Shown here piece after piece: positions 1-64,000 of a DNA stretch of 64,000 bases; positions within the stretch are counted from its first letter, which is position 1; each line of letters opens with the position of its first letter. The stretch is taken from sequence record KT454806, one strand, 5' to 3'. A model generated the notes under the pieces. It was not told where the DNA came from. It made no database searches and saw only the letters and a list, made by a program, of their open reading frames with translations. The position numbers and the translations under genes were made by a program. The DNA comes from Escherichia phage SUSP2.

Positions 1-21
1 TTCTATTTGCGGAGGCGCTTA

Positions 22-1623
22 ATGGATTTGAATGCTGTTAAGCAGAAGCGAGTGGAAGATGTAAGGAAAGTCCTAGCTGGAGAGTTGGGGCTTTCTGACG
101 AAGTTAAAGATATTATCAAGTCATTTGGTAAAGACCCCTCTAAATTCCTTCCTACTCAGATTCTGACTTTATTAAGATACACTCCAGACCAAGTAAGACT
201 TATCTTCAAACTTATGACTGATAAGAACTATGTAGCTCCACAACCCGGCTCTCAGGAAGTGTTTCTTAACACAAATGCTGACTTAGTTCTGTATGGTGGT
301 GCGGCTGGTGCTGGTAAGACTGCTGCTTTGCTGATGGATTCACTCAGATTTATCGAAGACCCTAACTACAACGCTGTATACTTCCGTCGAAACACGACAC
401 AGTTACAAGGTGGTTTATGGCCTGCTGCGAAGAAGCTTTTTGGTAAGTTCGGTGGTGTTCCACATGAACAGAAGATGACTATTGTATTCCCTTCTGGGGC
501 TACTATCAAGTTTACCTACTTAGAACTTGAAAAACACGCTGAAGGTCATCAGGGTATTGAATACTCAGCAATTTACTTTGACGAAGGTACACACTTCTCT
601 GCGTCACAGATTTCATACCTGCAAACTCGTTTGCGTTCTGGTGCTGAAGGTGACTCTTACATGAAGATTTCCATGAACCCAGACAGAGACCACTTCATTT
701 ATGATTGGGTAGAACCATTCTTAGACGAAGAAGGTTATCCAGACCCTGAGAAATGTGGTCGTATTCGTTGGTATGTGATGAATGATGGTGTGATGGTATC
801 TGATTGGGATAGAGACAAGATTCTTGAAATGTTCCCTCTGGAGATTCCTCAGACGTATACCTTTATCTCTGGTACGATTGATGATAACCCAATTCTTGAC
901 TTCTTGGAACCGAAGTATCGTGGTAAGCTGGAAAACAACACTCCAGTAAACGTTGCACGTTTGAGATTTGGTAACTGGAAAGCTCGTGCAGAAGGTTCTA
1001 ACTATTGGCAAAGGCAATGGTGTGAGATTGTTGACTCAGTTCCACCTGACGTATTTGACGTTAGAGCATGGGACTTAGCGGCTACTTTACCTTCTGAAGT
1101 TAACCCTAACCCTGACTGGACAGCAGGTGTTAGAATGGCTAAATCTAAAAAAGATGGTTGCTATTATGTCATGAACGTAGTAAGATTTAGAGATAGACCT
1201 TCTGGAGTCGAGACACAAATTAACTTGACTGCTGAAAGCGACGGCAAACGTACTGGTATCTTTATTCCTCAAGACCCAGGCGCTGCTGGTAAATCCTACG
1301 CAACATCTCTTATCAGAAAACTTGCCGAGAAAGGTTATCGTGCAAGAGCCAAACCAACCAATAAAGATAAAGTTACCCGTTTTGCGGGTTTCTCTGCTGC
1401 TTCTGAAGCAGGATTGGTAAAAATCGTTAGAGGTAGCTGGAACGAAGCCTATTTCCAAGAACTGGAAGGTTTTTGTGGAGATGGGAAAACCAAGGATGAC
1501 CAAGTGGATGCCACAAGCGATGCTTTCAACAGTCTCAACGAAGTAAAACTATTCAAGCCACCTTCTATGGGTACTCACACTGATTTAGTGAGAAGCAATC
1601 CTTATGAGGGGCTTAGACGTTAA
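22..1623 (+). CDS. terL: Terminase large subunit
   Basis: ORF with GGAGG RBS about 7 nt upstream of ATG at 22; Walker A-like LYGGAAGAGKT; immediately upstream of portal gene. Confidence 0.8.
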   Translation: MDLNAVKQKRVEDVRKVLAGELGLSDEVKDIIKSFGKDPSKFLPTQILTLLRYTPDQVRLIFKLMTDKNYVAPQPGSQEVFLNTNADLVLYGGAAGAGKTAALLMDSLRFIEDPNYNAVYFRRNTTQLQGGLWPAAKKLFGKFGGVPHEQKMTIVFPSGATIKFTYLELEKHAEGHQGIEYSAIYFDEGTHFSASQISYLQTRLRSGAEGDSYMKISMNPDRDHFIYDWVEPFLDEEGYPDPEKCGRIRWYVMNDGVMVSDWDRDKILEMFPLEIPQTYTFISGTIDDNPILDFLEPKYRGKLENNTPVNVARLRFGNWKARAEGSNYWQRQWCEIVDSVPPDVFDVRAWDLAATLPSEVNPNPDWTAGVRMAKSKKDGCYYVMNVVRFRDRPSGVETQINLTAESDGKRTGIFIPQDPGAAGKSYATSLIRKLAEKGYRARAKPTNKDKVTRFAGFSAASEAGLVKIVRGSWNEAYFQELEGFCGDGKTKDDQVDATSDAFNSLNEVKLFKPPSMGTHTDLVRSNPYEGLRR

Positions 1624-1640
1624 CAATTCAGGTGAGAAGA

Positions 1641-3107
1641 ATGGCAGAAATTACAGAAACACAAGAAAGCCTACCTCCATTCAGAATGGGTGAGGTTGGG
1701 AGCCTTGGTTTAAAGGTTCGTGGTGGAAGAATCTACGAAGAACCTAGACAAGCTTTAAGGTTCCCAGAAAGTATTAAGACTTTCCAACTGATGATGCGTG
1801 ACCCTGCTGTAGCAGCATCTGTAAACATTATTAAGATGTTTGTTAGAAAAGTCAACTGGAGATTTGTTCCTCCGAAGGGAAAAGAACAAGACCCTAAGAT
1901 GATTGAACGAGCAGACTTCTTTAACTCTCTGATGGATGACATGGAGCATGATTGGGCTGACTTTATTAACTCTGTAATGTCATTCTGTACTTACGGATTC
2001 TGCGTGAATGAGAAAGTTTACAAGAAGCGTCAGGGTAATAAAGGGAAATACCCTTCAAGATACAATGATGGTTTAATTGGTTGGGCTAAACTCCCTATCA
2101 GAAACCAGTCAACTCTTGATAAATGGTATTTTGATTCAGACTATCGAAAAGTAACAGGTGTTAGACAGAATCTGAGAAACGTTTCACACATTGCTGGAGC
2201 TATTAATCTGGCTGAACAGCCACTAACAAGAAAGCTTCCAAGAAGTAAATTCTTGCTGTTCAAATATGATGATGAATACGGTAACCCAGAAGGTCGTTCA
2301 CCATTACTCAATGCTTATGTACCTTGGAAATATAAAGTCCAAATTGAAGAGTATGAAGCAGTTGGTGTTTCCAGAGACTTAGTAGGTATGCCGAAGATTG
2401 GTTTGCCACCTGATTATCTGGATGAGAATGCTGAACCTGAAAAGAAAGCTTTCGTAGAATACTGCAAATCTGTAGTTAATGATATGATTGCAAATGACCG
2501 AGCAGGTTTAATCTGGCCTAGATTTATCGACCCAGAAACTAAAGAGGATATCTTTGAGTTCTCATTAGTATCTAGACAGGGTGCAAAGGCTTACGATACC
2601 GGAGCTATTATTGACCGCTATTCTAAGCAGATTATGATGGCATTTATGTCAGACGTTCTTGCAATGGGTCAGTCAAAATATGGTTCATTCTCTTTAGCAG
2701 ATTCTAAGACAAGTTTACTTGCAATGTCTGTAGACATTCTTCTGAAACAAATCAGAAACGTAATTAACCGTGACCTAGTAGCACAGACTTACGCTCTGAA
2801 TATGTGGGATGATGAAGAACACGTTCAAATCGTTTATGACGACATTGAAACTCCAGACCTTGAAGCTATCGGTGCTTATATTCAGAAGACCGTTGCAGTT
2901 GGTGCTATGGAAGTTGATAAGGAACTGTCTAACAAGCTTAGAGAGCACATTGGCTTACCTCCTGCTGATGAGTCTCAACCTGTGTCTGAAGAATTGTCTC
3001 CGAACACGCAAAGTCGTTCAGGTGATGGTTATAAGACTGCCGGAGAGGGAACTGCGAAGACCCCTTCAGCAAAAGACCCAAGTACAGCGAATAAGGCAAA
3101 TAAATAA
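1641..3107 (+). CDS. Portal protein
   Basis: About 490-aa ORF directly after terL, start ATG at 1641 with AGGTGAG RBS; position and size typical of portal. Confidence 0.65.
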   Translation: MAEITETQESLPPFRMGEVGSLGLKVRGGRIYEEPRQALRFPESIKTFQLMMRDPAVAASVNIIKMFVRKVNWRFVPPKGKEQDPKMIERADFFNSLMDDMEHDWADFINSVMSFCTYGFCVNEKVYKKRQGNKGKYPSRYNDGLIGWAKLPIRNQSTLDKWYFDSDYRKVTGVRQNLRNVSHIAGAINLAEQPLTRKLPRSKFLLFKYDDEYGNPEGRSPLLNAYVPWKYKVQIEEYEAVGVSRDLVGMPKIGLPPDYLDENAEPEKKAFVEYCKSVVNDMIANDRAGLIWPRFIDPETKEDIFEFSLVSRQGAKAYDTGAIIDRYSKQIMMAFMSDVLAMGQSKYGSFSLADSKTSLLAMSVDILLKQIRNVINRDLVAQTYALNMWDDEEHVQIVYDDIETPDLEAIGAYIQKTVAVGAMEVDKELSNKLREHIGLPPADESQPVSEELSPNTQSRSGDGYKTAGEGTAKTPSAKDPSTANKANK

Positions 3108-3607
3108 TGGCTGAAGTTATCTCTATTTCAAATGCTACACGAGTGCATTCGTATAGAGGTGTTCTGGTTATTACTGATACGTTATCTGTAGAGGCTGGCT
3201 CAAGGGTCAGCCTTTCAGGTTATGTAAGTGATGGTGGAACCTCTAACGTTTTCACTATTTGCAGGTTACTTGATGCTCCAATGAACGGAAATTCGTTTAT
3301 TTCAAACAATTGTAGCGAAATTGTTAAAATTCCATTTGACAGTTCATGCCTTTTGGGTGTAAAGTTATATAACTGTGAGAATAAACGTATAAACGTTAAT
3401 AGCGTTGAAGCTGCGTTCATTACCATTGACACAGCATTTCAATCCCCAATGACAGTAAATAAAGAGTCTAACAGACTTGAGTACATTTTTTCACAAAATG
3501 ATTACAAAGTACTTGTCAAAGGTAAAGTATATGATATGATTGTAAATGTGGTGGATGAATCTGGTAACCATTCAACAGTCCTTAAACAGAAAGTAAGGTT
3601 CAATTAA
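3107..3607 (+). CDS. Hypothetical protein, Cys-rich
   Basis: ORF start overlaps portal stop (ATGG); no recognisable motif. Confidence 0.4.
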   Translation: MAEVISISNATRVHSYRGVLVITDTLSVEAGSRVSLSGYVSDGGTSNVFTICRLLDAPMNGNSFISNNCSEIVKIPFDSSCLLGVKLYNCENKRINVNSVEAAFITIDTAFQSPMTVNKESNRLEYIFSQNDYKVLVKGKVYDMIVNVVDESGNHSTVLKQKVRFN

Positions 3608-3939
3608 TGGGAACATTAACTATTGATGGTAAGAATAAAATCCTCGCCACGCTAACCCCAACGACTATTGTTTTACACAATGTAGACCCAACGGCAGACC
3701 CTACAGCAAATAAGGTTACTCAGCCAGTGGCTATTTATTTCTCTGAACCGAATAACGGCTTAATTGCCTCAGAAGATACAGTTAACATTACTGTACCAGC
3801 TTCTGCAACGGTCTCACACTATAGCCTATGGGATGCCAACGATAAATGCGTGGCAACAGGTGCTCTTAGCAGCCCTCAATTCTTTGCTGAAGAAGGTATC
3901 TATGTTATCGCTTCAGTATCGGTGGATTTAAACAAATAG
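3607..3939 (+). CDS. Hypothetical protein
   Basis: ORF start overlaps upstream stop (TTAATGG); no recognisable motif. Confidence 0.4.
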   Translation: MGTLTIDGKNKILATLTPTTIVLHNVDPTADPTANKVTQPVAIYFSEPNNGLIASEDTVNITVPASATVSHYSLWDANDKCVATGALSSPQFFAEEGIYVIASVSVDLNK

Positions 3940-3940
3940 G

Positions 3941-5296
3941 GTGAGTAAAATGAGTTCGAATATCTTCAGACTTGCTGATAGATTATTCAACCAACCTTTA
4001 CTAGCCACTGAATCTCTAGCTCACTCAGCAGCGACTTATGTAAATAATCGCTTGTTAGGTGAAGTTCAAGCAGCAGTCAATTTCGACAAACCTAAAGGTG
4101 AGGCAAGAAGTCTTTTAAAAGTTAAAGACGACATTGCTATTATCCCTATTATGGGTGGCCTAACACATCGTATGACCTTTATGGATGCAATGTGTACTGG
4201 TGGTCTGAGTTCTTATGAAGGTTTACGCAGAGGCTTTGATGAAGCTTTAGCAGATGAATCTATTAAGACAATTGTACTGCATGTTGATTCTGGTGGTGGT
4301 GAAGCTTCAGGTTGTTTTGAATTAGCACGTCACATCGTAGCCTCCAGAGGCAAAAAGAAAATTGTAGCATATGTTGATGAGTTCGCATGTTCCGCTGCGT
4401 ATGCACTTGCATGTTCTGCTGATGAAGTAATTGCATCACCAGATGCAGATGTTGGTTCAATCGGTGTAATTATGGTTCACCAAGAATTAACTAAAGCATT
4501 TGAAAAGAATGGCGTTACGATTAACGTTATTAAAGCTGGTGAATTTAAAGGTTTGGGTTCTCCATTCCAAGCACTCTCAGAAGAAAGCAAAACAAGACTT
4601 CAGCAGAGAATTAATGACACCTATAACACCTTCACAGGTTTTGTAGCTGATGCACGTAATATCTCTGAAGAAGCTGTAAAGAATACTGAGGCGAATGTTT
4701 ATTCTGCTCAGGAAGCTCTTGAACTTGGTTTAATTAATTCAATCATGTCTCAAGATGATTTCTTAAATTACTTACAAGGTTCTGATGAAGCTCCTGTAAG
4801 TTTAAACGTTAACAATTCAGGTGAAGAAATGACTGAACAAGAAAAGCAAGAACTAGAGGCTCTACGCGCTCAGGTTGCTCAGATGAAAGCAAAAGAACAG
4901 GAAAAAACTATGTCTGAACTGACTGGTAAGATTTCTGCTTCTGCTGAAGCTTTCGGATTTGACGCAACAGAAGCTGCTCAGGCTATCTTAGGCGCTGGTC
5001 TTGACAACCCTCTGAGTGTTCTCTTTATGAATGCTATGGAAGGTGCTAACCAGAAACTAAATGAAACTATCGCGTCTCATGCTTCTGCAATGTCAGAGAA
5101 AGACACAGAAATCACTAAGCTGAAAGAAACTGCTGGTGCTGTTCTGGAACACTCTAACGCAATGGAAGAAATGGGTAATGACGGTGAAGCAGAACTGGTT
5201 GATGAAGAAAAACCTTCTGAAAACGCATCTGATGACACCGCAGAACAACGCAAACTGGCTCTCCAGAATGCTTTGCAATCTCTTCTTAATAAATAA
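3941..5296 (+). CDS. Prohead protease / scaffold fusion (S49 SppA-like peptidase domain)
   Basis: N-terminal half has S49/ClpP-like motifs (IPIMGGL, VLHVDSGGGEASG, ACSAAYALACSADEV); C-terminal half is acidic, Glu/Ala-rich coiled-coil-like; sits between portal and capsid genes. Confidence 0.7.
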   Translation: MSKMSSNIFRLADRLFNQPLLATESLAHSAATYVNNRLLGEVQAAVNFDKPKGEARSLLKVKDDIAIIPIMGGLTHRMTFMDAMCTGGLSSYEGLRRGFDEALADESIKTIVLHVDSGGGEASGCFELARHIVASRGKKKIVAYVDEFACSAAYALACSADEVIASPDADVGSIGVIMVHQELTKAFEKNGVTINVIKAGEFKGLGSPFQALSEESKTRLQQRINDTYNTFTGFVADARNISEEAVKNTEANVYSAQEALELGLINSIMSQDDFLNYLQGSDEAPVSLNVNNSGEEMTEQEKQELEALRAQVAQMKAKEQEKTMSELTGKISASAEAFGFDATEAAQAILGAGLDNPLSVLFMNAMEGANQKLNETIASHASAMSEKDTEITKLKETAGAVLEHSNAMEEMGNDGEAELVDEEKPSENASDDTAEQRKLALQNALQSLLNK

Positions 5297-5308
5297 GGAA
5301 CACAAATA

Positions 5309-5686
5309 ATGGCATATGAAGGTTTTACTCACTTAGGTAACAGAGAACCACTGAATGATATCATTCTTTGGGAACAGATTACACCAACAGGTCACTCTCG
5401 TAAAGAGTACGCTCCAGTCGCTGCTACAGAATACCGTGTAGGTGAAGTTCTGAAAGCCGATGGAACCAAAGTTGCAACTGGTGAAGAAGCTCAGGCTGAT
5501 TCTGTTTGCATCGTTAACTTCTACGCAGACCTGCAACTGTCTTACCACGGTCAGTTGAAAGTTGTTGGTATCTACCGTGATGCTGAACTGAAAGACCTCT
5601 TAACTCTGGCTGAAGATGTTGATGCCGACGCAGTTAAGGCGGCTCTGAAAGCAAAAGGCATTGATTTCGTACCAACTGGCCTGTAA
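5309..5686 (+). CDS. Putative head decoration protein
   Basis: 125-aa ORF between protease/scaffold and major capsid gene (lambda D-E-like order); assignment by position only. Confidence 0.35.
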   Translation: MAYEGFTHLGNREPLNDIILWEQITPTGHSRKEYAPVAATEYRVGEVLKADGTKVATGEEAQADSVCIVNFYADLQLSYHGQLKVVGIYRDAELKDLLTLAEDVDADAVKAALKAKGIDFVPTGL

Positions 5687-5716
5687 TAACAATAAGACAT
5701 TCTGGAGAATTTTATA

Positions 5717-6826
5717 ATGGCATTAACTAATTCTGAAAAAAGCAGATTTTTCCTTGCTGACCTGACTGGTGAAGTCCAGTCTATCCCAAATACTTACGGT
5801 TATATTTCCGGTTTGGGTCTTTTCCGTTCTGCCCCAATTACTCAGACCACTTTCCTGATGGATTTAACTGAGTCTGACATTAGCTTACTGGATGCAGTAG
5901 ACCGTACCAGCCGTAAAGCTGAGACGAGTGCTCCAGAGAGAGTTAAGCAGATTAGCTTCCCAATGATGTACTTCAAGGAAGTGGAAAGCATTACTCCTGA
6001 TGAAATTCAGGGTGTACGTCAGCCGGGTACTGCAAACGAACTGACTACTGAAGCTATTGTTCGTGCTCGTAAGCTGATGAAGATTCGTACCAAGTTCGAT
6101 ATTACTCGTGAGTTCTTGTTCATGCAAGCTCTGAAGGGTAAAGTAATCGACGCTAACGGTGTTCTGTACGCTGACCTGTTCAAGCAGTTCGACGTTGAGA
6201 AGAAGACTGTTTACTTCGACCTTGACAATCCAAACGCTGATATCGACGCTGCTATCGAAGAACTTCGTATGCACATGGAAGATGAAGCTAAAGTTGGTAC
6301 TGTAATCAACGGTGAAGAAATTCACATTGTTGTTGACCGTCTGTTCTTCAGCAAGCTTATCAAGCATCCGAAGATTCGTGACGCATACCTTGCACAGCAG
6401 ACTCCGCTGGCTTGGCAGCAGATTACTGGCTCTCTGAGAACTGGTGGTACTGATGGCGTTCAGGCGCACATGAACACATTCTACTACGGTGGTGTGAAGT
6501 TCGTTCAGTACAACGGTAAGTTCCAAGATAAGCGTGGTAAGACTCACGTTCTGGTAAGCATCGACGGCGTAGCAAACACTGTAGGTGTTGGTCATGCGTT
6601 CCCTAACGTTTCTATGTTGGGTGAAGCTAACAACATCTTCGAAGTTGCATATGGTCCATGTCCTAAGATGGGTTACGCAAATACTCTTGGTCAGGAACTG
6701 TACGTATTCGAATACGAAAAAGACCGTGACGAAGGTATTGACTTCGAAGCTCACTCTTACATGCTGCCATACTGCACACGTCCTCAGTTGCTGGTAGACG
6801 TTCGTTCTGACGCTAAACCAGACTAA
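5717..6826 (+). CDS. Major capsid protein
   Basis: 369-aa ORF with strong codon bias downstream of protease/decoration genes; GGAG-type RBS; lambda gpE-like size and position. Confidence 0.7.
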   Translation: MALTNSEKSRFFLADLTGEVQSIPNTYGYISGLGLFRSAPITQTTFLMDLTESDISLLDAVDRTSRKAETSAPERVKQISFPMMYFKEVESITPDEIQGVRQPGTANELTTEAIVRARKLMKIRTKFDITREFLFMQALKGKVIDANGVLYADLFKQFDVEKKTVYFDLDNPNADIDAAIEELRMHMEDEAKVGTVINGEEIHIVVDRLFFSKLIKHPKIRDAYLAQQTPLAWQQITGSLRTGGTDGVQAHMNTFYYGGVKFVQYNGKFQDKRGKTHVLVSIDGVANTVGVGHAFPNVSMLGEANNIFEVAYGPCPKMGYANTLGQELYVFEYEKDRDEGIDFEAHSYMLPYCTRPQLLVDVRSDAKPD

Positions 6827-6847
6827 TACTTGAAAGGAGGGTTATAA

Positions 6848-7300
6848 ATGTGTTATACAGGCGACCCAGCCAATAACCCTCTTGATAGAGTAAGAATCCT
6901 CTGCACCGACACCAATAACGATGAACTTCTTATTGAACAGTCGGTGCTAGAGTGGTTCTATGTGGAATCTGGTAAAGACGAAAAGAAAGCAGCCATCAAA
7001 GCTCTTAAATATTTACTCTTTCAAGTAGCCAAGATGGGAGATGAGAAAGTTGGTGGTGTTTACTTACGTAACTCTTCCAGATTCAAGTCTCTAAAAGCTG
7101 TCTACGACGACCTGATTAAAAGTTCAGTGTCTGGTCTACCTTATGCGGGTGGGATTAGTCAGTGTGATATTGATATCAGGCGTCAACAGAATCCTTGCTC
7201 TGTCAAGAAATATACTGAATATGGCGATGCTGCTAGATATCATGGTAGAGACTTCTGCCCTAATGTCAATGGCGTATTTATTATCGAGCGAGATGAATAA
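6848..7300 (+). CDS. Hypothetical head-tail connector / head completion protein
   Basis: ORF with GAAAGGAGG RBS directly after capsid gene; position-based. Confidence 0.4.
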   Translation: MCYTGDPANNPLDRVRILCTDTNNDELLIEQSVLEWFYVESGKDEKKAAIKALKYLLFQVAKMGDEKVGGVYLRNSSRFKSLKAVYDDLIKSSVSGLPYAGGISQCDIDIRRQQNPCSVKKYTEYGDAARYHGRDFCPNVNGVFIIERDE

Positions 7301-7782
7301 TGGTTAAAAGGGTTATTCACCCCGCGAGAGCTAAATTAGTCGGGGCTATGAAGAACTTGCATACGGCTAATGCTCAAGTTGGGTATTTTCAAGAACAAGG
7401 TCAACATAGCTCTGGTTTTTCTTATCCTGCTTTAATGTACTTACACGAAGTTATTGGGGTTCCCTCAGCTTCTGGTAAAGTATATCGTAGGTTGTTTGAA
7501 ATCACTATGATGCTAAACAGACAGACCTTGTTAGAGCAGACTAAGAAGAATCTCTATAAGCAACTTAACAGTCTTAACGTAGACCCTACAAATACTTTGG
7601 AAGCCTTTGCAAAGAGTGCTCAGAAGTCAATTAAAAGAGGTTTCGGTAATACTGCTATCCTTCCTCCTAACGCACCTTCCACAGTCAAGAAAAAAGGTTT
7701 TAACGCACCTCTTGTTGAGACGGGTGATTTAAGAGACCAACTTGCTTATAAAATTTCTACTAAAAAGGGTATTAAGAAATGA
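7300..7782 (+). CDS. Hypothetical neck / head-tail joining protein
   Basis: Translationally coupled ORF (start overlaps upstream stop). Confidence 0.4.
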   Translation: MVKRVIHPARAKLVGAMKNLHTANAQVGYFQEQGQHSSGFSYPALMYLHEVIGVPSASGKVYRRLFEITMMLNRQTLLEQTKKNLYKQLNSLNVDPTNTLEAFAKSAQKSIKRGFGNTAILPPNAPSTVKKKGFNAPLVETGDLRDQLAYKISTKKGIKK

Positions 7783-8180
7783 GACTCTTAAACAGACACC
7801 GCTTTGTAGTTAAGCGTAAAGTATCTGAGGATGGTTATTACAATAACGATGGTGATTGGGTAGCTTCAGAAGATATTGTAGAGATTAACTGCAAAGGTAA
7901 TATCCAGCCATATATTAAGGGTTCTGTGAAGAATGGTACACAGATTGTTTTACCTGAAGGTATTCGACTGACTGATACCAGAATCCTTTATACTGTAGCT
8001 AAGTTGAGAACATCTGATGATGTTGATTGGACTGAATCTGATATTGTGATGATTGATGGTCACGAGTATGAAGTATTTATGACAATGGATTGGTCAAATC
8101 AATTAGCTTACACATCCCATTATGAATATATCATTATTAGAAGGGATAAAATGAATGCAGTTAGAAACAGCAGAACTTGA
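7779..8180 (+). CDS. Hypothetical neck / tail completion protein
   Basis: Translationally coupled ORF in structural block. Confidence 0.4.
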   Translation: MRLLNRHRFVVKRKVSEDGYYNNDGDWVASEDIVEINCKGNIQPYIKGSVKNGTQIVLPEGIRLTDTRILYTVAKLRTSDDVDWTESDIVMIDGHEYEVFMTMDWSNQLAYTSHYEYIIIRRDKMNAVRNSRT

Positions 8181-8754
8181 GAAAGGGATTGTTAGAACTT
8201 TGGTAGATGTTATTGGTCACCGATTAGCTCGTGATAAGAATAACAGACCAAACGTTATTAGGGCTTATCCCTCTGACAACTCTAACGATAAAGGTTTAAA
8301 ACCTGACCAGCCATTCATTACAGTATACTGCCAAGATGCTACAACACCTTATGGTTGGGTACTTGATAAATTCGTGGAAGATGACGTAGTTTGTTATCGA
8401 ATTGCTTTTCAGATTCCCGTACTAATTACTGTAAATGGTAAAGGTGCTCACAGTATTATGCTGGAGCTAAAACAAAGGTTAGAGATGAGTTCCACAAGGG
8501 ATTTATTGCTTGAACAAACAGGTGCTACGGTACTTGATACTGGAGCTATCCCGAATGATTACACTTATCTTAACACAGATTTCGAAAATTCTGCACCTCT
8601 TGTTGTAACCCTTGTAATGAACTCAGTCTTGAAAGATGAACGTGGCGGTATTATTGAGCGCGTTATCGTTGATGGTGAGTTGGTTTATGAGGAAGGACAG
8701 GAGCCACCAGAATATACTATCCATCTAGATGTAGACTCCAAAGGGGTAAAATAA
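8155..8754 (+). CDS. Hypothetical tail completion protein
   Basis: ORF overlapping upstream gene end, in structural block. Confidence 0.4.
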   Translation: MQLETAELEKGIVRTLVDVIGHRLARDKNNRPNVIRAYPSDNSNDKGLKPDQPFITVYCQDATTPYGWVLDKFVEDDVVCYRIAFQIPVLITVNGKGAHSIMLELKQRLEMSSTRDLLLEQTGATVLDTGAIPNDYTYLNTDFENSAPLVVTLVMNSVLKDERGGIIERVIVDGELVYEEGQEPPEYTIHLDVDSKGVK

Positions 8755-10107
8755 ATGTGGAATCCAATTGTTAATGTAGATATTACATTGAACACCGCAG
8801 GAACTACAAGAGAAGGTTTTGGTCTACCATTATTCTTAGCGTCAACAGACAACTTTGAAGAAAGGGTTCGTGGCTATACTTCTCTGACTGAAGTTGCTGA
8901 AGATTTCGATGAAAGCACTGCTGCATATAAAGCAGCAAAACAGCTATGGAGCCAAACTCCAAAGGTTACTCAGTTGTATATTGGTAGACGTGCTATGCAG
9001 TATACAGTCTCAATCCCAGATGAAGTAACTGAAAGCACAGATTACTCTCTGACGATTGCTGTAGGTGGTGGGGTTTCTCAGCCATACCAATACACTGCTC
9101 AAGCTGATGACACTGCTCTGATTGTCCTGACGCAGTTTAAAGACCAGATTGAAGCTGACCCAACAATCAAAGATGATGTTACTATCAACGTAACAGGTAC
9201 TGGTAGCTCTGCAACCATGATTGTTACAAAAGCTGGTGACAATGACTTCGTAAAAGTTACATCAACAACAAGTTCTGTGTCAATCGCTGGTACAACTGCT
9301 GATACTGCTGCAAGTGCTCTGGCTGCAATTGAAACGTACTCAACTGACTGGTACTTCATTTCTGCTGAAGACAGAACTGCACAGTTCGTCTTGGCAATGG
9401 CTTCAGAGATTCAGGCTCGTAAGAAGATTTTCTTCACAGCTAACTCTGATGTGGCTGCACTGCAAGGAACCGAACTGGCATCAGCTTCTGATGTTCCTGC
9501 ACAGCTTGCTAAGAGCATGTACACTCGTACAGTTTGCTTGTGGCATCACTCTGCCAGCTATGACTACCCAGAAATGGCTTACATTGCTTACGGTGCTCCG
9601 TATGATGCAGGTTCAATTGCTTGGGGTAACGCTCAGTTGACTGGTGTTGAAGCATCTCTTCAGCCAGCTAATCAGAGACCTCTGACAAGCATTCAGAAAT
9701 CCGCTTTGGATGTACGTCACTGCAACTTCATCGACCTTGATGGCGGTGTTCCAGTTGTACGTAGAGGTATCACTTCTGGTGGTGAATGGATTGATATCAT
9801 CCGTGGTGTTGACTGGTTAGAATCTGACTTGAAAACTTCTCTGAGAGACTTGCTAATTAATCAGAAGGGTGGTAAGATTACTTATGATGATACTGGTATT
9901 ACCCGTATTCGTCAGGTCATTGAAACCTCTCTGCAAAGAGCAGTTAACAGAAACTTCCTGTCATCTTACACAGTTAATGTTCCTAAAGCCTCTCAAGTTG
10001 CTTTGGCAGACAAGAAAGCTCGTATCCTGAAAGACGTTACCTTCGCAGGTATCTTAGCAGGTGCTATCTTGGATGTTGACTTGAAAGGTACAGTGGCTTA
10101 CGAATAA
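8755..10107 (+). CDS. Tail sheath protein (contractile tail)
   Basis: 450-aa ORF immediately upstream of a 148-aa tube-like ORF and the chaperone/tape-measure genes; position and size typical of myophage sheath. Confidence 0.55.
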   Translation: MWNPIVNVDITLNTAGTTREGFGLPLFLASTDNFEERVRGYTSLTEVAEDFDESTAAYKAAKQLWSQTPKVTQLYIGRRAMQYTVSIPDEVTESTDYSLTIAVGGGVSQPYQYTAQADDTALIVLTQFKDQIEADPTIKDDVTINVTGTGSSATMIVTKAGDNDFVKVTSTTSSVSIAGTTADTAASALAAIETYSTDWYFISAEDRTAQFVLAMASEIQARKKIFFTANSDVAALQGTELASASDVPAQLAKSMYTRTVCLWHHSASYDYPEMAYIAYGAPYDAGSIAWGNAQLTGVEASLQPANQRPLTSIQKSALDVRHCNFIDLDGGVPVVRRGITSGGEWIDIIRGVDWLESDLKTSLRDLLINQKGGKITYDDTGITRIRQVIETSLQRAVNRNFLSSYTVNVPKASQVALADKKARILKDVTFAGILAGAILDVDLKGTVAYE

Positions 10108-10122
10108 TAGAGGTAAATTGGA

Positions 10123-10569
10123 ATGGCTATGTATCAGCAATATTCCCCTAAAGACGTTGTATGTAGCTGGAATGGTATTGCCATCGAAGGCTTTGCTCCA
10201 GATTCATTCTTACGTCTACAGAGAACTTCTCCACTTGTTACACCAGTTGTTGGTGCAGGTGGTCAGGTAGCTCTGACAAGAAACGCAGACAAGACAGGTA
10301 CTATTGAGATTGAGCTAATGCAGACTTCACTCTCTAACCAAATGCTTTCTGCGATTCAAGCTAAACAAGATGACATGGAACTTGAAGAAGATATCTCTTC
10401 TAACTTCGTAATCTACGACCCATCTGGTTCTGTTCTGGCAACTGGTATCAACGCATGGTTGCAGGAACTGCCACAGATTGAACTTGGTCGTGACCAGAAC
10501 TCTAAAACTTGGATTTTTGGTTGTGAGAAGCTAGACTACACTTCTACGATTCCTGCGTCAAGTGTTTAA
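10123..10569 (+). CDS. Tail tube protein
   Basis: 148-aa ORF after sheath, followed by a strong terminator; position-based. Confidence 0.55.
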   Translation: MAMYQQYSPKDVVCSWNGIAIEGFAPDSFLRLQRTSPLVTPVVGAGGQVALTRNADKTGTIEIELMQTSLSNQMLSAIQAKQDDMELEEDISSNFVIYDPSGSVLATGINAWLQELPQIELGRDQNSKTWIFGCEKLDYTSTIPASSV

Positions 10570-10583
10570 GAACATCCTAATAA

Positions 10584-10616
10584 GGGGGAGACTGTAAAAG
10601 GTCTTCCCTTTTTTCG
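10584..10616 (+). terminator. Rho-independent terminator after sheath/tube genes
   Basis: GGGAGAC...GTCTTCCC stem (one bulge) followed by TTTTTT. Confidence 0.6.
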
Positions 10617-10649
10617 TTTATAGAGCCTAAGAAAATTTAAGGAATCACA

Positions 10650-11060
10650 ATGAAGACAGAATCTAAAATTATTAATGGTAAGAAAGTGAATATTGTCCTG
10701 CTAGGTGCAAGAGATGGTATTAAAATGTCGATGAAACTCGGTAAAGTTGTTGTACCGACAATTGCTCAGATGTTTTCAAGTTTATCTGGGAAAGAGCAGA
10801 AAGAAGGTGAAGAAAGTGTAACAGCAGTACCTTTTAAAGAATTAGTTGAAGCTTGCTTTGACCGTATTGATGAACTCGATATTGACTCAATGGCTGCTCT
10901 GCTATTCCAAGGTGCAACTGTAGATGACTTCCCTCTAAACGTAGATAAATACTTCCAAGCAAACTACGGTGAATTTATTGACTTCTTGGCATTTGCTCTG
11001 GAGGCTAATTTCGGAAGTTTTTTCGAAGCAAGCATTTTCAAAAGCCTAACTTCTCAGTAA
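10650..11060 (+). CDS. Tail assembly chaperone (G-like)
   Basis: 136-aa acidic ORF immediately upstream of tape measure; contains slippery heptamer T_TTT_TTC near its 3' end. Confidence 0.6.
   Translation: MKTESKIINGKKVNIVLLGARDGIKMSMKLGKVVVPTIAQMFSSLSGKEQKEGEESVTAVPFKELVEACFDRIDELDIDSMAALLFQGATVDDFPLNVDKYFQANYGEFIDFLAFALEANFGSFFEASIFKSLTSQ
11018..11024 (+). other. -1 programmed ribosomal frameshift slippery site (TTTTTTC)
   Basis: XXXYYYZ heptamer in the zero frame of the chaperone ORF (codons aGT TTT TTC); the -1 frame is open from here through 11302. Confidence 0.55.
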
Positions 11061-11302
11061 GCATGAGTAGTGCTATGCAGACCCCATTGACTGATGGGGC
11101 TGTAGAAGCAACTTATGAAGAAGCAGATGAGATGAAATTTGTGCTTGCTATTTACGGTATGGAAGGGTGTAAAGAAACACTCGACCAACTCTTCTCAATG
11201 ACTTTCTCCGATTTATTATCTCTGCGACAATATTTAGAAATCCAGAGGTCATACAAAGAAGAAATTGCTTATAACGAACTTAGAAGGGCAGGTAAAATTT
11301 AA
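11024..11302 (+). CDS. -1 frameshift extension of tail assembly chaperone (G-T-like fusion product)
   Basis: -1 frame open from slippery site to stop at 11300-11302, ending exactly at the tape-measure start; conserved tailed-phage arrangement. Confidence 0.5.
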   Translation, partial: RSKHFQKPNFSVSMSSAMQTPLTDGAVEATYEEADEMKFVLAIYGMEGCKETLDQLFSMTFSDLLSLRQYLEIQRSYKEEIAYNELRRAGKI

Positions 11303-13541
11303 TGGCACAATATACAGTTGATAGCTTTATTGTGGAGTTGGGTTTCAGTGAAAAGGTTGTTAAAGGTTTGCAGAGAGTTGAAAGGATGGCTATGCAGTCT
11401 GCTCAACGAATCGAACGTAATATTAACAAAGCCTTTGACGTGAAACCTAATAAGTCTTCACAGGAAGCATTAAACAGAATTGTAAAAAACGCTCAGACTG
11501 CTTCGGGCAGAATCAATAAAGCACTCAACAACTCCCTTAACCTTGATTCACAAGGTGTTAAATCTCTTAAAAGACTGGAAACTCAAGGTAGAAAAACTGC
11601 CAAGGAAATTAACAAGGCTTTAAGAGACGCTATGAAAGTTGATGGAAAAGTCACTGTTCGTGGTGGTAGAAAAGGTGGTACTGGTTTCCCTCCTACTGGT
11701 GGAAGTGGTAACCCAAGACCTCCAAGACCTGATATTGCTCAGAGACAGATGGAAAGAATGTTTAACAACAACTTCTACTCTGGTCTGACACGTCGCCTTG
11801 AAACTATTGGTGGACAAGGTAACCAAATGGCAGCTTCCTTCAGAGGAAACCTGCAAGGTCTTTATAACAAATATAAGGGAACTGGTAAAGTCGGTGAATA
11901 TGAGATGGAAGTCAAAAAGCTCATTGACGTTACCAAGCGTTGGGTTATTGCAGAAAATGCTAGACTCAAGTCAGTCAGAGAATCAGCTTGGCTTCAGGAA
12001 AGAGCTAACTCATCTCTACGTCAGATGATTGGTGGTTTTGTTTCAGCTTATGCAGCCTTGGAACTGGCTCAGAAGACGATTGATGCAGGTGTTAAAAGAC
12101 AGTCTGCACAGTTAGCCTCAACAGCTATCTTTGGAGCAGATACACAGCAAGCTAGAATGTTCGCTGCATCGTTTGCTCATCAGATTGGACAGAACTACAC
12201 AGACACCATGAAGCAATACTCAAACTTTGCTGCTGGTGCTCAACCTGCTCTTGGATTCCAAGGGACTCAGGAGTTCTATAAGAATGCTGCGATGTTCTCC
12301 CGTATCAGGGGTGCAACAGACGAAGACCTGAAAGGTATCATGGTTGCTTTCCAACAGATGGCTTCTAAGGGTAAGATTCAGGCTGAAGAACTTCGTGGTC
12401 AGTTAGGTGACCGTTTGGCAGGTGCTGTACAGTTATTTGCTGATGCTATCGGTAAGACACCACAAGAACTTGATAAGATGATGAAGGACGGTAAACTCCT
12501 TGCTGAAGATGTACTTCCAAAGGTATCTGAAAAGATGGCTGAGTTGGTACAGGCAGCAGGTGGTATGAATGCCGTATCTAAGCAGACAGCTACCTCAATG
12601 GGTCAAGCGAAGTCTATGTGGGATAACATGTTAGTTGCATTGTTTAATAACTCTAGCGACGGTATTTCACAGCTTTCACAATCCATTGCAATGTTCTTAC
12701 AAGGTTCTATGGGTACTGCTGAAGCACTTGGCACAGTGATTGGTTACCTGTTAAAAGGTGCTGGTAACTTACTTGACTTCGTAACAGATATCATGTACAG
12801 AACATCTTCACTATATTACTCTGCAATGGCATGGTACAAGGATTTGGATGCAAGTCAACAGAAACTTATCAAGGATTCTGCTGAACTGGTCTCAACCTTT
12901 GCTATGATTGGTGCTGCAATTGCTGCCATTAATAAGGTTGCAAAAATCTTCGGTGGTACTGTAGCGTTCGTTAAGAGTATCTTTGAAGAAGGTATCTTTG
13001 CAAAAATCATGCAGAAGTTTGGTTTAGGTGGTGCAGCAGCCGCATCTGAAGCAGCAGGTGTTGCAGGAGTATCGGCAACCAGAATGGCTCTGGGTACAGT
13101 TGGTTCATCATTGATGTTATCTGGCTCTACAGACAGAAAGAATAATGGTAGATTTAGTGAAGTAAACCTTCCAAAACCTTTCGAAGATGCCGTATCAAGC
13201 ATTACTAACCCAAAACGTCCAATGTTCTTTGACCAGAATGGACAGCTACAGTTTGCACAATATTCTGTAGATGCTCAAGGTAATCGTAGCTTTGTTGATA
13301 ATGGAATGTCCAATTGGGATATTATCATGAACAACTTGTCAGAGTCTTTAAATAACTTTGCAACTAAGTTCAACCAAACCCCAATGATGATGACACCTTC
13401 TGGTTTCCCTATGCAGACTAGACAGACTCTGAATGTTTCATTCAATCTGGATGGTAAGCAGATTGCTACTAAGACGGTTGATATCATGGACAAGAACCAA
13501 GAAGATATCCTTCTTAACTCAAGTTACCCAGAGGAAGAATA

Positions 13542-13542
<1 letters not shown>
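11302..13542 (+). CDS. Tail tape measure protein
   Basis: 746-aa ORF, alpha-helical N-terminal part, Gly/Ala-rich hydrophobic segment, downstream of chaperone frameshift pair. Confidence 0.75.
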
Positions 13543-16279
<2,737 letters not shown>

Positions 16280-16280
<1 letters not shown>

Positions 16281-16699
16281 TGAAGACAGATTTTGCATTG
16301 AATCTTGGTGGAAGCTACGTAGCTAATTTAGGGTCTGATACCGTCTACGTAGAACACGGAGATTTAAAAATTACTGGTAACCAGATTAGAATTATTCCAG
16401 AAGATGATAAGGCTGGTCGGGTTGCACAAAGATTACATATCAGATGCCTATTAAGGGCTGGAGAAGTGTTCTTTAACACATCTGCTGGATTCCCTTATTT
16501 GCAACTGGCTAAATTCAAACAGAGAACAGCTATCTTTGATAACTACATGAAAGCTTACCTTGTTGAGACAAGAGATGTGACGAATATCTATAACTACTCT
16601 TCAACAATGGATAATGCACTGAGAAAAGTAACTGTTAATTTCGATGCGACAACATCTACTGATATCGTAACAGATATTACACAAGAGGTGAATATTTAA
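16280..16699 (+). CDS. Baseplate wedge protein (gpW/gp25-like)
   Basis: 139-aa ORF in conserved order before J-like gene. Confidence 0.4.
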
Positions 16700-18168
16700 T
16701 GGCTGGATTAACCGCAACAGGATTACAAACATTGAGATATCAAGAAATCTTTGATAACATCAAAGCAAGACTTTTAAGAGATATCTCCCCAAACCTTGAC
16801 GTATCTGAAGACAGCCAACTAGGTCTGTTCTTAGCATCAGTAGCAAGAGCCTTAGCAGATACCCATGAAGTACTGTCTGAGATTTATGATGGTAACACCA
16901 TTGATAAAGCTGAGGGATTCAACCTAGATGATATCACAGCCTTAAACGCAATCTACAGATATGTTGCTCAGGCTACAAGAGGACAGGCTGAATTTACTGG
17001 TACAACTGGTGCTTCAATCCCTTCAACAACAAGACTGAGAAGTACTGCTGGTAATATTTTCTATCCAGTTTCTACATTCACCTTGACACCATCTTATTGT
17101 GTTGAAGCAGTTTTAGAAGTTAACTCTTTACGTACTGATGCAAACTATGTTATTATTATTGATAACGTTGTTTTCTCTTATCAGCCAACTTCTTCAGACA
17201 CTATTACAACTCTGCTAAACGAACTTGCAGACGCTATTAATGGTGGTATTGTTGCTAAAGCTGAAGTTATTAATGATGGTTCATCTCTAAGAATCTACAA
17301 AGATGAAGGAGATATCATTGCCAGAACAAACCCTATGGTTGTTACTGCAACTACCTTCCTAAGCTTTACGAAGATTACTACAATTCACGATGTGGTTGCT
17401 GAACAGGTTGGTGCTATTCCAGCTTTGGCAGGAACACTGATTGAAATTGAAACAACTGTAGATGGTCTTGATAGTGTATTTAACAGATACGACTTGACAA
17501 CAGGACGTGATGAAGAAACTGATACAGAACTTCGTCAACGTTATCTAGAGTCTTTAACCGTTACTGGTGTAGGTACTTTAGACGCTATCGTTGCTGCTGT
17601 CAAGAGAGTTCAGGGTGTTTCAGATGCTTCAGGTGTTGAGAACGACACTGAGACAACAACTTCTGATGGTATTCCTCCGAAATCTTTCAAGATTGTCGTT
17701 GTAGGTGGTCAGAATGATAACGTTGCTCAAGCTATTTGGGATACTAAACCTGCTGGTATCAGGGCTTATGGTTCCATCTTTGGTACTGCATACGACCTTG
17801 GAGGTTTGGCTCATAACGTTTACTTCAGCAGACCAACACCTAAGTATGTCTTTGTTAAGGTAACTTACGAGTTGTATGATGAAGAAAGTTTGACAATTCC
17901 TGAAGAAGATATCCATGACAGTATTGTACAGGGTATTAACGATTATGGTAGAACTCTGAAAGTTGGTAATGACGTGATTCCTAACAGAATCTATGGATAC
18001 ATCTATGATGTTATTCAGGGTATTGAAATCAACGAGATTAAAGTTGCCCTTTCAAATAACCAAGCAGTTCCACCAACAGACGACCAGTACACTACTTCAA
18101 GAATCACAGTTGATGGTGACCAGTATACGGTATGGGAAAGCAGCCAGTACACTATCACTAAGGAGTAA
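16699..18168 (+). CDS. Baseplate J-like protein
   Basis: 489-aa ORF in conserved order. Confidence 0.45.
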
Positions 18169-18170
18169 CA

Positions 18171-19028
18171 ATGTTTGAAAAGATTGAAGACGTCTATTAC
18201 AAAACATTGGATGAAAGAACTGTAACTCAATTCAAAGAAAAGTTTATTTACACTAGTCTATTGAAATCTATTACAGATGAGTTACAATTGTTAGAGGATA
18301 TTACTTGGCAGATGCACACAGAACGTAATATCCGTACAGCTATCGGTCAGCAATTAGACAACATCGGGGCTTTGATTAAAGTCCCTAGACCTCTTGGTGC
18401 TGATGACGATTCATATCGTGCAATGCTGTATATCCAAATTTTCCTAAGACGTTCTGACACAACTCCAGCGTTTCTTCAAAATGCCGTAATGACACTTTAC
18501 AACGCTACCTTTTCACAGGTGTTTGAGCATATCACGCCTATGACGGCTGGTATTGTTATCCGTGTTAATACGAGAAATAGCGTTCTAGATACAGCATACA
18601 CACTTTCAAAGATTGCTGCAACAACAATTGGTTCAGCAGTCATCTTAAGAGATGTAACTTTGAATGGTACTGCTTGGACACCTGTAGAAGTTGCTGACTC
18701 AGCTTTAGCCATCGTTGACGACAAAGACAACTGGTTTGTAACAGATAATAACAGAGGTCTTGTAACGAATAACACAGGTGGTTCTCTTGAGGCTAACTTG
18801 TTGGGTAGTTTAGCAGATGCAGGTGTAAGAGACGGATATTTCAGAATTGATAGAACTGCTGGAAGCACTTCAAAAGATTATATGAATGTGAGCAGAACGA
18901 ATAACAGTAACGACAACTTTATTGTCGGTAAAGAAACGGTTGCAGGTGGTGAATATGGTGTAATGGCTGAAGTTGCACAAATCATCAAAGGCAGAAAAGA
19001 TAAATCTCAACAGGAAGGAAGTTCATAA
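18171..19028 (+). CDS. Baseplate protein (gpI-like)
   Basis: 285-aa ORF following J-like gene. Confidence 0.4.
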
Positions 19029-19342
19029 TGGCAGATGCAGTAAGATGGGCTACAGATGATGTAGACGCTGATGGTAACCAGTTAAAAGTGTTACCACCTC
19101 CTGAGATTCAGGCAACAGGGTTACTTCGTGGCGAACCAATGGGTCGTCAGTGGTATAACTATATTTTAAACTATTTGCTGGAAAGAGCAAATGGGACAAC
19201 AGCTATTGTTGGTGAAGTCAGAAGCTTTGCTACCGAGCAACCTGATTTAGTATCGGCTGGATGGAACCTTATTAATACCGTGACAGGTACTGCTCCAACA
19301 AGCACAACTAATCAGTACACTTATGAATTTATTGGAGGCTAA
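19028..19342 (+). CDS. Hypothetical tail fiber-associated protein
   Basis: Coupled 104-aa ORF upstream of fiber genes. Confidence 0.35.
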
Positions 19343-19344
19343 TA

Positions 19345-20493
19345 ATGGCAGTAGGTGAAATTCAAATTAGTGCCTTGCCTCAAGCGTCGTTACCAATTGA
19401 GTTAAGTGATATCTTCCACCTTAAACAAGGTATTGAGGATAAGAGATGTACACTTGAGCAATTACTTGACCCCCACGCATCCCTGAGAAATAACCCTCAC
19501 GGTGTCACAAAGGTTCAGGTTGAATTGGGTAACGTATTAAACGCTTTACAGCTTGTCGCTGCAAATAACTTATCAGATATTGTTGACGTAGCCGAAGCAA
19601 GAGCAAACTTGCAGATTATGTCTTCTGATGAAGTTAATCAACTTATTCAGGCTCACATCAATGATAAGAACAACCCTCACAACACAACTAAATCACAAGT
19701 TGGTTTGGGTAATGTTCAGAACTGGTTAGCCTCTAACGCATATAACGAAGATGCTGATAAGTATGCTACAGCAAGAGCTGTTAATAGTCTATACAGGGCT
19801 GTTCAGGCTTCATATCCAGTTGGTACTATCCACTTGTCTATGAATGCTGCTAACCCATCTACTTACCTGATTTGTGGAGGTACTTGGGAGCTAGTTTCAA
19901 GAGGTAGAGCACTTGTGGGTTATGATAGTGCTTCCAGACCAGCAGGTTCGACGTTTGGTTCACAGACTGCTGCACTGACTGCTAATAACATCCCTGCTCA
20001 CACTCACTCAGTGTACGTTACAGGTGGTGGTCACACTCACGGTGCAACTGTCTCTATTAATGCTTTTGACTATGGTACGAAGGGAACTACAACGTTTGAC
20101 TATGGAACCAAAACAGTAAGTACATTTAACTACGGCAACAAGACAACAAGTTCTGCTGGCTTCACACAGACCACACTTATCAATCGTGGGTATGATAATG
20201 GTAGCTTACCGGGACTATCAGTTGTAGGTGCAGATTATGACCCAAGAGCAACACTGACAACGGCTAATAACCATACTCACTCTGTAGCAATCGGTGCGCA
20301 TAACCACACAGTTGCAATTGGTGCTCACAGCCATTCTGTAGCGATTGGTTCTCACAACCACTCAGCAACAGCAACAGTAACTGGAGCAGGTGAGCACTCC
20401 CACTCTGGTACAACTGGTTCAACTGGTTCTGGTCAAGCGTTCAATATTGAACAGCCATCATTCGTACTTTATGTATGGCAAAGAACTGCTTAA
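19345..20493 (+). CDS. Tail fiber protein (short paralog) with C-terminal HxH repeat domain
   Basis: C-terminal HTHSV/GAHNHTV/GAHSHSV/GSHNHSA repeats and conserved WQRTA end, as in T4 gp37-type fiber tips. Confidence 0.6.
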   Translation: MAVGEIQISALPQASLPIELSDIFHLKQGIEDKRCTLEQLLDPHASLRNNPHGVTKVQVELGNVLNALQLVAANNLSDIVDVAEARANLQIMSSDEVNQLIQAHINDKNNPHNTTKSQVGLGNVQNWLASNAYNEDADKYATARAVNSLYRAVQASYPVGTIHLSMNAANPSTYLICGGTWELVSRGRALVGYDSASRPAGSTFGSQTAALTANNIPAHTHSVYVTGGGHTHGATVSINAFDYGTKGTTTFDYGTKTVSTFNYGNKTTSSAGFTQTTLINRGYDNGSLPGLSVVGADYDPRATLTTANNHTHSVAIGAHNHTVAIGAHSHSVAIGSHNHSATATVTGAGEHSHSGTTGSTGSGQAFNIEQPSFVLYVWQRTA

Positions 20494-20500
20494 TTATTAC

Positions 20501-20522
20501 AGGGGCTTTTTAGCCCCTTTTA
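20501..20522 (+). terminator. Rho-independent terminator between the two fiber genes
   Basis: AGGGGCT-TTTT-AGCCCCT hairpin followed by TTTT. Confidence 0.6.
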
Positions 20523-20535
20523 AGAGGATTGTATA

Positions 20536-22884
20536 ATGGCAGAATTTAAATTGAGTGAACTAAACTCGATTAACGAAATTCGTTCTGATGACCTATTGCA
20601 TGTCAGAGTTAAGAAAAGAACTGAGATGTTAGGTGATGAAGACCGTAGAATGACTTATGCAGATTTTCTTGCATCATTTAGACTGGAAAGATTTCTGCAA
20701 TTAGTTGGTGGAACCATGACAGGTAATTTAGGGATTGTGAAGCTTACCTATGGAGGAAAAGATTTACTTGACCCAACAGGTAGCTCTGAAATTGTCTTCG
20801 GTGATACTGCAAAAACTTTCAAGCTTAATGCAAATGGTCTTAAACTGACTATTGCAGATGCTTCAAGAAGTGCAACTGTTTACCACACTCTGAACAAACC
20901 ATCCCCTAATGAACTTGGGATGAGAACTAATGATGAGAACGATGCAAGATTTGCTATCAAGGGAACTCAAAATACCTTCACAGCAAGTCAGATTTTCCAG
21001 ACAGATAATGCTGGTTTGACTCTGAAGAACACTGCTGCGGCTGCATTGTATTATGAAGGTCGTGATACAGCAAACGTTGTAAGATTCACAATTGGTAACC
21101 TGAGTTCTGGTTCTGACGTTACTATTGCAAACACCAGACAGAATACTAACATTGTTCTTGGCACTGGTTCTGTAGGTATTAACAAGCAGCTTCAAGTAAC
21201 TGGACAGGTTGTTCCTTCAGACTTTGCAAACTTTGATGCAAGATTCTATACTCGTGATGCAGCAGACCAAAGATTTGTTCAGTTGGCAGCAGCTAACACG
21301 ATTACTGGAAACAACACCTTCAGAGGGACTACAACGTTACTTGGTGACGGTGCAAGATTAACTCTGAAGAACTTGACAAGTGGTAAAGCACTTTACATTG
21401 AAGGTCAGAACACAGATGCTTCTATGAAGTGGGCTGTAGGTAACTATGCAGATGGTAGCAACTCAGTTGTATTGACAAACATCTCAAATGATACCTATGT
21501 ATTGCTTGATAACATGGTCAGAGTTAACAAGAGTCTTGCAATCACTGGACAGGTTCAACCATCAGACTGGACTAACATTGACTCCCGTTATGTTCTTATC
21601 GGTTCATACGCAAATCTTGCTAAGAAGAATGAAGCTAACACATTCACCCTACAGCAGAATATTCAGTCTGATGGTGAAGCACTTAGAGTCTATAGTAAGG
21701 CTCAGAACAATGCTTCCTACATTGTTGGTAAGAACACTGATAACACTAATAAGTGGTATATTGGTTGTGGTACAAACGGTTCTGGTATTGCATCTTTCCA
21801 TAACTACTTAACTGGTGCAAGAATTGATTTGTCTGATGAAGTTCTTCTGTCAAAATCTTTACAGATTACTGGACAGGTAAAACCTTCTGATTGGGGTAAC
21901 TTGGATGCAAGATACTTCACACAGACAGCAGCTAACTCTAGATTTATGCTTGCTGGCTCATCAGGCAATGCCACTGAACAGAATGGTGGAGATGGCGTAG
22001 CGTGGAATGCCAAGACAGGTTTGTACAATGTTACATTTTCAACTGGTGGCTCAACACAACTGGTCTACCATATGTATCAGGGTGCATCATCAACACCGTC
22101 TGCTCAGTTGAAATTCAACTATAAAAATGGTGGGATGTGGTACAGGTCGGCTAGGGATAGCTATGGTTTTGAAGCTGCTTGGTCTAAAGTGTATACAGAA
22201 GCACAGAAACCAACACCTTCTGAAATCGGTGCATATACTAAAGCAGAAACTGACCAGAAAATTGCTGCTGCTGTTACTAATTCCACTGACCTTAAGAAAG
22301 TCTATCCAGTTGGGATTGTAACATGGTTTGCTACTAACCAGAATCCTAACACAACTCTTGCAGGTATGACTTGGACGTATCTGAATGAGGGTGTAGGTAG
22401 AACAGTTAGAATCGGTGCAGCGAATGGTTCAGATGTGAAGTCAGTTGGTGGTGCAGACACTGTGACATTATCTGTAGGGCATATCCCTTCGCACACTCAC
22501 AGCTTCTCCGCTACAACGTCAAGCTTTGACTATGGTACGAAGACCTCTAACACTACTGGTGCTCACACTCACTCTGTAAGTGGTTCTGCTGCTTCTGCTG
22601 GTAACCACAACCACTCTATCTCGTGGATTGGTCAGAACTCTACACACTACTCTGGTGGTGGTGGTGGTAAGGTTGGTGTAGGGCCGGGGTACACTGATGC
22701 AGGTGGTGCTCACACCCACACAATCTCTGGTACTGCTGCTTCTGCTGGTAACCATGCTCACACAGTTGGTATTGGTGCTCACACCCACACAGTTAGTGGT
22801 AACACTGGTGGTACAGGTTCTGGTTCAGCATTCAGTGTTGTGAACTTGTTTATCAGATTGATGGCATGGGTTAGAACGGCGTAA
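20536..22884 (+). CDS. Tail fiber protein (long paralog)
   Basis: 782-aa ORF; three internal repeats with ITGQV-PSD-W/F-N-D-R-Y/F core; same HxH C-terminal domain ending WVRTA. Confidence 0.65.
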   Translation: MAEFKLSELNSINEIRSDDLLHVRVKKRTEMLGDEDRRMTYADFLASFRLERFLQLVGGTMTGNLGIVKLTYGGKDLLDPTGSSEIVFGDTAKTFKLNANGLKLTIADASRSATVYHTLNKPSPNELGMRTNDENDARFAIKGTQNTFTASQIFQTDNAGLTLKNTAAAALYYEGRDTANVVRFTIGNLSSGSDVTIANTRQNTNIVLGTGSVGINKQLQVTGQVVPSDFANFDARFYTRDAADQRFVQLAAANTITGNNTFRGTTTLLGDGARLTLKNLTSGKALYIEGQNTDASMKWAVGNYADGSNSVVLTNISNDTYVLLDNMVRVNKSLAITGQVQPSDWTNIDSRYVLIGSYANLAKKNEANTFTLQQNIQSDGEALRVYSKAQNNASYIVGKNTDNTNKWYIGCGTNGSGIASFHNYLTGARIDLSDEVLLSKSLQITGQVKPSDWGNLDARYFTQTAANSRFMLAGSSGNATEQNGGDGVAWNAKTGLYNVTFSTGGSTQLVYHMYQGASSTPSAQLKFNYKNGGMWYRSARDSYGFEAAWSKVYTEAQKPTPSEIGAYTKAETDQKIAAAVTNSTDLKKVYPVGIVTWFATNQNPNTTLAGMTWTYLNEGVGRTVRIGAANGSDVKSVGGADTVTLSVGHIPSHTHSFSATTSSFDYGTKTSNTTGAHTHSVSGSAASAGNHNHSISWIGQNSTHYSGGGGGKVGVGPGYTDAGGAHTHTISGTAASAGNHAHTVGIGAHTHTVSGNTGGTGSGSAFSVVNLFIRLMAWVRTA

Positions 22885-22892
22885 TCAATTTG

Positions 22893-22921
22893 TTGACTAA
22901 ATGTTAAGATGGTGTTAATAT
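22893..22921 (+). promoter_or_regulatory. Sigma70-like promoter (TTGACT-N17-TAATAT) overlapped by a 9-bp inverted repeat
   Basis: -35 at 22893-22898, -10 at 22916-22921; inverted repeat AAGATGGTG (22906-22914) / CACCATCTT (22937-22945). Confidence 0.45.
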
Positions 22922-22963
22922 TTTCATAGGTATTCTCACCATCTTGGCTGATGAGGTGACATA

Positions 22964-23161
22964 ATGCCGACTATCCTAGCAATCCTCTTAAAAAACTTGG
23001 GTAGCTTCCTCTGGAAACTTCTACTTTCCCTTCTGAGTGAATACATGATTGAGAAAGCCTTCTTCAGACTTGCAAGATACCTTGCGAGTAAGACAGATAC
23101 GCCTATTGATGATGAATTTGTTAATAACTTGGAAAAAGCCTTTAAAGGGGAGAAAGAATGA
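22964..23161 (+). CDS. Small membrane protein (holin-like or lysis/superinfection regulator candidate)
   Basis: 65 aa, N-terminal hydrophobic helix, charged C-terminus; GAGGTGA RBS. Confidence 0.4.
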   Translation: MPTILAILLKNLGSFLWKLLLSLLSEYMIEKAFFRLARYLASKTDTPIDDEFVNNLEKAFKGEKE

Positions 23162-23532
23162 AGTGGTTAGAGGATGCTTTCAAAAATAACATTGGTGCAA
23201 TTGTTGTGGGTATCTTCAGTGTAATTGGTATGTACACTACAATGCAGGTGTCTAGTGGGAAGCAGGAAGTTTCCGTTTCGACAAAGTTACAACAGCTAGA
23301 TAGTTACAACAAAAGCAACTATTCAGCTATTCGTGATTTACAGTCTGACATGAAACTCCTGCAATTAGGTATGGAGAACCAGAAGGTTCAGCTAGAGAAC
23401 GTAAAGGGTGAAAACGCCAAGTTGACTAAAACCCTTGATAAATTCTCTGACAGTGTTAACAACCTAGCACAGTCTGTATCAGCTTTGCAAGCAATCACTG
23501 AACAGAATACTCAAAATGCTAAGAAAAAATAA
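23158..23532 (+). CDS. Membrane-anchored coiled-coil protein
   Basis: 124 aa, N-terminal TM segment then coiled-coil; start overlaps upstream stop. Confidence 0.4.
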   Translation: MKWLEDAFKNNIGAIVVGIFSVIGMYTTMQVSSGKQEVSVSTKLQQLDSYNKSNYSAIRDLQSDMKLLQLGMENQKVQLENVKGENAKLTKTLDKFSDSVNNLAQSVSALQAITEQNTQNAKKK

Positions 23533-23538
23533 GTTTAA

Positions 23539-23565
23539 GGCTCCCGTAAAAAGGAGCCTTTTTTG
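23539..23565. terminator. Terminator hairpin between convergent transcription units
   Basis: GGCTCC-CGTAAAAA-GGAGCC followed by TTTTTT on + strand; sits between + gene ending 23532 and - gene ending 23572. Confidence 0.6.
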
Positions 23566-23571
23566 TATCTA

Positions 23572-24468
23572 TCAACCTACTGACAAGGGAGCTTCAATCT
23601 TCCCTGCATGTCGATAGTCTTTGAAACCACCGATAAAGTTACTTGCAGTCATATGTTTGAGGTCATCCAGACATTTTAAATCTTGAACAATCTCAAACTT
23701 CGGTGCAGGAAACTCTTCATTCCCTAAAAGCTGGAATACCTGATTCATATGGTTCTGATAAATCTGAGTATCACCAAAAGTACCAATCAGATAACGAGGT
23801 GTATATCCAGTCATCTTACAAAGCACTTCCAAGATAAAACCATAAGACGCAATGTTAAATGGTAAACCTAAGAAGCTGTCTACAGAACGTTGATACCATT
23901 TTAAATCCACTTCACCAGTATTCGAGATGTAAATCTGGAAAAGTACATGACAAGGTGGTAAAGCCATTGCATTAGCTGAGATATCAGCAGCATTCCAAGC
24001 ATTAACCAGCATGTAACGGTCTGTAGGAGACTTTTTCATCTTGGTAATCAGATTGTCTAGCTGGTCAACTGTAACGCCACCATGACCTTCTGAGGCTCTC
24101 CACTGGACACCATAGATACGTCCACCTGCATCATCCAACCAATCTTGCTCACTTGCATACGTTGTTTTAAGCCAACGTTCAAAGTCATTTGTCCAGATTG
24201 TCCAACGTTCCCCATCGTTTTCTCCCCAAGTACGATAGCGAAGATGACCAAGTTTATTCTCACCATTCAAGAACCATAAAGCTTCACCAATAACTTGTCT
24301 GGTCAGAACCTGTTTAGAGGTTAGTAAAGGAAAACCAGTACGCATATCAAAACGAAACTCTGGTGGTGAGAACGTTGAAATTACAGAACCAGTTCGGGTT
24401 TTACGCTGCTCACCAACTGTTAAAACATGGTTCAGAATATTTTTGTAACTTACATCTGCCTGTGACAT
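23572..24468 (-). CDS. thyA: Thymidylate synthase (ThyA type)
   Basis: Catalytic LPPCH motif, YQRSVD and PFNIASY motifs. Confidence 0.9.
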   Translation of the reverse strand: MSQADVSYKNILNHVLTVGEQRKTRTGSVISTFSPPEFRFDMRTGFPLLTSKQVLTRQVIGEALWFLNGENKLGHLRYRTWGENDGERWTIWTNDFERWLKTTYASEQDWLDDAGGRIYGVQWRASEGHGGVTVDQLDNLITKMKKSPTDRYMLVNAWNAADISANAMALPPCHVLFQIYISNTGEVDLKWYQRSVDSFLGLPFNIASYGFILEVLCKMTGYTPRYLIGTFGDTQIYQNHMNQVFQLLGNEEFPAPKFEIVQDLKCLDDLKHMTASNFIGGFKDYRHAGKIEAPLSVG

Positions 24469-24469
24469 A

Positions 24470-25015
24470 TCAGAAACGTCCTCTTACTTGTGGAACATAG
24501 AAATTGACCACCCCAGATTTATCATCCAGAGGTTTAGCCTGTATTCTAGCAAATAGTTCAGGTTCGTGTAAATACTCAAAGAATCCCTCTTCAGGAAGAT
24601 ACACAGTTGGCTCTTTAGTAATTTCATAGATAACTGTGTGGTAAACCTCATCAGCAAACGGTAAAGCGGATTTTAAGATGTTTGCACCACCAATCACACA
24701 GACATTTTCATCAATCTGGCTGTCAATCTTCTTCAAGAATGCACCGAAAGAGTCTGGGTCAACCTTCGCAATAACAAAACCATCATTGTCAAAGTCTATC
24801 CCATAATATGGAAGGTTGTTTGACAGAATCATGTTCTCACGATTTGGTAAAGGTTTACGTCCAAGAGTCTTGAAAGTCTCGTTACCCATGATTACAAGCT
24901 GGTTTTGAGTCAGCTTTTTAAACTCTTTCATGTCTTCACGGTTACGCTCCCAAGGCATCCCATCAGGAGTACCAAACTCACCTTTACGACCACTTGCAAA
25001 TACTAAACGAATCAT
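24470..25015 (-). CDS. frd: Dihydrofolate reductase
   Basis: N-terminal GxIGxxxxMPW-like motif (GTPDGMPWE), VIMGNETF motif; adjacent to thyA as in T4 frd-td. Confidence 0.8.
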   Translation of the reverse strand: MIRLVFASGRKGEFGTPDGMPWERNREDMKEFKKLTQNQLVIMGNETFKTLGRKPLPNRENMILSNNLPYYGIDFDNDGFVIAKVDPDSFGAFLKKIDSQIDENVCVIGGANILKSALPFADEVYHTVIYEITKEPTVYLPEEGFFEYLHEPELFARIQAKPLDDKSGVVNFYVPQVRGRF

Positions 25016-25281
25016 TTGAAAAACCCCTTAATGATAAACCAGTTGATGACGTTCTTAATAACTTTAACTGGATGGTAAATAATATGTGGATGTGGCTCAT
25101 AACTTCCATAAGCCCAAAAAGAAACAACCTTCATACAACCACGGCAACGAGTGTACTCTGCTGCTACATGACCAGATACAATATCACTTACCTCACCTTG
25201 GAAGTCTGTACCACCACAATGAGGACAACGTATTGGTTCGCCACTCTGCATGTAACAGTGTTCAACTTTAAAGATTTTCAT
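25012..25281 (-). CDS. Zinc-ribbon protein
   Basis: CPHCGG...CRGC Cys pairs; coupled to frd. Confidence 0.4.
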   Translation of the reverse strand: MKIFKVEHCYMQSGEPIRCPHCGGTDFQGEVSDIVSGHVAAEYTRCRGCMKVVSFWAYGSYEPHPHIIYHPVKVIKNVINWFIIKGFFK

Positions 25282-25484
25282 TTCTTATTCACCTTATATT
25301 CTTGTTCCAGTTTTACAATGAAATCAAGGTCATCACCACACGATGAAAGGAAGTCTTCAAAGTGTTTTGGGATGAAATCTAAGAAGTTCATCGTTGCAAG
25401 ATTGCCAGCAAGAGTTATGTAGCTGTTATTCTGACATTCAGCAGTGATTACATACTCACCAGCTTCTGGCCTTACCAAATCCAC
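25278..25484 (-). CDS. Hypothetical protein (possible C-terminal fragment of a disrupted gene)
   Basis: ORF with no ATG at its 5' end (GTG), beginning 9 nt after the stop of the upstream ORF in another frame. Confidence 0.3.
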   Translation of the reverse strand: MDLVRPEAGEYVITAECQNNSYITLAGNLATMNFLDFIPKHFEDFLSSCGDDLDFIVKLEQEYKVNKK

Positions 25485-25492
25485 AATATCAT

Positions 25493-25795
25493 CTAAAAAG
25501 ATGTTAAGTAAAGCTTTGAAGCTACGTGATACTGCATACCTTCATACAACTCAATGCTTGGAACCAGCTTCACAGAGATTGATTTAGAATCTCGAAACTC
25601 AGTAGTGAAGAGGTGAGTTGGTAAAAGGCAAAGTGCATCACCAGTATCTTCATCAAGAAACTCAATCATTCCAGCTTCGTAGTTTGTCTCAATCAGGATT
25701 GTGCCCTCTTGGAGCCTACGATTTTTCAGGTGTTCTTTGATAACACCCTTAAGCAGAATTGCTTCTGGTTCTGTTAAGCTGTTTCCAATCTTCAT
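25493..25795 (-). CDS. Hypothetical protein
   Basis: 100-aa ORF with ATG start. Confidence 0.4.
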   Translation of the reverse strand: MKIGNSLTEPEAILLKGVIKEHLKNRRLQEGTILIETNYEAGMIEFLDEDTGDALCLLPTHLFTTEFRDSKSISVKLVPSIELYEGMQYHVASKLYLTSF

Positions 25796-25796
25796 A

Positions 25797-26297
25797 TTAA
25801 ACCTCTACAAAAGTTTGTTTGTCATTATCGTATGCGAAGAATTGTATAACCTTTTGAGTGTTCCAGTCAATCTTTTCATCATAAGAAAGACCTTTATCAA
25901 CACGCTTTGCAACAGTCTGATAGATTATCTCACGTAACTTCTCAAACTCTGTTCCACTACTGAACGGTTGCATAGTGACTTTCTTGTAACCCTCAACAGC
26001 TTTCTTGTTCCACTCTTGAGCAGTTGGGGAGGTTACTTTGTACAGCCGTGGGAACAGTTCATAACCCATCTTATTTTCTTCGTTAGCCATACGAAGTTGA
26101 TGGAAGTACTCATTTACTCGACCATCTTCTTCAAGCCATTTGTAAATCGTCTGCAAACGACCTAAATCGTTATTGTAATGTGCAGCACGTTTCACAGCAC
26201 CTTTCTCAGTACGATACGGAGACTTAGGAAGACTTAGCATACGTCCTGTCATCAGGTTGTATCCGAAGAACAAATCAATTTTTACGGGAAGAGACAT
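25797..26297 (-). CDS. Hypothetical protein
   Basis: 166-aa ORF in early block. Confidence 0.45.
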   Translation of the reverse strand: MSLPVKIDLFFGYNLMTGRMLSLPKSPYRTEKGAVKRAAHYNNDLGRLQTIYKWLEEDGRVNEYFHQLRMANEENKMGYELFPRLYKVTSPTAQEWNKKAVEGYKKVTMQPFSSGTEFEKLREIIYQTVAKRVDKGLSYDEKIDWNTQKVIQFFAYDNDKQTFVEV

Positions 26298-26641
26298 TTG
26301 ATATCCTCATTTTTGAATACGAAAGTGGTATACTTAGTACCATCAACATCAAGCCAAGCACACATTACATCGACACCTTCAAGGTTGCTGTGAAGGTCAC
26401 GAATAAAATGGTCTCGTACTTCTTTTGCACAGGTTGTCTCCAGTTTAATATTGGAGATTGCTGAACCAACAGCCATATAACCTTTTACACGATTCTTCTC
26501 AGAATGCTTAATCAGTCCTTCCTGAACATAATCAGTTAGGTCATCAAGAATGTATTTCCCATACTGCTTCTCAGTTTCAGTAGGTTTCCCGTAGAAGCCA
26601 ATTGCAAAGTTACCTTTGAAGATTGCATTTTCACGTTTCAT
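26282..26641 (-). CDS. Hypothetical protein
   Basis: 119-aa ORF. Confidence 0.45.
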   Translation of the reverse strand: MKRENAIFKGNFAIGFYGKPTETEKQYGKYILDDLTDYVQEGLIKHSEKNRVKGYMAVGSAISNIKLETTCAKEVRDHFIRDLHSNLEGVDVMCAWLDVDGTKYTTFVFKNEDIKCLFP

Positions 26642-26642
26642 A

Positions 26643-26972
26643 TTAATCTGACAGCCTTAAGTTAAAGTTAACACCAAGTTTTTCACAAGCTTTCAACATG
26701 TATTCAAGGGTAATCTTTCCAGTACCGTTGACAATGTTGGAAACACGACTTTGAGAGATATCACAAATCTTTGCGACTTGTGCCTGAGAAAGTTTTCTTT
26801 TCTCAATTTCTTTTTCAAAACGGAATGCAACGAACTCTCTCATTTCGTCTACATCCATTGGACAGATATAACTTGCCATCTCATACTCTCTATCAGCTTC
26901 CCACTTATCTTGTGGAGCATAAGGGTCAAAGACTTCATTCATCTTTCTTCCTCCGTTTTCTGGAAGTGTCAA
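26643..26972 (-). CDS. XRE-family helix-turn-helix transcriptional regulator
   Basis: C-terminal HTH LSQAQVAKICDISQSRVSNIVNG; real start probably an internal Met. Confidence 0.6.
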   Translation of the reverse strand: MTLPENGGRKMNEVFDPYAPQDKWEADREYEMASYICPMDVDEMREFVAFRFEKEIEKRKLSQAQVAKICDISQSRVSNIVNGTGKITLEYMLKACEKLGVNFNLRLSD

Positions 26973-27138
26973 TCAATGAATCTATGTTTGTTGCTCTGAC
27001 GTTTTCACGAGTACCATTGATATGGTCATCCAGTGCTTTATCTACCTCAGAGTCATCTGCACAGTAAACTCGGAAGATAGCATAACCTTCATCGTCAAGC
27101 ACTTCTCCATAGTTCTTCCTGCAATGATTCTTCTTCAT
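26935..27138 (-). CDS. Hypothetical small protein with basic C-terminus
   Basis: 67-aa ORF immediately upstream of HTH regulator. Confidence 0.35.
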   Translation of the reverse strand: MKKNHCRKNYGEVLDDEGYAIFRVYCADDSEVDKALDDHINGTRENVRATNIDSLIDTSRKRRKKDE

Positions 27139-27139
27139 A

Positions 27140-27520
27140 TCATAGACCTACGCAGGTACGCTTTTCAACAAAATAGTGAACACCTTTGAAAGTTTCATCC
27201 ATCATTTCACTTTCAGTATCACTGACCTTCTCAATGCTTTTGGAATCAAGCAAGTCAACATCCTGAGTGACCATAGCATCAGAAACAGCTTCGTAGTAGT
27301 CTGCCATCACACGATATTTGTAATCAGTAATACGGTCAGACATTTCTATGACAGTTGGAGAAGATAACGGCTTAGTTAACTCCCCAGCATCTGTTACGAC
27401 TTTACGAACAATCTGACAAGCCTCCATAGAGACCTTGCTAAAGTCTGCTTCAGGCATCTTCATAGCTGATGCACCAAAACTCAGAGTTGCCAGAATGACA
27501 CCTACCATAAGCTTTTTCAT
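27140..27520 (-). CDS. Secreted or periplasmic protein with signal peptide
   Basis: N-terminal MKKLMVGVILATLSFGASA signal peptide; GAGGTGAG RBS; strong promoter upstream. Confidence 0.5.
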   Translation of the reverse strand: MKKLMVGVILATLSFGASAMKMPEADFSKVSMEACQIVRKVVTDAGELTKPLSSPTVIEMSDRITDYKYRVMADYYEAVSDAMVTQDVDLLDSKSIEKVSDTESEMMDETFKGVHYFVEKRTCVGL

Positions 27521-27559
27521 AACTCACCTCATATAAAATTTTGTATACATTCAAGTATA

Positions 27560-27588
27560 AAAATAAGCTATAACACCTGACTTGTCAA
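27560..27588 (-). promoter_or_regulatory. Sigma70-like promoter (TTGACA-N17-TATTTT) inside a 13-bp inverted repeat
   Basis: -35 TTGACA = reverse complement of 27583-27588, -10 TATTTT = reverse complement of 27560-27565; inverted repeat arms AAATAAGCTATAA at 27561-27573 and 27595-27607. Confidence 0.55.
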
Positions 27589-27643
27589 CAGATTTTATAG
27601 CTTATTTGGCAGATTTTTTATAAGGCTACTGCCATCCTTCCAT

Positions 27644-27697
27644 ACCTCACCGCACCCTACTACACCCCCACCTTACCGAACCGCGCCATACCAAACA
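27644..27697 (+). repeat. Phased pentamer array A1, about 11 ACCNN units
   Basis: ACC trinucleotide recurs every 5 nt (27644, 27649, 27654, ...), one 6-nt step; C-rich, G-poor on + strand. Confidence 0.8.
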
Positions 27698-27734
27698 TCA
27701 CTTAAAAACCCTTTTCAAAGACTCTTAAGTGATG
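27696..27734 (+). other. Conserved hairpin motif H1 (CATCACTTAA-19 nt-TTAAGTGATG)
   Basis: Perfect 10-bp inverted repeat with 19-nt loop; near-identical copy at 29210-29248. Confidence 0.7.
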
Positions 27735-27765
27735 TAATCGAATTTTAATGTAGCTCCGATTAACT

Positions 27766-27816
27766 ACCCATACCTCACCTCACCTAACCTCACATTACCA
27801 AACCGCATACTACCTC
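27766..27816 (+). repeat. Phased pentamer array A2, about 10 ACCNN units
   Basis: ACC at 5-nt phase from 27772; preceded by conserved leader TAGCTCCGATTAACTACCC. Confidence 0.75.
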
Positions 27817-27844
27817 ATTAAAAGACCCTGTTTAAAGGCCTTTT

Positions 27845-27868
27845 AAAAAGGAGCCTCCGAAGAGGCTA
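27845..27868 (-). terminator. Rho-independent terminator of the two-gene operon
   Basis: On - strand: AGCCTC-TTCG-GAGGCT hairpin followed by CCTTTTT. Confidence 0.65.
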
Positions 27869-27878
27869 CCTAGTCAAC

Positions 27879-28319
27879 TTAGAAAGGTTTTCTACGTTGC
27901 TTGTTAATGTTAGCTTTCATAGCGGCTAAATGGTTTTGCTGTTCAATCAATCGTGAACGTTCTTGATGACTAAGTGCCATAGTGTTCACATTCTCAATTG
28001 CTTGAGTCGCTTGCTTTAAGGCGCGACCAATCTTACCAGACATTTTACGTTTTGCAATAGTTGCTTGATGTTTTGGTTCAACTACACGATAACCCACACC
28101 CATTGAAGCAACCAGATAAATCTTTTCTTCTTTAAGAAGCTTTTCGATAAACTTCTCAAGTCGGTTTAATCGTGTCAGAGAATAAGCCTTCATCTCATCT
28201 TCGTACTTAACAATATCACCCTGATAAGTTGGCTTCACAATACCTAAGAAGGTATCCATTTCAGAGTGTGATACAGTATCACCGTAACTAAACTTTGCTG
28301 CTAATGCTTTTGTATTCAT
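27879..28319 (-). CDS. Hypothetical protein, basic C-terminus (second gene of repeat-flanked operon)
   Basis: 146-aa ORF, stop 1 nt after upstream gene start region; no recognisable motif. Confidence 0.5.
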   Translation of the reverse strand: MNTKALAAKFSYGDTVSHSEMDTFLGIVKPTYQGDIVKYEDEMKAYSLTRLNRLEKFIEKLLKEEKIYLVASMGVGYRVVEPKHQATIAKRKMSGKIGRALKQATQAIENVNTMALSHQERSRLIEQQNHLAAMKANINKQRRKPF

Positions 28320-28321
28320 AA

Positions 28322-28927
<606 letters not shown>

Positions 28928-29021
28928 TTAGTTGATTGTTAAGTTGTTTGTAAAGAACCCTCAACAGAAGACTCTTTAGAAACTTGGTAGATTTTTAACG
29001 TGGCTACTACCATCCACCCAT

Positions 29022-29081
29022 ACCTTACCAAACCCTACCAGACCGTACCATGCCCAACCCTACTACACCAGACCTTACCTC
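29022..29081 (+). repeat. Phased pentamer array B1, 12 ACCNN units
   Basis: ACC (two degenerate: GCC, ACT) at 29022+5k for k=0..11; preceded by leader GGCTACTACCATCCACCC. Confidence 0.8.
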
Positions 29082-29118
29082 ATTAAAAGACCCTCTTAAA
29101 GACCTTTTAAAAAGGTAA

Positions 29119-29142
29119 GTCTCATTTTCATGTAGCTGAGAC
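29119..29142 (-). other. Internal hairpin in operon leader (possible attenuator)
   Basis: On - strand: GTCTCA-12 nt-TGAGAC followed 5 nt later by TTTTT. Confidence 0.35.
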
Positions 29143-29153
29143 TAACTACCCAT

Positions 29154-29210
29154 ACCAAACCTTACAATACCTAGCCTTACCACACCGAACCAAACCACAC
29201 CCAACCGAAC
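29154..29210 (+). repeat. Phased pentamer array B2, 12 ACCNN units
   Basis: ACC-like trinucleotide at 29154+5k; preceded by leader TGTAGCTGAGACTAACTACCC. Confidence 0.8.
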
Positions 29211-29248
29211 ATCACTTAAAAACCCTTTTCAAAGACCCTTAAGTGATG
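29210..29248 (+). other. Conserved hairpin motif H1, second copy
   Basis: CATCACTTAA-19 nt-TTAAGTGATG; differs from 27696-27734 copy at one loop position. Confidence 0.7.
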
Positions 29249-29278
29249 CTGGTGAGTACCCGTTGGTTTATGCTGCTC

Positions 29279-29306
29279 AGTATACTCACCAAATTTTCTA
29301 TGTCAA
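29279..29306 (-). promoter_or_regulatory. Sigma70-like promoter (TTGACA-N16-TATACT) driving the repeat-containing leader and two-gene operon
   Basis: -35 TTGACA = reverse complement of 29301-29306, -10 TATACT = reverse complement of 29279-29284. Confidence 0.55.
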
Positions 29307-29491
29307 CAATTTTCTAATAAAGTTTTATAAAGATTTTGCTTAACGACCCGCCTCACATGCCTATGCTCTTTCTTAATAAAGAGTGACCTCTTCTTGACAG
29401 AGCGCCTATTCTTGTAGGTATTACTAGGATACTTATCATGAACCGGACAACAACTACCCGGATTTGTAAACTTGATAATCTCTCTTTTCAC
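29303..29491 (-). CDS. Small highly basic protein
   Basis: 62-aa Lys/Arg-rich ORF; start overlaps ligase stop (coupling). Confidence 0.4.
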   Translation of the reverse strand: MKREIIKFTNPGSCCPVHDKYPSNTYKNRRSVKKRSLFIKKEHRHVRRVVKQNLYKTLLENC

Positions 29492-30615
29492 TATTCATAA
29501 TCCCTAATAACGAGACCAACAGGGAACTGTAAAGACCCCTTACGAGTCATCTTCTGGAACTGAACCGTCAAAGGTTTCCCGATAAACTCTTCAGGATGTT
29601 CAGCAAGATACTGTTTCTTTTCATGGGTAGTTTTCCATGAAACATCTACAAAGACGTTAGGAAGAGTCTCTACAACGAACTTACCATGACCACGTTTATC
29701 AGTCTTCACACCAGTTACTTTAAATTCTTCCGTGTGCATCTTCTTATGCTTAATCAGGAAGTAAGAACGGTGACCACACTCATAGAAAGATTCTGCTGAG
29801 ATGGAACGGTACATTGCCCCTTCAAACTTCAGCTTAACCCAATTGTCATGGGCTTTGTCGAACTCTTCCCAAGAGTTAACACGGATAGTTTGCACAGGTA
29901 CAACCCTACAAGCATCACCGAGTTCAACAATTGGAGAGTTATCAATGATTTCACGGCGCTCAGGCCAAGTTTTAGTTTTGTCACAGATATCATACCAGTA
30001 GAATTTAAGTAGGTGACGGTCTGGATTGTCAGCATTCTTAATCATAGACACGATATCTTCTAAATCCCAACCATGAGCATAGATTTCACCATCAAAATCT
30101 TGAACTTGTGGGTGGCATTTAAGCATCAGAAGCAAGTCTGGAATTAACTCTTCAGGTACGTTGTACACAGTATTTTCACGGGAGTAAGCTGTGAAGTTCA
30201 CTGAGTCAGCATCTCTTGATATACGGCAACGAACACCATCAAGCTTCGGTTGAGCATCAGCAGGGAACTTCAAATACTTGGCATGACTGACCTTTGCAGC
30301 ATCTTGTGCAAGTTGTACACCAACCTTCTCAGTGTTCTCTGCTTCAGATTTTGTGTAAGCATAACCTTTACGGTCAACCTGTTTCTTGTACTTAGCAGCA
30401 ACTTCAAAGAGAGCTTGCTGTTCAGCATTACGCTCATTCTTTTTACCGATGTTTTTCGGTTCTGCTGTGTACTCTTCAAACATCATCTTGCCATTTTCTT
30501 TGCCATACGTGGTAACAACTTTGTCACCTACAGCGACACATGACCAGACATTAAAAGAGCCATCTTTATTTTGTTTGTACAGAATTGTCATCATCAATCT
30601 CCAGAATGATACCAA
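29491..30615 (-). CDS. ATP-dependent DNA ligase
   Basis: Adenylation motif I KLDGVR; size about 374 aa like T7-type ligases. Confidence 0.75.
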   Translation of the reverse strand: MVSFWRLMMTILYKQNKDGSFNVWSCVAVGDKVVTTYGKENGKMMFEEYTAEPKNIGKKNERNAEQQALFEVAAKYKKQVDRKGYAYTKSEAENTEKVGVQLAQDAAKVSHAKYLKFPADAQPKLDGVRCRISRDADSVNFTAYSRENTVYNVPEELIPDLLLMLKCHPQVQDFDGEIYAHGWDLEDIVSMIKNADNPDRHLLKFYWYDICDKTKTWPERREIIDNSPIVELGDACRVVPVQTIRVNSWEEFDKAHDNWVKLKFEGAMYRSISAESFYECGHRSYFLIKHKKMHTEEFKVTGVKTDKRGHGKFVVETLPNVFVDVSWKTTHEKKQYLAEHPEEFIGKPLTVQFQKMTRKGSLQFPVGLVIRDYE

Positions 30616-30785
30616 GTGTCACAAGAGTTACACGCGAAGAGTTTTAAATCCTCCTTGTTTGGTTTATGAAAACAATTTGCCCCACAACGGCAATGGAATG
30701 CCTTACCACCAACTGTCAAGATAAAAGACTCAACCTCTCCATCAGGTGTTCTTACAGCATTCTTAAATTTGTCTTCTTTACTCAT
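30594..30785 (-). CDS. Small zinc-finger protein
   Basis: CRCGANC...CNSC Cys cluster. Confidence 0.4.
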   Translation of the reverse strand: MSKEDKFKNAVRTPDGEVESFILTVGGKAFHCRCGANCFHKPNKEDLKLFACNSCDTWYHSGD

Positions 30786-30988
30786 TTTCTCTTCCCACCA
30801 ATTTCTACATCAATAACCTGAACATCACCAGCAACATCAAACTTGTGAATGATGTTCTCTACAGTGTAAGTCCAACCTTCAATGCGAACCCATTCACCTT
30901 CTCGTGGTACTATTGGATTACGTTGAGCTACCGTTGTAGTAGAGTGAACAACATCATAACGGTATACATAGTTTACTAAAACTTGCAT
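30782..30988 (-). CDS. Hypothetical protein
   Basis: 68-aa coupled ORF. Confidence 0.35.
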   Translation of the reverse strand: MQVLVNYVYRYDVVHSTTTVAQRNPIVPREGEWVRIEGWTYTVENIIHKFDVAGDVQVIDVEIGGKRK

Positions 30989-30997
30989 AGTGTTTCC

Positions 30998-31225
30998 TTA
31001 AAAGAATAAGTCAGAGGCTTTTGGAGAATCTTGCACAATACTCCACCCTGATTTCTGCCAATCAAGACCACGATACCATGAAGTCATCGGGTAACCCATT
31101 TCACAGACAATGGTTCCATCTTTCATTTCAAAGAACTCATCAGATGTGAAGTTCTCATTACGTACTTTCTTACCTTGCTTCATTGCTTCAACAGCTTCTT
31201 CAAAAGTCATTTTTGGTTTCTCCAA
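30998..31225 (-). CDS. Hypothetical protein
   Basis: 75-aa ORF. Confidence 0.35.
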   Translation of the reverse strand: MEKPKMTFEEAVEAMKQGKKVRNENFTSDEFFEMKDGTIVCEMGYPMTSWYRGLDWQKSGWSIVQDSPKASDLFF

Positions 31226-31228
31226 TAC

Positions 31229-31441
31229 TTAAAAGTTAATGTCGATGCGTTCACCCTTAAGGACTCCAGTGCGGTCTCTTGCAATCTTACCGTCAACAAT
31301 AAGGATATGTGCAGCCCTTAAAGAGTCACGATTAAAACCTTTTACGAACTTACTAGGCATCACTACAATGAGCATCTCCTGAATCAACTCTGGAGTGTAG
31401 CAGTTGTCGTGAAGTTGTTGGATAACGTCTGAAAGTGTCAT
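31229..31441 (-). CDS. Hypothetical protein
   Basis: 70-aa ORF. Confidence 0.35.
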   Translation of the reverse strand: MTLSDVIQQLHDNCYTPELIQEMLIVVMPSKFVKGFNRDSLRAAHILIVDGKIARDRTGVLKGERIDINF

Positions 31442-31492
31442 AAACCCTCCTATACAAGATACAGTATAAGGTACTCTTCCATGAGCACCTTG

Positions 31493-32020
31493 TCAACTTA
31501 GTTTTGCAAACTCTCCGTGAAGTTTCATAGAAGCTTCACAGTAAGCTTTATGGGCTTCTTCAGGGGTGTCATAGTAGCCTAATGACATCTTTTTACCTTT
31601 ATAGCTTATTTGCGCAACCCACCTACCAGACTTCTTCTTCAGGCTTACACCCTTATAGCCTGATTTATTGGTGGATAGTTTGCTTTTATTCCAAGCACTT
31701 TGGCAGTCGTCTGCTTCTCTTAAGTTTACAATCCTGTTATCAAGGGAGTCCCCATTACTATGGTCAATAACACCTTTAGGTAACCTACCATACACGTACA
31801 GCCATGCGAGTCTGTGCGCTTTATGTGCTTTCTTGTCAAAATAGATAGTAATCTGCTTATGACCAGTTGAGTCAATCTGGAGGCTTCCCGCTACCTGTCC
31901 TGCGTACTGGCTATTAAAAACTTTAACAGCCTTTGAGTCGCCCTCTCTACGAAGCCAAGTAAAGACCCCTATTTCGGGGTCATAGTGTAGTAGTTCCTTT
32001 AAACGTTCTTGTGTAATCAT
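31493..32020 (-). CDS. HNH homing endonuclease with AP2 DNA-binding domain
   Basis: HNH motif HSNGDSLDNRIVNLR; AP2-like GYKGVS...GRWVAQI...LGYYDTPEEAHKAY; immediately downstream of DNA polymerase gene. Confidence 0.7.
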   Translation of the reverse strand: MITQERLKELLHYDPEIGVFTWLRREGDSKAVKVFNSQYAGQVAGSLQIDSTGHKQITIYFDKKAHKAHRLAWLYVYGRLPKGVIDHSNGDSLDNRIVNLREADDCQSAWNKSKLSTNKSGYKGVSLKKKSGRWVAQISYKGKKMSLGYYDTPEEAHKAYCEASMKLHGEFAKLS

Positions 32021-32030
32021 TTTGTCACCA

Positions 32031-34730
32031 TTAATGCACTTCCAACCACGATTTACCGACCTTACCAGTACCAGTTACCAGTGTTTTACTCTTTAGTCCT
32101 AAGTTCTTAGAGGCTTGCCCGTAATACCAATCAGTGACAGCCTTCACCTCTGCCGTCATACTTTCTGGACATTCCCAACTTGTCTCATCGTGATAGGAGC
32201 ACAATAAACGAGCACCTATAGCTGGTTTACGACCGTTCAACTTCATCAAACCTTCGTCAATCATACGACGGCAAGCAAGGTTAATTGCCTCGTTCTGAAT
32301 CTGGCTTTCCGAACCCATCAGTAAGTAGTTCAATAGTTTGTGTGGAGATTTACACCACAACCATGCTCCAGCCACCTTGACAAAACCACCTTTAGAGATT
32401 GCAGCAGTCTTACCAAATACTTCTTCAAGTGCTTTCTTAGTTGCTTTAAAGTCAGCTTCCAAGTTGTCTAACAGTTTCTTAATCTTCGGCAAACGCACAA
32501 AGTAAGTCTGTTTAGTTAATGCACCTTCCTGAGTAGTCGCAGCTTTAATCGTCTTAGCAAACTTCTCATCACCAGCACCGAACAGTAACGCATAGATACC
32601 ATTCTTAGCTTTCTTACGACCTTTGCTAATTTCGTGAAGAAGATTTTCATCCTGAGTCATACGACAAGTCAAGATATCTTGTTCTTCATTCAAGCTGAAG
32701 TAGATACTGTTCAGTGTATGTGCATCAGTACCTGAGTAAACTACGTACAAGTCATTTTCAGAGTCGTAATGCAGATACTTATCAACTTCTGGATTCAGGT
32801 ATTCGTCAAAGTGTTTGCAGTAGTATCTGCCATCTTCCTGACGGATAAACTCAATCTCTTCTTTACCCTGAGTTACTGCTTTGGTGAACTCTTTGTCACC
32901 CATAAAGTTGCACAGTAAAACAAGTTGCGCTGAATTCATGTCAACGGAGACTACGTTTGTACCTTCTTCACAAATCCAGACTGCCCTCATTGGTTCACCG
33001 TAAACAGCAGCCCCAGAAGGTACGTTCACGATTCCGTATTGTGTCATACGTCCAGTTGAAGTGCCAAACACCATTGCACCAGCACTCAAACGACCATCTG
33101 GACGAATCTGGTTTAACCAACCTTTTTCATCATCCTTTGAGTTCTCGATAGTTCTGCGTCGGTGCATCAAAGTATAGTACTTCGCAATCTTCTGTCCAAG
33201 TTCACCTTCAATCGTATCGTAAGATGATTCAGTCAGTTTCGGTGAAGTCCGAATCAAGCAAGGTTCAAGCAAATCTGTGTACTTCTTAACAGACCAGTTG
33301 TGTTCGATGTACTGTACACCTTCATGCTCAACATAGTTCAATCCGCAACGGTCTACCATCTCTTGCCATTTCGGATGTTTACGAATCATCTTCTTGTTGT
33401 CTTTGAAGCGACAAACCTTCACCGGACGACCATCAGAATCTTTCTTGTAGTTCCAGTCATCAGGAATCCAGCCAAGAGTTTTCAGATAATCCTTCACAAC
33501 CGCAACCTGAGTCATACGCGACACTTCGAACTCAATCGGTGTATAAGGTGCATCAATCAAACCTGTGTAACGACTTGACTCAAGTTCAAAGTGATTTACT
33601 ACGTGGTTGTTGTAGTACTTCACAGTCTTCACAGTCTTAACTGGTTTCCAGTCTTTGCACTTCTTATCAATCGCAGCATTCAACTCATTACAAACTGCAC
33701 GAGCATCTTTCATTGCAACGAAACCTTCTTTGTACTCTTCTCCAGTAACCGTGTTAGTCGGAGTGTAGCAGTTACGCTTCTCAATGTTGAAAATCTTGGT
33801 AGTCGGTTTACCAAAAGGCTTGATAGCGTAAGTCTGCATCTCACCATTGCGAACCTGCTGACGGAACTTAGTTTTTGGATACTTAGTGATACGCTTCAAA
33901 CCATCTGCTTCACCAAATGTCTCAACATACTCGTTCCAAGCCCTTGCAAACTCTTCACCAGTGACTTTGCCTTTCGTCTTAATAGTTGGTGGCAGATGAG
34001 GCTCAACTTCAGCAGCTAATTCATCAGTCAGTCTGTCAAGTTCTTTGACATGGAACTGCATAAGTTCAATATCAGCTTTCCAACCGTTAATAGCTTGCTG
34101 ACTCATCCAGAAAGATGTTTCTTTAGCTCGCATGTAGGTTTCGTAAGTGTCTACACCACACTTCTTCAGTTTCAGGTATTCATTATCAAGAGCACGTTTA
34201 GCTTTGGCGTTGATTCGAATATCCTCAACAACACGGTTCAGAATGTCAGCATTCCAGACACCCCACTCTTCAATTTCTGGTTTACGAACACCAACACGAG
34301 CACCCCATGCAGCCAAACCATGAGCACCTTTGTAACCTTTCGGTGTAGGTCTATCCATCCACTGAACACGAGACTGGATAAGAGAATCCTGAAAGAAGTC
34401 TCCCCAAGGTTTACACTTCGGATTGTCAAAGTTCCATAAGTCCGGTGCAATGTGATTGAACACCCACCAGTCATAGCCAAGACCGTTATGAATGCAGAGA
34501 CGTTTTGCCTTAAGAGCAAACTCCACACCTTCACGAAGACCACCTTTGATGTACTTAGTACACTTGTGACCAAGGATAGGTTCATCGGTGAAGACCCACA
34601 CAGCAGGTTCGTCACTGTCATCTTTGTAATCTGCAAATGCCATTACGTGTGCTTTTGTGAACTCAAGGAGTAACCCATCAGTTTCGGTATCACCTACCAA
34701 GTGCAAGTTTTCAAAATCTACGTTTTCCAT
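32031..34730 (-). CDS. DNA polymerase, family A, with 3'-5' exonuclease domain
   Basis: Exo I motif VGDTETDGL; Pol A motif B-like KKAKNGIYALLFGAG; motif C YHDE. Confidence 0.8.
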   Translation of the reverse strand: MENVDFENLHLVGDTETDGLLLEFTKAHVMAFADYKDDSDEPAVWVFTDEPILGHKCTKYIKGGLREGVEFALKAKRLCIHNGLGYDWWVFNHIAPDLWNFDNPKCKPWGDFFQDSLIQSRVQWMDRPTPKGYKGAHGLAAWGARVGVRKPEIEEWGVWNADILNRVVEDIRINAKAKRALDNEYLKLKKCGVDTYETYMRAKETSFWMSQQAINGWKADIELMQFHVKELDRLTDELAAEVEPHLPPTIKTKGKVTGEEFARAWNEYVETFGEADGLKRITKYPKTKFRQQVRNGEMQTYAIKPFGKPTTKIFNIEKRNCYTPTNTVTGEEYKEGFVAMKDARAVCNELNAAIDKKCKDWKPVKTVKTVKYYNNHVVNHFELESSRYTGLIDAPYTPIEFEVSRMTQVAVVKDYLKTLGWIPDDWNYKKDSDGRPVKVCRFKDNKKMIRKHPKWQEMVDRCGLNYVEHEGVQYIEHNWSVKKYTDLLEPCLIRTSPKLTESSYDTIEGELGQKIAKYYTLMHRRRTIENSKDDEKGWLNQIRPDGRLSAGAMVFGTSTGRMTQYGIVNVPSGAAVYGEPMRAVWICEEGTNVVSVDMNSAQLVLLCNFMGDKEFTKAVTQGKEEIEFIRQEDGRYYCKHFDEYLNPEVDKYLHYDSENDLYVVYSGTDAHTLNSIYFSLNEEQDILTCRMTQDENLLHEISKGRKKAKNGIYALLFGAGDEKFAKTIKAATTQEGALTKQTYFVRLPKIKKLLDNLEADFKATKKALEEVFGKTAAISKGGFVKVAGAWLWCKSPHKLLNYLLMGSESQIQNEAINLACRRMIDEGLMKLNGRKPAIGARLLCSYHDETSWECPESMTAEVKAVTDWYYGQASKNLGLKSKTLVTGTGKVGKSWLEVH

Positions 34731-34987
34731 TTTTACTCCCTCTCAAAATCATTGACTCAATACATTACTGCAAAAAGTTTCAAAAAGCAAGTTGACAATT
34801 CACTTGACAAGGTGTTAATCTTTGCGAAGTGGGTTTTAACTTAAAAGACTCCCTTTACAGATTAACTATACAGTTTCTTTAAAACCCTTAAAAGATTTTT
34901 AATAGCTTTTAAGAAGCTTTAAAGTTATACGTATAGAATACGTAAAGAAAACAGATTAAGTTTAATAGGTACTTAAAAGAGGGCATT
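34731..34987. promoter_or_regulatory. Divergent control region between DNA polymerase and rightward early genes
   Basis: Tandem TTGACA boxes (34792-34797, 34804-34809), palindromic cluster TATACGTATAGAATACGTA (34926-34944), AT-rich. Confidence 0.4.
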
Positions 34988-35410
34988 ATGCAGAGAATGT
35001 TTGTTCACCCAGACATAGCTGACTTCATGAGAGCTTTAAAAAAGTTGGAAGAACTTGACATTGCTGCTCAAAAGGAATACGCTTACCATCATCGTCGAAT
35101 GGTTGATGTTCAACATGAGATTGAACTCTCCGAAGGCTACGATGAAAGAATGAAATGTTCAGTCTTTGAGCATATGAAGGAGATATCGGCTGAGAGGCGT
35201 AAAGCAAAAGATACACTCTTCTTGATAGATTCTTTAAAAAAGAAGTTGCAAAACGGAACAGACTTAGATAACCTAGCAACACTGATTAGCGATGTAGAAA
35301 GTTCATGGGATAGACATTACTTCCCAAGGTCTGAAAAAGTTCTTGACTTTTCCTCTACAGAGAGCTTAAAGTTATCACGACAAACACTTAACAAAATGAG
35401 AGAGAATTAA
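34988..35410 (+). CDS. Hypothetical protein
   Basis: 140-aa ORF. Confidence 0.45.
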   Translation: MQRMFVHPDIADFMRALKKLEELDIAAQKEYAYHHRRMVDVQHEIELSEGYDERMKCSVFEHMKEISAERRKAKDTLFLIDSLKKKLQNGTDLDNLATLISDVESSWDRHYFPRSEKVLDFSSTESLKLSRQTLNKMREN

Positions 35411-35411
35411 T

Positions 35412-36215
35412 ATGACTACTGTAAATGAAATGCTGGCCTCTAAAGGTATCGATAGCAACTTTATGCTGAACACTATTGAAAGCCTTGCTATCGTTATGCG
35501 TAGCAACACCTTCAGTTCACAAGTAATTCCTGAATCTTATCAGGTTAACGCAGAGATTTCTGATGAGTCAGCATTTCGCTCACAGGTTGAACTGCTTCTG
35601 AATAACCGTCAACTGGCTCTGGCTTCAGTGGCTGTTGGTGTAGATGCCTTGGCTGGTTATGTCTTTGACAAGATGCAAACTGGCGACTACAAAGTTCTCT
35701 CTGAAGAAGAGAAAGAAGCACTGCTTGAGTTCACTGAAGACGACACCTTCAACCTGATTATCAACTCAATTGCAAGCGTGATGGCTGTACTTGAGAAACG
35801 TGTTACAGAAAAACTCCCACACTATGAAAAACTTGATTGGGGTTTTGCAGATATCTTTGAGCGTTCACAGGAAATGGTGAAGCTGACTAAAGAGCAACTT
35901 CAAGAGGTTGTTGACAATGAAGCTGAACGTGGAATTGATGAGATTCAGGTCAAACTGACCGCTCTGGTTCCTTCAATCATCACAGTGATGAGTATTCACG
36001 CTCTGTTCGAAGTTGCAGGTATGATTGATGCACCTATTGAGTTTGTGGAGCAGATTGCTGGTAATGTAAGTGGTGAAGCACTGCGTGAAGTGATTATGCA
36101 AACTGGTGCGGCAGTTCTTCAAGACAAGATTGCCATCCACTTCGGTGATGAATTTGTAGCAACTATTCAGGCTCTGTCTGAAAAAGAAAAGCTTGATTCT
36201 ACACAAATTCACTAA
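35412..36215 (+). CDS. Hypothetical acidic protein
   Basis: 267-aa ORF, coupled. Confidence 0.45.
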   Translation: MTTVNEMLASKGIDSNFMLNTIESLAIVMRSNTFSSQVIPESYQVNAEISDESAFRSQVELLLNNRQLALASVAVGVDALAGYVFDKMQTGDYKVLSEEEKEALLEFTEDDTFNLIINSIASVMAVLEKRVTEKLPHYEKLDWGFADIFERSQEMVKLTKEQLQEVVDNEAERGIDEIQVKLTALVPSIITVMSIHALFEVAGMIDAPIEFVEQIAGNVSGEALREVIMQTGAAVLQDKIAIHFGDEFVATIQALSEKEKLDSTQIH

Positions 36216-36227
36216 TAGAATTGTTTT

Positions 36228-36257
36228 CCCAAAGCCTCCTTAATTGGGGGCTTTTTC
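36228..36257 (+). terminator. Rho-independent terminator
   Basis: AAAGCC...GGGGCTTT stem followed by TTTTTCG. Confidence 0.5.
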
Positions 36258-36275
36258 GTATGGAGATAAAGGTAT

Positions 36276-37019
36276 ATGAAAAGTATTATTGCATTTACTG
36301 GAAAGGCTCGTTCTGGTAAGGACACTTCCTGCATGTTGACAAAGAACTTTCTTCAAGAAGAAGAAGGTTACAACGTTCACATCTTTGCTTTTGCAGACAG
36401 TTTAAAAGAATCTGCTGCATACATCTTTGGGCTTGACTGGAATGATTTGTATGGCGAAACTAAAGAGACACCTCAAAAGTTCAACTTGAGATTCTCTGAC
36501 TTGTACTTTGCAGTTCAATGTTCACTTGAACAAGTATTCCCACACAAAAACTTACACCTTGACGTTAAGCTATGTGGTGAACTAACTGGACGATTAATCA
36601 TGGAACTGAAGAAGGTTGCTAAACCAACTCTGCTAACCAGAATGGGACTTAGCCAAACTTACAAATTCTCTTCACGTCAGATTCAACAAATCTGGGGAAC
36701 TGAAGTTGTCAGGAAGGTTCTTGGAGAGAAGTTCTGGATTCGTGACCTTGAAGAAAGAATGGTCAAGTTCTTTGAATCATGCTCAAAAGATAACCAGTAT
36801 GGAATTGCACTGATTAGTGACTTGCGATTTGACCACGAAGCAGAGTTCTTAAAGTCTTTTGATAGTCAAATCATTGAGGTGAAAAGAGACAATCTGGTTA
36901 AGGTTTCATCACATAAATCAGAAAATGGGATTTCTACCAAATTTGAACGTGACATTATTCAAAACAATGGTAGTCTTGAAGACCTCGAAAATAAGCTGAA
37001 AGCTATTATCATTAAATAA
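36276..37019 (+). CDS. Deoxynucleoside monophosphate kinase-like P-loop kinase
   Basis: N-terminal IAFTGKARSGKDT P-loop resembling T4 gene 1 dNMP kinase; GGAGA RBS. Confidence 0.5.
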   Translation: MKSIIAFTGKARSGKDTSCMLTKNFLQEEEGYNVHIFAFADSLKESAAYIFGLDWNDLYGETKETPQKFNLRFSDLYFAVQCSLEQVFPHKNLHLDVKLCGELTGRLIMELKKVAKPTLLTRMGLSQTYKFSSRQIQQIWGTEVVRKVLGEKFWIRDLEERMVKFFESCSKDNQYGIALISDLRFDHEAEFLKSFDSQIIEVKRDNLVKVSSHKSENGISTKFERDIIQNNGSLEDLENKLKAIIIK

Positions 37020-37024
37020 GAGAG

Positions 37025-37222
37025 ATGAAGATGAGAGTAAATAATTTAGAAGTTGTTGACCATCGTTCGGTGGAACTCTCATCTCTTTCCAAGGAAGTTA
37101 TGATGGAGCGACTTGAAAGGGTCGCTTCAAGACGGAAAGAGATTGCAGAAGAGATTCACGAGCTAGACAAGATTGAAAATGGCTTGAAAGCAGAACTACA
37201 ACGCAGAGGTGCTAATGTCTAA
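37025..37222 (+). CDS. Hypothetical small protein
   Basis: 65-aa ORF. Confidence 0.35.
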   Translation: MKMRVNNLEVVDHRSVELSSLSKEVMMERLERVASRRKEIAEEIHELDKIENGLKAELQRRGANV

Positions 37223-39206
37223 AGGTCGTAAATTGAAGGAAGCTGGTCAGTTTGTTGGTCATTGTGCTTGCCCTAGATGTGGTTCATCAGATGCTGGTTC
37301 AATCTATCATCATGACGATGATTCTTATTCGATGACTTGCTTTAGTTGCAATAAAGGTTTTCCAGAGTGGGATTTTGATAAAGGGCAAATTGTGAGTACT
37401 TATTCTACTGGTTCAGATAATAAAAACCGTACTTTCCGTGGTATGGATTTAGACGATGTAAAAGACAACCTTGAAGCAATGGACTTGAAAGACCGTAAGA
37501 TTCCTGCAAAGGTACTTGACCGTCTTGGTATCAAGGTTGATGTAGATGGTGAAGGTGAGATTGATGCACACTTTTACCCAACTTACAAGAAAGATGAAAA
37601 TGGAAAACTTGAACATGTAGGTTACCGTGTTCGTCACCGTTACCCAGAAGACCATCCTAAAGAGCATCTTCGTGGTAAGCTGAAAGACTTCTCCGGTGGT
37701 GTAGGCGATATTAAAGGTGAACTGGCAATGTTCGGTTCATGGATTGCTCCAGAAGGTGGTAACCGCCTCTTCATCTGGGAAGGTGAGATGGAATGTGCTA
37801 CAGCAATCTACATGACTTCTCTGGCAATTAAAGATAAGTCTCGTCGTAAGAATTACTGTCACGTATCTGTTCCATCAGGTGCAAACATTAAATCTATCAA
37901 AGATAACTATCAGTACATCACATCATTTGATGAGATTTACCTGTGCTTTGATAACGATGAAGCAGGTGCAAAAGCCACTAAAGAGGCTGCTGGTATCCTT
38001 CCGATTGAGAAGGTTCGTTTATTCCAGTATCCAGAAGGTGTCAAAGACCTTAACGAATGGTGGACTAAGTTTTATAAAGAGAAAGATACAGTACTGGAAG
38101 GATTTAAACAGCGTATCTATAATGCACCTCGTTACTGCCCTGCTGGTATCAAGAACTTCGCAGATGGTTTTGAGGCAATGAAGAATCGTGGTCAGATTCC
38201 ACTGATTCCATTCCCAGAATCCTTCGGAGACTTGAACAGACTGACTTATGGCGGTTATGGTTTAGGGGAGATTACAACTCTGGCAGCACCATCTTCAGTA
38301 GGTAAATCGGCTTACACTCGTGAAATGATTTACACTGCTTGGAAGGAAACTGATTATAATATTGGTGTGATTCCTGTAGAAGATACTTATGAAGAGTTAA
38401 TGGAGATGCTCTGTGCAATTCACCTTAGCAAACAGATTTCAGAGATTCCTTACGATGAACGTAATTGGGATGAAATCAAGGTTGCACATGCTGAGTTGTC
38501 TGCTGGTCGTCGTATCCATATCGTTGACCACCAAGGGGCAATCGACCAAGATAACCTGTTAGAGTTTGTTGACTATCTGGTTAACAGCTTAGACTGTAAG
38601 ATTATTATTCTTGACCCTATCACACTGGCTCTGTCACGTTCTGATACGGATGAAGAAGAAGTCTTATCTGAACTGTTGCGTCGTTGCAAGCGTTACCAAT
38701 ATGCACAGGTAAACGTCTGTCACGTTCGTAAGAGTGCAGGTGGTCAGAAAGCTAACTCTGAAGGTGGTGATATTTCTGAAGAGGATATCAAGGGTTCTGG
38801 AGCATACTTCCAGATTTCCATGAACAACATTCTGTTAATGCGTAACAAGGTTGACCCAGACCCTGTGAAGAAAAACTTGACCAAAATCAAGTTAACTAAA
38901 TGTCGTCGTCATGGTAAGTCAACTGGTATTGCTGGTCACACTTGGTATAATCCAGATACAGGCCGTCTTATCAAGGCTGCTGGTAGTGGTGTTGATATTG
39001 ATGGTGCAGCAGAGAATATTCGTCAGCAGTTTGGTATTGGTGAAGCTGATGACCACTATGATGATTCTATGCCGCATTATGATGATGAAGTCTTTGACCG
39101 TGAGACTGGAGAGGTTTACACTCAAGAGCAACGTCAAAGTTCTACTATTCCACCAGTATTAAACGAAGACGGAGAAGATGATGACTGCCCGTTTGAAACT
39201 GACTGA
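37209..39206 (+). CDS. DNA primase-helicase (T7 gp4-like)
   Basis: N-terminal Cys4 zinc motif (CPRCGSSD...CFSC), TOPRIM DxD (CFDNDEAGAK), Walker A APSSVGKSA in DnaB-like helicase domain. Confidence 0.8.
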   Translation: MLMSKGRKLKEAGQFVGHCACPRCGSSDAGSIYHHDDDSYSMTCFSCNKGFPEWDFDKGQIVSTYSTGSDNKNRTFRGMDLDDVKDNLEAMDLKDRKIPAKVLDRLGIKVDVDGEGEIDAHFYPTYKKDENGKLEHVGYRVRHRYPEDHPKEHLRGKLKDFSGGVGDIKGELAMFGSWIAPEGGNRLFIWEGEMECATAIYMTSLAIKDKSRRKNYCHVSVPSGANIKSIKDNYQYITSFDEIYLCFDNDEAGAKATKEAAGILPIEKVRLFQYPEGVKDLNEWWTKFYKEKDTVLEGFKQRIYNAPRYCPAGIKNFADGFEAMKNRGQIPLIPFPESFGDLNRLTYGGYGLGEITTLAAPSSVGKSAYTREMIYTAWKETDYNIGVIPVEDTYEELMEMLCAIHLSKQISEIPYDERNWDEIKVAHAELSAGRRIHIVDHQGAIDQDNLLEFVDYLVNSLDCKIIILDPITLALSRSDTDEEEVLSELLRRCKRYQYAQVNVCHVRKSAGGQKANSEGGDISEEDIKGSGAYFQISMNNILLMRNKVDPDPVKKNLTKIKLTKCRRHGKSTGIAGHTWYNPDTGRLIKAAGSGVDIDGAAENIRQQFGIGEADDHYDDSMPHYDDEVFDRETGEVYTQEQRQSSTIPPVLNEDGEDDDCPFETD

Positions 39207-39459
39207 TGCGTATCTTAAGGAGGGCTTTACGCCCTTCTATGAAGAAACAAATTCAGTAAAATTTAAAAAAGAGTGCTTGACTCGTATAGACGATTTCTGT
39301 AAAGTACTCATCAACGAAGGACATACGGTTGAGTTAGAGCACAGAGAACTTGAGATTGGCCTTGATGGAATCTTAGTTTCTGTTGACAATGATACTGGAT
39401 ATATGTTTAAGTTGACTGACAAAACATTTGAATACGAAATTTATCGGAGAGTTGTATGA
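39178..39459 (+). CDS. Hypothetical protein
   Basis: 93-aa ORF overlapping helicase end. Confidence 0.4.
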   Translation: MMTARLKLTDAYLKEGFTPFYEETNSVKFKKECLTRIDDFCKVLINEGHTVELEHRELEIGLDGILVSVDNDTGYMFKLTDKTFEYEIYRRVV

Positions 39460-39593
39460 AACATTCTAAAGCGTTTGAAAAAGTATTTGGCGATTCACTG
39501 AAAGCAACTGCTGGTAAATCTGCTGCACACTACGAAGCAAAACGTGTTCGCACTGGTAAGACAGCACGTAAAGCAGCTAAAAAATCTGCTTAA
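39456..39593 (+). CDS. Small basic protein (below ORF-track cutoff)
   Basis: 45-codon ORF, ATG overlaps upstream stop (ATGA), GGAGA RBS. Confidence 0.35.
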   Translation: MKHSKAFEKVFGDSLKATAGKSAAHYEAKRVRTGKTARKAAKKSA

Positions 39594-39599
39594 AAGTGT

Positions 39600-39628
39600 T
39601 TGACAAGGGAGTATGAAGTCTGTAAGAT
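39600..39628 (+). promoter_or_regulatory. Sigma70-like promoter (TTGACA-N17-TAAGAT) for SSB gene
   Basis: -35 at 39600-39605, -10 at 39623-39628. Confidence 0.5.
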
Positions 39629-39678
39629 TGTACTCCTTCAAGTTTGAAAGAAATAATTTTGAGAAAGAGGATTTAAGA

Positions 39679-40530
39679 ATGTCTAAAGTTGTTAAAATGA
39701 AATCTCCGGTAGAAAAATACAATGGTACTGAACGTCAGACTCTGCGTTACTTGCTGAAAGATGTTTGGTTCTACTACCTGAACACTATTCCACGTCCGGG
39801 AAAAGGCAAGTCAGTTGATAAGAAATTCCCAGGCAAAGATTGTAACTACAGCGTTTCGATTCTGGCAAAAGACGGTAACAAACTCTTCAAAGAGTTCACC
39901 AAGTCTAAAAAGAATCCTGATGGTTGGGATAAAGTTACAACTGAAGCAGTTGATGCAGATGACTTCGAAGAGAAGTTTGGTTGCAAACCACCGTTTGAAG
40001 CAGACACTTATCACATTCTGAAAGTAAGTCGTGCTGCTGCTTATAAAGATGGTGCAGTTTGGACAGCGAAACAGTCATTCCCTGTTATGATTATTGAAGA
40101 AGTTAACGGTAAGCGTGTTGCAGTTAAACAGCCGATGAAGAAAATCAAGGCTCAACATTCTGATAAACACGATGACGACAAAACTTATGACGTTATTCAC
40201 CCAGATATCGCAGTCGGTAACGGTTCATTTGGTAGTGTGATTCTTGCAACTCACTTCTACACTTTTGAAAGCAACGTTTTGACTAAGCCGATTCAGGAAC
40301 AGTTTATCATTGATACTCTGGTTCCGTACACTGGCGGTACAGGTGGTAACGGTGAGCCTGAACTGGATGAAGACGAACTGGCTCTGCTTGGTCTGGATGG
40401 CGTTGAAGATAACGGTGAAATCACCGAAGAAGATGCGAAGGATTCTGAGGATACAAACTCTGACGATGACGACGAAGATATGCCAGACCCAGATGACGAC
40501 GACGAAGAAGATTTCGATACTGAAGACTAA
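39679..40530 (+). CDS. Single-stranded DNA-binding protein with acidic C-terminal tail
   Basis: ATG at 39679 with AAGAGG RBS (track start 39613 lies inside promoter); extremely acidic C-terminus; position after primase-helicase. Confidence 0.55.
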   Translation: MSKVVKMKSPVEKYNGTERQTLRYLLKDVWFYYLNTIPRPGKGKSVDKKFPGKDCNYSVSILAKDGNKLFKEFTKSKKNPDGWDKVTTEAVDADDFEEKFGCKPPFEADTYHILKVSRAAAYKDGAVWTAKQSFPVMIIEEVNGKRVAVKQPMKKIKAQHSDKHDDDKTYDVIHPDIAVGNGSFGSVILATHFYTFESNVLTKPIQEQFIIDTLVPYTGGTGGNGEPELDEDELALLGLDGVEDNGEITEEDAKDSEDTNSDDDDEDMPDPDDDDEEDFDTED

Positions 40531-40546
40531 TTCTCAGTAGTTACTA

Positions 40547-40578
40547 CAAAGCCCTGTACTTAGTATGGGGCTTTTTCG
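40547..40578 (+). terminator. Rho-independent terminator
   Basis: AAAGCCC...GGGGCTTT followed by TTTTCG. Confidence 0.5.
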
Positions 40579-40592
40579 TATTGGAGATACAA

Positions 40593-41633
40593 ATGGAAAA
40601 GTATACGTTAACAAAACTCCCAGATACTGTGACGCATGTCTTTATTGACTCTGATAGTATCGCTTACAAGGGAGCCTGTGTCGTTGAGAAAGCAAAGTAC
40701 AAGTATGTGAATAAACTTACTGCTGAAGAGTCTGATGCCTTTGAGAGTGCTAAAGATGCTAATCAATGGCTATCTGACCAGAGAGTTCTGACAGAGGAAC
40801 TTGGTCTTGCATTCGATGAAGATGAATGGGAAAGACAGTCTTGGAAAGAAGCCAAGAGTGAAAAAGAAGCTATTATGGCAACTCAACAAGTTCTTCAGGA
40901 ATGGTTGAAAGTTGTTGGTAAAGAGCGAACTTGGATGGGATACCTCACTGAGAAAGGTGTACATAAACACAAAGACATTAAAGGTCTTGAACACCAGTAT
41001 CAGGGTAACCGTAAAGAATCAGTAACCCCTACGCATTTAGTTGCTTGTCGTGAGTATCTTCTGTCACGACCTGAGTTTAAGCTTCTCAAAGGTGGCTTTG
41101 AAGCTGACTCCATTGTTATTGCAAAAGCTGAGAAGATGGGTAAGAAGGCTGCTCTTATGAGTATTGATAAAGACCTTCGCCAAGCGGAAGGAACTTACTG
41201 TATTGATATGACTTACGAGAAAGCCCCTCTGATTTTCATTGCAGATGGTAACGTAGGTGATATTTGGGATTGTCCTATCAAGTCTAAGCCGAAAGCTAAA
41301 AAGACTGTTGGTGTAGGCTTCAAATTCCTCTGCTATCAAGCTGTAGCAGGAGATAACGCAGATAACTACTTTGGCCTTAAGGGTGCAGGGAAAGTTGCTG
41401 TAATGAACGCTCTGGAAGGTAAAGAGACCTATAAAGAGTGTCTTGACGCTATCTATGAACTCTACGCTAAGAAAGAGTCATATACTTATGAATCGTGGGA
41501 TGGTCAGGTGATTACAAAAACACCTCTTGAATTAATGCACCAGCACTTCTGGATTGCCTATCAAGAACGTAACCCTAAAGACGATTTCACCTTTGCTAAA
41601 TATGGTTGGGAGCCTGTTATGAATGAAGATTAA
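40593..41633 (+). CDS. RNase H / 5'-3' exonuclease (FEN family)
   Basis: N-terminal VFIDSDSIAY and internal EADS...SIDKDL motifs resembling T4 RNase H; GGAGA RBS. Confidence 0.5.
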   Translation: MEKYTLTKLPDTVTHVFIDSDSIAYKGACVVEKAKYKYVNKLTAEESDAFESAKDANQWLSDQRVLTEELGLAFDEDEWERQSWKEAKSEKEAIMATQQVLQEWLKVVGKERTWMGYLTEKGVHKHKDIKGLEHQYQGNRKESVTPTHLVACREYLLSRPEFKLLKGGFEADSIVIAKAEKMGKKAALMSIDKDLRQAEGTYCIDMTYEKAPLIFIADGNVGDIWDCPIKSKPKAKKTVGVGFKFLCYQAVAGDNADNYFGLKGAGKVAVMNALEGKETYKECLDAIYELYAKKESYTYESWDGQVITKTPLELMHQHFWIAYQERNPKDDFTFAKYGWEPVMNED

Positions 41634-42123
41634 AGGTTTTGGCAATTGCCCTGAATATGGACATTGGATTTCACTGTGCGGGGAGATTGACCCCGCTAAG
41701 TATTTTGGTTTCGTTTACTTAGTGTACTGCAAAAAGACTGGACAGTATTACATCGGTAAGAAGCAGTTTAACAATGTCACCAAGAAGAAAGTAGCTGGAA
41801 AGACCAGACGTAAGATTGTGACAAAAGAGAGTGACTGGATGGTTTACCAGACCTCTTCTGAGTACATTAAGAAAGATATTGAAACTTTCGGTGAAAAAGA
41901 GTTTGACTTCTATATTGTGCAAACTTATTATACGCGAGGTGGGTTGGTCTACGGAGAAGCTAACCTTCAACATAAGTTTGACGTCATGACAAAAAGGATT
42001 GACTCCAAGCTTCGACTCTTCTACAATGCAAACATTGCAGCAATCAAGTTTCTTACTAAAGAGACTTATGAAGATGCTGAGAAGAGAATCCATAAAATCA
42101 TGAAACTTAATGAGAGAGAATAA
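41623..42123 (+). CDS. GIY-YIG domain nuclease
   Basis: FVYLVY...YYIGKK matches GIY-(about 10 aa)-YIG; overlaps end of exonuclease gene. Confidence 0.5.
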   Translation: MKIKGFGNCPEYGHWISLCGEIDPAKYFGFVYLVYCKKTGQYYIGKKQFNNVTKKKVAGKTRRKIVTKESDWMVYQTSSEYIKKDIETFGEKEFDFYIVQTYYTRGGLVYGEANLQHKFDVMTKRIDSKLRLFYNANIAAIKFLTKETYEDAEKRIHKIMKLNERE

Positions 42124-42127
42124 GATT

Positions 42128-42337
42128 ATGTTTAACAAACTGAAGAATGACCACGTAGCTAAAATTGACAGCCACATTGCAGCACTGAAAGATGCAATCA
42201 TCAAAGCTAAAGAAGCTACGGAGTCCGAAATGGAGGCTCTTGAGTCCCAGATTCAGCACCTGATTAACAAGCGTGTTGAACTGAAAGGCCGACTGGATTA
42301 TATTGAGTCTCAGCAGAAACTGTTTCAGGAGGTTTAA
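42128..42337 (+). CDS. Hypothetical coiled-coil protein
   Basis: Short helical ORF; track ORF starts at 42110. Confidence 0.35.
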   Translation: MFNKLKNDHVAKIDSHIAALKDAIIKAKEATESEMEALESQIQHLINKRVELKGRLDYIESQQKLFQEV

Positions 42338-43092
42338 TGTTTAATTCCAGAGAATCCGTTTTAACTTGGAACCAGCGTTGTGGTAAAACCCCGTTGACTC
42401 CGTATACACCTGAGTACTGGTCTTCGATGCGTAGTCAAGCACTTTGCATGTTAGAAGAAGCCAAAGAGCTTTTGAAAGCTGTTGATGAAAAAGACCCTAT
42501 CGAGGCTCTTGATGCTCAGGCAGACTTACAGTATGTTCTTGATGGACTGATTTACCTTTCACAGCATGACCATGACGGAGCTATGAAAGCAGTCTGTGAG
42601 AATAACAACCTGAAGTATACCGATAACTACGAAGAAGCTTTGAAGCGTCTTGCAGATATCGAGAAACGTACTGGTGATGAATGTCGTGTACGTGCTTCAA
42701 TGATTGACGGCAAAGAGTGGTACGCCATTATCCGTGAGTCTGATAAGAAGGTTATGAAGCAATCTAATCTTCCTAAAGTACAGCTTGCAGAGTTCATCGC
42801 GGAACTTGAAAGCAGAGAATTGTTCGTGGTAACATCTGACACATGCGTTATCTGTAAAGGTCTTGTAGGAAGTTTGAAAGACCTTGGATTGAGTGACTTC
42901 ACAGAAGTTCGACCAATCAGTTCGAAAGCAGACAAAGACTTCTGCCGAGAAAACGGATTATGGCTTGCAGATATTGTTTACTATGACGGTGAGAAGTTCC
43001 ATGTGACCTCATACCCGAAACTGAACTATGATGCAAATAACCTTAAGAATTGGTTAAAAGGGGTTGGTTATAATGGATTCACAGAACATTAA
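42337..43092 (+). CDS. Putative MazG-like NTP pyrophosphohydrolase fused to CxxC (thioredoxin/glutaredoxin-like) domain
   Basis: EExxE...ExxD helical motif (LEEAKELL, EALDAQADLQY) at N-terminus; CVIC motif in C-terminal half. Confidence 0.35.
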   Translation: MFNSRESVLTWNQRCGKTPLTPYTPEYWSSMRSQALCMLEEAKELLKAVDEKDPIEALDAQADLQYVLDGLIYLSQHDHDGAMKAVCENNNLKYTDNYEEALKRLADIEKRTGDECRVRASMIDGKEWYAIIRESDKKVMKQSNLPKVQLAEFIAELESRELFVVTSDTCVICKGLVGSLKDLGLSDFTEVRPISSKADKDFCRENGLWLADIVYYDGEKFHVTSYPKLNYDANNLKNWLKGVGYNGFTEH

Positions 43093-43396
43093 TACTGAAG
43101 AGGTGGCTCCAAAGAGCCATTTCTCAAACTATAATCTCTCTATGACAGTGTTTATGAATGATTCACTGTTAGAAAAATATGGAGAGACACCAGAAACTTT
43201 ACTGGATAATGAGCAAGTTTTAAAGGCTGTACTTTTTAAGTTTGGCTTGAACATCGACAAACCATATTCTTATGAGATTTGTCAGCACCGCAATACATTC
43301 GGTAAAGTTGTGACTGCTCCACTATTCATGGGTGTTGAACGCACTGATGATGGGTGGCTTTACCTTAAACGAAACTTGGATAAATATCATGTCTAA
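43064..43396 (+). CDS. Hypothetical protein
   Basis: 110-aa ORF. Confidence 0.4.
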   Translation: MVIMDSQNINTEEVAPKSHFSNYNLSMTVFMNDSLLEKYGETPETLLDNEQVLKAVLFKFGLNIDKPYSYEICQHRNTFGKVVTAPLFMGVERTDDGWLYLKRNLDKYHV

Positions 43397-43724
43397 AGCA
43401 AAGAAGCTTACAATTGAAGATGTAAAATCTGGTGTTGAACTTGGAGTTGATAAGTTTGACCAACCTTTACGATTCGGTGACATAGTGATGTACACAGAAG
43501 ATTGTAAAGGACGAAGTGATATCAAGTTTGGTCGTGTTTCTGGTAAGCATCGTGGTAATTTTGTTATATCACGCATGGAAGATGACCCTTACGAAAACCT
43601 TGCAAAACTTTTTGATGAGACTAAGAGTTATTGGTATCACAACGCAATGTCAAAAGGTTCACTGACCAAGGTTTCTCACAAGTTTTATGAACTTTGGCAA
43701 AATAAACAAATCTTTAGCATTTAA
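43389..43724 (+). CDS. Hypothetical protein
   Basis: ATG overlapping upstream stop (ATGTCTAA). Confidence 0.4.
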   Translation: MSKAKKLTIEDVKSGVELGVDKFDQPLRFGDIVMYTEDCKGRSDIKFGRVSGKHRGNFVISRMEDDPYENLAKLFDETKSYWYHNAMSKGSLTKVSHKFYELWQNKQIFSI

Positions 43725-43732
43725 TCTCTAAG

Positions 43733-43756
43733 GGGTCTCTTCGGAGACCCTTTTTC
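43733..43756 (+). terminator. Rho-independent terminator (UUCG loop)
   Basis: GGGTCTC-TTCG-GAGACCC followed by TTTTT. Confidence 0.65.
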
Positions 43757-43776
43757 ACCTGTAGGACTCTAAAATA

Positions 43777-46011
43777 ATGATTAAGACCATTCGCAAATCT
43801 GACGGTACAATCGTACCATTCGAACCAGAACGTTTAAACAAATGGGCTTCATGGGCTGACAAACGAGGAATCATTTGGTCAGAGGTAACTATGGAAGCTA
43901 TGAAGCGTGTCTATGAAGGTTGCTCTACCAAAGAGATGCACCAAGCTATGATTGACGTTTGTATTGATAAGCAGACTCAAGAATACTCTGATATGGCTGG
44001 TCGATTACTTCTTGGTATCATCTACAAAGAAGCCTTTGGTGGTTTCACAAAAGTTCCTCAACTGTTTAACTTCGTTATGAAGATGGAGCAAATGGGATTG
44101 TGGGAACACATGGATTACACTGAACAAGAGATTGACTATTTACAAGGTCACATTGTTCACTCAAAAGATATCTCTTACGGCTATGCAGTACTGAAACAGT
44201 TCCGTGACAAATACGGTATCCGAGATATCAAGTCAGGTCGTCTGTTTGAGTCTCCACAGTTTATGTTTATGGGTATGGCTATGAAAGCCTTTGAGAGACA
44301 ACCTAAGCACCGTAGACTGGAAGATGTTATCAAGCTGTACACTTACCTGTCTGACCTGAAGATTAACGCCCCTACGCCTTATCTGAATGGTTTACGTGCT
44401 ACTAAGTCAGGTTATGCGTCATGCTGCTTAATCAAGGCTAATGACACTGCTGAGTCTCTTGGCATTGCTACTAAGGTAGCTTATGATATGACCACGAAGC
44501 AAGCTGGTATTGGTATGCTGATGGAGACCCGTACAATTGGTGATGGTATTCGTCAAAACACCATTGAACACATGGGTAAGCTTCCTTACTACAAGCTTGT
44601 ACGTGCTGCTGTAGAGGCCAATAAGCAGAAGAGTCGTGGTGGTTCAGCTAACAACTTCTATACTGCCCTAGACCCGCAGATTGAAGATTTACTACGTTTG
44701 AAGCACCCTACAACGGTTCCTTCTAAGCGTATTAATGAGATGGACTATTCATTTGGTGCAAATGACTATTTCTGGCAGTGTGTGCAGTATGACACAGATT
44801 GGTTGCTGTTCTCTTACAAGGACGCTCCAAAACTTTATGACATGTTCTACACAGCATCTGCTGATGAGTTTGCTATGGCAGTTGGTCACGCAGTTCATTC
44901 AGGTGTTAAGCATAAACGTGTTAAGGCTCGTGAAGTTGCCAAGCTGTTCATTCAGCAACGTTATGCTACAGGTCGTGTGTACCCGTTCTTTACGAACAAT
45001 GCGAACACTCACACACCGTTTAAAGAACTTTTGAAAATGTCTAACTTGTGTATGGAAATTGTATTGCCAGTTCACGGATTCGAAGATGAACGTGACCTTT
45101 ACAGTTACACAGCACCTAAAGAAGATGGTGAAGTTGCTCTTTGCTTCTTGGCTAGTCTGGTAGCAGGGAGAATCACAGAAGATGAATACGCTGACGTTGC
45201 TTATTATGCTCTTGCAATGGTTGACTCCGTTATTGACCTTATGGACTATCCGTATCCGTCAATGCGTAACCACGTTCAGAAACGTCGTTCTGTTGGGATT
45301 GGCCTTACGAATGTGGCTCATTACCTTGCGAAGAACTACGTAAACTATTCTTCAAGAGCAGGTAAAACGAAGCTGCATGAACTTGCAGAGATGCACTCTT
45401 ACTATCTACATGAGGCATCACTAAGACTTGCAAAAGAACGTGGTGTACCTGAATATATGCAGTTCACCAAGTATCCTGAAGGTTGGGTTCCTCCTAAGAC
45501 AGCTAACAGGAAGATTGATACAAAACACGATGCAAAACTTCGTTATGATTGGGATGACTTAGCAGACCGTATTAAGGCAAACGGTGGTATCAGAAACTCT
45601 GTGCTTGAGGCTTACATGCCTAACGAGAGTTCTTCACTGGCAACTAATACAACAAATGGCTTGTACCCAATTCGTGACTTCATCTTAACCAAGAAGTCAG
45701 CAACTGGTAACGTTTTATTTATCGTTCCAGATTACGAAGAGTTGAAGTATGTCTATGAAATTGCTTGGGATATTGACACCTTTGATATGATTGATTGCTA
45801 TGCAATTGTTCAAAAATTCACTGGTCAAGCTATCTCTTCAGATTTCTATGTTGACTATTCAAAATCGAAAAAGGTATCATTAGAGCAAGCTTTGAAGTAC
45901 ATGATTTATGCTAACTCAGTTGGGATGAAAACTATGTACTACCTTAACAGTCGTATCGGTGTTGGTAAGTCAGCACTACAAGATGCTTACTGTGAGGGTT
46001 GTGGCGTTTAA
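43777..46011 (+). CDS. nrdA: Ribonucleotide reductase class Ia large subunit
   Basis: 744-aa ORF; followed by nrdB-like and glutaredoxin-like genes. Confidence 0.8.
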   Translation: MIKTIRKSDGTIVPFEPERLNKWASWADKRGIIWSEVTMEAMKRVYEGCSTKEMHQAMIDVCIDKQTQEYSDMAGRLLLGIIYKEAFGGFTKVPQLFNFVMKMEQMGLWEHMDYTEQEIDYLQGHIVHSKDISYGYAVLKQFRDKYGIRDIKSGRLFESPQFMFMGMAMKAFERQPKHRRLEDVIKLYTYLSDLKINAPTPYLNGLRATKSGYASCCLIKANDTAESLGIATKVAYDMTTKQAGIGMLMETRTIGDGIRQNTIEHMGKLPYYKLVRAAVEANKQKSRGGSANNFYTALDPQIEDLLRLKHPTTVPSKRINEMDYSFGANDYFWQCVQYDTDWLLFSYKDAPKLYDMFYTASADEFAMAVGHAVHSGVKHKRVKAREVAKLFIQQRYATGRVYPFFTNNANTHTPFKELLKMSNLCMEIVLPVHGFEDERDLYSYTAPKEDGEVALCFLASLVAGRITEDEYADVAYYALAMVDSVIDLMDYPYPSMRNHVQKRRSVGIGLTNVAHYLAKNYVNYSSRAGKTKLHELAEMHSYYLHEASLRLAKERGVPEYMQFTKYPEGWVPPKTANRKIDTKHDAKLRYDWDDLADRIKANGGIRNSVLEAYMPNESSSLATNTTNGLYPIRDFILTKKSATGNVLFIVPDYEELKYVYEIAWDIDTFDMIDCYAIVQKFTGQAISSDFYVDYSKSKKVSLEQALKYMIYANSVGMKTMYYLNSRIGVGKSALQDAYCEGCGV

Positions 46012-46018
46012 CTAAACA

Positions 46019-46040
46019 GGGGGCTGAAAAGCCCCTTTTG
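46019..46040 (+). terminator. Terminator-like hairpin (GNRA loop)
   Basis: GGGGCT-GAAA-AGCCCC followed by TTTT. Confidence 0.55.
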
Positions 46041-46048
46041 GAGAAACC

Positions 46049-46324
46049 ATGTTAGAACTCATTCAAGATGCAAGGGGCAGAGAACCAAACTGTGCTTTGT
46101 ATCTGTATTATATTCCAAGACAGTCTCTATATTATATTGCAGACTATCACCTGAAAGTTAAAATGCCAGATGGTTCTTGGAAAGAGCATCTTCGTTACAT
46201 TGATTGCTTCAACCCAAGCAACACTTATGCAAGGTCTCTTGACATGTTTAAAGTTGACCGTTGGCAAGTTTTAACAGCGTCAGAAGCCAGAGAATTTTAT
46301 GAAACAGGAAACCTACCACTATGA
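46049..46324 (+). CDS. Hypothetical protein between nrdA and nrdB
   Basis: 91-aa ORF. Confidence 0.4.
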   Translation: MLELIQDARGREPNCALYLYYIPRQSLYYIADYHLKVKMPDGSWKEHLRYIDCFNPSNTYARSLDMFKVDRWQVLTASEAREFYETGNLPL

Positions 46325-47394
46325 TTAACCAACATCCAATCTTTTTAGGTGGTGAGCGAAAAACTTTTGACTCACTCAATAAACACTATCCAAAAATCTT
46401 TGAACTGTACAAACAGCAGAAAGCACAAGACTGGTCTGAAGATGAGTTCCCGTTTGAGCAGTCACGATTAGATTTTGAAAGCGTTCCAGAATCAATGTCT
46501 GGTGTAATGCTTGAGATTCTTAAGTGGCAGTGGGAAGCTGATACACAGGTTGCTAAAAGTTTGGCATTTGCTTTTGCACCATTCATCTCTGATGATATCT
46601 ACGCAACGGCAATTATGAAGCAATCTGAAATTGAGAACCTTCATGCCTTGACTTATTCAGAGATTGTTCGTCAGTGCATCAAGAATCCTGAAACAATCCT
46701 TGATGAGATTAACCAGAATGCTGCTGTACAAGACCGTCTGAAGACTGTGAACAGAGCACTGGAAGAACTACTTGACGAAGGTATCAACTATCGTCTAGGT
46801 TATGTTCGTGATTCACTGCTTGAGAAAGACCCTTTACACTTCCACAAAGTGATTTTGAAAGGTCTCTTTGCAGTAACAGCCTTGGAAGGTGTATCCTTTA
46901 TGGCATCCTTTGCATGTACCTTTGCACTTGATGCACAAGATAAGTTCCAAGGTATTGCTCAGGCAGTACAGAAAATTATGCTTGATGAAATCCTTCACAC
47001 GAAGATTGACATTGAAGCACTGAAAGAAACTTTGAAAGATGAAGAGTGGCAAGAAGCTTTCCGTCAGGTTCTTCCAGAAATCAAAGTAATTCTTGATGAA
47101 GTAGTTGAAAGTGAAGAGAAATGGTCTTATTATATTTTCTCTGAAGGTCGTGCCGTAGTTGGTTTGAATACAAAACTTCTGCATGAGTGGGTTTACTATA
47201 ATGCTGCACCATTGTATGATATGTTTGGTATTCCAAGAGACTTCGTAGCTCCTAAAGAACCACCTTTGAAATACATGATTAAGAAGATGGAAATTGATAA
47301 AGAGCAGAATGCTAACCAAGAACAGCAAAACGGTGCGTACTTGTTGAATACCGTTGTAGATGATTTAAACTCAGGATATTTAGAGGTTCCTTAA
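46321..47394 (+). CDS. nrdB: Ribonucleotide reductase class Ia small subunit
   Basis: 357-aa ORF coupled downstream of nrdA region; helical ferritin-like protein. Confidence 0.75.
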   Translation: MINQHPIFLGGERKTFDSLNKHYPKIFELYKQQKAQDWSEDEFPFEQSRLDFESVPESMSGVMLEILKWQWEADTQVAKSLAFAFAPFISDDIYATAIMKQSEIENLHALTYSEIVRQCIKNPETILDEINQNAAVQDRLKTVNRALEELLDEGINYRLGYVRDSLLEKDPLHFHKVILKGLFAVTALEGVSFMASFACTFALDAQDKFQGIAQAVQKIMLDEILHTKIDIEALKETLKDEEWQEAFRQVLPEIKVILDEVVESEEKWSYYIFSEGRAVVGLNTKLLHEWVYYNAAPLYDMFGIPRDFVAPKEPPLKYMIKKMEIDKEQNANQEQQNGAYLLNTVVDDLNSGYLEVP

Positions 47395-47636
47395 TGACTT
47401 ACGTAATTTACTCCAAAACTGGTTGCCCTCAGTGTGAAACTGCAAAGAACTTTGCAAAGGCTCGTGGTATTGACCACGTTGTAAGAATGTTAGGGCAGGA
47501 TTATGAACTGTCAGACCTGATGGATATTGCACAGATGCCAGTTCGTCAGATGCCATTTATCATGAAGACTGATGATACTGTTCTTACGCCAGTTGGAACA
47601 CTACAAAACTTTATGGCAGAGGTGAACAATGCTTAA
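47394..47636 (+). CDS. nrdC: Glutaredoxin
   Basis: CPQC active-site motif near N-terminus; 80 aa; coupled to nrdB. Confidence 0.7.
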   Translation: MTYVIYSKTGCPQCETAKNFAKARGIDHVVRMLGQDYELSDLMDIAQMPVRQMPFIMKTDDTVLTPVGTLQNFMAEVNNA

Positions 47637-47835
47637 GCGTTTGTGGGAAGGTTTCACAGTTGATGCACCGATGATTGTCTTAGGTTTCTTCTTTGTGAAC
47701 CTGTTTATTGATATCAAACAAGGCGCTTTGTTTGGTGCTATGCTAGTATGGGTAATCTTTGAGATTCTAGAAATCCATCTTGACATTAGCGGCAAACTCA
47801 AAAAGTTTGTTGAGAAGATTTTCAAAAAGAATTAA
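47629..47835 (+). CDS. Small two-helix membrane protein
   Basis: 68 aa, two hydrophobic segments, charged C-terminus. Confidence 0.4.
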   Translation: MLKRLWEGFTVDAPMIVLGFFFVNLFIDIKQGALFGAMLVWVIFEILEIHLDISGKLKKFVEKIFKKN

Positions 47836-47841
47836 TATAAG

Positions 47842-47863
47842 GGTCTCTTCGGAGACCTTTTTC
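47842..47863 (+). terminator. Rho-independent terminator (UUCG loop)
   Basis: GGTCTC-TTCG-GAGACC followed by TTTTT. Confidence 0.65.
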
Positions 47864-47881
47864 GTATATAAAGGAGCACAA

Positions 47882-50023
47882 ATGGTCAAAGTACAAATTA
47901 TTAAAAAGAATGGCTCACTTGAAGAACCAGACATTAAGAAAGTCCTAGCAGCAGTTACAAAGTCAGCTAACCGAGTTGGCTATAAAGAACTCCCGTTAGA
48001 AGTTGTTCATGCTCTTGAGTCAGCTTTTATGCGGATTCTTGTAAAGGCTTCTAACCAGAATGCTTTGCTGATTTCTGTAGATGACATTCACAGCATTGTT
48101 GAAGGGGCTTTAGCAGAAGTTAATCACGAGATTTATGAATCTTATTCAACCTATCGTAACTATCGTAAAGAGGTTGCACAGAATTGGGATGAACTCTATC
48201 AGAAGACTAAAGATACCCTCTTCTTAGGTGACCGTGAGAATGCTAACTTTGACAGCAGCTTAATCTCTACAAAGGGTTCTATTATCCGTGGGTATCTGAC
48301 TAAAGAAATCTTCAAGCAGTATCACTTGACACCAGAAGAACTCGAAGCTATTGAAGCAGGTTTCATCTACATTCATGACCTGAGAGATTTGGTATTTGGT
48401 GGTATTAACTGTTGTCTGTTTGATATTGGTAAAGTCCTGAAAGGTGGCTTTGAAATGTCAGGGATTGAATATTGTGAACCTAAATCTGTTCTGTCAGCTT
48501 TACAGGTTATTGGTGATGTTGTATTGTCAGCAACTGCACAGCAGTTTGGTGGATTCACAATCCCAGAGATTGACAAGATTCTTGTACCATATGCTAAGAA
48601 GTCTCTACGTTACCATGCTGAGAAAGCAACCTCTTACGGGATTCCTAAAGAGCATTACTACAACTATGTAATGGAGCAGCTACAGATTGAGCTAACTCAA
48701 GGCTTTCAGTCACTGGAGATGAAGCTGAACACTGTACCTTGCAGCCGTGGTGACTTTGCATTCACAACTTTAACATTTGGTTTACTTGGTTCAGATATGT
48801 CTGATGAAGATAACCGTCTTCAGTATATGATTGCAAACACTATTCTTGATGTTCGTATGAATGGTCAAGGAAAGAACAAGAAGCCTGTTGTATTCCCTAA
48901 ATTGGTTTACATTCATGACCACACAAGACACAGTGAAGATATCTGTCAAGGGCAACTGTACAATAAAGCTATCGAGTGTTGCTCTAAAGCAATGTACCCA
49001 GACTTCTTGAGTGTATCCGGTCATGGTGCTGTTGCAGAATCTTTTGAACGTTCTGGTAAGGTTATTTCACCGATGGGTTGTCGAGCTTTCCTGTCACCAT
49101 ACTATGACGAAAATGGAGAAGAGTTCTGCGTTGGTCGTGCAAATATTGGTGCAGTGTCTTTGAACTTGCCAATGATTTACCAGTATGCTAAAGAGAATGG
49201 TTTAGACTTCTGGAAAGAGCTTGACAAATACCTTGAAATGATTCGTAGCTTCCATAAGAAACGCTATGAGATGATTGCTAATATGCCAGCAAGTTCAAAC
49301 CCTCTGGCATTTACACAAGGTGGCCTGTACAAAGGGGATAAGAAGCCAACTGATAAGATTGGGTGGGATACTGTGAAATCCTTCACAGCTTCTTTCGGTG
49401 TAACCGCACTTGATGAACTCTCTGTACTGGCTGGAGAAGGTAGACTGCATGAATCTCAGAAAGTGATTGCACAGCAAGTTCTGGACTACCTGAATGACCG
49501 TCTGGCGAACTTTAAAGAGCAAGATGGCTTCTTGTATGCCCTTTATGGTACACCTGCTGAGAGCCTTTGTGGGACGCAATTGAAGCAGTTCCGTAATATG
49601 TTTGGTGTTGTGAAAGATGTTTCTGATAAAGAATACTTCACTAACAGTTTCCATATGAACGTTGCAGCAGATATTACTCCGTATCAGAAGCAAGACTTGG
49701 AAGAACCTCTGTTCCATAGCTGTAACGGTGGTCACATCCAGTACATTCGTCTTGCTAATCCAGAGAATCATAAAGCTATCAAGGCTTGTGTCTCAAGAGG
49801 TATGGGTAAGGGATTCTATCAAGGTGTGAACTTTGACTTAGCAATCTGTGAGAATTGTGGTCATCGTCCTAATGCAGACGTTGAAGAGTGTCCTAAGTGT
49901 CATTCACATGATATCTCAGTCATTAACCGTGTTTGTGGTTACCTTGGATGGACTAAAATCAAGGGAACTTCAAGAATGAATGATGCAAAGATTGCTGAAA
50001 TTCGTGACAGAAAATCTATGTAA
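47882..50023 (+). CDS. nrdD: Anaerobic ribonucleotide reductase (class III)
   Basis: C-terminal glycyl-radical motif RVCGYLG and Cys cluster (CENCGH...CPKC); ATG at 47882 with AAGGAG RBS. Confidence 0.75.
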   Translation: MVKVQIIKKNGSLEEPDIKKVLAAVTKSANRVGYKELPLEVVHALESAFMRILVKASNQNALLISVDDIHSIVEGALAEVNHEIYESYSTYRNYRKEVAQNWDELYQKTKDTLFLGDRENANFDSSLISTKGSIIRGYLTKEIFKQYHLTPEELEAIEAGFIYIHDLRDLVFGGINCCLFDIGKVLKGGFEMSGIEYCEPKSVLSALQVIGDVVLSATAQQFGGFTIPEIDKILVPYAKKSLRYHAEKATSYGIPKEHYYNYVMEQLQIELTQGFQSLEMKLNTVPCSRGDFAFTTLTFGLLGSDMSDEDNRLQYMIANTILDVRMNGQGKNKKPVVFPKLVYIHDHTRHSEDICQGQLYNKAIECCSKAMYPDFLSVSGHGAVAESFERSGKVISPMGCRAFLSPYYDENGEEFCVGRANIGAVSLNLPMIYQYAKENGLDFWKELDKYLEMIRSFHKKRYEMIANMPASSNPLAFTQGGLYKGDKKPTDKIGWDTVKSFTASFGVTALDELSVLAGEGRLHESQKVIAQQVLDYLNDRLANFKEQDGFLYALYGTPAESLCGTQLKQFRNMFGVVKDVSDKEYFTNSFHMNVAADITPYQKQDLEEPLFHSCNGGHIQYIRLANPENHKAIKACVSRGMGKGFYQGVNFDLAICENCGHRPNADVEECPKCHSHDISVINRVCGYLGWTKIKGTSRMNDAKIAEIRDRKSM

Positions 50024-50033
50024 ATAGTTGACA

Positions 50034-50073
50034 AGGTGGTGTAGGTCTTGATAGGCTTGCATCACCTTTTTTA
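50034..50073 (+). terminator. Terminator after nrdD
   Basis: AGGTGGTG...CATCACCT stem (one G-T pair) followed by TTTTTT. Confidence 0.45.
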
Positions 50074-50178
50074 TTGGATGTTGGATATGGCAGAGAACAT
50101 CATTGGTTTATTCATCGGTTCTGTCTTACTAGGGTTCTTTCTAGGACTCCTTTATTGTGAATTAAGAGGAAAGTTAAA

Positions 50179-50577
50179 ATGTTTAAAATCTCCAAAGCGT
50201 TAATGGAAGTGCTGAAAGAATGCACGTTAGATGATGGAAAGTGTGAGAAAGAGCATCGTCGTGGCTCAAGCTTTTACATCACCAGTGAACTCACAATCAC
50301 TCAAGAGCTAATTGACTCAATCAAAGAGGATGAAAACTTAGTAGTTCCTGATTGGTTACTTGATAAAATTATTATAATCACAGGTACTTGGACTGATGAT
50401 TGGGGAACCGAGATTGGTGATATCTCGTTCTACAGCTACATTCAGAAGATGAATCCTAAGTATGTGGCCTTGATGACTGCTGCACAAGATAGTAAAATCT
50501 TGCAAGACTTTATTTACAAGCACTGTCCAGAATATGTCATGTCTTATGAAAAGATTGAAGTGGAGGTAGTAGAATGA
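50179..50577 (+). CDS. Hypothetical protein between nrdD and nrdG
   Basis: 132-aa ORF. Confidence 0.4.
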   Translation: MFKISKALMEVLKECTLDDGKCEKEHRRGSSFYITSELTITQELIDSIKEDENLVVPDWLLDKIIIITGTWTDDWGTEIGDISFYSYIQKMNPKYVALMTAAQDSKILQDFIYKHCPEYVMSYEKIEVEVVE

Positions 50578-51059
50578 ATTTTATGGAAATTCGAGAGTTC
50601 GATACAGCTAATGGTGAAGGTGCTCGTGTAAGTATCTTTGTAGCTGGTTGCAAGCATCACTGTGAAGGTTGTTTCAACAAAGAATCTTGGAAATTCAATG
50701 CAGGTAAAGAGTTTACTGGTTTTGATATGGCTGATATCTTAGCTATGTTGAAAGATGATGGTATAGAAGGTTTGTCAGTGTTAGGTGGCGAACCTTTAGA
50801 AGAACGAAACATTGACACTGTAGCGTATATCTGCAAGACTGTTAAAGAGCATTATCCAGAGAAATCTATCTGGCTTTGGACAGGTTTCCAACTTCATCAA
50901 AAAATTCACCATGAAGTGATGAAATATGTTGACGTGGTGATTGATGGTAAGTATGATGCTTCTAAACCAACGAACAAACCGTATCGTGGTTCTGATAACC
51001 AAAACCTTTGGAGAAAAGAATATGGGTGGCAAGGTGATTGTCAATGGAGAGCTGAGTAA
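50574..51059 (+). CDS. nrdG: Anaerobic ribonucleotide reductase activating protein (radical SAM)
   Basis: CxxxCxxC motif (CKHHCEGC) near N-terminus; coupled downstream of nrdD region. Confidence 0.75.
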   Translation: MNFMEIREFDTANGEGARVSIFVAGCKHHCEGCFNKESWKFNAGKEFTGFDMADILAMLKDDGIEGLSVLGGEPLEERNIDTVAYICKTVKEHYPEKSIWLWTGFQLHQKIHHEVMKYVDVVIDGKYDASKPTNKPYRGSDNQNLWRKEYGWQGDCQWRAE

Positions 51060-51339
51060 AGGTTTCCAAAAAGGAGAGATTCCAGTAATTGGTTGCAACA
51101 TGTCTGTGCTTGGTCAATATAAAGTGAATCAAGACAAACTGGAAGACTGGAAAGATTATACTCAGTCACTGTTTGGTAGTACAGGTCAGAGTGCTCTGGC
51201 AGAGATTGAAAAAGCTGGAACCTTTAAAGTAAAATTCAAAGGCCACAACTCCAATTTCTACATCACAAACCTTGTTGTAGGTGGTTCTGTTGTCGGGATT
51301 ACAGAAGAAGAACTTACACGGTTCTGCATCAAACTTTAA
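51022..51339 (+). CDS. Hypothetical protein
   Basis: ORF overlapping nrdG 3' end in another frame; start uncertain. Confidence 0.3.
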   Translation: MGGKVIVNGELSKGFQKGEIPVIGCNMSVLGQYKVNQDKLEDWKDYTQSLFGSTGQSALAEIEKAGTFKVKFKGHNSNFYITNLVVGGSVVGITEEELTRFCIKL

Positions 51340-51356
51340 AAGAGAGAGAGATTAAA

Positions 51357-51602
51357 ATGGGAATTTTTAGCAATATGAAAGCTGGTTTCTTAGCGGCACT
51401 GGCAAAAGCAGCAGCAATCGTCTCTATGACGGGTAAGCAAGTTGGTGTAGATGCTTCAGCAGTTGCACAGGTTCTTGCAAGCCAAATTGAACAGCAGCCT
51501 TACATCCACGTTGGACGTGGAAAAGGTGGTAAAAAACAAGCCCACCGTCAGACTGGTGCAGCAGCTATTAAACGTGCAGCTAAGAAAGCACGTAACAAAT
51601 AA
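51357..51602 (+). CDS. Small Ala-rich protein with basic C-terminus
   Basis: 81-aa ORF. Confidence 0.4.
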   Translation: MGIFSNMKAGFLAALAKAAAIVSMTGKQVGVDASAVAQVLASQIEQQPYIHVGRGKGGKKQAHRQTGAAAIKRAAKKARNK

Positions 51603-51613
51603 GGAAAATTGTC

Positions 51614-51925
51614 ATGAGCAAGATTTATAACACTCGTAAGCTTCAGATTTTAATGCTTTGCCAGTTCATGTATGACAAACACAATGCACACTATTGTGGT
51701 ACAGGCTTTTTAGCTTTTGGTGGTGAGTATACACCATTCAAAAAGGCTGTTGAGATGTATAATTCACAGAGTGAATCTGATAAAGAATTGCATCAACTGA
51801 AGTTGACTTATGACAAAAAGCACAAGAAGATTGTGTGTACAAACAACCTTGTCAAGCCATCTGAATCACTTAAGACAGATGTAAGCCAAGAAGACTTTAT
51901 GAGAGTCTTGAAAGAGCTTCAGTAA
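51614..51925 (+). CDS. Hypothetical protein
   Basis: 103-aa ORF followed by terminator. Confidence 0.4.
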   Translation: MSKIYNTRKLQILMLCQFMYDKHNAHYCGTGFLAFGGEYTPFKKAVEMYNSQSESDKELHQLKLTYDKKHKKIVCTNNLVKPSESLKTDVSQEDFMRVLKELQ

Positions 51926-51938
51926 TAAGTTATGATTA

Positions 51939-51964
51939 GGGAACTGTAAAAGGTTCCCTTTTTA
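51939..51964 (+). terminator. Rho-independent terminator
   Basis: GGGAAC-TGTAAAA-GGTTCCC followed by TTTTT. Confidence 0.6.
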
Positions 51965-51977
51965 TTTTGGAGAGAAA

Positions 51978-52493
51978 ATGTACTTATCTAACTTGAAACG
52001 TGCTGCTGCAATGTCTGTTCTAAGACTTGACTTTGATGAACGTCAAGAGTTTATTGATTCCCATCAGTATGACCCTTCCAATTCTAATCACATGGTTCTC
52101 TGGAATCGTGGGAAGTTCCGTGACAGTTCCCTCTTTGCATACTACCCTCACTATACAATTGACAACCTCTATGAGTACTGTGTTGTCAAGAACACTATTG
52201 CAACTCTTAACAAGCTTTGTCGTTATTCTGGCAAGCAAGCCTTTACATTAGGCCACCACAAGCCCGTTACAAAAGGTGGTGAGCATCACTGTGCAAACTG
52301 GTTTATCCAGACTAAGATTGATAACCAGAAGCAAGGTGAGAGGGTTTTAGATACTCCAAAGATGACTTATGAAGAACAAAAAGAGTATCTAAGAAATAAT
52401 ATGCCACCAATGCTTGACAGGGAATATGTAGTTCTGGCAATATCTCTCCTGTTGAAATTCGAGACTGTTTATAAGGCGACTTATCATGGCTAG
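51978..52493 (+). CDS. HNH-motif endonuclease-like protein
   Basis: GHHKPVTKGGEHHCANW...N motif resembling HNH. Confidence 0.45.
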   Translation: MYLSNLKRAAAMSVLRLDFDERQEFIDSHQYDPSNSNHMVLWNRGKFRDSSLFAYYPHYTIDNLYEYCVVKNTIATLNKLCRYSGKQAFTLGHHKPVTKGGEHHCANWFIQTKIDNQKQGERVLDTPKMTYEEQKEYLRNNMPPMLDREYVVLAISLLLKFETVYKATYHG

Positions 52494-52764
52494 AGCAGAT
52501 TGGGAAATAAAAGACCTTGTAAGTGAGGCTGGCAATGGTTGTGAGATGTATATGATTCGTGGTCATGTACCAGACTCATTAGCACTTGAGATGATTGACC
52601 ATCACACAAATGGATTCTACAAAGAACTTGGTGAACCAAATGTTGAACGCACTTGGACAAAACCAGTACCGGATGGCACAGGCAACTGTTCGGTTATCTA
52701 TCACATTGTGAATCCACAAAAATGTAAAACAGCTATGGCTGTAACCTTCGTAACTTTTGATTGA
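52486..52764 (+). CDS. Hypothetical protein
   Basis: 92-aa ORF. Confidence 0.35.
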   Translation: MARADWEIKDLVSEAGNGCEMYMIRGHVPDSLALEMIDHHTNGFYKELGEPNVERTWTKPVPDGTGNCSVIYHIVNPQKCKTAMAVTFVTFD

Positions 52765-52776
52765 GAGAGATTAAAG

Positions 52777-53658
52777 ATGAAAACTATTATTACCGTACTG
52801 TTGCACTCACAGAAGAAAGGTGCTCACCAAGAAGAGTTCAACATTATCCAGTTCCCGTCTGGAGAAATCGGTGGAAACTTCTCCGAAGAACTAGTGACCT
52901 ATGCTGAAAAGAATGCTTCCCAGATTGAGAACGTCATCTTCACTGTACAGGGTTACAACAAAGATACTCTGTTTGCTTTAGCTCTGGCAAAAGAAGCTAT
53001 TGATAAACTAATTCCTCAGAAAGCAACGATGAAGACTGTCATTTTTGCTTATCTGCCAAATGCTCGTTATGACCGTCACATGTTTAAAGGTGATGCAGCA
53101 GCACTGAAGGTGTTTGCAAATCTTGTCAATGCAATGGATTTTGATGCAGTATGTGCTCTGGATGCTCATAGTGATGTTGCAGATAACTTGTTCAAATGCT
53201 TTCAGAACATCCCTCAAAAAGAGGTTGCAGCACACTATGCAAGTGAGCCAACTATTGATTTCTTGGTAGCACCAGACGCAGGAGCAGCTAAGAAGATTGC
53301 AGAGACGGCTAAAGAGGTTGATAAACCTTACGTAACAATGGCTAAGGTTCGAGACCTGAAGACTGGTGAGATTACAGGTATGCGTCTGCTTGACGATGTA
53401 GACCTGACTGGTAAAACTGTTCTCATTATTGATGATATCTGTGATGGTGGTCGTACATTCATTGAAGCAGCCAAGTATCTTCGTGAAGCTGGAGCAGCTA
53501 AAGTTGAACTGTATGTAACACACGGTATTTTCTCAAAAGGTGTTGAAAACCTGCTTGACAATGGGATTTCACACATCTACACTACAGACTCTTTAGGCAG
53601 TTCGAAAGACCGTGGTCTTACTCATTTCGGTCAAGTAACTGTAGCAAACATTTACTAA
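52777..53658 (+). CDS. Ribose-phosphate pyrophosphokinase-like protein (Prs homolog; possible ADP-ribose pyrophosphate synthetase)
   Basis: Type I PRTase PRPP-binding motif VLIIDDICDGGRT; about 293 aa; directly upstream of NAMPT-like gene. Confidence 0.6.
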   Translation: MKTIITVLLHSQKKGAHQEEFNIIQFPSGEIGGNFSEELVTYAEKNASQIENVIFTVQGYNKDTLFALALAKEAIDKLIPQKATMKTVIFAYLPNARYDRHMFKGDAAALKVFANLVNAMDFDAVCALDAHSDVADNLFKCFQNIPQKEVAAHYASEPTIDFLVAPDAGAAKKIAETAKEVDKPYVTMAKVRDLKTGEITGMRLLDDVDLTGKTVLIIDDICDGGRTFIEAAKYLREAGAAKVELYVTHGIFSKGVENLLDNGISHIYTTDSLGSSKDRGLTHFGQVTVANIY

Positions 53659-53667
53659 AATTAATCA

Positions 53668-53689
53668 GGGGCTGAAAAGCCCCACTTTG
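53668..53689 (+). other. Hairpin GGGGCT-GAAA-AGCCCC without clear U-tract
   Basis: Inverted repeat between the Prs-like and NAMPT-like genes. Confidence 0.35.
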
Positions 53690-53704
53690 AGAGAGATTAA
53701 AAAC

Positions 53705-55531
53705 ATGTCTAAATCAATCTATGCAGTTCCAGCAGGTCTTAATGCAGATGCTTACAAAGCTGGTCACATCTACCAGTATCCAAGTGCAACTCAGTATCTG
53801 ATGCTGAACCTTACACCTCGTGGTGATAAGTGGTTCAACACTCCTTTGGAGACTGATGGTGTAGTTGCTTTTGGTATCCAACGTTTTGTGAAAGATTATC
53901 TGGTAGACCACTGGAATGCAACGTTCTTTGAACGTGATAAGAAAGAAGCCGTTGATGAAATCTTAGAAATCATGAATGGTGTACTTGGTGCAGATGCCAT
54001 TGGTCGCCAACATTGGGAAGAACTTCACGACTTAGGTTATCTGCCAGTGGCAGTATACTCTGTTGAAGAAGGTACAATTGTCCCTATGCGTGTTCCAATG
54101 ATTATCTTCAAAAATACCGTTGAAGGTTTCCATTGGGTAGCTGGTTATCTGGAAGATGCTTTCTCTGCTGAAATCTGGAAAGCTTGTACCATTGCAACTA
54201 TTGCATTACATTACAAACGTATCTGTAAAGGTTGGGCTGACAAGACTTGTGACAATGACTTCCATCTGCCTTGGCAGTGTCACGACTTTGCAATGCGTGG
54301 TATGTCTGGTTTCACAGACGATGCCTTCAATGCTGTAGGCCATCTTACCAGCTTCAAAGGTACTGATAGCTTCCCTGCTGTGTATACTGCTAAACGTGCA
54401 TATGGACAGTTCATGACTGTAAGTGATATTGGTAACTCTGTTCCAGCAACTGAACACTCTGTGATGTGTGCAAACATTGCATGGAATATGAAAGACCTGT
54501 CAGAAGATGATATTCACTCACAGTATATTATGCAGTCTGATAGCTTACTGGATGCTAAACGTTGGCGTGGTGAGGTTAAAACCTTTGAACATCTTTTGGT
54601 AGATGTTTATCCAACTGGTATTGCAAGTGTTGTTTCTGATACTTACAACTTCTGGCGCACAGTTACAGAGGTTCTCCCAGAACTTCGTGAAGTAATCCTG
54701 AAACGAGATGGAAAACTGGTAATCCGTCCAGACTCTGGTGACCCTGTACACATTGTTACTGGCTATCGTGCAATTGAGTGGGAAAATGCTAAAAGTATGT
54801 ATTACAAACATATGTCAACCATTTCCCCTAACAACACTTATCTGCTTGATGCAATCTTGAATTGTAGCATGTCAGATATGGGTTATGGTTTCTCTGCTTG
54901 GTTAATCTCTGAAGGTTATGAGTTAGTTGTTGATGCAGAAGACTTTAACGTTGCTGATACAGTTAATCTGAAAGAAACTTACAAGACTGGTAAAGTTGTT
55001 GTTAAACGTATGCTGACAGCAGAAATTGATGGTGCTATCAAGACTCTATACAATATCTTTGGTGGAACTGTAAACGCTAAAGGCTACAAAGTTCTTGATG
55101 AGCACATTGGCTTAATCTACGGTGATTCTATCACTCTGGAACGTGCTGAAGAGATTCTTAGTCGTCTTGCTGAAAAGGGCTTTGCAAGTTCTAACGTTGT
55201 TTTTGGTGTTGGTTCATACACTTACCAGTACCTGACTCGTGATACCTTTGCATTCGCTGTCAAAGCAACTCTTGCACAGATAGATGGGGAAGAAATCATG
55301 CTGGCAAAAGACCCTAAAACTGATAGTGGTCTGAAGAAGTCTGCTTTTGGCGGTGTAGTCCCTATGTGGGATGGTGATAAGCTGGAAGCTGTAGATGGTT
55401 TTGGTTTTGCAGAATTTGAAAGCGTACTAGATAACCCTCAGTGTGCTCTGAAGTTGGTATTCTGTGACTCTCAGCCATATGGCTACGTTAATCTTCGTGA
55501 TGTACGAAATGTTATTGACAGACAGCTTTAA
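53705..55531 (+). CDS. Nicotinamide phosphoribosyltransferase family protein (NAMPT-like; possible Namat)
   Basis: FKGTD...YG...GNSVPATEHS motif matching the NAMPT active-site region; ATG at 53705. Confidence 0.75.
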   Translation: MSKSIYAVPAGLNADAYKAGHIYQYPSATQYLMLNLTPRGDKWFNTPLETDGVVAFGIQRFVKDYLVDHWNATFFERDKKEAVDEILEIMNGVLGADAIGRQHWEELHDLGYLPVAVYSVEEGTIVPMRVPMIIFKNTVEGFHWVAGYLEDAFSAEIWKACTIATIALHYKRICKGWADKTCDNDFHLPWQCHDFAMRGMSGFTDDAFNAVGHLTSFKGTDSFPAVYTAKRAYGQFMTVSDIGNSVPATEHSVMCANIAWNMKDLSEDDIHSQYIMQSDSLLDAKRWRGEVKTFEHLLVDVYPTGIASVVSDTYNFWRTVTEVLPELREVILKRDGKLVIRPDSGDPVHIVTGYRAIEWENAKSMYYKHMSTISPNNTYLLDAILNCSMSDMGYGFSAWLISEGYELVVDAEDFNVADTVNLKETYKTGKVVVKRMLTAEIDGAIKTLYNIFGGTVNAKGYKVLDEHIGLIYGDSITLERAEEILSRLAEKGFASSNVVFGVGSYTYQYLTRDTFAFAVKATLAQIDGEEIMLAKDPKTDSGLKKSAFGGVVPMWDGDKLEAVDGFGFAEFESVLDNPQCALKLVFCDSQPYGYVNLRDVRNVIDRQL

Positions 55532-55546
55532 ATAAGTATTATAAGA

Positions 55547-55568
55547 GGCTCCTACGGGAGCCTTTTTA
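55547..55568 (+). terminator. Rho-independent terminator
   Basis: GGCTCC-TACG-GGAGCC followed by TTTTT. Confidence 0.65.
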
Positions 55569-55584
55569 ATTTCTGGAGAATGCT

Positions 55585-55920
55585 ATGAAAATCAAACAGA
55601 TGAATATTAATATGGTCTTAGAAGAAAATTGGGATGATATCAAACGCCCTGAAGATGGTCACAAGTTCATTAATCAAATCTTGGTAGCAGCAAGAGATGA
55701 ACTTCAAGGTGAAGTGGTTGCCACGCTGACTATGAAGATTTACGTTAAAGGTCTTCCACAAAATCACCAATTAGCACTTGACCAATTCTTAGACGGATTC
55801 TATAATCCGAACAAAACAATACTAGAAGAGAACTTTGCAGTTGCCTCAAGTATTGTTCATGACCGTAGTTTCATTCTGTACAAACATGTTGGAGAAAAGT
55901 TATGCAAGGTTATTGGTTAG
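55585..55920 (+). CDS. Hypothetical protein
   Basis: 111-aa ORF. Confidence 0.4.
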   Translation: MKIKQMNINMVLEENWDDIKRPEDGHKFINQILVAARDELQGEVVATLTMKIYVKGLPQNHQLALDQFLDGFYNPNKTILEENFAVASSIVHDRSFILYKHVGEKLCKVIG

Positions 55921-56084
55921 AATTAATCATGTCATTTGGTGGCCTGATTGTAATTGGATACCTTCTGGCTAAACACTTCTTCGGTACAGAAGAGTGTGAA
56001 GATTGTGATGGTACAGGTCTGGTAGGTTATGGGTGTTGTCCTTATTGTGGTGGAACTGGAAAGAAACATAACGGAAACAGTTGA
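55902..56084 (+). CDS. Membrane-anchored mini-protein with DnaJ-type CxxCxGxG zinc-finger repeats
   Basis: N-terminal hydrophobic helix; CEDCDGTG and CPYCGGTG repeats. Confidence 0.4.
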   Translation: MQGYWLELIMSFGGLIVIGYLLAKHFFGTEECEDCDGTGLVGYGCCPYCGGTGKKHNGNS

Positions 56085-56109
56085 CAATCGGTGCAGAGTT
56101 CTTTAAAGT
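56081..56109 (+). promoter_or_regulatory. Sigma70-like promoter (TTGACA-N17-TAAAGT) for rIIA-like gene
   Basis: -35 at 56081-56086, -10 at 56104-56109. Confidence 0.45.
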
Positions 56110-56142
56110 CCCTGCATCAAACAAACCAAGAGGAAAGTTATT

Positions 56143-58509
56143 ATGCGCATGGTAAATGACCACGCAGAGGTGATTAAGAGTTCATCTTCATTAGAAACTT
56201 CTCAGGCGTCTATCACGATGACTCCTGAAATGTTCAGCCTGTTAAGTTCAGGTGTTTACACTTTTAAAGAACGTGCGGTAATCCGTGAGTTGTCATGTAA
56301 TGCTGTAGACACCCACAAAGAAGCTGGAAAAGAGAATGTGCCGTTCCGTGTACATTTGCCAACTCGTTTTGACCCATACTTTGAAGTCCGTGACTTTGGT
56401 ACTGGTCTGACTCACGAGAAGGTCATGTCTTTGTACCTGAACTATGGAGCTTCTACTAAGAATGACTCGAATGACTACATCGGTGCTATGGGTATCGGTT
56501 CAAAGTCACCTTTTGCAATCGCACAGTCATTCACCGTGTCCAGTTACGTAGATGGTGTGGTTAACAAGTACTCTGTATATCTTGAGAATGGTATTCCTCA
56601 AGTTACTAAACTGACGACCAACCCGACTACCGAACCAAATGGTTTAGCAGTTCGTGTTGCAGTAGCTGACCACCGTATTCAGAAGTTCCATGAAGAAGCG
56701 AGCAATGTATTCTCTTACTTCAAATTGAAACCAGAATGCAACGTAGAATACCGTGATATTCTTAGCGAGATGACTACCATTGTCCGTGAAGATGGTGTTT
56801 ACGATGCGATGAAGTATAAAGAGAACTGGCGTTCAAGCAATAACCAGACAAATTTCAACGTTGTCATGGGTAACATTGCTTATCCTGTTGACTTAGGAGA
56901 CTTGCTTGGTGCAGAGTTCACCAATGTTCTTCCTACATTCTTCCGTAACGCTGTAGACCTTGTTAACATCTACATGCCGATTGGTTCAGTAGCTATCGCT
57001 GCATCTCGTGAAGCATTGCAGATGAATGAGACCACCAAGAAAGCAATTACAGATGCAGTTAAAAAGATTACTGCAACAATTGTAGAAGATGTGGTAAAAC
57101 GTATTGCTGACGAACCAACTCTGGTAGATGCAGCACAGGCTTATGCAGACTTGCGAGCTAACTCTCGTGAAATCTTCCAGCATGTGTTTACCCGTCTTGA
57201 GTGGAATGGTCAGAACTTAAGTAACCTTGAGCAGAAACTTTTAAAGATTCGTCAAGGACAATTAAGTAATCAAGATGGTACTCCAAAGTTTGCGACTGAT
57301 GATTCAGGAGCTTTGGTTGTTGATAAGAGTGGTAATCATATTCCAGTGATTGGCAATCTTTATGAACCTGTTGCATACTTTAAGTACAGCCAGCTTGAGA
57401 ACAAAATTCGTGCTACTTCAGCGTTGTACACTCAGGAGGGTGCAAACTTCAGTATCTTCGGTGCAATGAGTAAGAACAAAATGTCTAACTATTTGTTCCT
57501 TATCAATGACCGTCGAAACAAAAATGGTACTGAAAAGACTGTAGGACGTAATCAGATTATTCGTGGTGCTTGCCGTGACCGTGAAAATGAAGAACCAAAC
57601 TTCCGTCGCTATAATGGTATTGTATACGTCTTCTCTGATGAGAAAGAGTTAGATGATTTTATCAGTCTTCACATGCTTGATAAGAGTCTGTTGACGATTG
57701 TTAAAATGTCTGACAAAGAGCATCACTATGTGAAGCGTACCGTGACTCGTGGTGTTGTAAAACTCTACAAAGCTTCTGTACATGAGCATGGAGTGTCCTA
57801 TGGAGAAGTGAAAGAAAACTTTGATGATATTGAAGAACCTCAGTATTATATCAAGGCTCAAAGTGATGAGGTTCTTGGTGGTATATTTAACTGTTCTCCA
57901 GAGGCGGCTGCTAAGGTATCTGCACGTTTAACTGGACAGTCAGTTTATGTGTTCCGTAAAGCAAACTGGAAGAAAATTCCTGAAGACTGGTTAGAAGTAA
58001 ATCAGCAAGTCTTCAAAGATTCTATCACTGACATTCACTGGATTGAGTTTAACCGTTTTGTAACTCGTGAATGGTGTAGTTCAAACTGTGATATCACTGA
58101 TAAAGGTGTTATTGCCAGAACGTTCCAGTTTGGTGATAAGAAGTGCTCAAGAGGTTATGTCTACAGTGCTGACTACAGCAAACGTATCTTCTTGGAAGGG
58201 AACGAAGAGGCTGTAGAAGCAATGTTTGGTAAGCTGGCTTATGTCGCTTCACCAATTGCTTATAAGGACGTTACAAGTGTTCTGCATGACTTACAACGCT
58301 TGACAAGAGCCAAGAGTAAGGTACACTCTGCAATCTACAATGCAAGAGAACGTATTAAGCAGAAACTGAGTGTGTACTTCACAGCACGTAAAGCAGAAAA
58401 CTTCTTGCTTTCTAACTTAGACTGGAATAAAGTAAGTCCTGTTGAAGTTGGTCAGTTCTTAGGATTTGATGTTAAGTGCATCCCTGAAGGAACTCAGGCT
58501 TTTGATTAA
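56143..58509 (+). CDS. rIIA: rIIA-like protein (GHKL ATPase-like N-terminus)
   Basis: 788-aa ORF, N-terminal IRELSCNAVD GHKL-type N-box; immediately upstream of clear rIIB homolog. Confidence 0.65.
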   Translation: MRMVNDHAEVIKSSSSLETSQASITMTPEMFSLLSSGVYTFKERAVIRELSCNAVDTHKEAGKENVPFRVHLPTRFDPYFEVRDFGTGLTHEKVMSLYLNYGASTKNDSNDYIGAMGIGSKSPFAIAQSFTVSSYVDGVVNKYSVYLENGIPQVTKLTTNPTTEPNGLAVRVAVADHRIQKFHEEASNVFSYFKLKPECNVEYRDILSEMTTIVREDGVYDAMKYKENWRSSNNQTNFNVVMGNIAYPVDLGDLLGAEFTNVLPTFFRNAVDLVNIYMPIGSVAIAASREALQMNETTKKAITDAVKKITATIVEDVVKRIADEPTLVDAAQAYADLRANSREIFQHVFTRLEWNGQNLSNLEQKLLKIRQGQLSNQDGTPKFATDDSGALVVDKSGNHIPVIGNLYEPVAYFKYSQLENKIRATSALYTQEGANFSIFGAMSKNKMSNYLFLINDRRNKNGTEKTVGRNQIIRGACRDRENEEPNFRRYNGIVYVFSDEKELDDFISLHMLDKSLLTIVKMSDKEHHYVKRTVTRGVVKLYKASVHEHGVSYGEVKENFDDIEEPQYYIKAQSDEVLGGIFNCSPEAAAKVSARLTGQSVYVFRKANWKKIPEDWLEVNQQVFKDSITDIHWIEFNRFVTREWCSSNCDITDKGVIARTFQFGDKKCSRGYVYSADYSKRIFLEGNEEAVEAMFGKLAYVASPIAYKDVTSVLHDLQRLTRAKSKVHSAIYNARERIKQKLSVYFTARKAENFLLSNLDWNKVSPVEVGQFLGFDVKCIPEGTQAFD

Positions 58510-58516
58510 AAATAGT

Positions 58517-58545
58517 TTGACAGGGGCTGCAAAGCCCCTTAGAAT
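58517..58545 (+). promoter_or_regulatory. Sigma70-like promoter (TTGACA-N17-TAGAAT) with GNRA hairpin in spacer
   Basis: -35 at 58517-58522, -10 at 58540-58545; spacer is GGGGCT-GCAA-AGCCCC. Confidence 0.5.
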
Positions 58546-58588
58546 ACGAACCACTAAGTAATATTAACTAACAAGAGAGAGTAATAAG

Positions 58589-59698
58589 ATGACTACTAAA
58601 ACTAAAGCACAAATCGACGCAGAAATCTATGCACTGGTTCAGGAAGGTAAACTGACCAAAACTGCCATTGCAATGAAGTATAACACTTCTACTCGTTCCG
58701 TTGGTCGTGCTGTAGAACGTCACGAAGCAACACTGAAAGGTGCTAAGAAAGCAACTTCCAAGCCAGCTAAACAGACTCTGAAACAGATTGCAAAGTCTGC
58801 TAAGAAGACGTCTACTAAGCCAGTTGCCAAGGCTGTTAAAGAGGCAGTGAAGAAAGAACCTGTTAACCAACTGCACGAAGCAATGCAGAATGGTAACCAG
58901 ATTGAGTACATGATTACTGGTGATTCTGTTATCATGACTTTCGGTGCAGATTCTGAAATCGTTGAGTCTACCCATCCGAACTATAAAGAAATCGTGATGG
59001 CTGTTGTAGGTGGTGAGTACAAGAAAGCTTTCGAACTGATGAACATTCGTAAGTCTATTGAGAACTTCACTCAGGGTGCAATCACCATCAAAGGCGATAA
59101 CCTGTACTACGGTGCTGTTCAAATGCGTTCCACTCTGGTAGACCGTATTCTGGATATGATGAAAGCTGGCGACGATGGCTTTAAACGTCTGGTAGCATTC
59201 TTCGAAAAACTGATGGAAAACCCATCCAAAGATTCTGTAGAACAACTTTGGGGATTTGTATCCCACCTTGACGTTGAGATTGATGAAGAAGGTTATATCA
59301 TCGGTTGGAAGAAAGTTACAACTCGTGGTGGTAAGCTGTTTGACTCCCGTACCTGCAAAGTTCCTAATGATTTGGGTAACGTTGTAGAGATGCCACGCTG
59401 GATGGTTGATAATGACCGTACAGTAACTTGCTCTCAAGGTCTGCATGTTGGTGCTTGGGATTATGTCCGTAGCTTCTCTGGTGACACTATCCTGAAAGTT
59501 CGTGTACATCCACGAGACGTTGTATCTGTACCAACTGACTACCAAGATATGAAAATGCGAGCTTCCCGTTATGAAGTTGCAGCAATTGTGAATGGTCAGC
59601 GTCAGGTTGTCAAAGAGTGGGATGGCAAATCTGAAGCACTGCATGTTGTTGTAGGCACTGCTGGTGAACTGATTTCTCAGCGTAAACGTGAAATCTAA
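58589..59698 (+). CDS. rIIB: rIIB-like protein
   Basis: Multiple blocks recalled from T4 rIIB (LVDRILD, ENPSK, CSQGLHV, VHPRDVVSVP-DY-D-KMR). Confidence 0.75.
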   Translation: MTTKTKAQIDAEIYALVQEGKLTKTAIAMKYNTSTRSVGRAVERHEATLKGAKKATSKPAKQTLKQIAKSAKKTSTKPVAKAVKEAVKKEPVNQLHEAMQNGNQIEYMITGDSVIMTFGADSEIVESTHPNYKEIVMAVVGGEYKKAFELMNIRKSIENFTQGAITIKGDNLYYGAVQMRSTLVDRILDMMKAGDDGFKRLVAFFEKLMENPSKDSVEQLWGFVSHLDVEIDEEGYIIGWKKVTTRGGKLFDSRTCKVPNDLGNVVEMPRWMVDNDRTVTCSQGLHVGAWDYVRSFSGDTILKVRVHPRDVVSVPTDYQDMKMRASRYEVAAIVNGQRQVVKEWDGKSEALHVVVGTAGELISQRKREI

Positions 59699-59715
59699 TA
59701 AGTAAATTCTTAAAG

Positions 59716-59738
59716 GGCTGCTTCGGCAGCCTTTTTTA
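59716..59738 (+). terminator. Rho-independent terminator (UUCG loop)
   Basis: GGCTGC-TTCG-GCAGCC followed by TTTTTT. Confidence 0.65.
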
Positions 59739-59798
59739 TTTGTGTTTTGTGCAGAGTAGTGTATAATTGCTTGCATGTTGAACTAAACAGGAGAACCA

Positions 59799-60350
59799 AT
59801 GAAGAAGTTCATTTTAGGTTTGTGCTTATTCTTAACAGCACATTTGGCAGTCGCTTCAGACTGTCCAGAATTATCCATCAGTCAGAAAACAAACATGCTT
59901 AAAGCTTATCACTACGGTGAGAAAGAGATGGGTAAAGGTTGGGGATTAACCTTAGCCGCTATAGCCTTACAAGAGTCAGAGTTAGGTCTTCGTCTTGAAA
60001 ATAAAAAGACTCACGATTATGGATTGTTCCAGAATCACTTGAAGACTGTTGTAAAGCGTAACAAAGTTAGCCCAAGCGTAGCTAAGAAGAAACTTATCAG
60101 AGACTTCAATTATGCTGCAAAGGAGACACACAAAGAGCTTCAGTTCTGGACTAAGGTTCATGGTAATCCTAATGGGAAATACTCTTTACAGCGTGTCTTA
60201 GCTTCATATAATGCAGGGTACTCATACCGCATTCCAAAAGCTAGACAATACTCTCAAGATGTGTACAATAACATGAAGGTGCTTGCTCAATGTGAGTTTG
60301 CAACAAACATCAAAAAGGTTAAACATGAGCGAATTAAAACAATTGGATAA
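59799..60350 (+). CDS. Secreted lytic transglycosylase (SLT domain) with signal peptide; endolysin candidate
   Basis: Signal peptide MKKFILGLCLFLTAHLAVA; SLT motifs QESELG, GLFQ, SYNAGYSY. Confidence 0.55.
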   Translation: MKKFILGLCLFLTAHLAVASDCPELSISQKTNMLKAYHYGEKEMGKGWGLTLAAIALQESELGLRLENKKTHDYGLFQNHLKTVVKRNKVSPSVAKKKLIRDFNYAAKETHKELQFWTKVHGNPNGKYSLQRVLASYNAGYSYRIPKARQYSQDVYNNMKVLAQCEFATNIKKVKHERIKTIG

Positions 60351-61020
60351 GGTATTTTGTCACGCTTACGATATCAATCCTCTGGCTATAGATATCAGTG
60401 CTGCAAGCTGGACAGACCTTATGAAAGAAGACTTTGCAGATACTGCAAGGGCTGTTGAATGTGACTTCAAAGATTTTCATTCATCTGCTGAAACAGTTCT
60501 CTGTACAGACCTTCAAACAGGTAAGTCAGTATCAGTTAAGCGTGACAGCTTAATCTTGGTTGCAAAAGACCTTGATATGAAGAAGCCAATGGTTTTAACA
60601 GATATTGATGGCGTTCTCACTAAGTTTGATAAGCCAACAAACTCAACGTATCTGGAAGATGGAACTCTGTCACAGTATACAAACTTGATTGAGTCAGTTG
60701 ATGCACAACCTACGTACATCTTTAACATCATTTCAGGCATTCACAAGAGTGCTGCAATCGGTGTTTTAACTGCTCGTGGTGAGTCTCAACGTGTACCAAC
60801 TCATTTGTTTATTGATAAACACATTGTAACTGACTACATGCTCTTTATGCGTGGTTTTGGTTCAAACAGAATCAGTGCAGAAAGTTTGAAAGTTCGTATG
60901 ATTCAGTCTTGCATTCTTCCGTACTATGATGTAGTATGCTTTATAGAAGATACAGTAAAGAATGTTGAGAAGGTTAAACGAATCCTTCCAGACATTAACA
61001 CAATGCTTATCAAACACTAA
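60325..61020 (+). CDS. HAD-like hydrolase (possible nucleotidase/phosphatase)
   Basis: DxDGV motif (LTDIDGVL); ATG at 60325 overlapping upstream gene end. Confidence 0.35.
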   Translation: MSELKQLDKVFCHAYDINPLAIDISAASWTDLMKEDFADTARAVECDFKDFHSSAETVLCTDLQTGKSVSVKRDSLILVAKDLDMKKPMVLTDIDGVLTKFDKPTNSTYLEDGTLSQYTNLIESVDAQPTYIFNIISGIHKSAAIGVLTARGESQRVPTHLFIDKHIVTDYMLFMRGFGSNRISAESLKVRMIQSCILPYYDVVCFIEDTVKNVEKVKRILPDINTMLIKH

Positions 61021-61032
61021 GAGAGAGAAATC

Positions 61033-61497
61033 ATGCAAAACATTATTACAGTAGCTATCGACGCATCAGCAAACAAATCACAGGTTGTTCGTGATATCAT
61101 TAAAAGCAACTTTGATGGCAAAATCTTTCGTGCTGTCAACGTAAAAGTGGATGGTGATATCCGTGAATATCGTGCTTTGCTGAACGTGTCAAAACACGTT
61201 AAAGGTGTCGGTTCTACTACAGCACATAAAGAAAACCTGATGACCATCTATGATATGGGTATGGCTTCAGAGTTGGGTGCTAAAGGAATTGTACAGTCCG
61301 GTGCTCCGTACCGTTCTTTCAATCTGGAAACTGCTCTTATGCTTTCCTTTACAAGTGGTTCACAAACTACCACGTATCTCTTTACTGATGCTGCAACGGT
61401 ATCTGCCATTAAGGATAGCACTATCAAGGCTGGCGTAGCTGCTGCTGCAAAAGCTTCAACGATGGCTGCAAATGTCCTTGCTAAAGTCCTCGGTTAA
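61033..61497 (+). CDS. Hypothetical protein
   Basis: 154-aa ORF with RBS, followed by terminator. Confidence 0.45.
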   Translation: MQNIITVAIDASANKSQVVRDIIKSNFDGKIFRAVNVKVDGDIREYRALLNVSKHVKGVGSTTAHKENLMTIYDMGMASELGAKGIVQSGAPYRSFNLETALMLSFTSGSQTTTYLFTDAATVSAIKDSTIKAGVAAAAKASTMAANVLAKVLG

Positions 61498-61509
61498 GGT
61501 TATGATACA

Positions 61510-61531
61510 GGCTCCTTCGGGAGCCTTTTTC
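61510..61531 (+). terminator. Rho-independent terminator (UUCG loop)
   Basis: GGCTCC-TTCG-GGAGCC followed by TTTTT. Confidence 0.65.
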
Positions 61532-61719
61532 GTTTTAGGAGATTGTATATGTACAAAACATATTTGATAACAGTCGTCATAAAGGGTGTTGAAATTACCC
61601 TCCCAATGGCATCTAAAACTACTTGTGAGGTAGAGGCTTTGCAAGAGTTAGTTGAGCAAGCTGAATTACTTTATCCACAAGCTGAATTTGTTTATCCAGC
61701 AGTGTAGAGGATACTAAAA

Positions 61720-62067
61720 ATGACATTTAAAGAGTTCTGTCAAGCCGCTTTCATAGTTGTTTTTCTGATTGGTGTAGGTGTTTGGGGCGGTTATTCTTAT
61801 AAGGATTACCAAGTCACTCAGACAGAATTGACTAATCAGAAGCTTATAAGCGTTGCTAAGGATGCTTACCAAGAAGGTTTAGCAAATCTTAGCTCCAATT
61901 ATAAAAATGATTTGAAAGATGTGCTTGCTAAAAACAAACACACAAAAGAGGTATTGACATATGAGAAGACTAAGCCAGAGTTTTATAACATTTGTGCTAC
62001 TGATACTTATGTCAGGGTGTTCAATGAACAAAGTGAACTCTACGTTCAAAAACTCCCAAGTAAGTGA
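61720..62067 (+). CDS. Inner-membrane spanin candidate (Rz-like)
   Basis: N-terminal TM anchor FIVVFLIGVGVWGG followed by helical periplasmic domain; contains embedded lipoprotein ORF. Confidence 0.45.
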   Translation: MTFKEFCQAAFIVVFLIGVGVWGGYSYKDYQVTQTELTNQKLISVAKDAYQEGLANLSSNYKNDLKDVLAKNKHTKEVLTYEKTKPEFYNICATDTYVRVFNEQSELYVQKLPSK

Positions 62068-62230
62068 AAGTGATAAGTACACTCAAGAAGAATCACGCTA
62101 TGTTGTCAAGGGCAATACAGGCACAGACCTGTCACAAGCCCTTGAATTTTATCGTGATGGGTACTATCAATGTACGATGAAAGCCAATAATTTAATTGAT
62201 ATGATTTTGTTAGGGAATAAGCAGCAATGA
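61961..62230 (+). CDS. Outer-membrane lipoprotein spanin candidate (Rz1-like), overlapped architecture
   Basis: Lipobox LMSGC after hydrophobic signal; AAGAGG RBS; starts inside the Rz-like gene in another frame. Confidence 0.4.
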   Translation: MRRLSQSFITFVLLILMSGCSMNKVNSTFKNSQVSESDKYTQEESRYVVKGNTGTDLSQALEFYRDGYYQCTMKANNLIDMILLGNKQQ

Positions 62231-62496
62231 GTCAAGAGACAGAACTGTTCTACACAGAAGGTTATTTACTTCTTCCAAGACCAAAAGATACTTATATGCG
62301 CATTGACTTCATGCCAATGGTTATGGATGATGTGATGTGTCATATCTTTATGAAGGGTATCACAACACAGTTGAAAGATACTGGAAGAGATTGCAAATTA
62401 AAGATTGACACTCATCCAGAAATCAAAGAGAATCACTACACATGGTTCTTAGAAGATACCAAAGAAATTATGGCAGTTCTCAAAACGAGGAAGTAG
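62227..62496 (+). CDS. Hypothetical protein
   Basis: 89-aa coupled ORF. Confidence 0.35.
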   Translation: MSQETELFYTEGYLLLPRPKDTYMRIDFMPMVMDDVMCHIFMKGITTQLKDTGRDCKLKIDTHPEIKENHYTWFLEDTKEIMAVLKTRK

Positions 62497-62654
62497 CATG
62501 TCAAGCAAAGAGAAGTTGATTGAACTCATCAAAGAATACGGTCAAGCACGTTACAACGTTGCTGGAGAAAGCTGTTGTGGTGATATTGACAGTATGACGA
62601 TGTGGGAAGAAACTTCAGAAGCAATTCTACAACAAATTGAAGAGGTAGTCTCTG

Positions 62655-62981
62655 ATGGAATTGAACGGTAAAACCTTCGTAGCTGTCATCCAAGATAGTG
62701 AAAAAGATATTGGCGTAGCACAAGTCACATATGGTAATGGTGAGTTCCTTTATGGTATTGTGGCAATGGTTGGTACAAGAGGCGACACACCAACCTTTCA
62801 TGATTGTGTAGATAAACTCGAAGAGTCTGTCAGGAATCATTGGTGTCTTATCTGGATGAATGAGAAAGATATCAAAGAGCGTTATACTAAACTTGGTATT
62901 GACATTGCTGGCATAGAGCATGTAGACTTGTACGAGTTGACAGAGAAAGTTCTCTTTGAAAAAGGTAAAGAAAATGGCTGA
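62655..62981 (+). CDS. Hypothetical protein
   Basis: 108-aa ORF. Confidence 0.35.
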   Translation: MELNGKTFVAVIQDSEKDIGVAQVTYGNGEFLYGIVAMVGTRGDTPTFHDCVDKLEESVRNHWCLIWMNEKDIKERYTKLGIDIAGIEHVDLYELTEKVLFEKGKENG

Positions 62982-63174
62982 TTTCTGCAAAGACTGTTCC
63001 ATCGAACTGTTTGGACGTGACACAGGGGACTTAAAAGGTCTTATCTCTGAAGAAGAGTTCAAAGCTGGTTACGCTATGCCAACACTCTGTGAAGGTTGTG
63101 GTGGAATCTGGGTAGACCATGAAGGACAGCGTGTGAAGCCTTCTAAAGATAAAGAATCATGGGAGAAATGGTAA
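62956..63174 (+). CDS. Zinc-ribbon protein
   Basis: CKDC...CEGC Cys pairs. Confidence 0.4.
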   Translation: MKKVKKMADFCKDCSIELFGRDTGDLKGLISEEEFKAGYAMPTLCEGCGGIWVDHEGQRVKPSKDKESWEKW

Positions 63175-63175
63175 G

Positions 63176-63958
63176 ATGGGTATTGTAAAAGTCATCAAAG
63201 GGGATATCTTCACAGACTTTGAAAAAGGTAAGTTTGATATCATCGGTCACGGTTGCAACTGTATGAATCTGATGGGTGCAGGTATCGCTGACAAGATTTC
63301 TAAGGGTTATCCAAAAGCCTATGAAACTGATGCTGAAGTCTACCGTGTAGCAGGAGGAAGAGAGCATAAACCTTGTCAGAAACTGCTTGGTAAACTCTCT
63401 GTAGCACGTCTTAAACAAGGTCGTATTGCTAACCTGTACACTCAGTTGAAGACTGGTAAAGATGCTCGCTACGATGCTCTTGAGAGTGCTCTGTTGAGCC
63501 TTAACCAGTACTGCAAAGTAAATCAATTGAAGAAAGTTGGTCTTCCAATGATTGGTGCAGGGATTGGTGGACTTGACCCGAAAGCTATTGTGGTGATTAT
63601 GAATCACATCTTGAAAGATGTTGATGTTTATCTTTACGTGTTTGAAGAGGCAATGTTTAATACTCTGTCAACATGGGGTAATCACAGTGAACCACAATAC
63701 TTTGCAGGTGTAGCCGTTGTCAACGAAGACGGAGTTACCCTCTTCAGGCATCGTAAGAACAAGGTACATCGGAGTAACCCTCCGGTTGAGCGAATGTCTC
63801 TAAGTAACGCTCAAGTTACCCCGCCGTTGAAAGGAAGTATGCAACGTGCAGTGACATTTGGAAGTGAGCCTGATGTGTACATTCTTGCAGCAAATGAGAA
63901 AGATGCTGAAGCAATTGTAGACATTTCTAATATCAAGTTCTTAGCTGCAAAGAACTAA
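63176..63958 (+). CDS. Macro-domain protein (ADP-ribose binding/processing) with C-terminal extension
   Basis: N-terminal GDIFT...IGHGCNCMNLMGAGIA and later LPMIGAGIGG resemble macro-domain Gly-rich motifs. Confidence 0.5.
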   Translation: MGIVKVIKGDIFTDFEKGKFDIIGHGCNCMNLMGAGIADKISKGYPKAYETDAEVYRVAGGREHKPCQKLLGKLSVARLKQGRIANLYTQLKTGKDARYDALESALLSLNQYCKVNQLKKVGLPMIGAGIGGLDPKAIVVIMNHILKDVDVYLYVFEEAMFNTLSTWGNHSEPQYFAGVAVVNEDGVTLFRHRKNKVHRSNPPVERMSLSNAQVTPPLKGSMQRAVTFGSEPDVYILAANEKDAEAIVDISNIKFLAAKN

Positions 63959-64000
63959 GAAACTCTGTAGCATATTCACAATAGACTAAGCCTTTCTTAT

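Follow-up and report, generated by a model that had tools for sequence, protein, structure and literature searches.

Two overlapping genes at positions 61720-62230 of the window, by which we mean the whole 64-kb stretch of DNA analysed, very probably encode a two-component spanin of a FelixO1-like coliphage acting by the lambda-type mechanism. We give this reading a probability of about 0.9, the function being proposed from topology, gene arrangement and analogy. The window is that of a FelixO1-like myophage (Ounavirinae, Suspvirus-like), and the spanin pair is already known and curated. The class of two-component spanins is taken here as defined by Summer 2007 and Kongari 2018: its genes are adjacent and embedded, overlapped or separated, with the o-spanin placed downstream or in frame +1, and membership is judged by this arrangement together with an inner-membrane i-spanin, a lipoprotein signal in the o-spanin and periplasmic cysteines. 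In function, the class stands for a physical complex of both subunits needed to disrupt the outer membrane, recognized by a lysis defect when divalent cations are present and by its ability to complement lambda Rz/Rz1 nulls. At our locus, an i-spanin gene of 348 nt and an o-spanin gene of 270 nt overlap by 107 nt, the latter in frame +1. The sequence-only reading had proposed such an overlapped pair from a 115-aa ORF with an N-terminal transmembrane anchor, within which an 89-aa ORF starts in another frame, carries a lipobox LMSGC and possesses its own AAGAGG ribosome-binding site (RBS). Each of these elements was recovered, and the arrangement as a whole is upheld by GenBank labels, by the ‘ovl’ geometry of SpaninDB, by the match to PHROG 1152, by selection in both frames and by its conservation in distant phages. 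The features of the locus are as follows.

61720..62067, + strand: i-spanin gene, 115 aa (ATG 61720 to TGA 62067; PHROG 1152; homologs)
61961..62230, + strand: o-spanin gene, 89-aa precursor, 70-aa mature predicted outer-membrane lipoprotein of about 7.5 kDa (ATG 61961 to TGA 62230; homologs; selection in the o-frame)
61961..62067, + strand: overlap of 107 nt (i-spanin frame 0, o-spanin frame +1)
61706..61711, + strand: Shine-Dalgarno-like AGAGGA for the i-spanin, overlapping the TAG stop of an inserted 52-aa ORF
61946..61951, + strand: o-spanin Shine-Dalgarno AAGAGG, located within the i-spanin coding sequence, 9-nt spacer to the ATG
61735..61800, + strand: i-spanin transmembrane anchor, about residues 6-27 (Kyte-Doolittle peak; SpaninDB periplasmic start; low-confidence AF2 helix, unbroken over residues 3-71)
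61993..61995, + strand: codon of i-spanin C92, its sole periplasmic Cys (invariant in alignments A2 and A5)
62006..62023, + strand: o-spanin lipobox L-M-S-G-C20 with Ser at +2 (PROSITE PS51257 rule; C20 and S21 invariant in alignment A3)
62171..62173, + strand: codon of o-spanin C71, sole periplasmic Cys of the mature protein (invariant in alignments A3 and A4)

The o-spanin begins 241 nt into the i-spanin gene, and the overlap encodes the 35 C-terminal residues of the i-spanin as well as the signal peptide and linker of the o-spanin. The i-spanin RBS is spaced like that of its partner, with 9 nt from GAGG to the ATG. An AGAGG motif with equal spacing is recorded by SpaninDB for the o-spanins of Felix01, JH2 and Moogle (PMC6139136).

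The hydrophobicity of the i-spanin peaks at residues 6-24 (FCQAAFIVVFLIGVGVWGG) with a mean of 2.01 (Kyte-Doolittle, 19-residue window), and the periplasmic domain of the Felix01 i-spanin starts at residue 28 (SpaninDB, PMC6139136). The protein is predicted to have type II topology in the inner membrane: a short N-terminus leads into one N-terminal transmembrane domain (TMD), followed by an 88-aa, largely alpha-helical periplasmic domain. It matches PHROG 1152, ‘Rz-like spanin’, with E=2e-38; it agrees with its CHB7 homolog at 100% identity and with the SpaninDB entry for the Felix01 i-spanin at 86% over 115/115 residues, and tblastn returned full-length matches in 364 records. Among the aligned homologs, G24, C92 and the motif EK..P.F.N.C....Y...FN show little or no variation. 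C92 lies within this motif (EK-x2-P-x-F-x-N-x-C-x4-Y-x3-FN), is invariant in alignments A2 (7 sequences) and A5 (27 sequences) and aligns with a Cys of the Kuravirus i-spanin homolog.

The o-spanin N-terminus reads MRRLSQSFITFVLLILMSGC followed by SMN, the lipobox Cys being Cys20 (codon 62018-62020). According to the PROSITE PS51257 rule, a lipoprotein signal has basic residues within the first seven positions, an uncharged core and the pattern [LIVMFWSTAG]2-[LIVMFYSTAGCQ]-[AGS]-C, with the Cys at position 15-35. The o-spanin complies with it and lipidation is predicted. There is no Asp, the residue of Lol avoidance, at position +2, so that sorting to the outer membrane by Lol is expected. For comparison, the lipobox of the JH2 o-spanin is recorded as MSGC (SpaninDB, PMC6139136). 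The six frames of the 64-kb window contain 634 Met-initiated ORFs that reach 50 aa or more, and of these the o-spanin alone satisfies PS51257. However, the lipobox by itself is weak evidence because shuffled windows give such ORFs fairly often (13 in 30 shuffles, about 0.4 per 64 kb).

Over 89/89 residues the o-spanin shares 85% identity with its JH2 counterpart in SpaninDB, and full-length tblastn matches were obtained in 309 phage records, with identity from 99% down to about 29%. In the aligned homologs, little or no variation affects C71, the lipobox Cys with its Ser at +2, or the motif LE[FY][YW]RD.[YF]..C....N[NG]LID. C71, which belongs to this conserved motif (LE-[FY]-[YW]-R-D-x-[YF]-x2-C ... 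N-[NG]-L-I-D), aligns with a Cys of the Kuravirus o-spanin, as C92 does in the other subunit.

Structure models were used cautiously and for secondary structure alone, pLDDT being 58.5 and 57.2 for the two subunits. In the low-confidence AF2 model of the i-spanin (alignment A5), a helix runs from residue 3 to about 81 and is followed by a loop with C92 and by a helix at 95-111. The o-spanin model (alignment A4, 18 sequences), of low confidence as well, displays a disordered linker at 19-43 and helices 54-75 and 78-87 around C71, which would form a C-terminal helical hairpin. The secondary structures of both subunits agree with the Jpred figures of SpaninDB: helix makes up 66% of the Felix01 i-spanin, and helix and strand account for 20% and 16% of the o-spanin (PMC6139136).

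Stronger evidence than the lipobox that the two ORFs are genes comes from the pattern of substitutions among five phages. The 511-nt locus was compared between the window, mistaenkt, Moogle, Michonne and GEC_vB_B1 (10 pairs), in which it is co-linear and devoid of indels. In the segment belonging only to the i-spanin, the i-frame reading leaves 62% of changed codons synonymous, versus 11-15% for the other two frames; in the segment belonging only to the o-spanin, the share is 63% in the o-frame versus 4-5% in the other two. Outside the overlap, both codon-position and synonymous bias match the respective frame. Within the overlap no frame dominates (28% and 32% synonymous), and nucleotide identity there exceeds that of the two other segments in 7 of the 10 pairs; balanced synonymous shares and high identity are consistent with dual coding. 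These comparisons indicate that both frames are under purifying selection. The overlap encodes the conserved C-terminal motif of the i-spanin, and the other frame holds there only the o-spanin signal peptide and a variable linker; such a division of constraint between the frames seems sensible.

The same data bear on the start of the o-spanin. One could imagine that the 89-aa ORF is not translated from 61961 and that a shorter, non-lipidated protein is made from Met17 or Met22, or no protein at all. Gene calls of 68 aa and 73 aa are indeed common in public records, and the 9-nt Shine-Dalgarno spacer is at the long end of the usual range. Nevertheless, Met1 is invariant in alignment A3, whereas Met17 is replaced by Ile in Moogle and Met22 by Thr in most relatives. 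Moreover, the Shine-Dalgarno sequence, the basic n-region, the hydrophobic core and the lipobox Cys are kept down to 30% identity, and the dual-frame constraint in the overlap also argues for the upstream start. The short calls themselves correspond to a documented behavior of gene callers, which systematically shorten overlapped o-spanins or fail to find them (196 unidentified, 64 given a wrong start; Kongari et al., PMC6139136). We consider a start other than 61961, or the absence of a product, to be very improbable. Other public records call the o-spanin ORF ‘hypothetical’ or omit it. The main value of the present analysis lies in correct annotation, this being a textbook overlapped o-spanin of the kind that gene callers truncate or miss.

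The pair belongs to a known family. Its nearest relatives, Enterobacteria phage CHB7 and Escherichia phage mistaenkt, two members of Suspvirus that GenBank places in Ounavirinae, share about 97% nucleotide identity with the locus; identity is 80-86% for the relatives listed from Felixounavirus, Mooglevirus and allied Ounavirinae phages. In the GenBank records of Moogle and Michonne, the two genes are labelled i-spanin and o-spanin and agree with ours in start and length; the mistaenkt and GEC_vB_B1 records carry the same labels but truncated o-spanin starts. Both subunits are also named in the Moogle paper. SpaninDB lists overlapped (‘ovl’) two-component spanins for Felix01, FO1a, UAB_phi87, wV8, JH2, Moogle, Mushroom, EC6 and FSL_SP-010/012/107 (PMC6139136). 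Its FelixO1-type entries have, exactly as our locus, a 348-nt i-spanin gene (115 aa) and a 270-nt o-spanin gene (89 aa) in frame +1 with an AGAGG Shine-Dalgarno motif, and one periplasmic Cys per subunit (PMC6139136). An overlap of 107 nt is given in its Table S4 for Felix01, FO1a, wV8, Moogle and FSL_SP-010/012 (PMC6139136).

The pairs of FelixO1 (p014/p015), JH2, wV8, Moogle, Michonne and Mushroom are therefore of the same family as ours, the ‘JH2’ i-spanin family of SpaninDB (PMC6139136), in which grouping is set at no less than 40% identity over at least 40% of the length; with 86% and 85% identity over full length, both subunits lie well within it. They share the 115/89-aa sizes, the 107-nt overlap in frame +1, the AGAGG Shine-Dalgarno motif, a MSGC or ISGC lipobox, one periplasmic Cys per protein and a proline-free o-spanin, with amino acid identity of 79-100%. 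The sole difference concerns the upstream context, where the window carries a 170-nt insertion with the 52-aa orphan ORF. FelixO1-like phages are widely used in Salmonella and E. coli biocontrol.

More distant relatives keep the same organization. In Erwinia phage Pistou (Kolesnikvirus), the i-spanin homolog spans L003 1281-1637 and its partner 1501-1776; Pectobacterium phage Wc4 has its i-spanin homolog at L004 1269-1628, and its o-spanin runs from a GTG at 1501 to 1776; and in the Kuravirus podophage VTCCBPA_211 they occupy L011 2444-2794 and 2679-2939. In each of the three, the o-spanin begins in the +1 frame within the 3′ part of the i-spanin gene, and the TMD, the lipobox with Ser at +2 and both periplasmic Cys are kept at 24-35% identity. 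Ahead of the o-spanin start, Pistou and Wc4 have the SD-like motifs GAGGG and AGGAG. Profile comparison by hhalign with the Kuravirus pair gave probabilities of 99.3% for the i-spanin and 98.8% for the o-spanin. The Kuravirus pair (phiEco32-like phages, e.g. NJ01 and VTCCBPA_211) shares with ours the +1 overlap, the C-terminal motifs, the cysteines and a site outside a lysis cassette; it differs by its 24-35% identity, an overlap of 116 nt, prolines in the o-spanin linker and its podovirus host genome. Since this identity is below the 40% threshold of SpaninDB, the Kuravirus pair would fall outside the FelixO1 (JH2) family there. The profile and architecture comparisons nonetheless identify FelixO1-type and Kuravirus-type pairs as one remotely homologous module. 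Its unity is a mildly useful addition, as are the conserved C-terminal motifs and single cysteines, which point to the likely subunit interface.

Prolines vary within this module. The o-spanin contains none in its 89 aa, as the sequence-only reading had remarked, and none is found either in JH2, Moogle and Michonne. The Erwinia, Pectobacterium and metagenomic relatives have 3-4, located in the linker and in an IPYNG motif. Complete absence of proline is limited, among the sequences compared, to the Felixounavirus/Suspvirus/Mooglevirus clade, and its loss is a derived trait of the clade, since distant relatives carry 3-4. On the other hand, the same reading had described the o-spanin as unusually long, and this did not hold: its 89 aa are close to the median, 92 aa, of the 68 other overlapped o-spanins whose length is shown in the portion of SpaninDB Table S3 that was covered, and these extend from 65 to 167 aa.

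The label ‘Rz/Rz1-like’ given earlier to the pair is appropriate as a functional and topological analogy, not as membership in a sequence family. With a cut-off of E<=0.01, neither protein hit any family of Pfam-A, and thus there is no match to the lambda Rz or Rz1 families, whose models we take to be PF03245 and PF06085, and a scan of NCBIfam gave sub-threshold noise alone. What is shared with lambda is the predicted topology of both subunits, an o-spanin read in frame +1 of the i-spanin gene from a Shine-Dalgarno sequence of its own, periplasmic cysteines suited to homodimer disulfides, and the presumed function in membrane fusion. The differences are nevertheless substantial. Lambda Rz1 is fully embedded in Rz, whereas our genes overlap partially; it has 60 aa with a functionally essential penta-proline stretch, in a proline-rich region known to be mutationally sensitive, whereas the o-spanin here has 89 aa and no proline. 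Rz has 153 aa and two coiled-coil domains, whereas the i-spanin here has 115 aa and Pepcoil predicts no coiled coil in its Felix01 homolog (SpaninDB Table S3, PMC6139136).

Homology with the T4 spanins PseT.3/PseT.2 was looked for and not detected, hhalign giving 1.5% for the i-spanin (TMD alone) and 7.2% for the o-spanin (lipobox alone). The T4 proteins are of similar size (117 and 99 aa in the RefSeq annotation), and the T4 o-spanin likewise has predicted secondary structure and no proline-rich region. In both phages the pair is one gene away from the polynucleotide kinase gene and outside any lysis cassette. [quoted passage not shown] In view of this lack of homology, the common nearness to polynucleotide kinase is attributable to coincidence or loose synteny and not to common descent.

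The neighborhood of the pair and related features of the window are the following.

58589-59698: rIIB-like gene
59799-60350: signal-peptide SLT-like protein
60283-61020: polynucleotide kinase
61033-61497: 154-aa protein with no assigned function
61509..61536, + strand: intrinsic terminator of the 154-aa gene (7-bp G+C-rich stem, TTCG loop, T-run)
61549-61707: 52-aa orphan ORF on a 170-nt insertion, between the ancestral spanin RBS and the i-spanin start
62227-62230: ATGA in which the ATG of an 89-aa ORF 3′ of the o-spanin overlaps the o-spanin stop
23158-23529: homolog of the holin annotated in mistaenkt

The spanin locus is situated among early-type genes (rIIA, rIIB, polynucleotide kinase) and is not part of a lysis cassette. 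For the lysozyme-type lysin of mistaenkt the 64-kb window contains no counterpart because the gene falls in the part of the genome beyond it. The SLT-like neighbor gave no match in a PDB sequence search. A scan for sigma70 promoters yielded no more matches than in shuffles; one candidate, TTGCTA-17-TATGAT at 61478-61506, has a -10 element TAnnAT invariant in the five phages of alignment A1 and is not claimed as a promoter.

Several observations could be held against a spanin: besides this location, they are the lack of Pfam or T4 homology, the coiled coil not predicted in Felix01, the o-spanin without a proline-rich region and the low confidence of the AF2 models. In another reading, both genes exist but the lipoprotein has no part in a spanin, being for instance an outer-membrane lipoprotein of superinfection exclusion or receptor masking, of the T5 Llp or Cor type; the 115-aa protein would then be unrelated and the overlap a result of genome compaction. 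The early-type surroundings and the missing proline-rich region would suit such a lipoprotein, and so would the best PHROG of the o-spanin, phrog_4180 (E=2e-47), which is unnamed and labelled ‘unknown function’, phrog_456 ‘Rz-like spanin’ being matched weakly. We also found in the literature no experiment on FelixO1-type spanins concerning lysis phenotype, lipidation or complex formation, and this too leaves space for a different function. The location itself, however, is no argument against a spanin since the T4 spanins likewise lie near pseT among early genes, and in Wc4 the pair directly follows an annotated endolysin gene (L004 794-1261). Moreover, the two genes stay together in +1 overlap at 24-35% identity across Ounavirinae myophages and Kuravirus podophages, and such retention across distant morphotypes is as expected of a two-subunit machine. 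Each partner also has a single invariant periplasmic Cys near its conserved C-terminal motif, in line with the disulfide-linked dimer pattern near-universal for spanins (Kongari et al., PMC6139136). Finally, the o-spanin is the sole PS51257 lipoprotein candidate that the 64-kb window offers. We regard an unrelated lipoprotein as quite improbable and retain the two-component spanin.

How the spanin would work can be proposed by analogy. Topology signals, a separate o-spanin RBS, selection in both frames, co-inheritance of the genes and conserved single cysteines could be demonstrated directly by sequence comparison, and the later steps are modelled on lambda Rz/Rz1 (Young laboratory work, summarised in PMC6139136). 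After export through the Sec pathway, the o-spanin would receive its lipid on Cys20 and be processed by signal peptidase II, and the Lol system would then carry it to the inner leaflet of the outer membrane; the i-spanin would be inserted N-in/C-out in the inner membrane. Each subunit would homodimerize by a disulfide between its single invariant periplasmic Cys, C92 in the i-spanin and C71 in the o-spanin. This disulfide is predicted from the finding that each is the sole periplasmic Cys of its protein, and at least one periplasmic Cys for intermolecular disulfides is present in 507 of 528 spanin systems (Kongari 2018, PMC6139136). The C-terminal regions would bind each other, ...EKTKPEFYNxCxTDxYVRVFNEQ... 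on the i-spanin side and ...LEFYRDGYYQC...NNLIDMIL on the o-spanin side. The resulting complex may cross the periplasm through the peptidoglycan mesh and be held in the murein until the endolysin acts. Once the murein is removed by the holin and endolysin encoded elsewhere in the genome, the complexes would be free to move and to change conformation, and would fuse the inner and outer membranes as the last step of lysis.

We also envisage, as an unlikely combination, that the FelixO1/Kuravirus-type pair is a structurally distinct spanin solution with another subunit interface than lambda Rz/Rz1 and that, separately, the 52-aa ORF alters spanin expression or timing in this phage. The features that may characterize such a solution are the short i-spanin, the Felix01 homolog without a predicted coiled coil, the proline-free o-spanin and the modelled C-terminal helical hairpin with its single Cys. 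Concerning the upstream region, the terminator at 61509-61536, which directly precedes the ancestral spanin RBS, is kept in mistaenkt, Moogle, Michonne and GEC_vB_B1 (alignment A1) and is an annotated terminator in Michonne. Homologs of the inserted 52-aa ORF were found in one other phage record only, and alignment A1 indicates that the RBS now serving the i-spanin is supplied by the 170-nt insertion.

Directly upstream of the overlapped spanin genes (i-spanin 61720-62067, o-spanin 61961-62230, both +), the window carries a 170-nt insertion, placed exactly between the ancestral RBS of the i-spanin gene and its ATG. The elements of this region are the following.

61478-61506, +: candidate sigma70-like promoter, TTGCTA-17-TATGAT
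61509-61526, +: conserved terminator hairpin, followed by a T-run (region to 61536)
61537-61541: ancestral i-spanin RBS, AGGAG
61547-61716: 170-nt insertion
61549-61707, +: 52-aa ORF (MYKTYLITVV...) inside the insertion

The insertion is missing in the relatives mistaenkt, Moogle, Michonne and GEC_vB_B1, and among 50,697 phage records it has one other carrier only, vB_EcoM_IME338 (98.9% at the nucleotide and 100% at the amino acid level). The ancestral RBS now serves the inserted ORF, for which PHROG, Pfam and NCBIfam gave no match, and the new i-spanin RBS, GAGG, comes from the insertion itself.

Since only ~10 nt separate the terminator hairpin from the ancestral spanin RBS, there is no space for a promoter between them. 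In the sigma70-like candidate preceding the hairpin, the TAnnAT positions of the -10 element are invariant in 5 phages. Transcription from this site would start within the hairpin's 5′ arm, and RNAs begun there might escape the terminator. As the promoter scan as a whole stayed at chance level, we consider this candidate simply as a lead.

The neighbourhood of the pair echoes that of T4, where a polynucleotide kinase gene also lies one gene away from the spanins (T4 locus L010, 6003-7782; window, 60283-62230). The T4 order is alc, pseT.3, pseT.2, pseT.1, pseT, whereas that of the window is polynucleotide kinase, a 154-aa gene, i-spanin, o-spanin, and no homology is detectable between the spanins of the two phages. 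On the downstream side, an ATGA at 62227-62230 makes the start of the next gene overlap the o-spanin stop codon. This gene encodes 89 aa and belongs to phrog_4391, to which no function is assigned. The annotations of Moogle and Michonne show an identical 4-nt overlap at this place, which suggests that expression of this conserved gene would be translationally coupled to that of the spanins.

Two further loci of the window carry the following ORFs.

59799-60350, +: 183-aa SLT-like protein (signal peptide and sub-threshold Pfam match)
22964-23158, +: 65-aa membrane protein ORF, phrog_402, abutting the next
23158-23529, +: 124-aa homolog (99%) of the gene annotated as 'holin' in mistaenkt

The SLT-like gene stands three genes upstream of the spanins, or four with the inserted 52-aa ORF. 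Its product starts with an apparently cleavable signal peptide, MKKFILGLCLFLTAHLAVAS, and matches the SLT lytic transglycosylase family in Pfam at E=3.6e-4, under the gathering score; it falls in phrog_600 (no function assigned) and is without a sequence relative in the PDB. Records name it variously, as 'endoribonuclease' in mistaenkt, 'lysin' in GEC_vB_B1 and 'lysozyme-like domain' in Michonne. Possibly this protein is an additional muralytic enzyme, one that is exported. The 124-aa holin homolog, which has one base in common with the phrog_402 ORF, displays a single N-terminal TMD and then an extended polar tail in which Gln, Lys and Leu are abundant; this layout also recalls an i-spanin or a T4 T-type holin. 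Its family, PHROG 4038, has no function attached, and the holin label in the FelixO1-like phages appears to stem from annotation transfer.

Public annotation of the o-spanin is also uneven (examples: public-record loci L001 3855-4061 and L006 1573-1770; proteins P0006 and P0010-P0022). In the databases, many entries are N-terminally shortened to 68-73 aa, with starts at internal Met17 or Met22 that cut off the signal peptide, and in several phages, such as Pistou and Wc4, the ORF has no annotation at all. One comparative paper describes vB_Si_DR094 as having 'only the i-spanin', probably another case of this artefact. In the Kuravirus-like Escherichia phage Bas86 (PQ850622), the homologous 'Rz-like spanin' CDS (locus L012, 2480-3372) is annotated as two joined pieces, and the gap between them holds an HNH endonuclease ORF (2953-3303); an intron-like mobile element thus seems to split the i-spanin gene of this phage.

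Follow-up and report, generated by a model that had tools for sequence, protein, structure and literature searches.

The stretch of DNA analysed here, to which we refer as the window, comprises 64,000 nucleotides of Escherichia phage SUSP2 (sequence record KT454806; one strand). It contains a complete gene for a 260-aa protein in which a macrodomain is followed by a C-terminal domain (CTD), hence the name macro-CTD protein used below, and a pair of genes that correspond to the phage pathway NARP1, through which ADP-ribose is turned into NAD+. The features relevant to the argument are these:

52777-53658, + strand: Prs-like gene, ortholog by synteny of the NARP1 gene Adps (ADP-ribose pyrophosphate synthetase); Pfam Pribosyltran and Pribosyl_synth, TIGR01251 at 135 bits
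53687-55531, + strand: NAMPT-like gene, ortholog by synteny of the NARP1 gene Namat; Pfam NAPRTase and NAMPT_N
55543-55566, + strand: terminator-like hairpin directly after Namat (consensus scan)
59712-59735, + strand: second terminator-like hairpin between NARP1 and the macro gene (consensus scan)
61509-61526, + strand: third terminator-like hairpin, the last strong one ahead of the macro gene (consensus scan)
62974-63174, + strand: gene for a 66-aa CxxC...CxxC protein (phrog_2210), its stop codon ending 1 nt before the macro ATG
63161-63166, + strand: Shine-Dalgarno-like GGGAGA, 9 nt ahead of the macro ATG (direct reading of the sequence)
63176-63958, + strand: macro-CTD gene, a complete ATG-to-TAA ORF of 260 aa (ORF listing), with TAA at 63956-63958
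63176-63643, + strand: macrodomain, aa 1-156, with the codons of H25 (63248-63250), N28 (63257-63259) and Q90 (63443-63445) and the glycine loops MGAGIA (aa 33-38) and IGAGIGG (aa 126-132)
63644-63955, + strand: lineage-specific CTD, aa 157-260

The original prediction had placed an ORF exactly at 63176-63958 and had quoted three motifs from it, and indeed all of this is present: GDIFT lies at aa 9-13, NCMNLMGAGIA at aa 28-38 and LPMIGAGIGG at aa 123-132. Felix O1-like phages of the genus Suspvirus (Ounavirinae), CHB7 and mistaenkt among them, share about 97% identity with the window, and in them proteins 97-99% identical to the macro-CTD protein are annotated 'putative phosphatase' (e.g. mistaenkt_19). 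The relative in Felixounavirus CL1 is annotated 'O-acetyl-ADP-ribose deacetylase', and the phrog_335 'phosphatase' spans the whole protein (E 2.4e-99). The macrodomain call is already in the databases, as 'phosphatase' or 'Macro domain-containing protein', and the characterisation of homologs dates from 2025-2026.

Pfam Macro (PF01661) matches aa 25-139 with 31.4 bits against a gathering threshold of 22. The original prediction had named structure prediction as a check on its macro-domain call; an AlphaFold2 model with 20 homologs as input (mean pLDDT 89.3, pTM 0.87) has the three-layer α/β/α macro fold, and the N-terminal domain is a macrodomain. To judge by its family, it is a genuine ADP-ribose-processing enzyme. 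When the family profile is compared with PDB sequences, TARG1 (5.6e-11) comes before DarG (1.4e-9) and Poa1p (8e-5), the last match being confined to the N-terminal 60 residues or so; Poa1p also has no CTD.

The active site is of a particular type. In the profile alignment as well as in a MAFFT alignment of 39 sequences, TARG1 K84 aligns with Q90 and TARG1 D125 with G131. Q90 sits in the NLYTQ motif, which is invariant in the phage macro family. Among 20 family members N28 never varies and the conservation of H25 is at least 90%, and N28 is equivalent to N23, the residue mutated in PhiKZ AdfM. The macrodomain belongs to a phage family with HxCNC and NLYTQ motifs in which Q90 replaces the catalytic lysine of DarG and TARG1. 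A TARG1-type mechanism is ruled out, since both residues of the dyad are absent; human TARG1/OARD1 also differs in having no CTD. Membership in DarG is likewise ruled out. The protein scores 44 bits with NCBIfam NF048014 (DarG), far under the curated cutoff of 250, and 45 bits with the PADLOC DarG model, as compared to 133 for PhiKZ gp104; these matches are limited to positions 3-149 of 338 and 15-146 of 329, the catalytic lysine is a glutamine, and there is no DarT-binding domain. Hence the protein is neither DarG nor of the TARG1 type.

There is a precedent for such a glutamine. TARG1 K84 and DarG K80 have been published as structural equivalents, and Q85 of Streptomyces SCO6735 has been equated with both; SCO6735 is active with an essential Gln85 (Q85A is inactive), and it removes DarT-made thymidine-ADP-ribose from DNA by what its authors propose is a water-mediated mechanism (PMC9411070). 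SCO6735 and BT_1257, which are Gln-type and ALC1-like, are bacterial single-domain proteins, while HxCNC is specific to the phage/Poa1p group. SCO6735 is not detected with the macro-CTD protein or its family profile as the query, but it is detected with Adpp of Vibrio phage Gary (Gary Adpp, KNV71_gp137), a homolog described below, whose PDB neighbours are as for the macro-CTD protein: TARG1, then SCO6735, BT_1257 and DarG, with Poa1p weak by sequence. As far as its residues tell, the macro-CTD protein is catalytically intact; its Gln-type macrodomain belongs to the Tk.4/Adpp family, in the Gln-type branch of the TARG1/DarG/SCO6735/Poa1p class.

Two members of this family have been studied experimentally. 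The nearest to our protein is Tk.4 of T4 and T6 (the two forms differ at two residues), which is 41% identical to it over 135 aa (E 4e-23); the motifs HGCNC, NLYTQ and P.IGAGIG are the same in both. T4 Tk.4 is annotated with an A1pp phosphatase motif. Like tk.4, the macro gene belongs to a virulent E. coli myovirus and lies among its early or non-structural genes, but Tk.4 is a single domain of 155 aa. Both transposon insertions in tk.4 and a clean knockout make T4 sensitive to DarTG2, and Tk.4 was named AdfM in the HIDEN-SEQ preprint; this role was established by genetics, and biochemistry is not reported there (bioRxiv 10.1101/2025.11.20.689424). The other studied member is Gary Adpp, an ADPR-1''-phosphate phosphatase that is 29% identical over 164 aa (E 1e-16). 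By phosphorolysis the aRES defence splits NAD+ into nicotinamide and ADPR-1''-phosphate, and the latter is of no use to NARP1. Purified Gary Adpp turns ADPR-1P into ADPR, and aRES is overcome by the three-gene operon Adps-Adpp-Namat (NARP1-AP), Adpp being needed together with NARP1 (Osterman et al., bioRxiv 10.64898/2026.01.28.702374). The strain table of the same paper includes NARP1-AP variants with Adpp N27A and H24A, and mutations in Adpp abolish anti-defence (bioRxiv 10.64898/2026.01.28.702374). These essential residues, H24 and N27, correspond to H25 and N28 of the macro-CTD protein. Their equivalents are also present in Tk.4, thus H25 and N28 do not separate the two published activities. 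Adpp proteins are single-domain, of 150-170 aa, whereas the macro-CTD protein has an additional CTD of 104 aa and its gene lies outside the NARP1 operon.

In a neighbour-joining tree that we reconstructed from 39 macrodomains (100 bootstraps), the Ounavirinae proteins that bear the CTD group together as a single clade (97/100), and the Gln-type HxCNC phage macrodomains are split from the Lys-type TARG1 and PhiKZ AdfM (93/100). A specific sister relation between the Ounavirinae clade and Tk.4 was recovered in none of the 100 replicates, which, together with the additional 104-aa CTD next to the single domain of about 155 aa in Tk.4, leaves specific orthology with Tk.4 unsupported. The NARP1-adjacent Adpp proteins are monophyletic in 0/100 as well, and they occupy at least three separate positions in the tree. 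The Gln-type phage macrodomains are one star-like family, repeatedly placed beside NARP1 and with two published activities; that Tk.4/AdfM and Adpp belong to a single family is new. Since its members were recruited to NARP1 repeatedly, the tree suggests that ADPR-1''P phosphatase activity is general to the Tk.4/Adpp family. It follows also that the name 'AdfM' spans two subfamilies, Lys-type PhiKZ gp104 and Gln-type T4 Tk.4. PhiKZ gp104, for which DNA de-ADP-ribosylation has been proven biochemically, is DarG-like, and like DarG it keeps the catalytic lysine in FPTK, where the macro-CTD protein has glutamine in YTQ (Cell Rep 2026, PMC13309987).

The CTD is modelled with confidence. Its block has pLDDT 80-94 in the full-length model and a mean of 79.7 when modelled alone. 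The predicted layout is a linker helix followed by six β-strands and one helix, and the model, given its pTM of 0.87, suggests that the CTD is packed rigidly on the macrodomain. It has no match in Pfam or in PDB, and in BFVD none except the SUSP2 ortholog. When 1.84 billion representative proteins were searched exhaustively with a profile, no relative was found outside the phage lineage: the matches were only proteins of the same family, truncated gene calls and one TPR-repeat artefact, and those of the same family were the known two-domain homologs and proteins of about 250 aa matched over their C-terminal part. Neither was a separate ORF encoding the CTD found near the macro genes of T4, T6 and phi92-like VEcB, and no match was obtained with the DarG models, including the toxin-binding domain. 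With dN/dS of 0.044 relative to mistaenkt and 0.26 relative to CL1, the CTD is a real coding domain under purifying selection. The combination of a macrodomain with this orphan CTD is a new two-domain architecture. In the comparison with CL1 the CTD is 53% identical and the macrodomain 80% (dN 0.39 vs 0.15), and the profile no longer recognises the C-terminal half of the Kolesnikvirus protein. The net charge of the CTD ranges from -6 to +4 across orthologs; therefore the idea of a basic nucleic-acid-binding domain is unsupported and a conserved DNA-binding surface is unlikely. A fast-evolving, rigidly attached and lineage-restricted domain fits a role in partner binding or targeting, and in our opinion the CTD would be such a module and not a part of the catalytic machinery.

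The original prediction described the macro gene as being near the NAD-salvage genes. This holds only loosely: they share the strand and the window, but the macro gene is 7.6 kb downstream of NARP1, and about 17 ORFs and three terminator-like hairpins lie in between. The intervening genes include rIIA, rIIB, a PNK-like gene, the spanins and several small ORFs. The consensus scan returned 12 terminator-like sites where 6.1 ± 2.6 are expected, and the three hairpins in question are, among these sites, the ones with the longest GC-rich stems followed by T-runs. Given the hairpins and the intervening ORFs, a location of the macro gene within the NARP1 operon is ruled out.

The NAMPT-like protein is 75% identical to Felixounavirus 'nicotinamide phosphoribosyltransferase', and in the Felixounavirus Bas63 the orthologous pair, genes 79-80, is the one in which NARP1 was discovered and shown to be functional: Adps makes ADPR-pyrophosphate and Namat makes NAD+. 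Judging from its genus, Bas63 would be expected to carry a macro ortholog. The same gene order and spacing are found in Felixounavirus CL1 and in metagenomic relatives whose Macro-CTD proteins are 34-40% identical to ours, and Kolesnikvirus SB18 has NARP1 plus a macro protein of 260 aa, so that the synteny of NARP1 and the macro gene is conserved across three genera of the Ounavirinae (Suspvirus, Felixounavirus and Kolesnikvirus). As an independent test of co-occurrence we looked for a member of the Ounavirinae without NARP1 or without the macro gene, and none was found; Kolesnikvirus, too, has both. Because both are core to the subfamily, their co-occurrence within it carries no independent weight.

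In the aRES paper a gene was counted as Adpp if it lies within two genes of NARP1 (Adps or Namat), and Table S1 of that paper includes no Escherichia, Salmonella or Felix-like phage (bioRxiv 10.64898/2026.01.28.702374). The macro gene described here is unlinked to NARP1, which is a new arrangement and one that the published survey could not detect. Of all phage records, 2,763 contain the macro family and 2,029 the NAMPT/Namat family; among Escherichia phages there are 994 and 190 such records, respectively. Most of the Escherichia carriers (T-evens) are without NARP1, thus the macro family is not solely an accessory of NARP1. The T4 lineage is not known to carry NARP1.

Given its family and active-site residues, the macro-CTD protein is probably a 1''-ADP-ribosyl hydrolase for counter-defence, acting as an unlinked Adpp or as an AdfM-like eraser of DarT2 products, possibly both; its substrate, its biological target and the role of its CTD are what we infer here. 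According to the mechanism that we propose, the two glycine-rich loops would hold ADP-ribose, H25, N28 and Q90 would position the distal ribose, and an activated water would remove the substituent at C1''. Where aRES splits NAD+ into nicotinamide and ADPR-1''-phosphate, the macro enzyme would strip the 1''-phosphate, and the freed ADP-ribose would be returned to NAD+ by the phage NARP1 (Adps and Namat). The same active site might in addition clear phage DNA of the thymidine-ADP-ribose made by DarT2, which T4 Tk.4 appears to do from the genetics. A dual activity, on ADPR-1''P as well as on dT-ADPr, is plausible.

We tentatively favour the view that the role under selection is that of an unlinked Adpp completing NARP1-AP, and would put its chances slightly short of even. 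The macro fold and the family are as it demands, the homology extends to proven Gary Adpp with its essential residues kept, and the original idea that the protein could supply ADP-ribose has its experimental precedent in Gary Adpp and NARP1-AP. NARP1 is in the window and is proven to be functional in a phage of the same subfamily; its synteny with the macro gene extends over three genera and metagenomic relatives, family members have been recruited to NARP1 repeatedly, and the A1pp phosphatase motif is annotated even on T4 Tk.4. On the other hand, the 7.6 kb that separate the macro gene from the NARP1 operon matter because adjacency is the sole published criterion for Adpp, and the Ounavirinae are absent from the published list. 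In our opinion the distance in itself is no bar, since any ADPR-1''P phosphatase co-expressed with NARP1 completes the pathway. It also has to be admitted that vertical inheritance alone can explain the co-occurrence in Ounavirinae, that most Escherichia phage carriers have no NAMPT-like gene, and that we found in the literature no assay or study of any Ounavirinae member of the macro family. Further, the closest characterised homolog is not an Adpp but T4 Tk.4, whose role is directed against DarTG2. A serious, though doubtful, option is that the protein is a DNA de-ADP-ribosylase like AdfM, which erases DarT2-made ADP-ribose from thymidines in phage ssDNA, and that the presence of NARP1 is coincidental. 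Countering DarT-type toxins was among the functions originally suggested, and the 41% identical Tk.4/AdfM is an experimental precedent for it, with HGCNC and NLYTQ in common and with the sensitivity of the tk.4 knockout to DarTG2. The glutamine is compatible with hydrolysis of thymidine-ADPr, given that Gln85 is essential in SCO6735, which protects against DarT (PMC9411070). DarG2 combines a macrodomain with a toxin-binding domain, and under such a reading the CTD could bind and inhibit the toxin in the manner of the second DarG domain, or it could target the enzyme to replicating DNA. However, there is no specific sister relation to Tk.4, the evidence from T4 is genetic, and the biochemically proven DNA eraser, PhiKZ AdfM, has a lysine and a DarG-model score of which our protein falls well short (133 bits; 44 bits for the macro-CTD protein with the model whose cutoff is 250). 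The DarG models find nothing in the CTD, whose variable charge leaves no conserved basic surface.

An eraser of ADP-ribosylation on protein or RNA, as made by host ART toxins, mRNA-modifying ARTs or phage ARTs, or else an O-acetyl-ADPR deacetylase, is in our judgement improbable. SCO6735 does act on protein substrates too (PMC9411070), and one relative bears the deacetylase annotation, but such database annotations are transferred and not experimental. The TARG1 dyad is absent, the region yielded no ART partner or target, and both of the experimentally studied family members point elsewhere. We give still less credence to two further roles, taken together. In one, the protein would degrade or sponge up ADPR-derived immune signals (Thoeris gcADPR, His-ADPR, N7-cADPR); in the other, a housekeeping role linked to the nearby PNK-like gene, it would clear the ADPR-1''P that arises from RNA repair, as Poa1p canonically does. 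ThsA shows that a macrodomain can bind His-ADPR; in one metagenomic relative this type of macrodomain is fused to a cyclic-phosphate-processing cREC domain; and a PNK-like gene is located 2 kb upstream of the macro gene. Yet the T4 PNK-type repair pathway makes no 2'-phosphate, hence no Appr>p. The degradation of ADPR-derived immune signals, which was part of the original prediction, found no support: in the papers examined there is no report of a phage macrodomain of this family that binds or cleaves Thoeris signals, and the known anti-Thoeris proteins are sponges or RyR-domain enzymes, degradation being so far assigned to the latter. Catalytic residues that are strictly conserved speak against a mere sponge. 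A Migulavirinae preprint was considered as a source of a phage macro protein and set aside, as its mentions of 'macrodomain' concern host ThsA.

The CTD invites a further speculation, which we regard as unlikely: it may be a new module for binding proteins, and by analogy with DarG, which joins an enzymatic eraser to a stoichiometric inhibitor domain, anti-defence could be two-pronged. The macrodomain would clear the product of the defence (ADPR-1''P or dT-ADPr), and the CTD would dock on aRES or DarT2, or on the NARP1 enzymes so that ADP-ribose is channelled. A corollary would be that NARP1-AP is much more widespread than reported, as unlinked macro genes, of which there are at least 263 Ounavirinae records, escape a search 'within two genes'.

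Immunity centred on NAD+ and ADP-ribosylation (SIR2, TIR, aRES, DarTG) is being studied very actively, and diagnostics and biocontrol of Salmonella and E. coli make use of Felix O1-like phages. If the macro gene is indeed an unlinked Adpp, every Ounavirinae phage would be equipped against RES-type NAD+ phosphorolysis, and the published share of NARP1-AP among NARP1 phages, 15%, would be an undercount resulting from the adjacency-based search. If it acts as AdfM, the Gln-type phage macrodomains would represent a second, mechanistically distinct class of DarT2 erasers. With Tk.4 and Adpp in one family that has two activities, the obvious cross-test is each protein on the substrate of the other. 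The CTD, a compact and confidently modelled orphan fold, is a clean target for structural and interaction work.

The immediate surroundings of the gene deserve a comment as well. The hairpin at 61509-61526 is the probable mark of the start of a transcription unit, 61530-63958, which includes the spanin genes. An ORF of 63-68 aa abuts the macro start in four other loci, as the 66-aa CxxC gene does in SUSP2, and this upstream gene is a conserved partner that is probably translationally coupled with the macro gene.

In our reading of the DNA, the 7.6 kb between NARP1 (Adps, 52777-53658, and the NAMPT-like Namat, 53687-55531) and the macrodomain gene (63176-63958) is split into what would be separate units by three terminator-like hairpins. 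The features concerned are as follows, all on the plus strand:

55543-55566, +, first strong terminator-like hairpin, with a T-run after the stem
59712-59735, +, second strong terminator-like hairpin, with a T-run after the stem
61509-61526, +, third strong terminator-like hairpin, with a T-run after the stem
61720-62230, +, i-spanin and o-spanin lysis genes, inside the terminator-bounded unit that includes the macrodomain gene
62974-63174, +, gene for a 66-aa protein (phrog_2210, function not known) with two CxxC pairs

The three hairpins have a near-identical core, GGCTCC/GGCTGC-(TNCG)-GGAGCC/GCAGCC. A promoter-like site at 55515-55542 (11/12 match) overlaps the first of them (55543-55566). 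The third, together with a 54-aa ORF (61543-61707), is contained in a segment at about 61500-61720, where the window has approximately 170 bases more than the close Suspvirus phage mistaenkt, an estimate that comes from coordinate offsets and not from sequence alignment.

The stop codon of the 66-aa gene ends 1 nt before the macrodomain ATG. In four loci of related phages (L002, L004, L005 and L006) the corresponding place is taken by an ORF of 63-68 aa, so the two genes form a conserved pair that is probably translationally coupled.

In Salmonella phage SB18 (Kolesnikvirus), the syntenic 260-aa protein (P0021; L008:8482-9264) carries QGCNC in place of HGCNC, thus the His shown to be essential in Adpp, the ADPR-1''-phosphate phosphatase of Vibrio phage Gary, is substituted there. 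Our profile of the C-terminal domain gave no match to the C-terminal half of this protein. The family also takes other forms. A metagenomic protein of 339 aa (P0025) has a Gln-type macrodomain of this family fused to cREC_REC (PF20274, a cyclic-phosphate-processing receiver), which hints that some members may be linked to Appr>p or RNA-repair chemistry. In the phi92-like Escherichia phage VEcB the homolog shows a third architecture: it lies within a 238-aa protein (L012:19752-20468) that is longer by about 83 aa at its N-terminal end; a NAMPT-like gene is absent within 20 kb on either side.

A point of nomenclature has to be made here. The name AdfM was given independently to PhiKZ gp104 (PMC13309987) and to T4 Tk.4 (bioRxiv 10.1101/2025.11.20.689424), and it spans two different macrodomain subfamilies: gp104, which resembles DarG and scores 133 bits with the DarG model, is Lys-type, while Tk.4 is Gln-type, its T6 ortholog, different from it at two residues, scoring about 30 bits with the same model.

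HNH homing-endonuclease genes were also seen, between Adps and Namat in SB18 (L009:2324-2821) and immediately after Namat at L004:884-1369.
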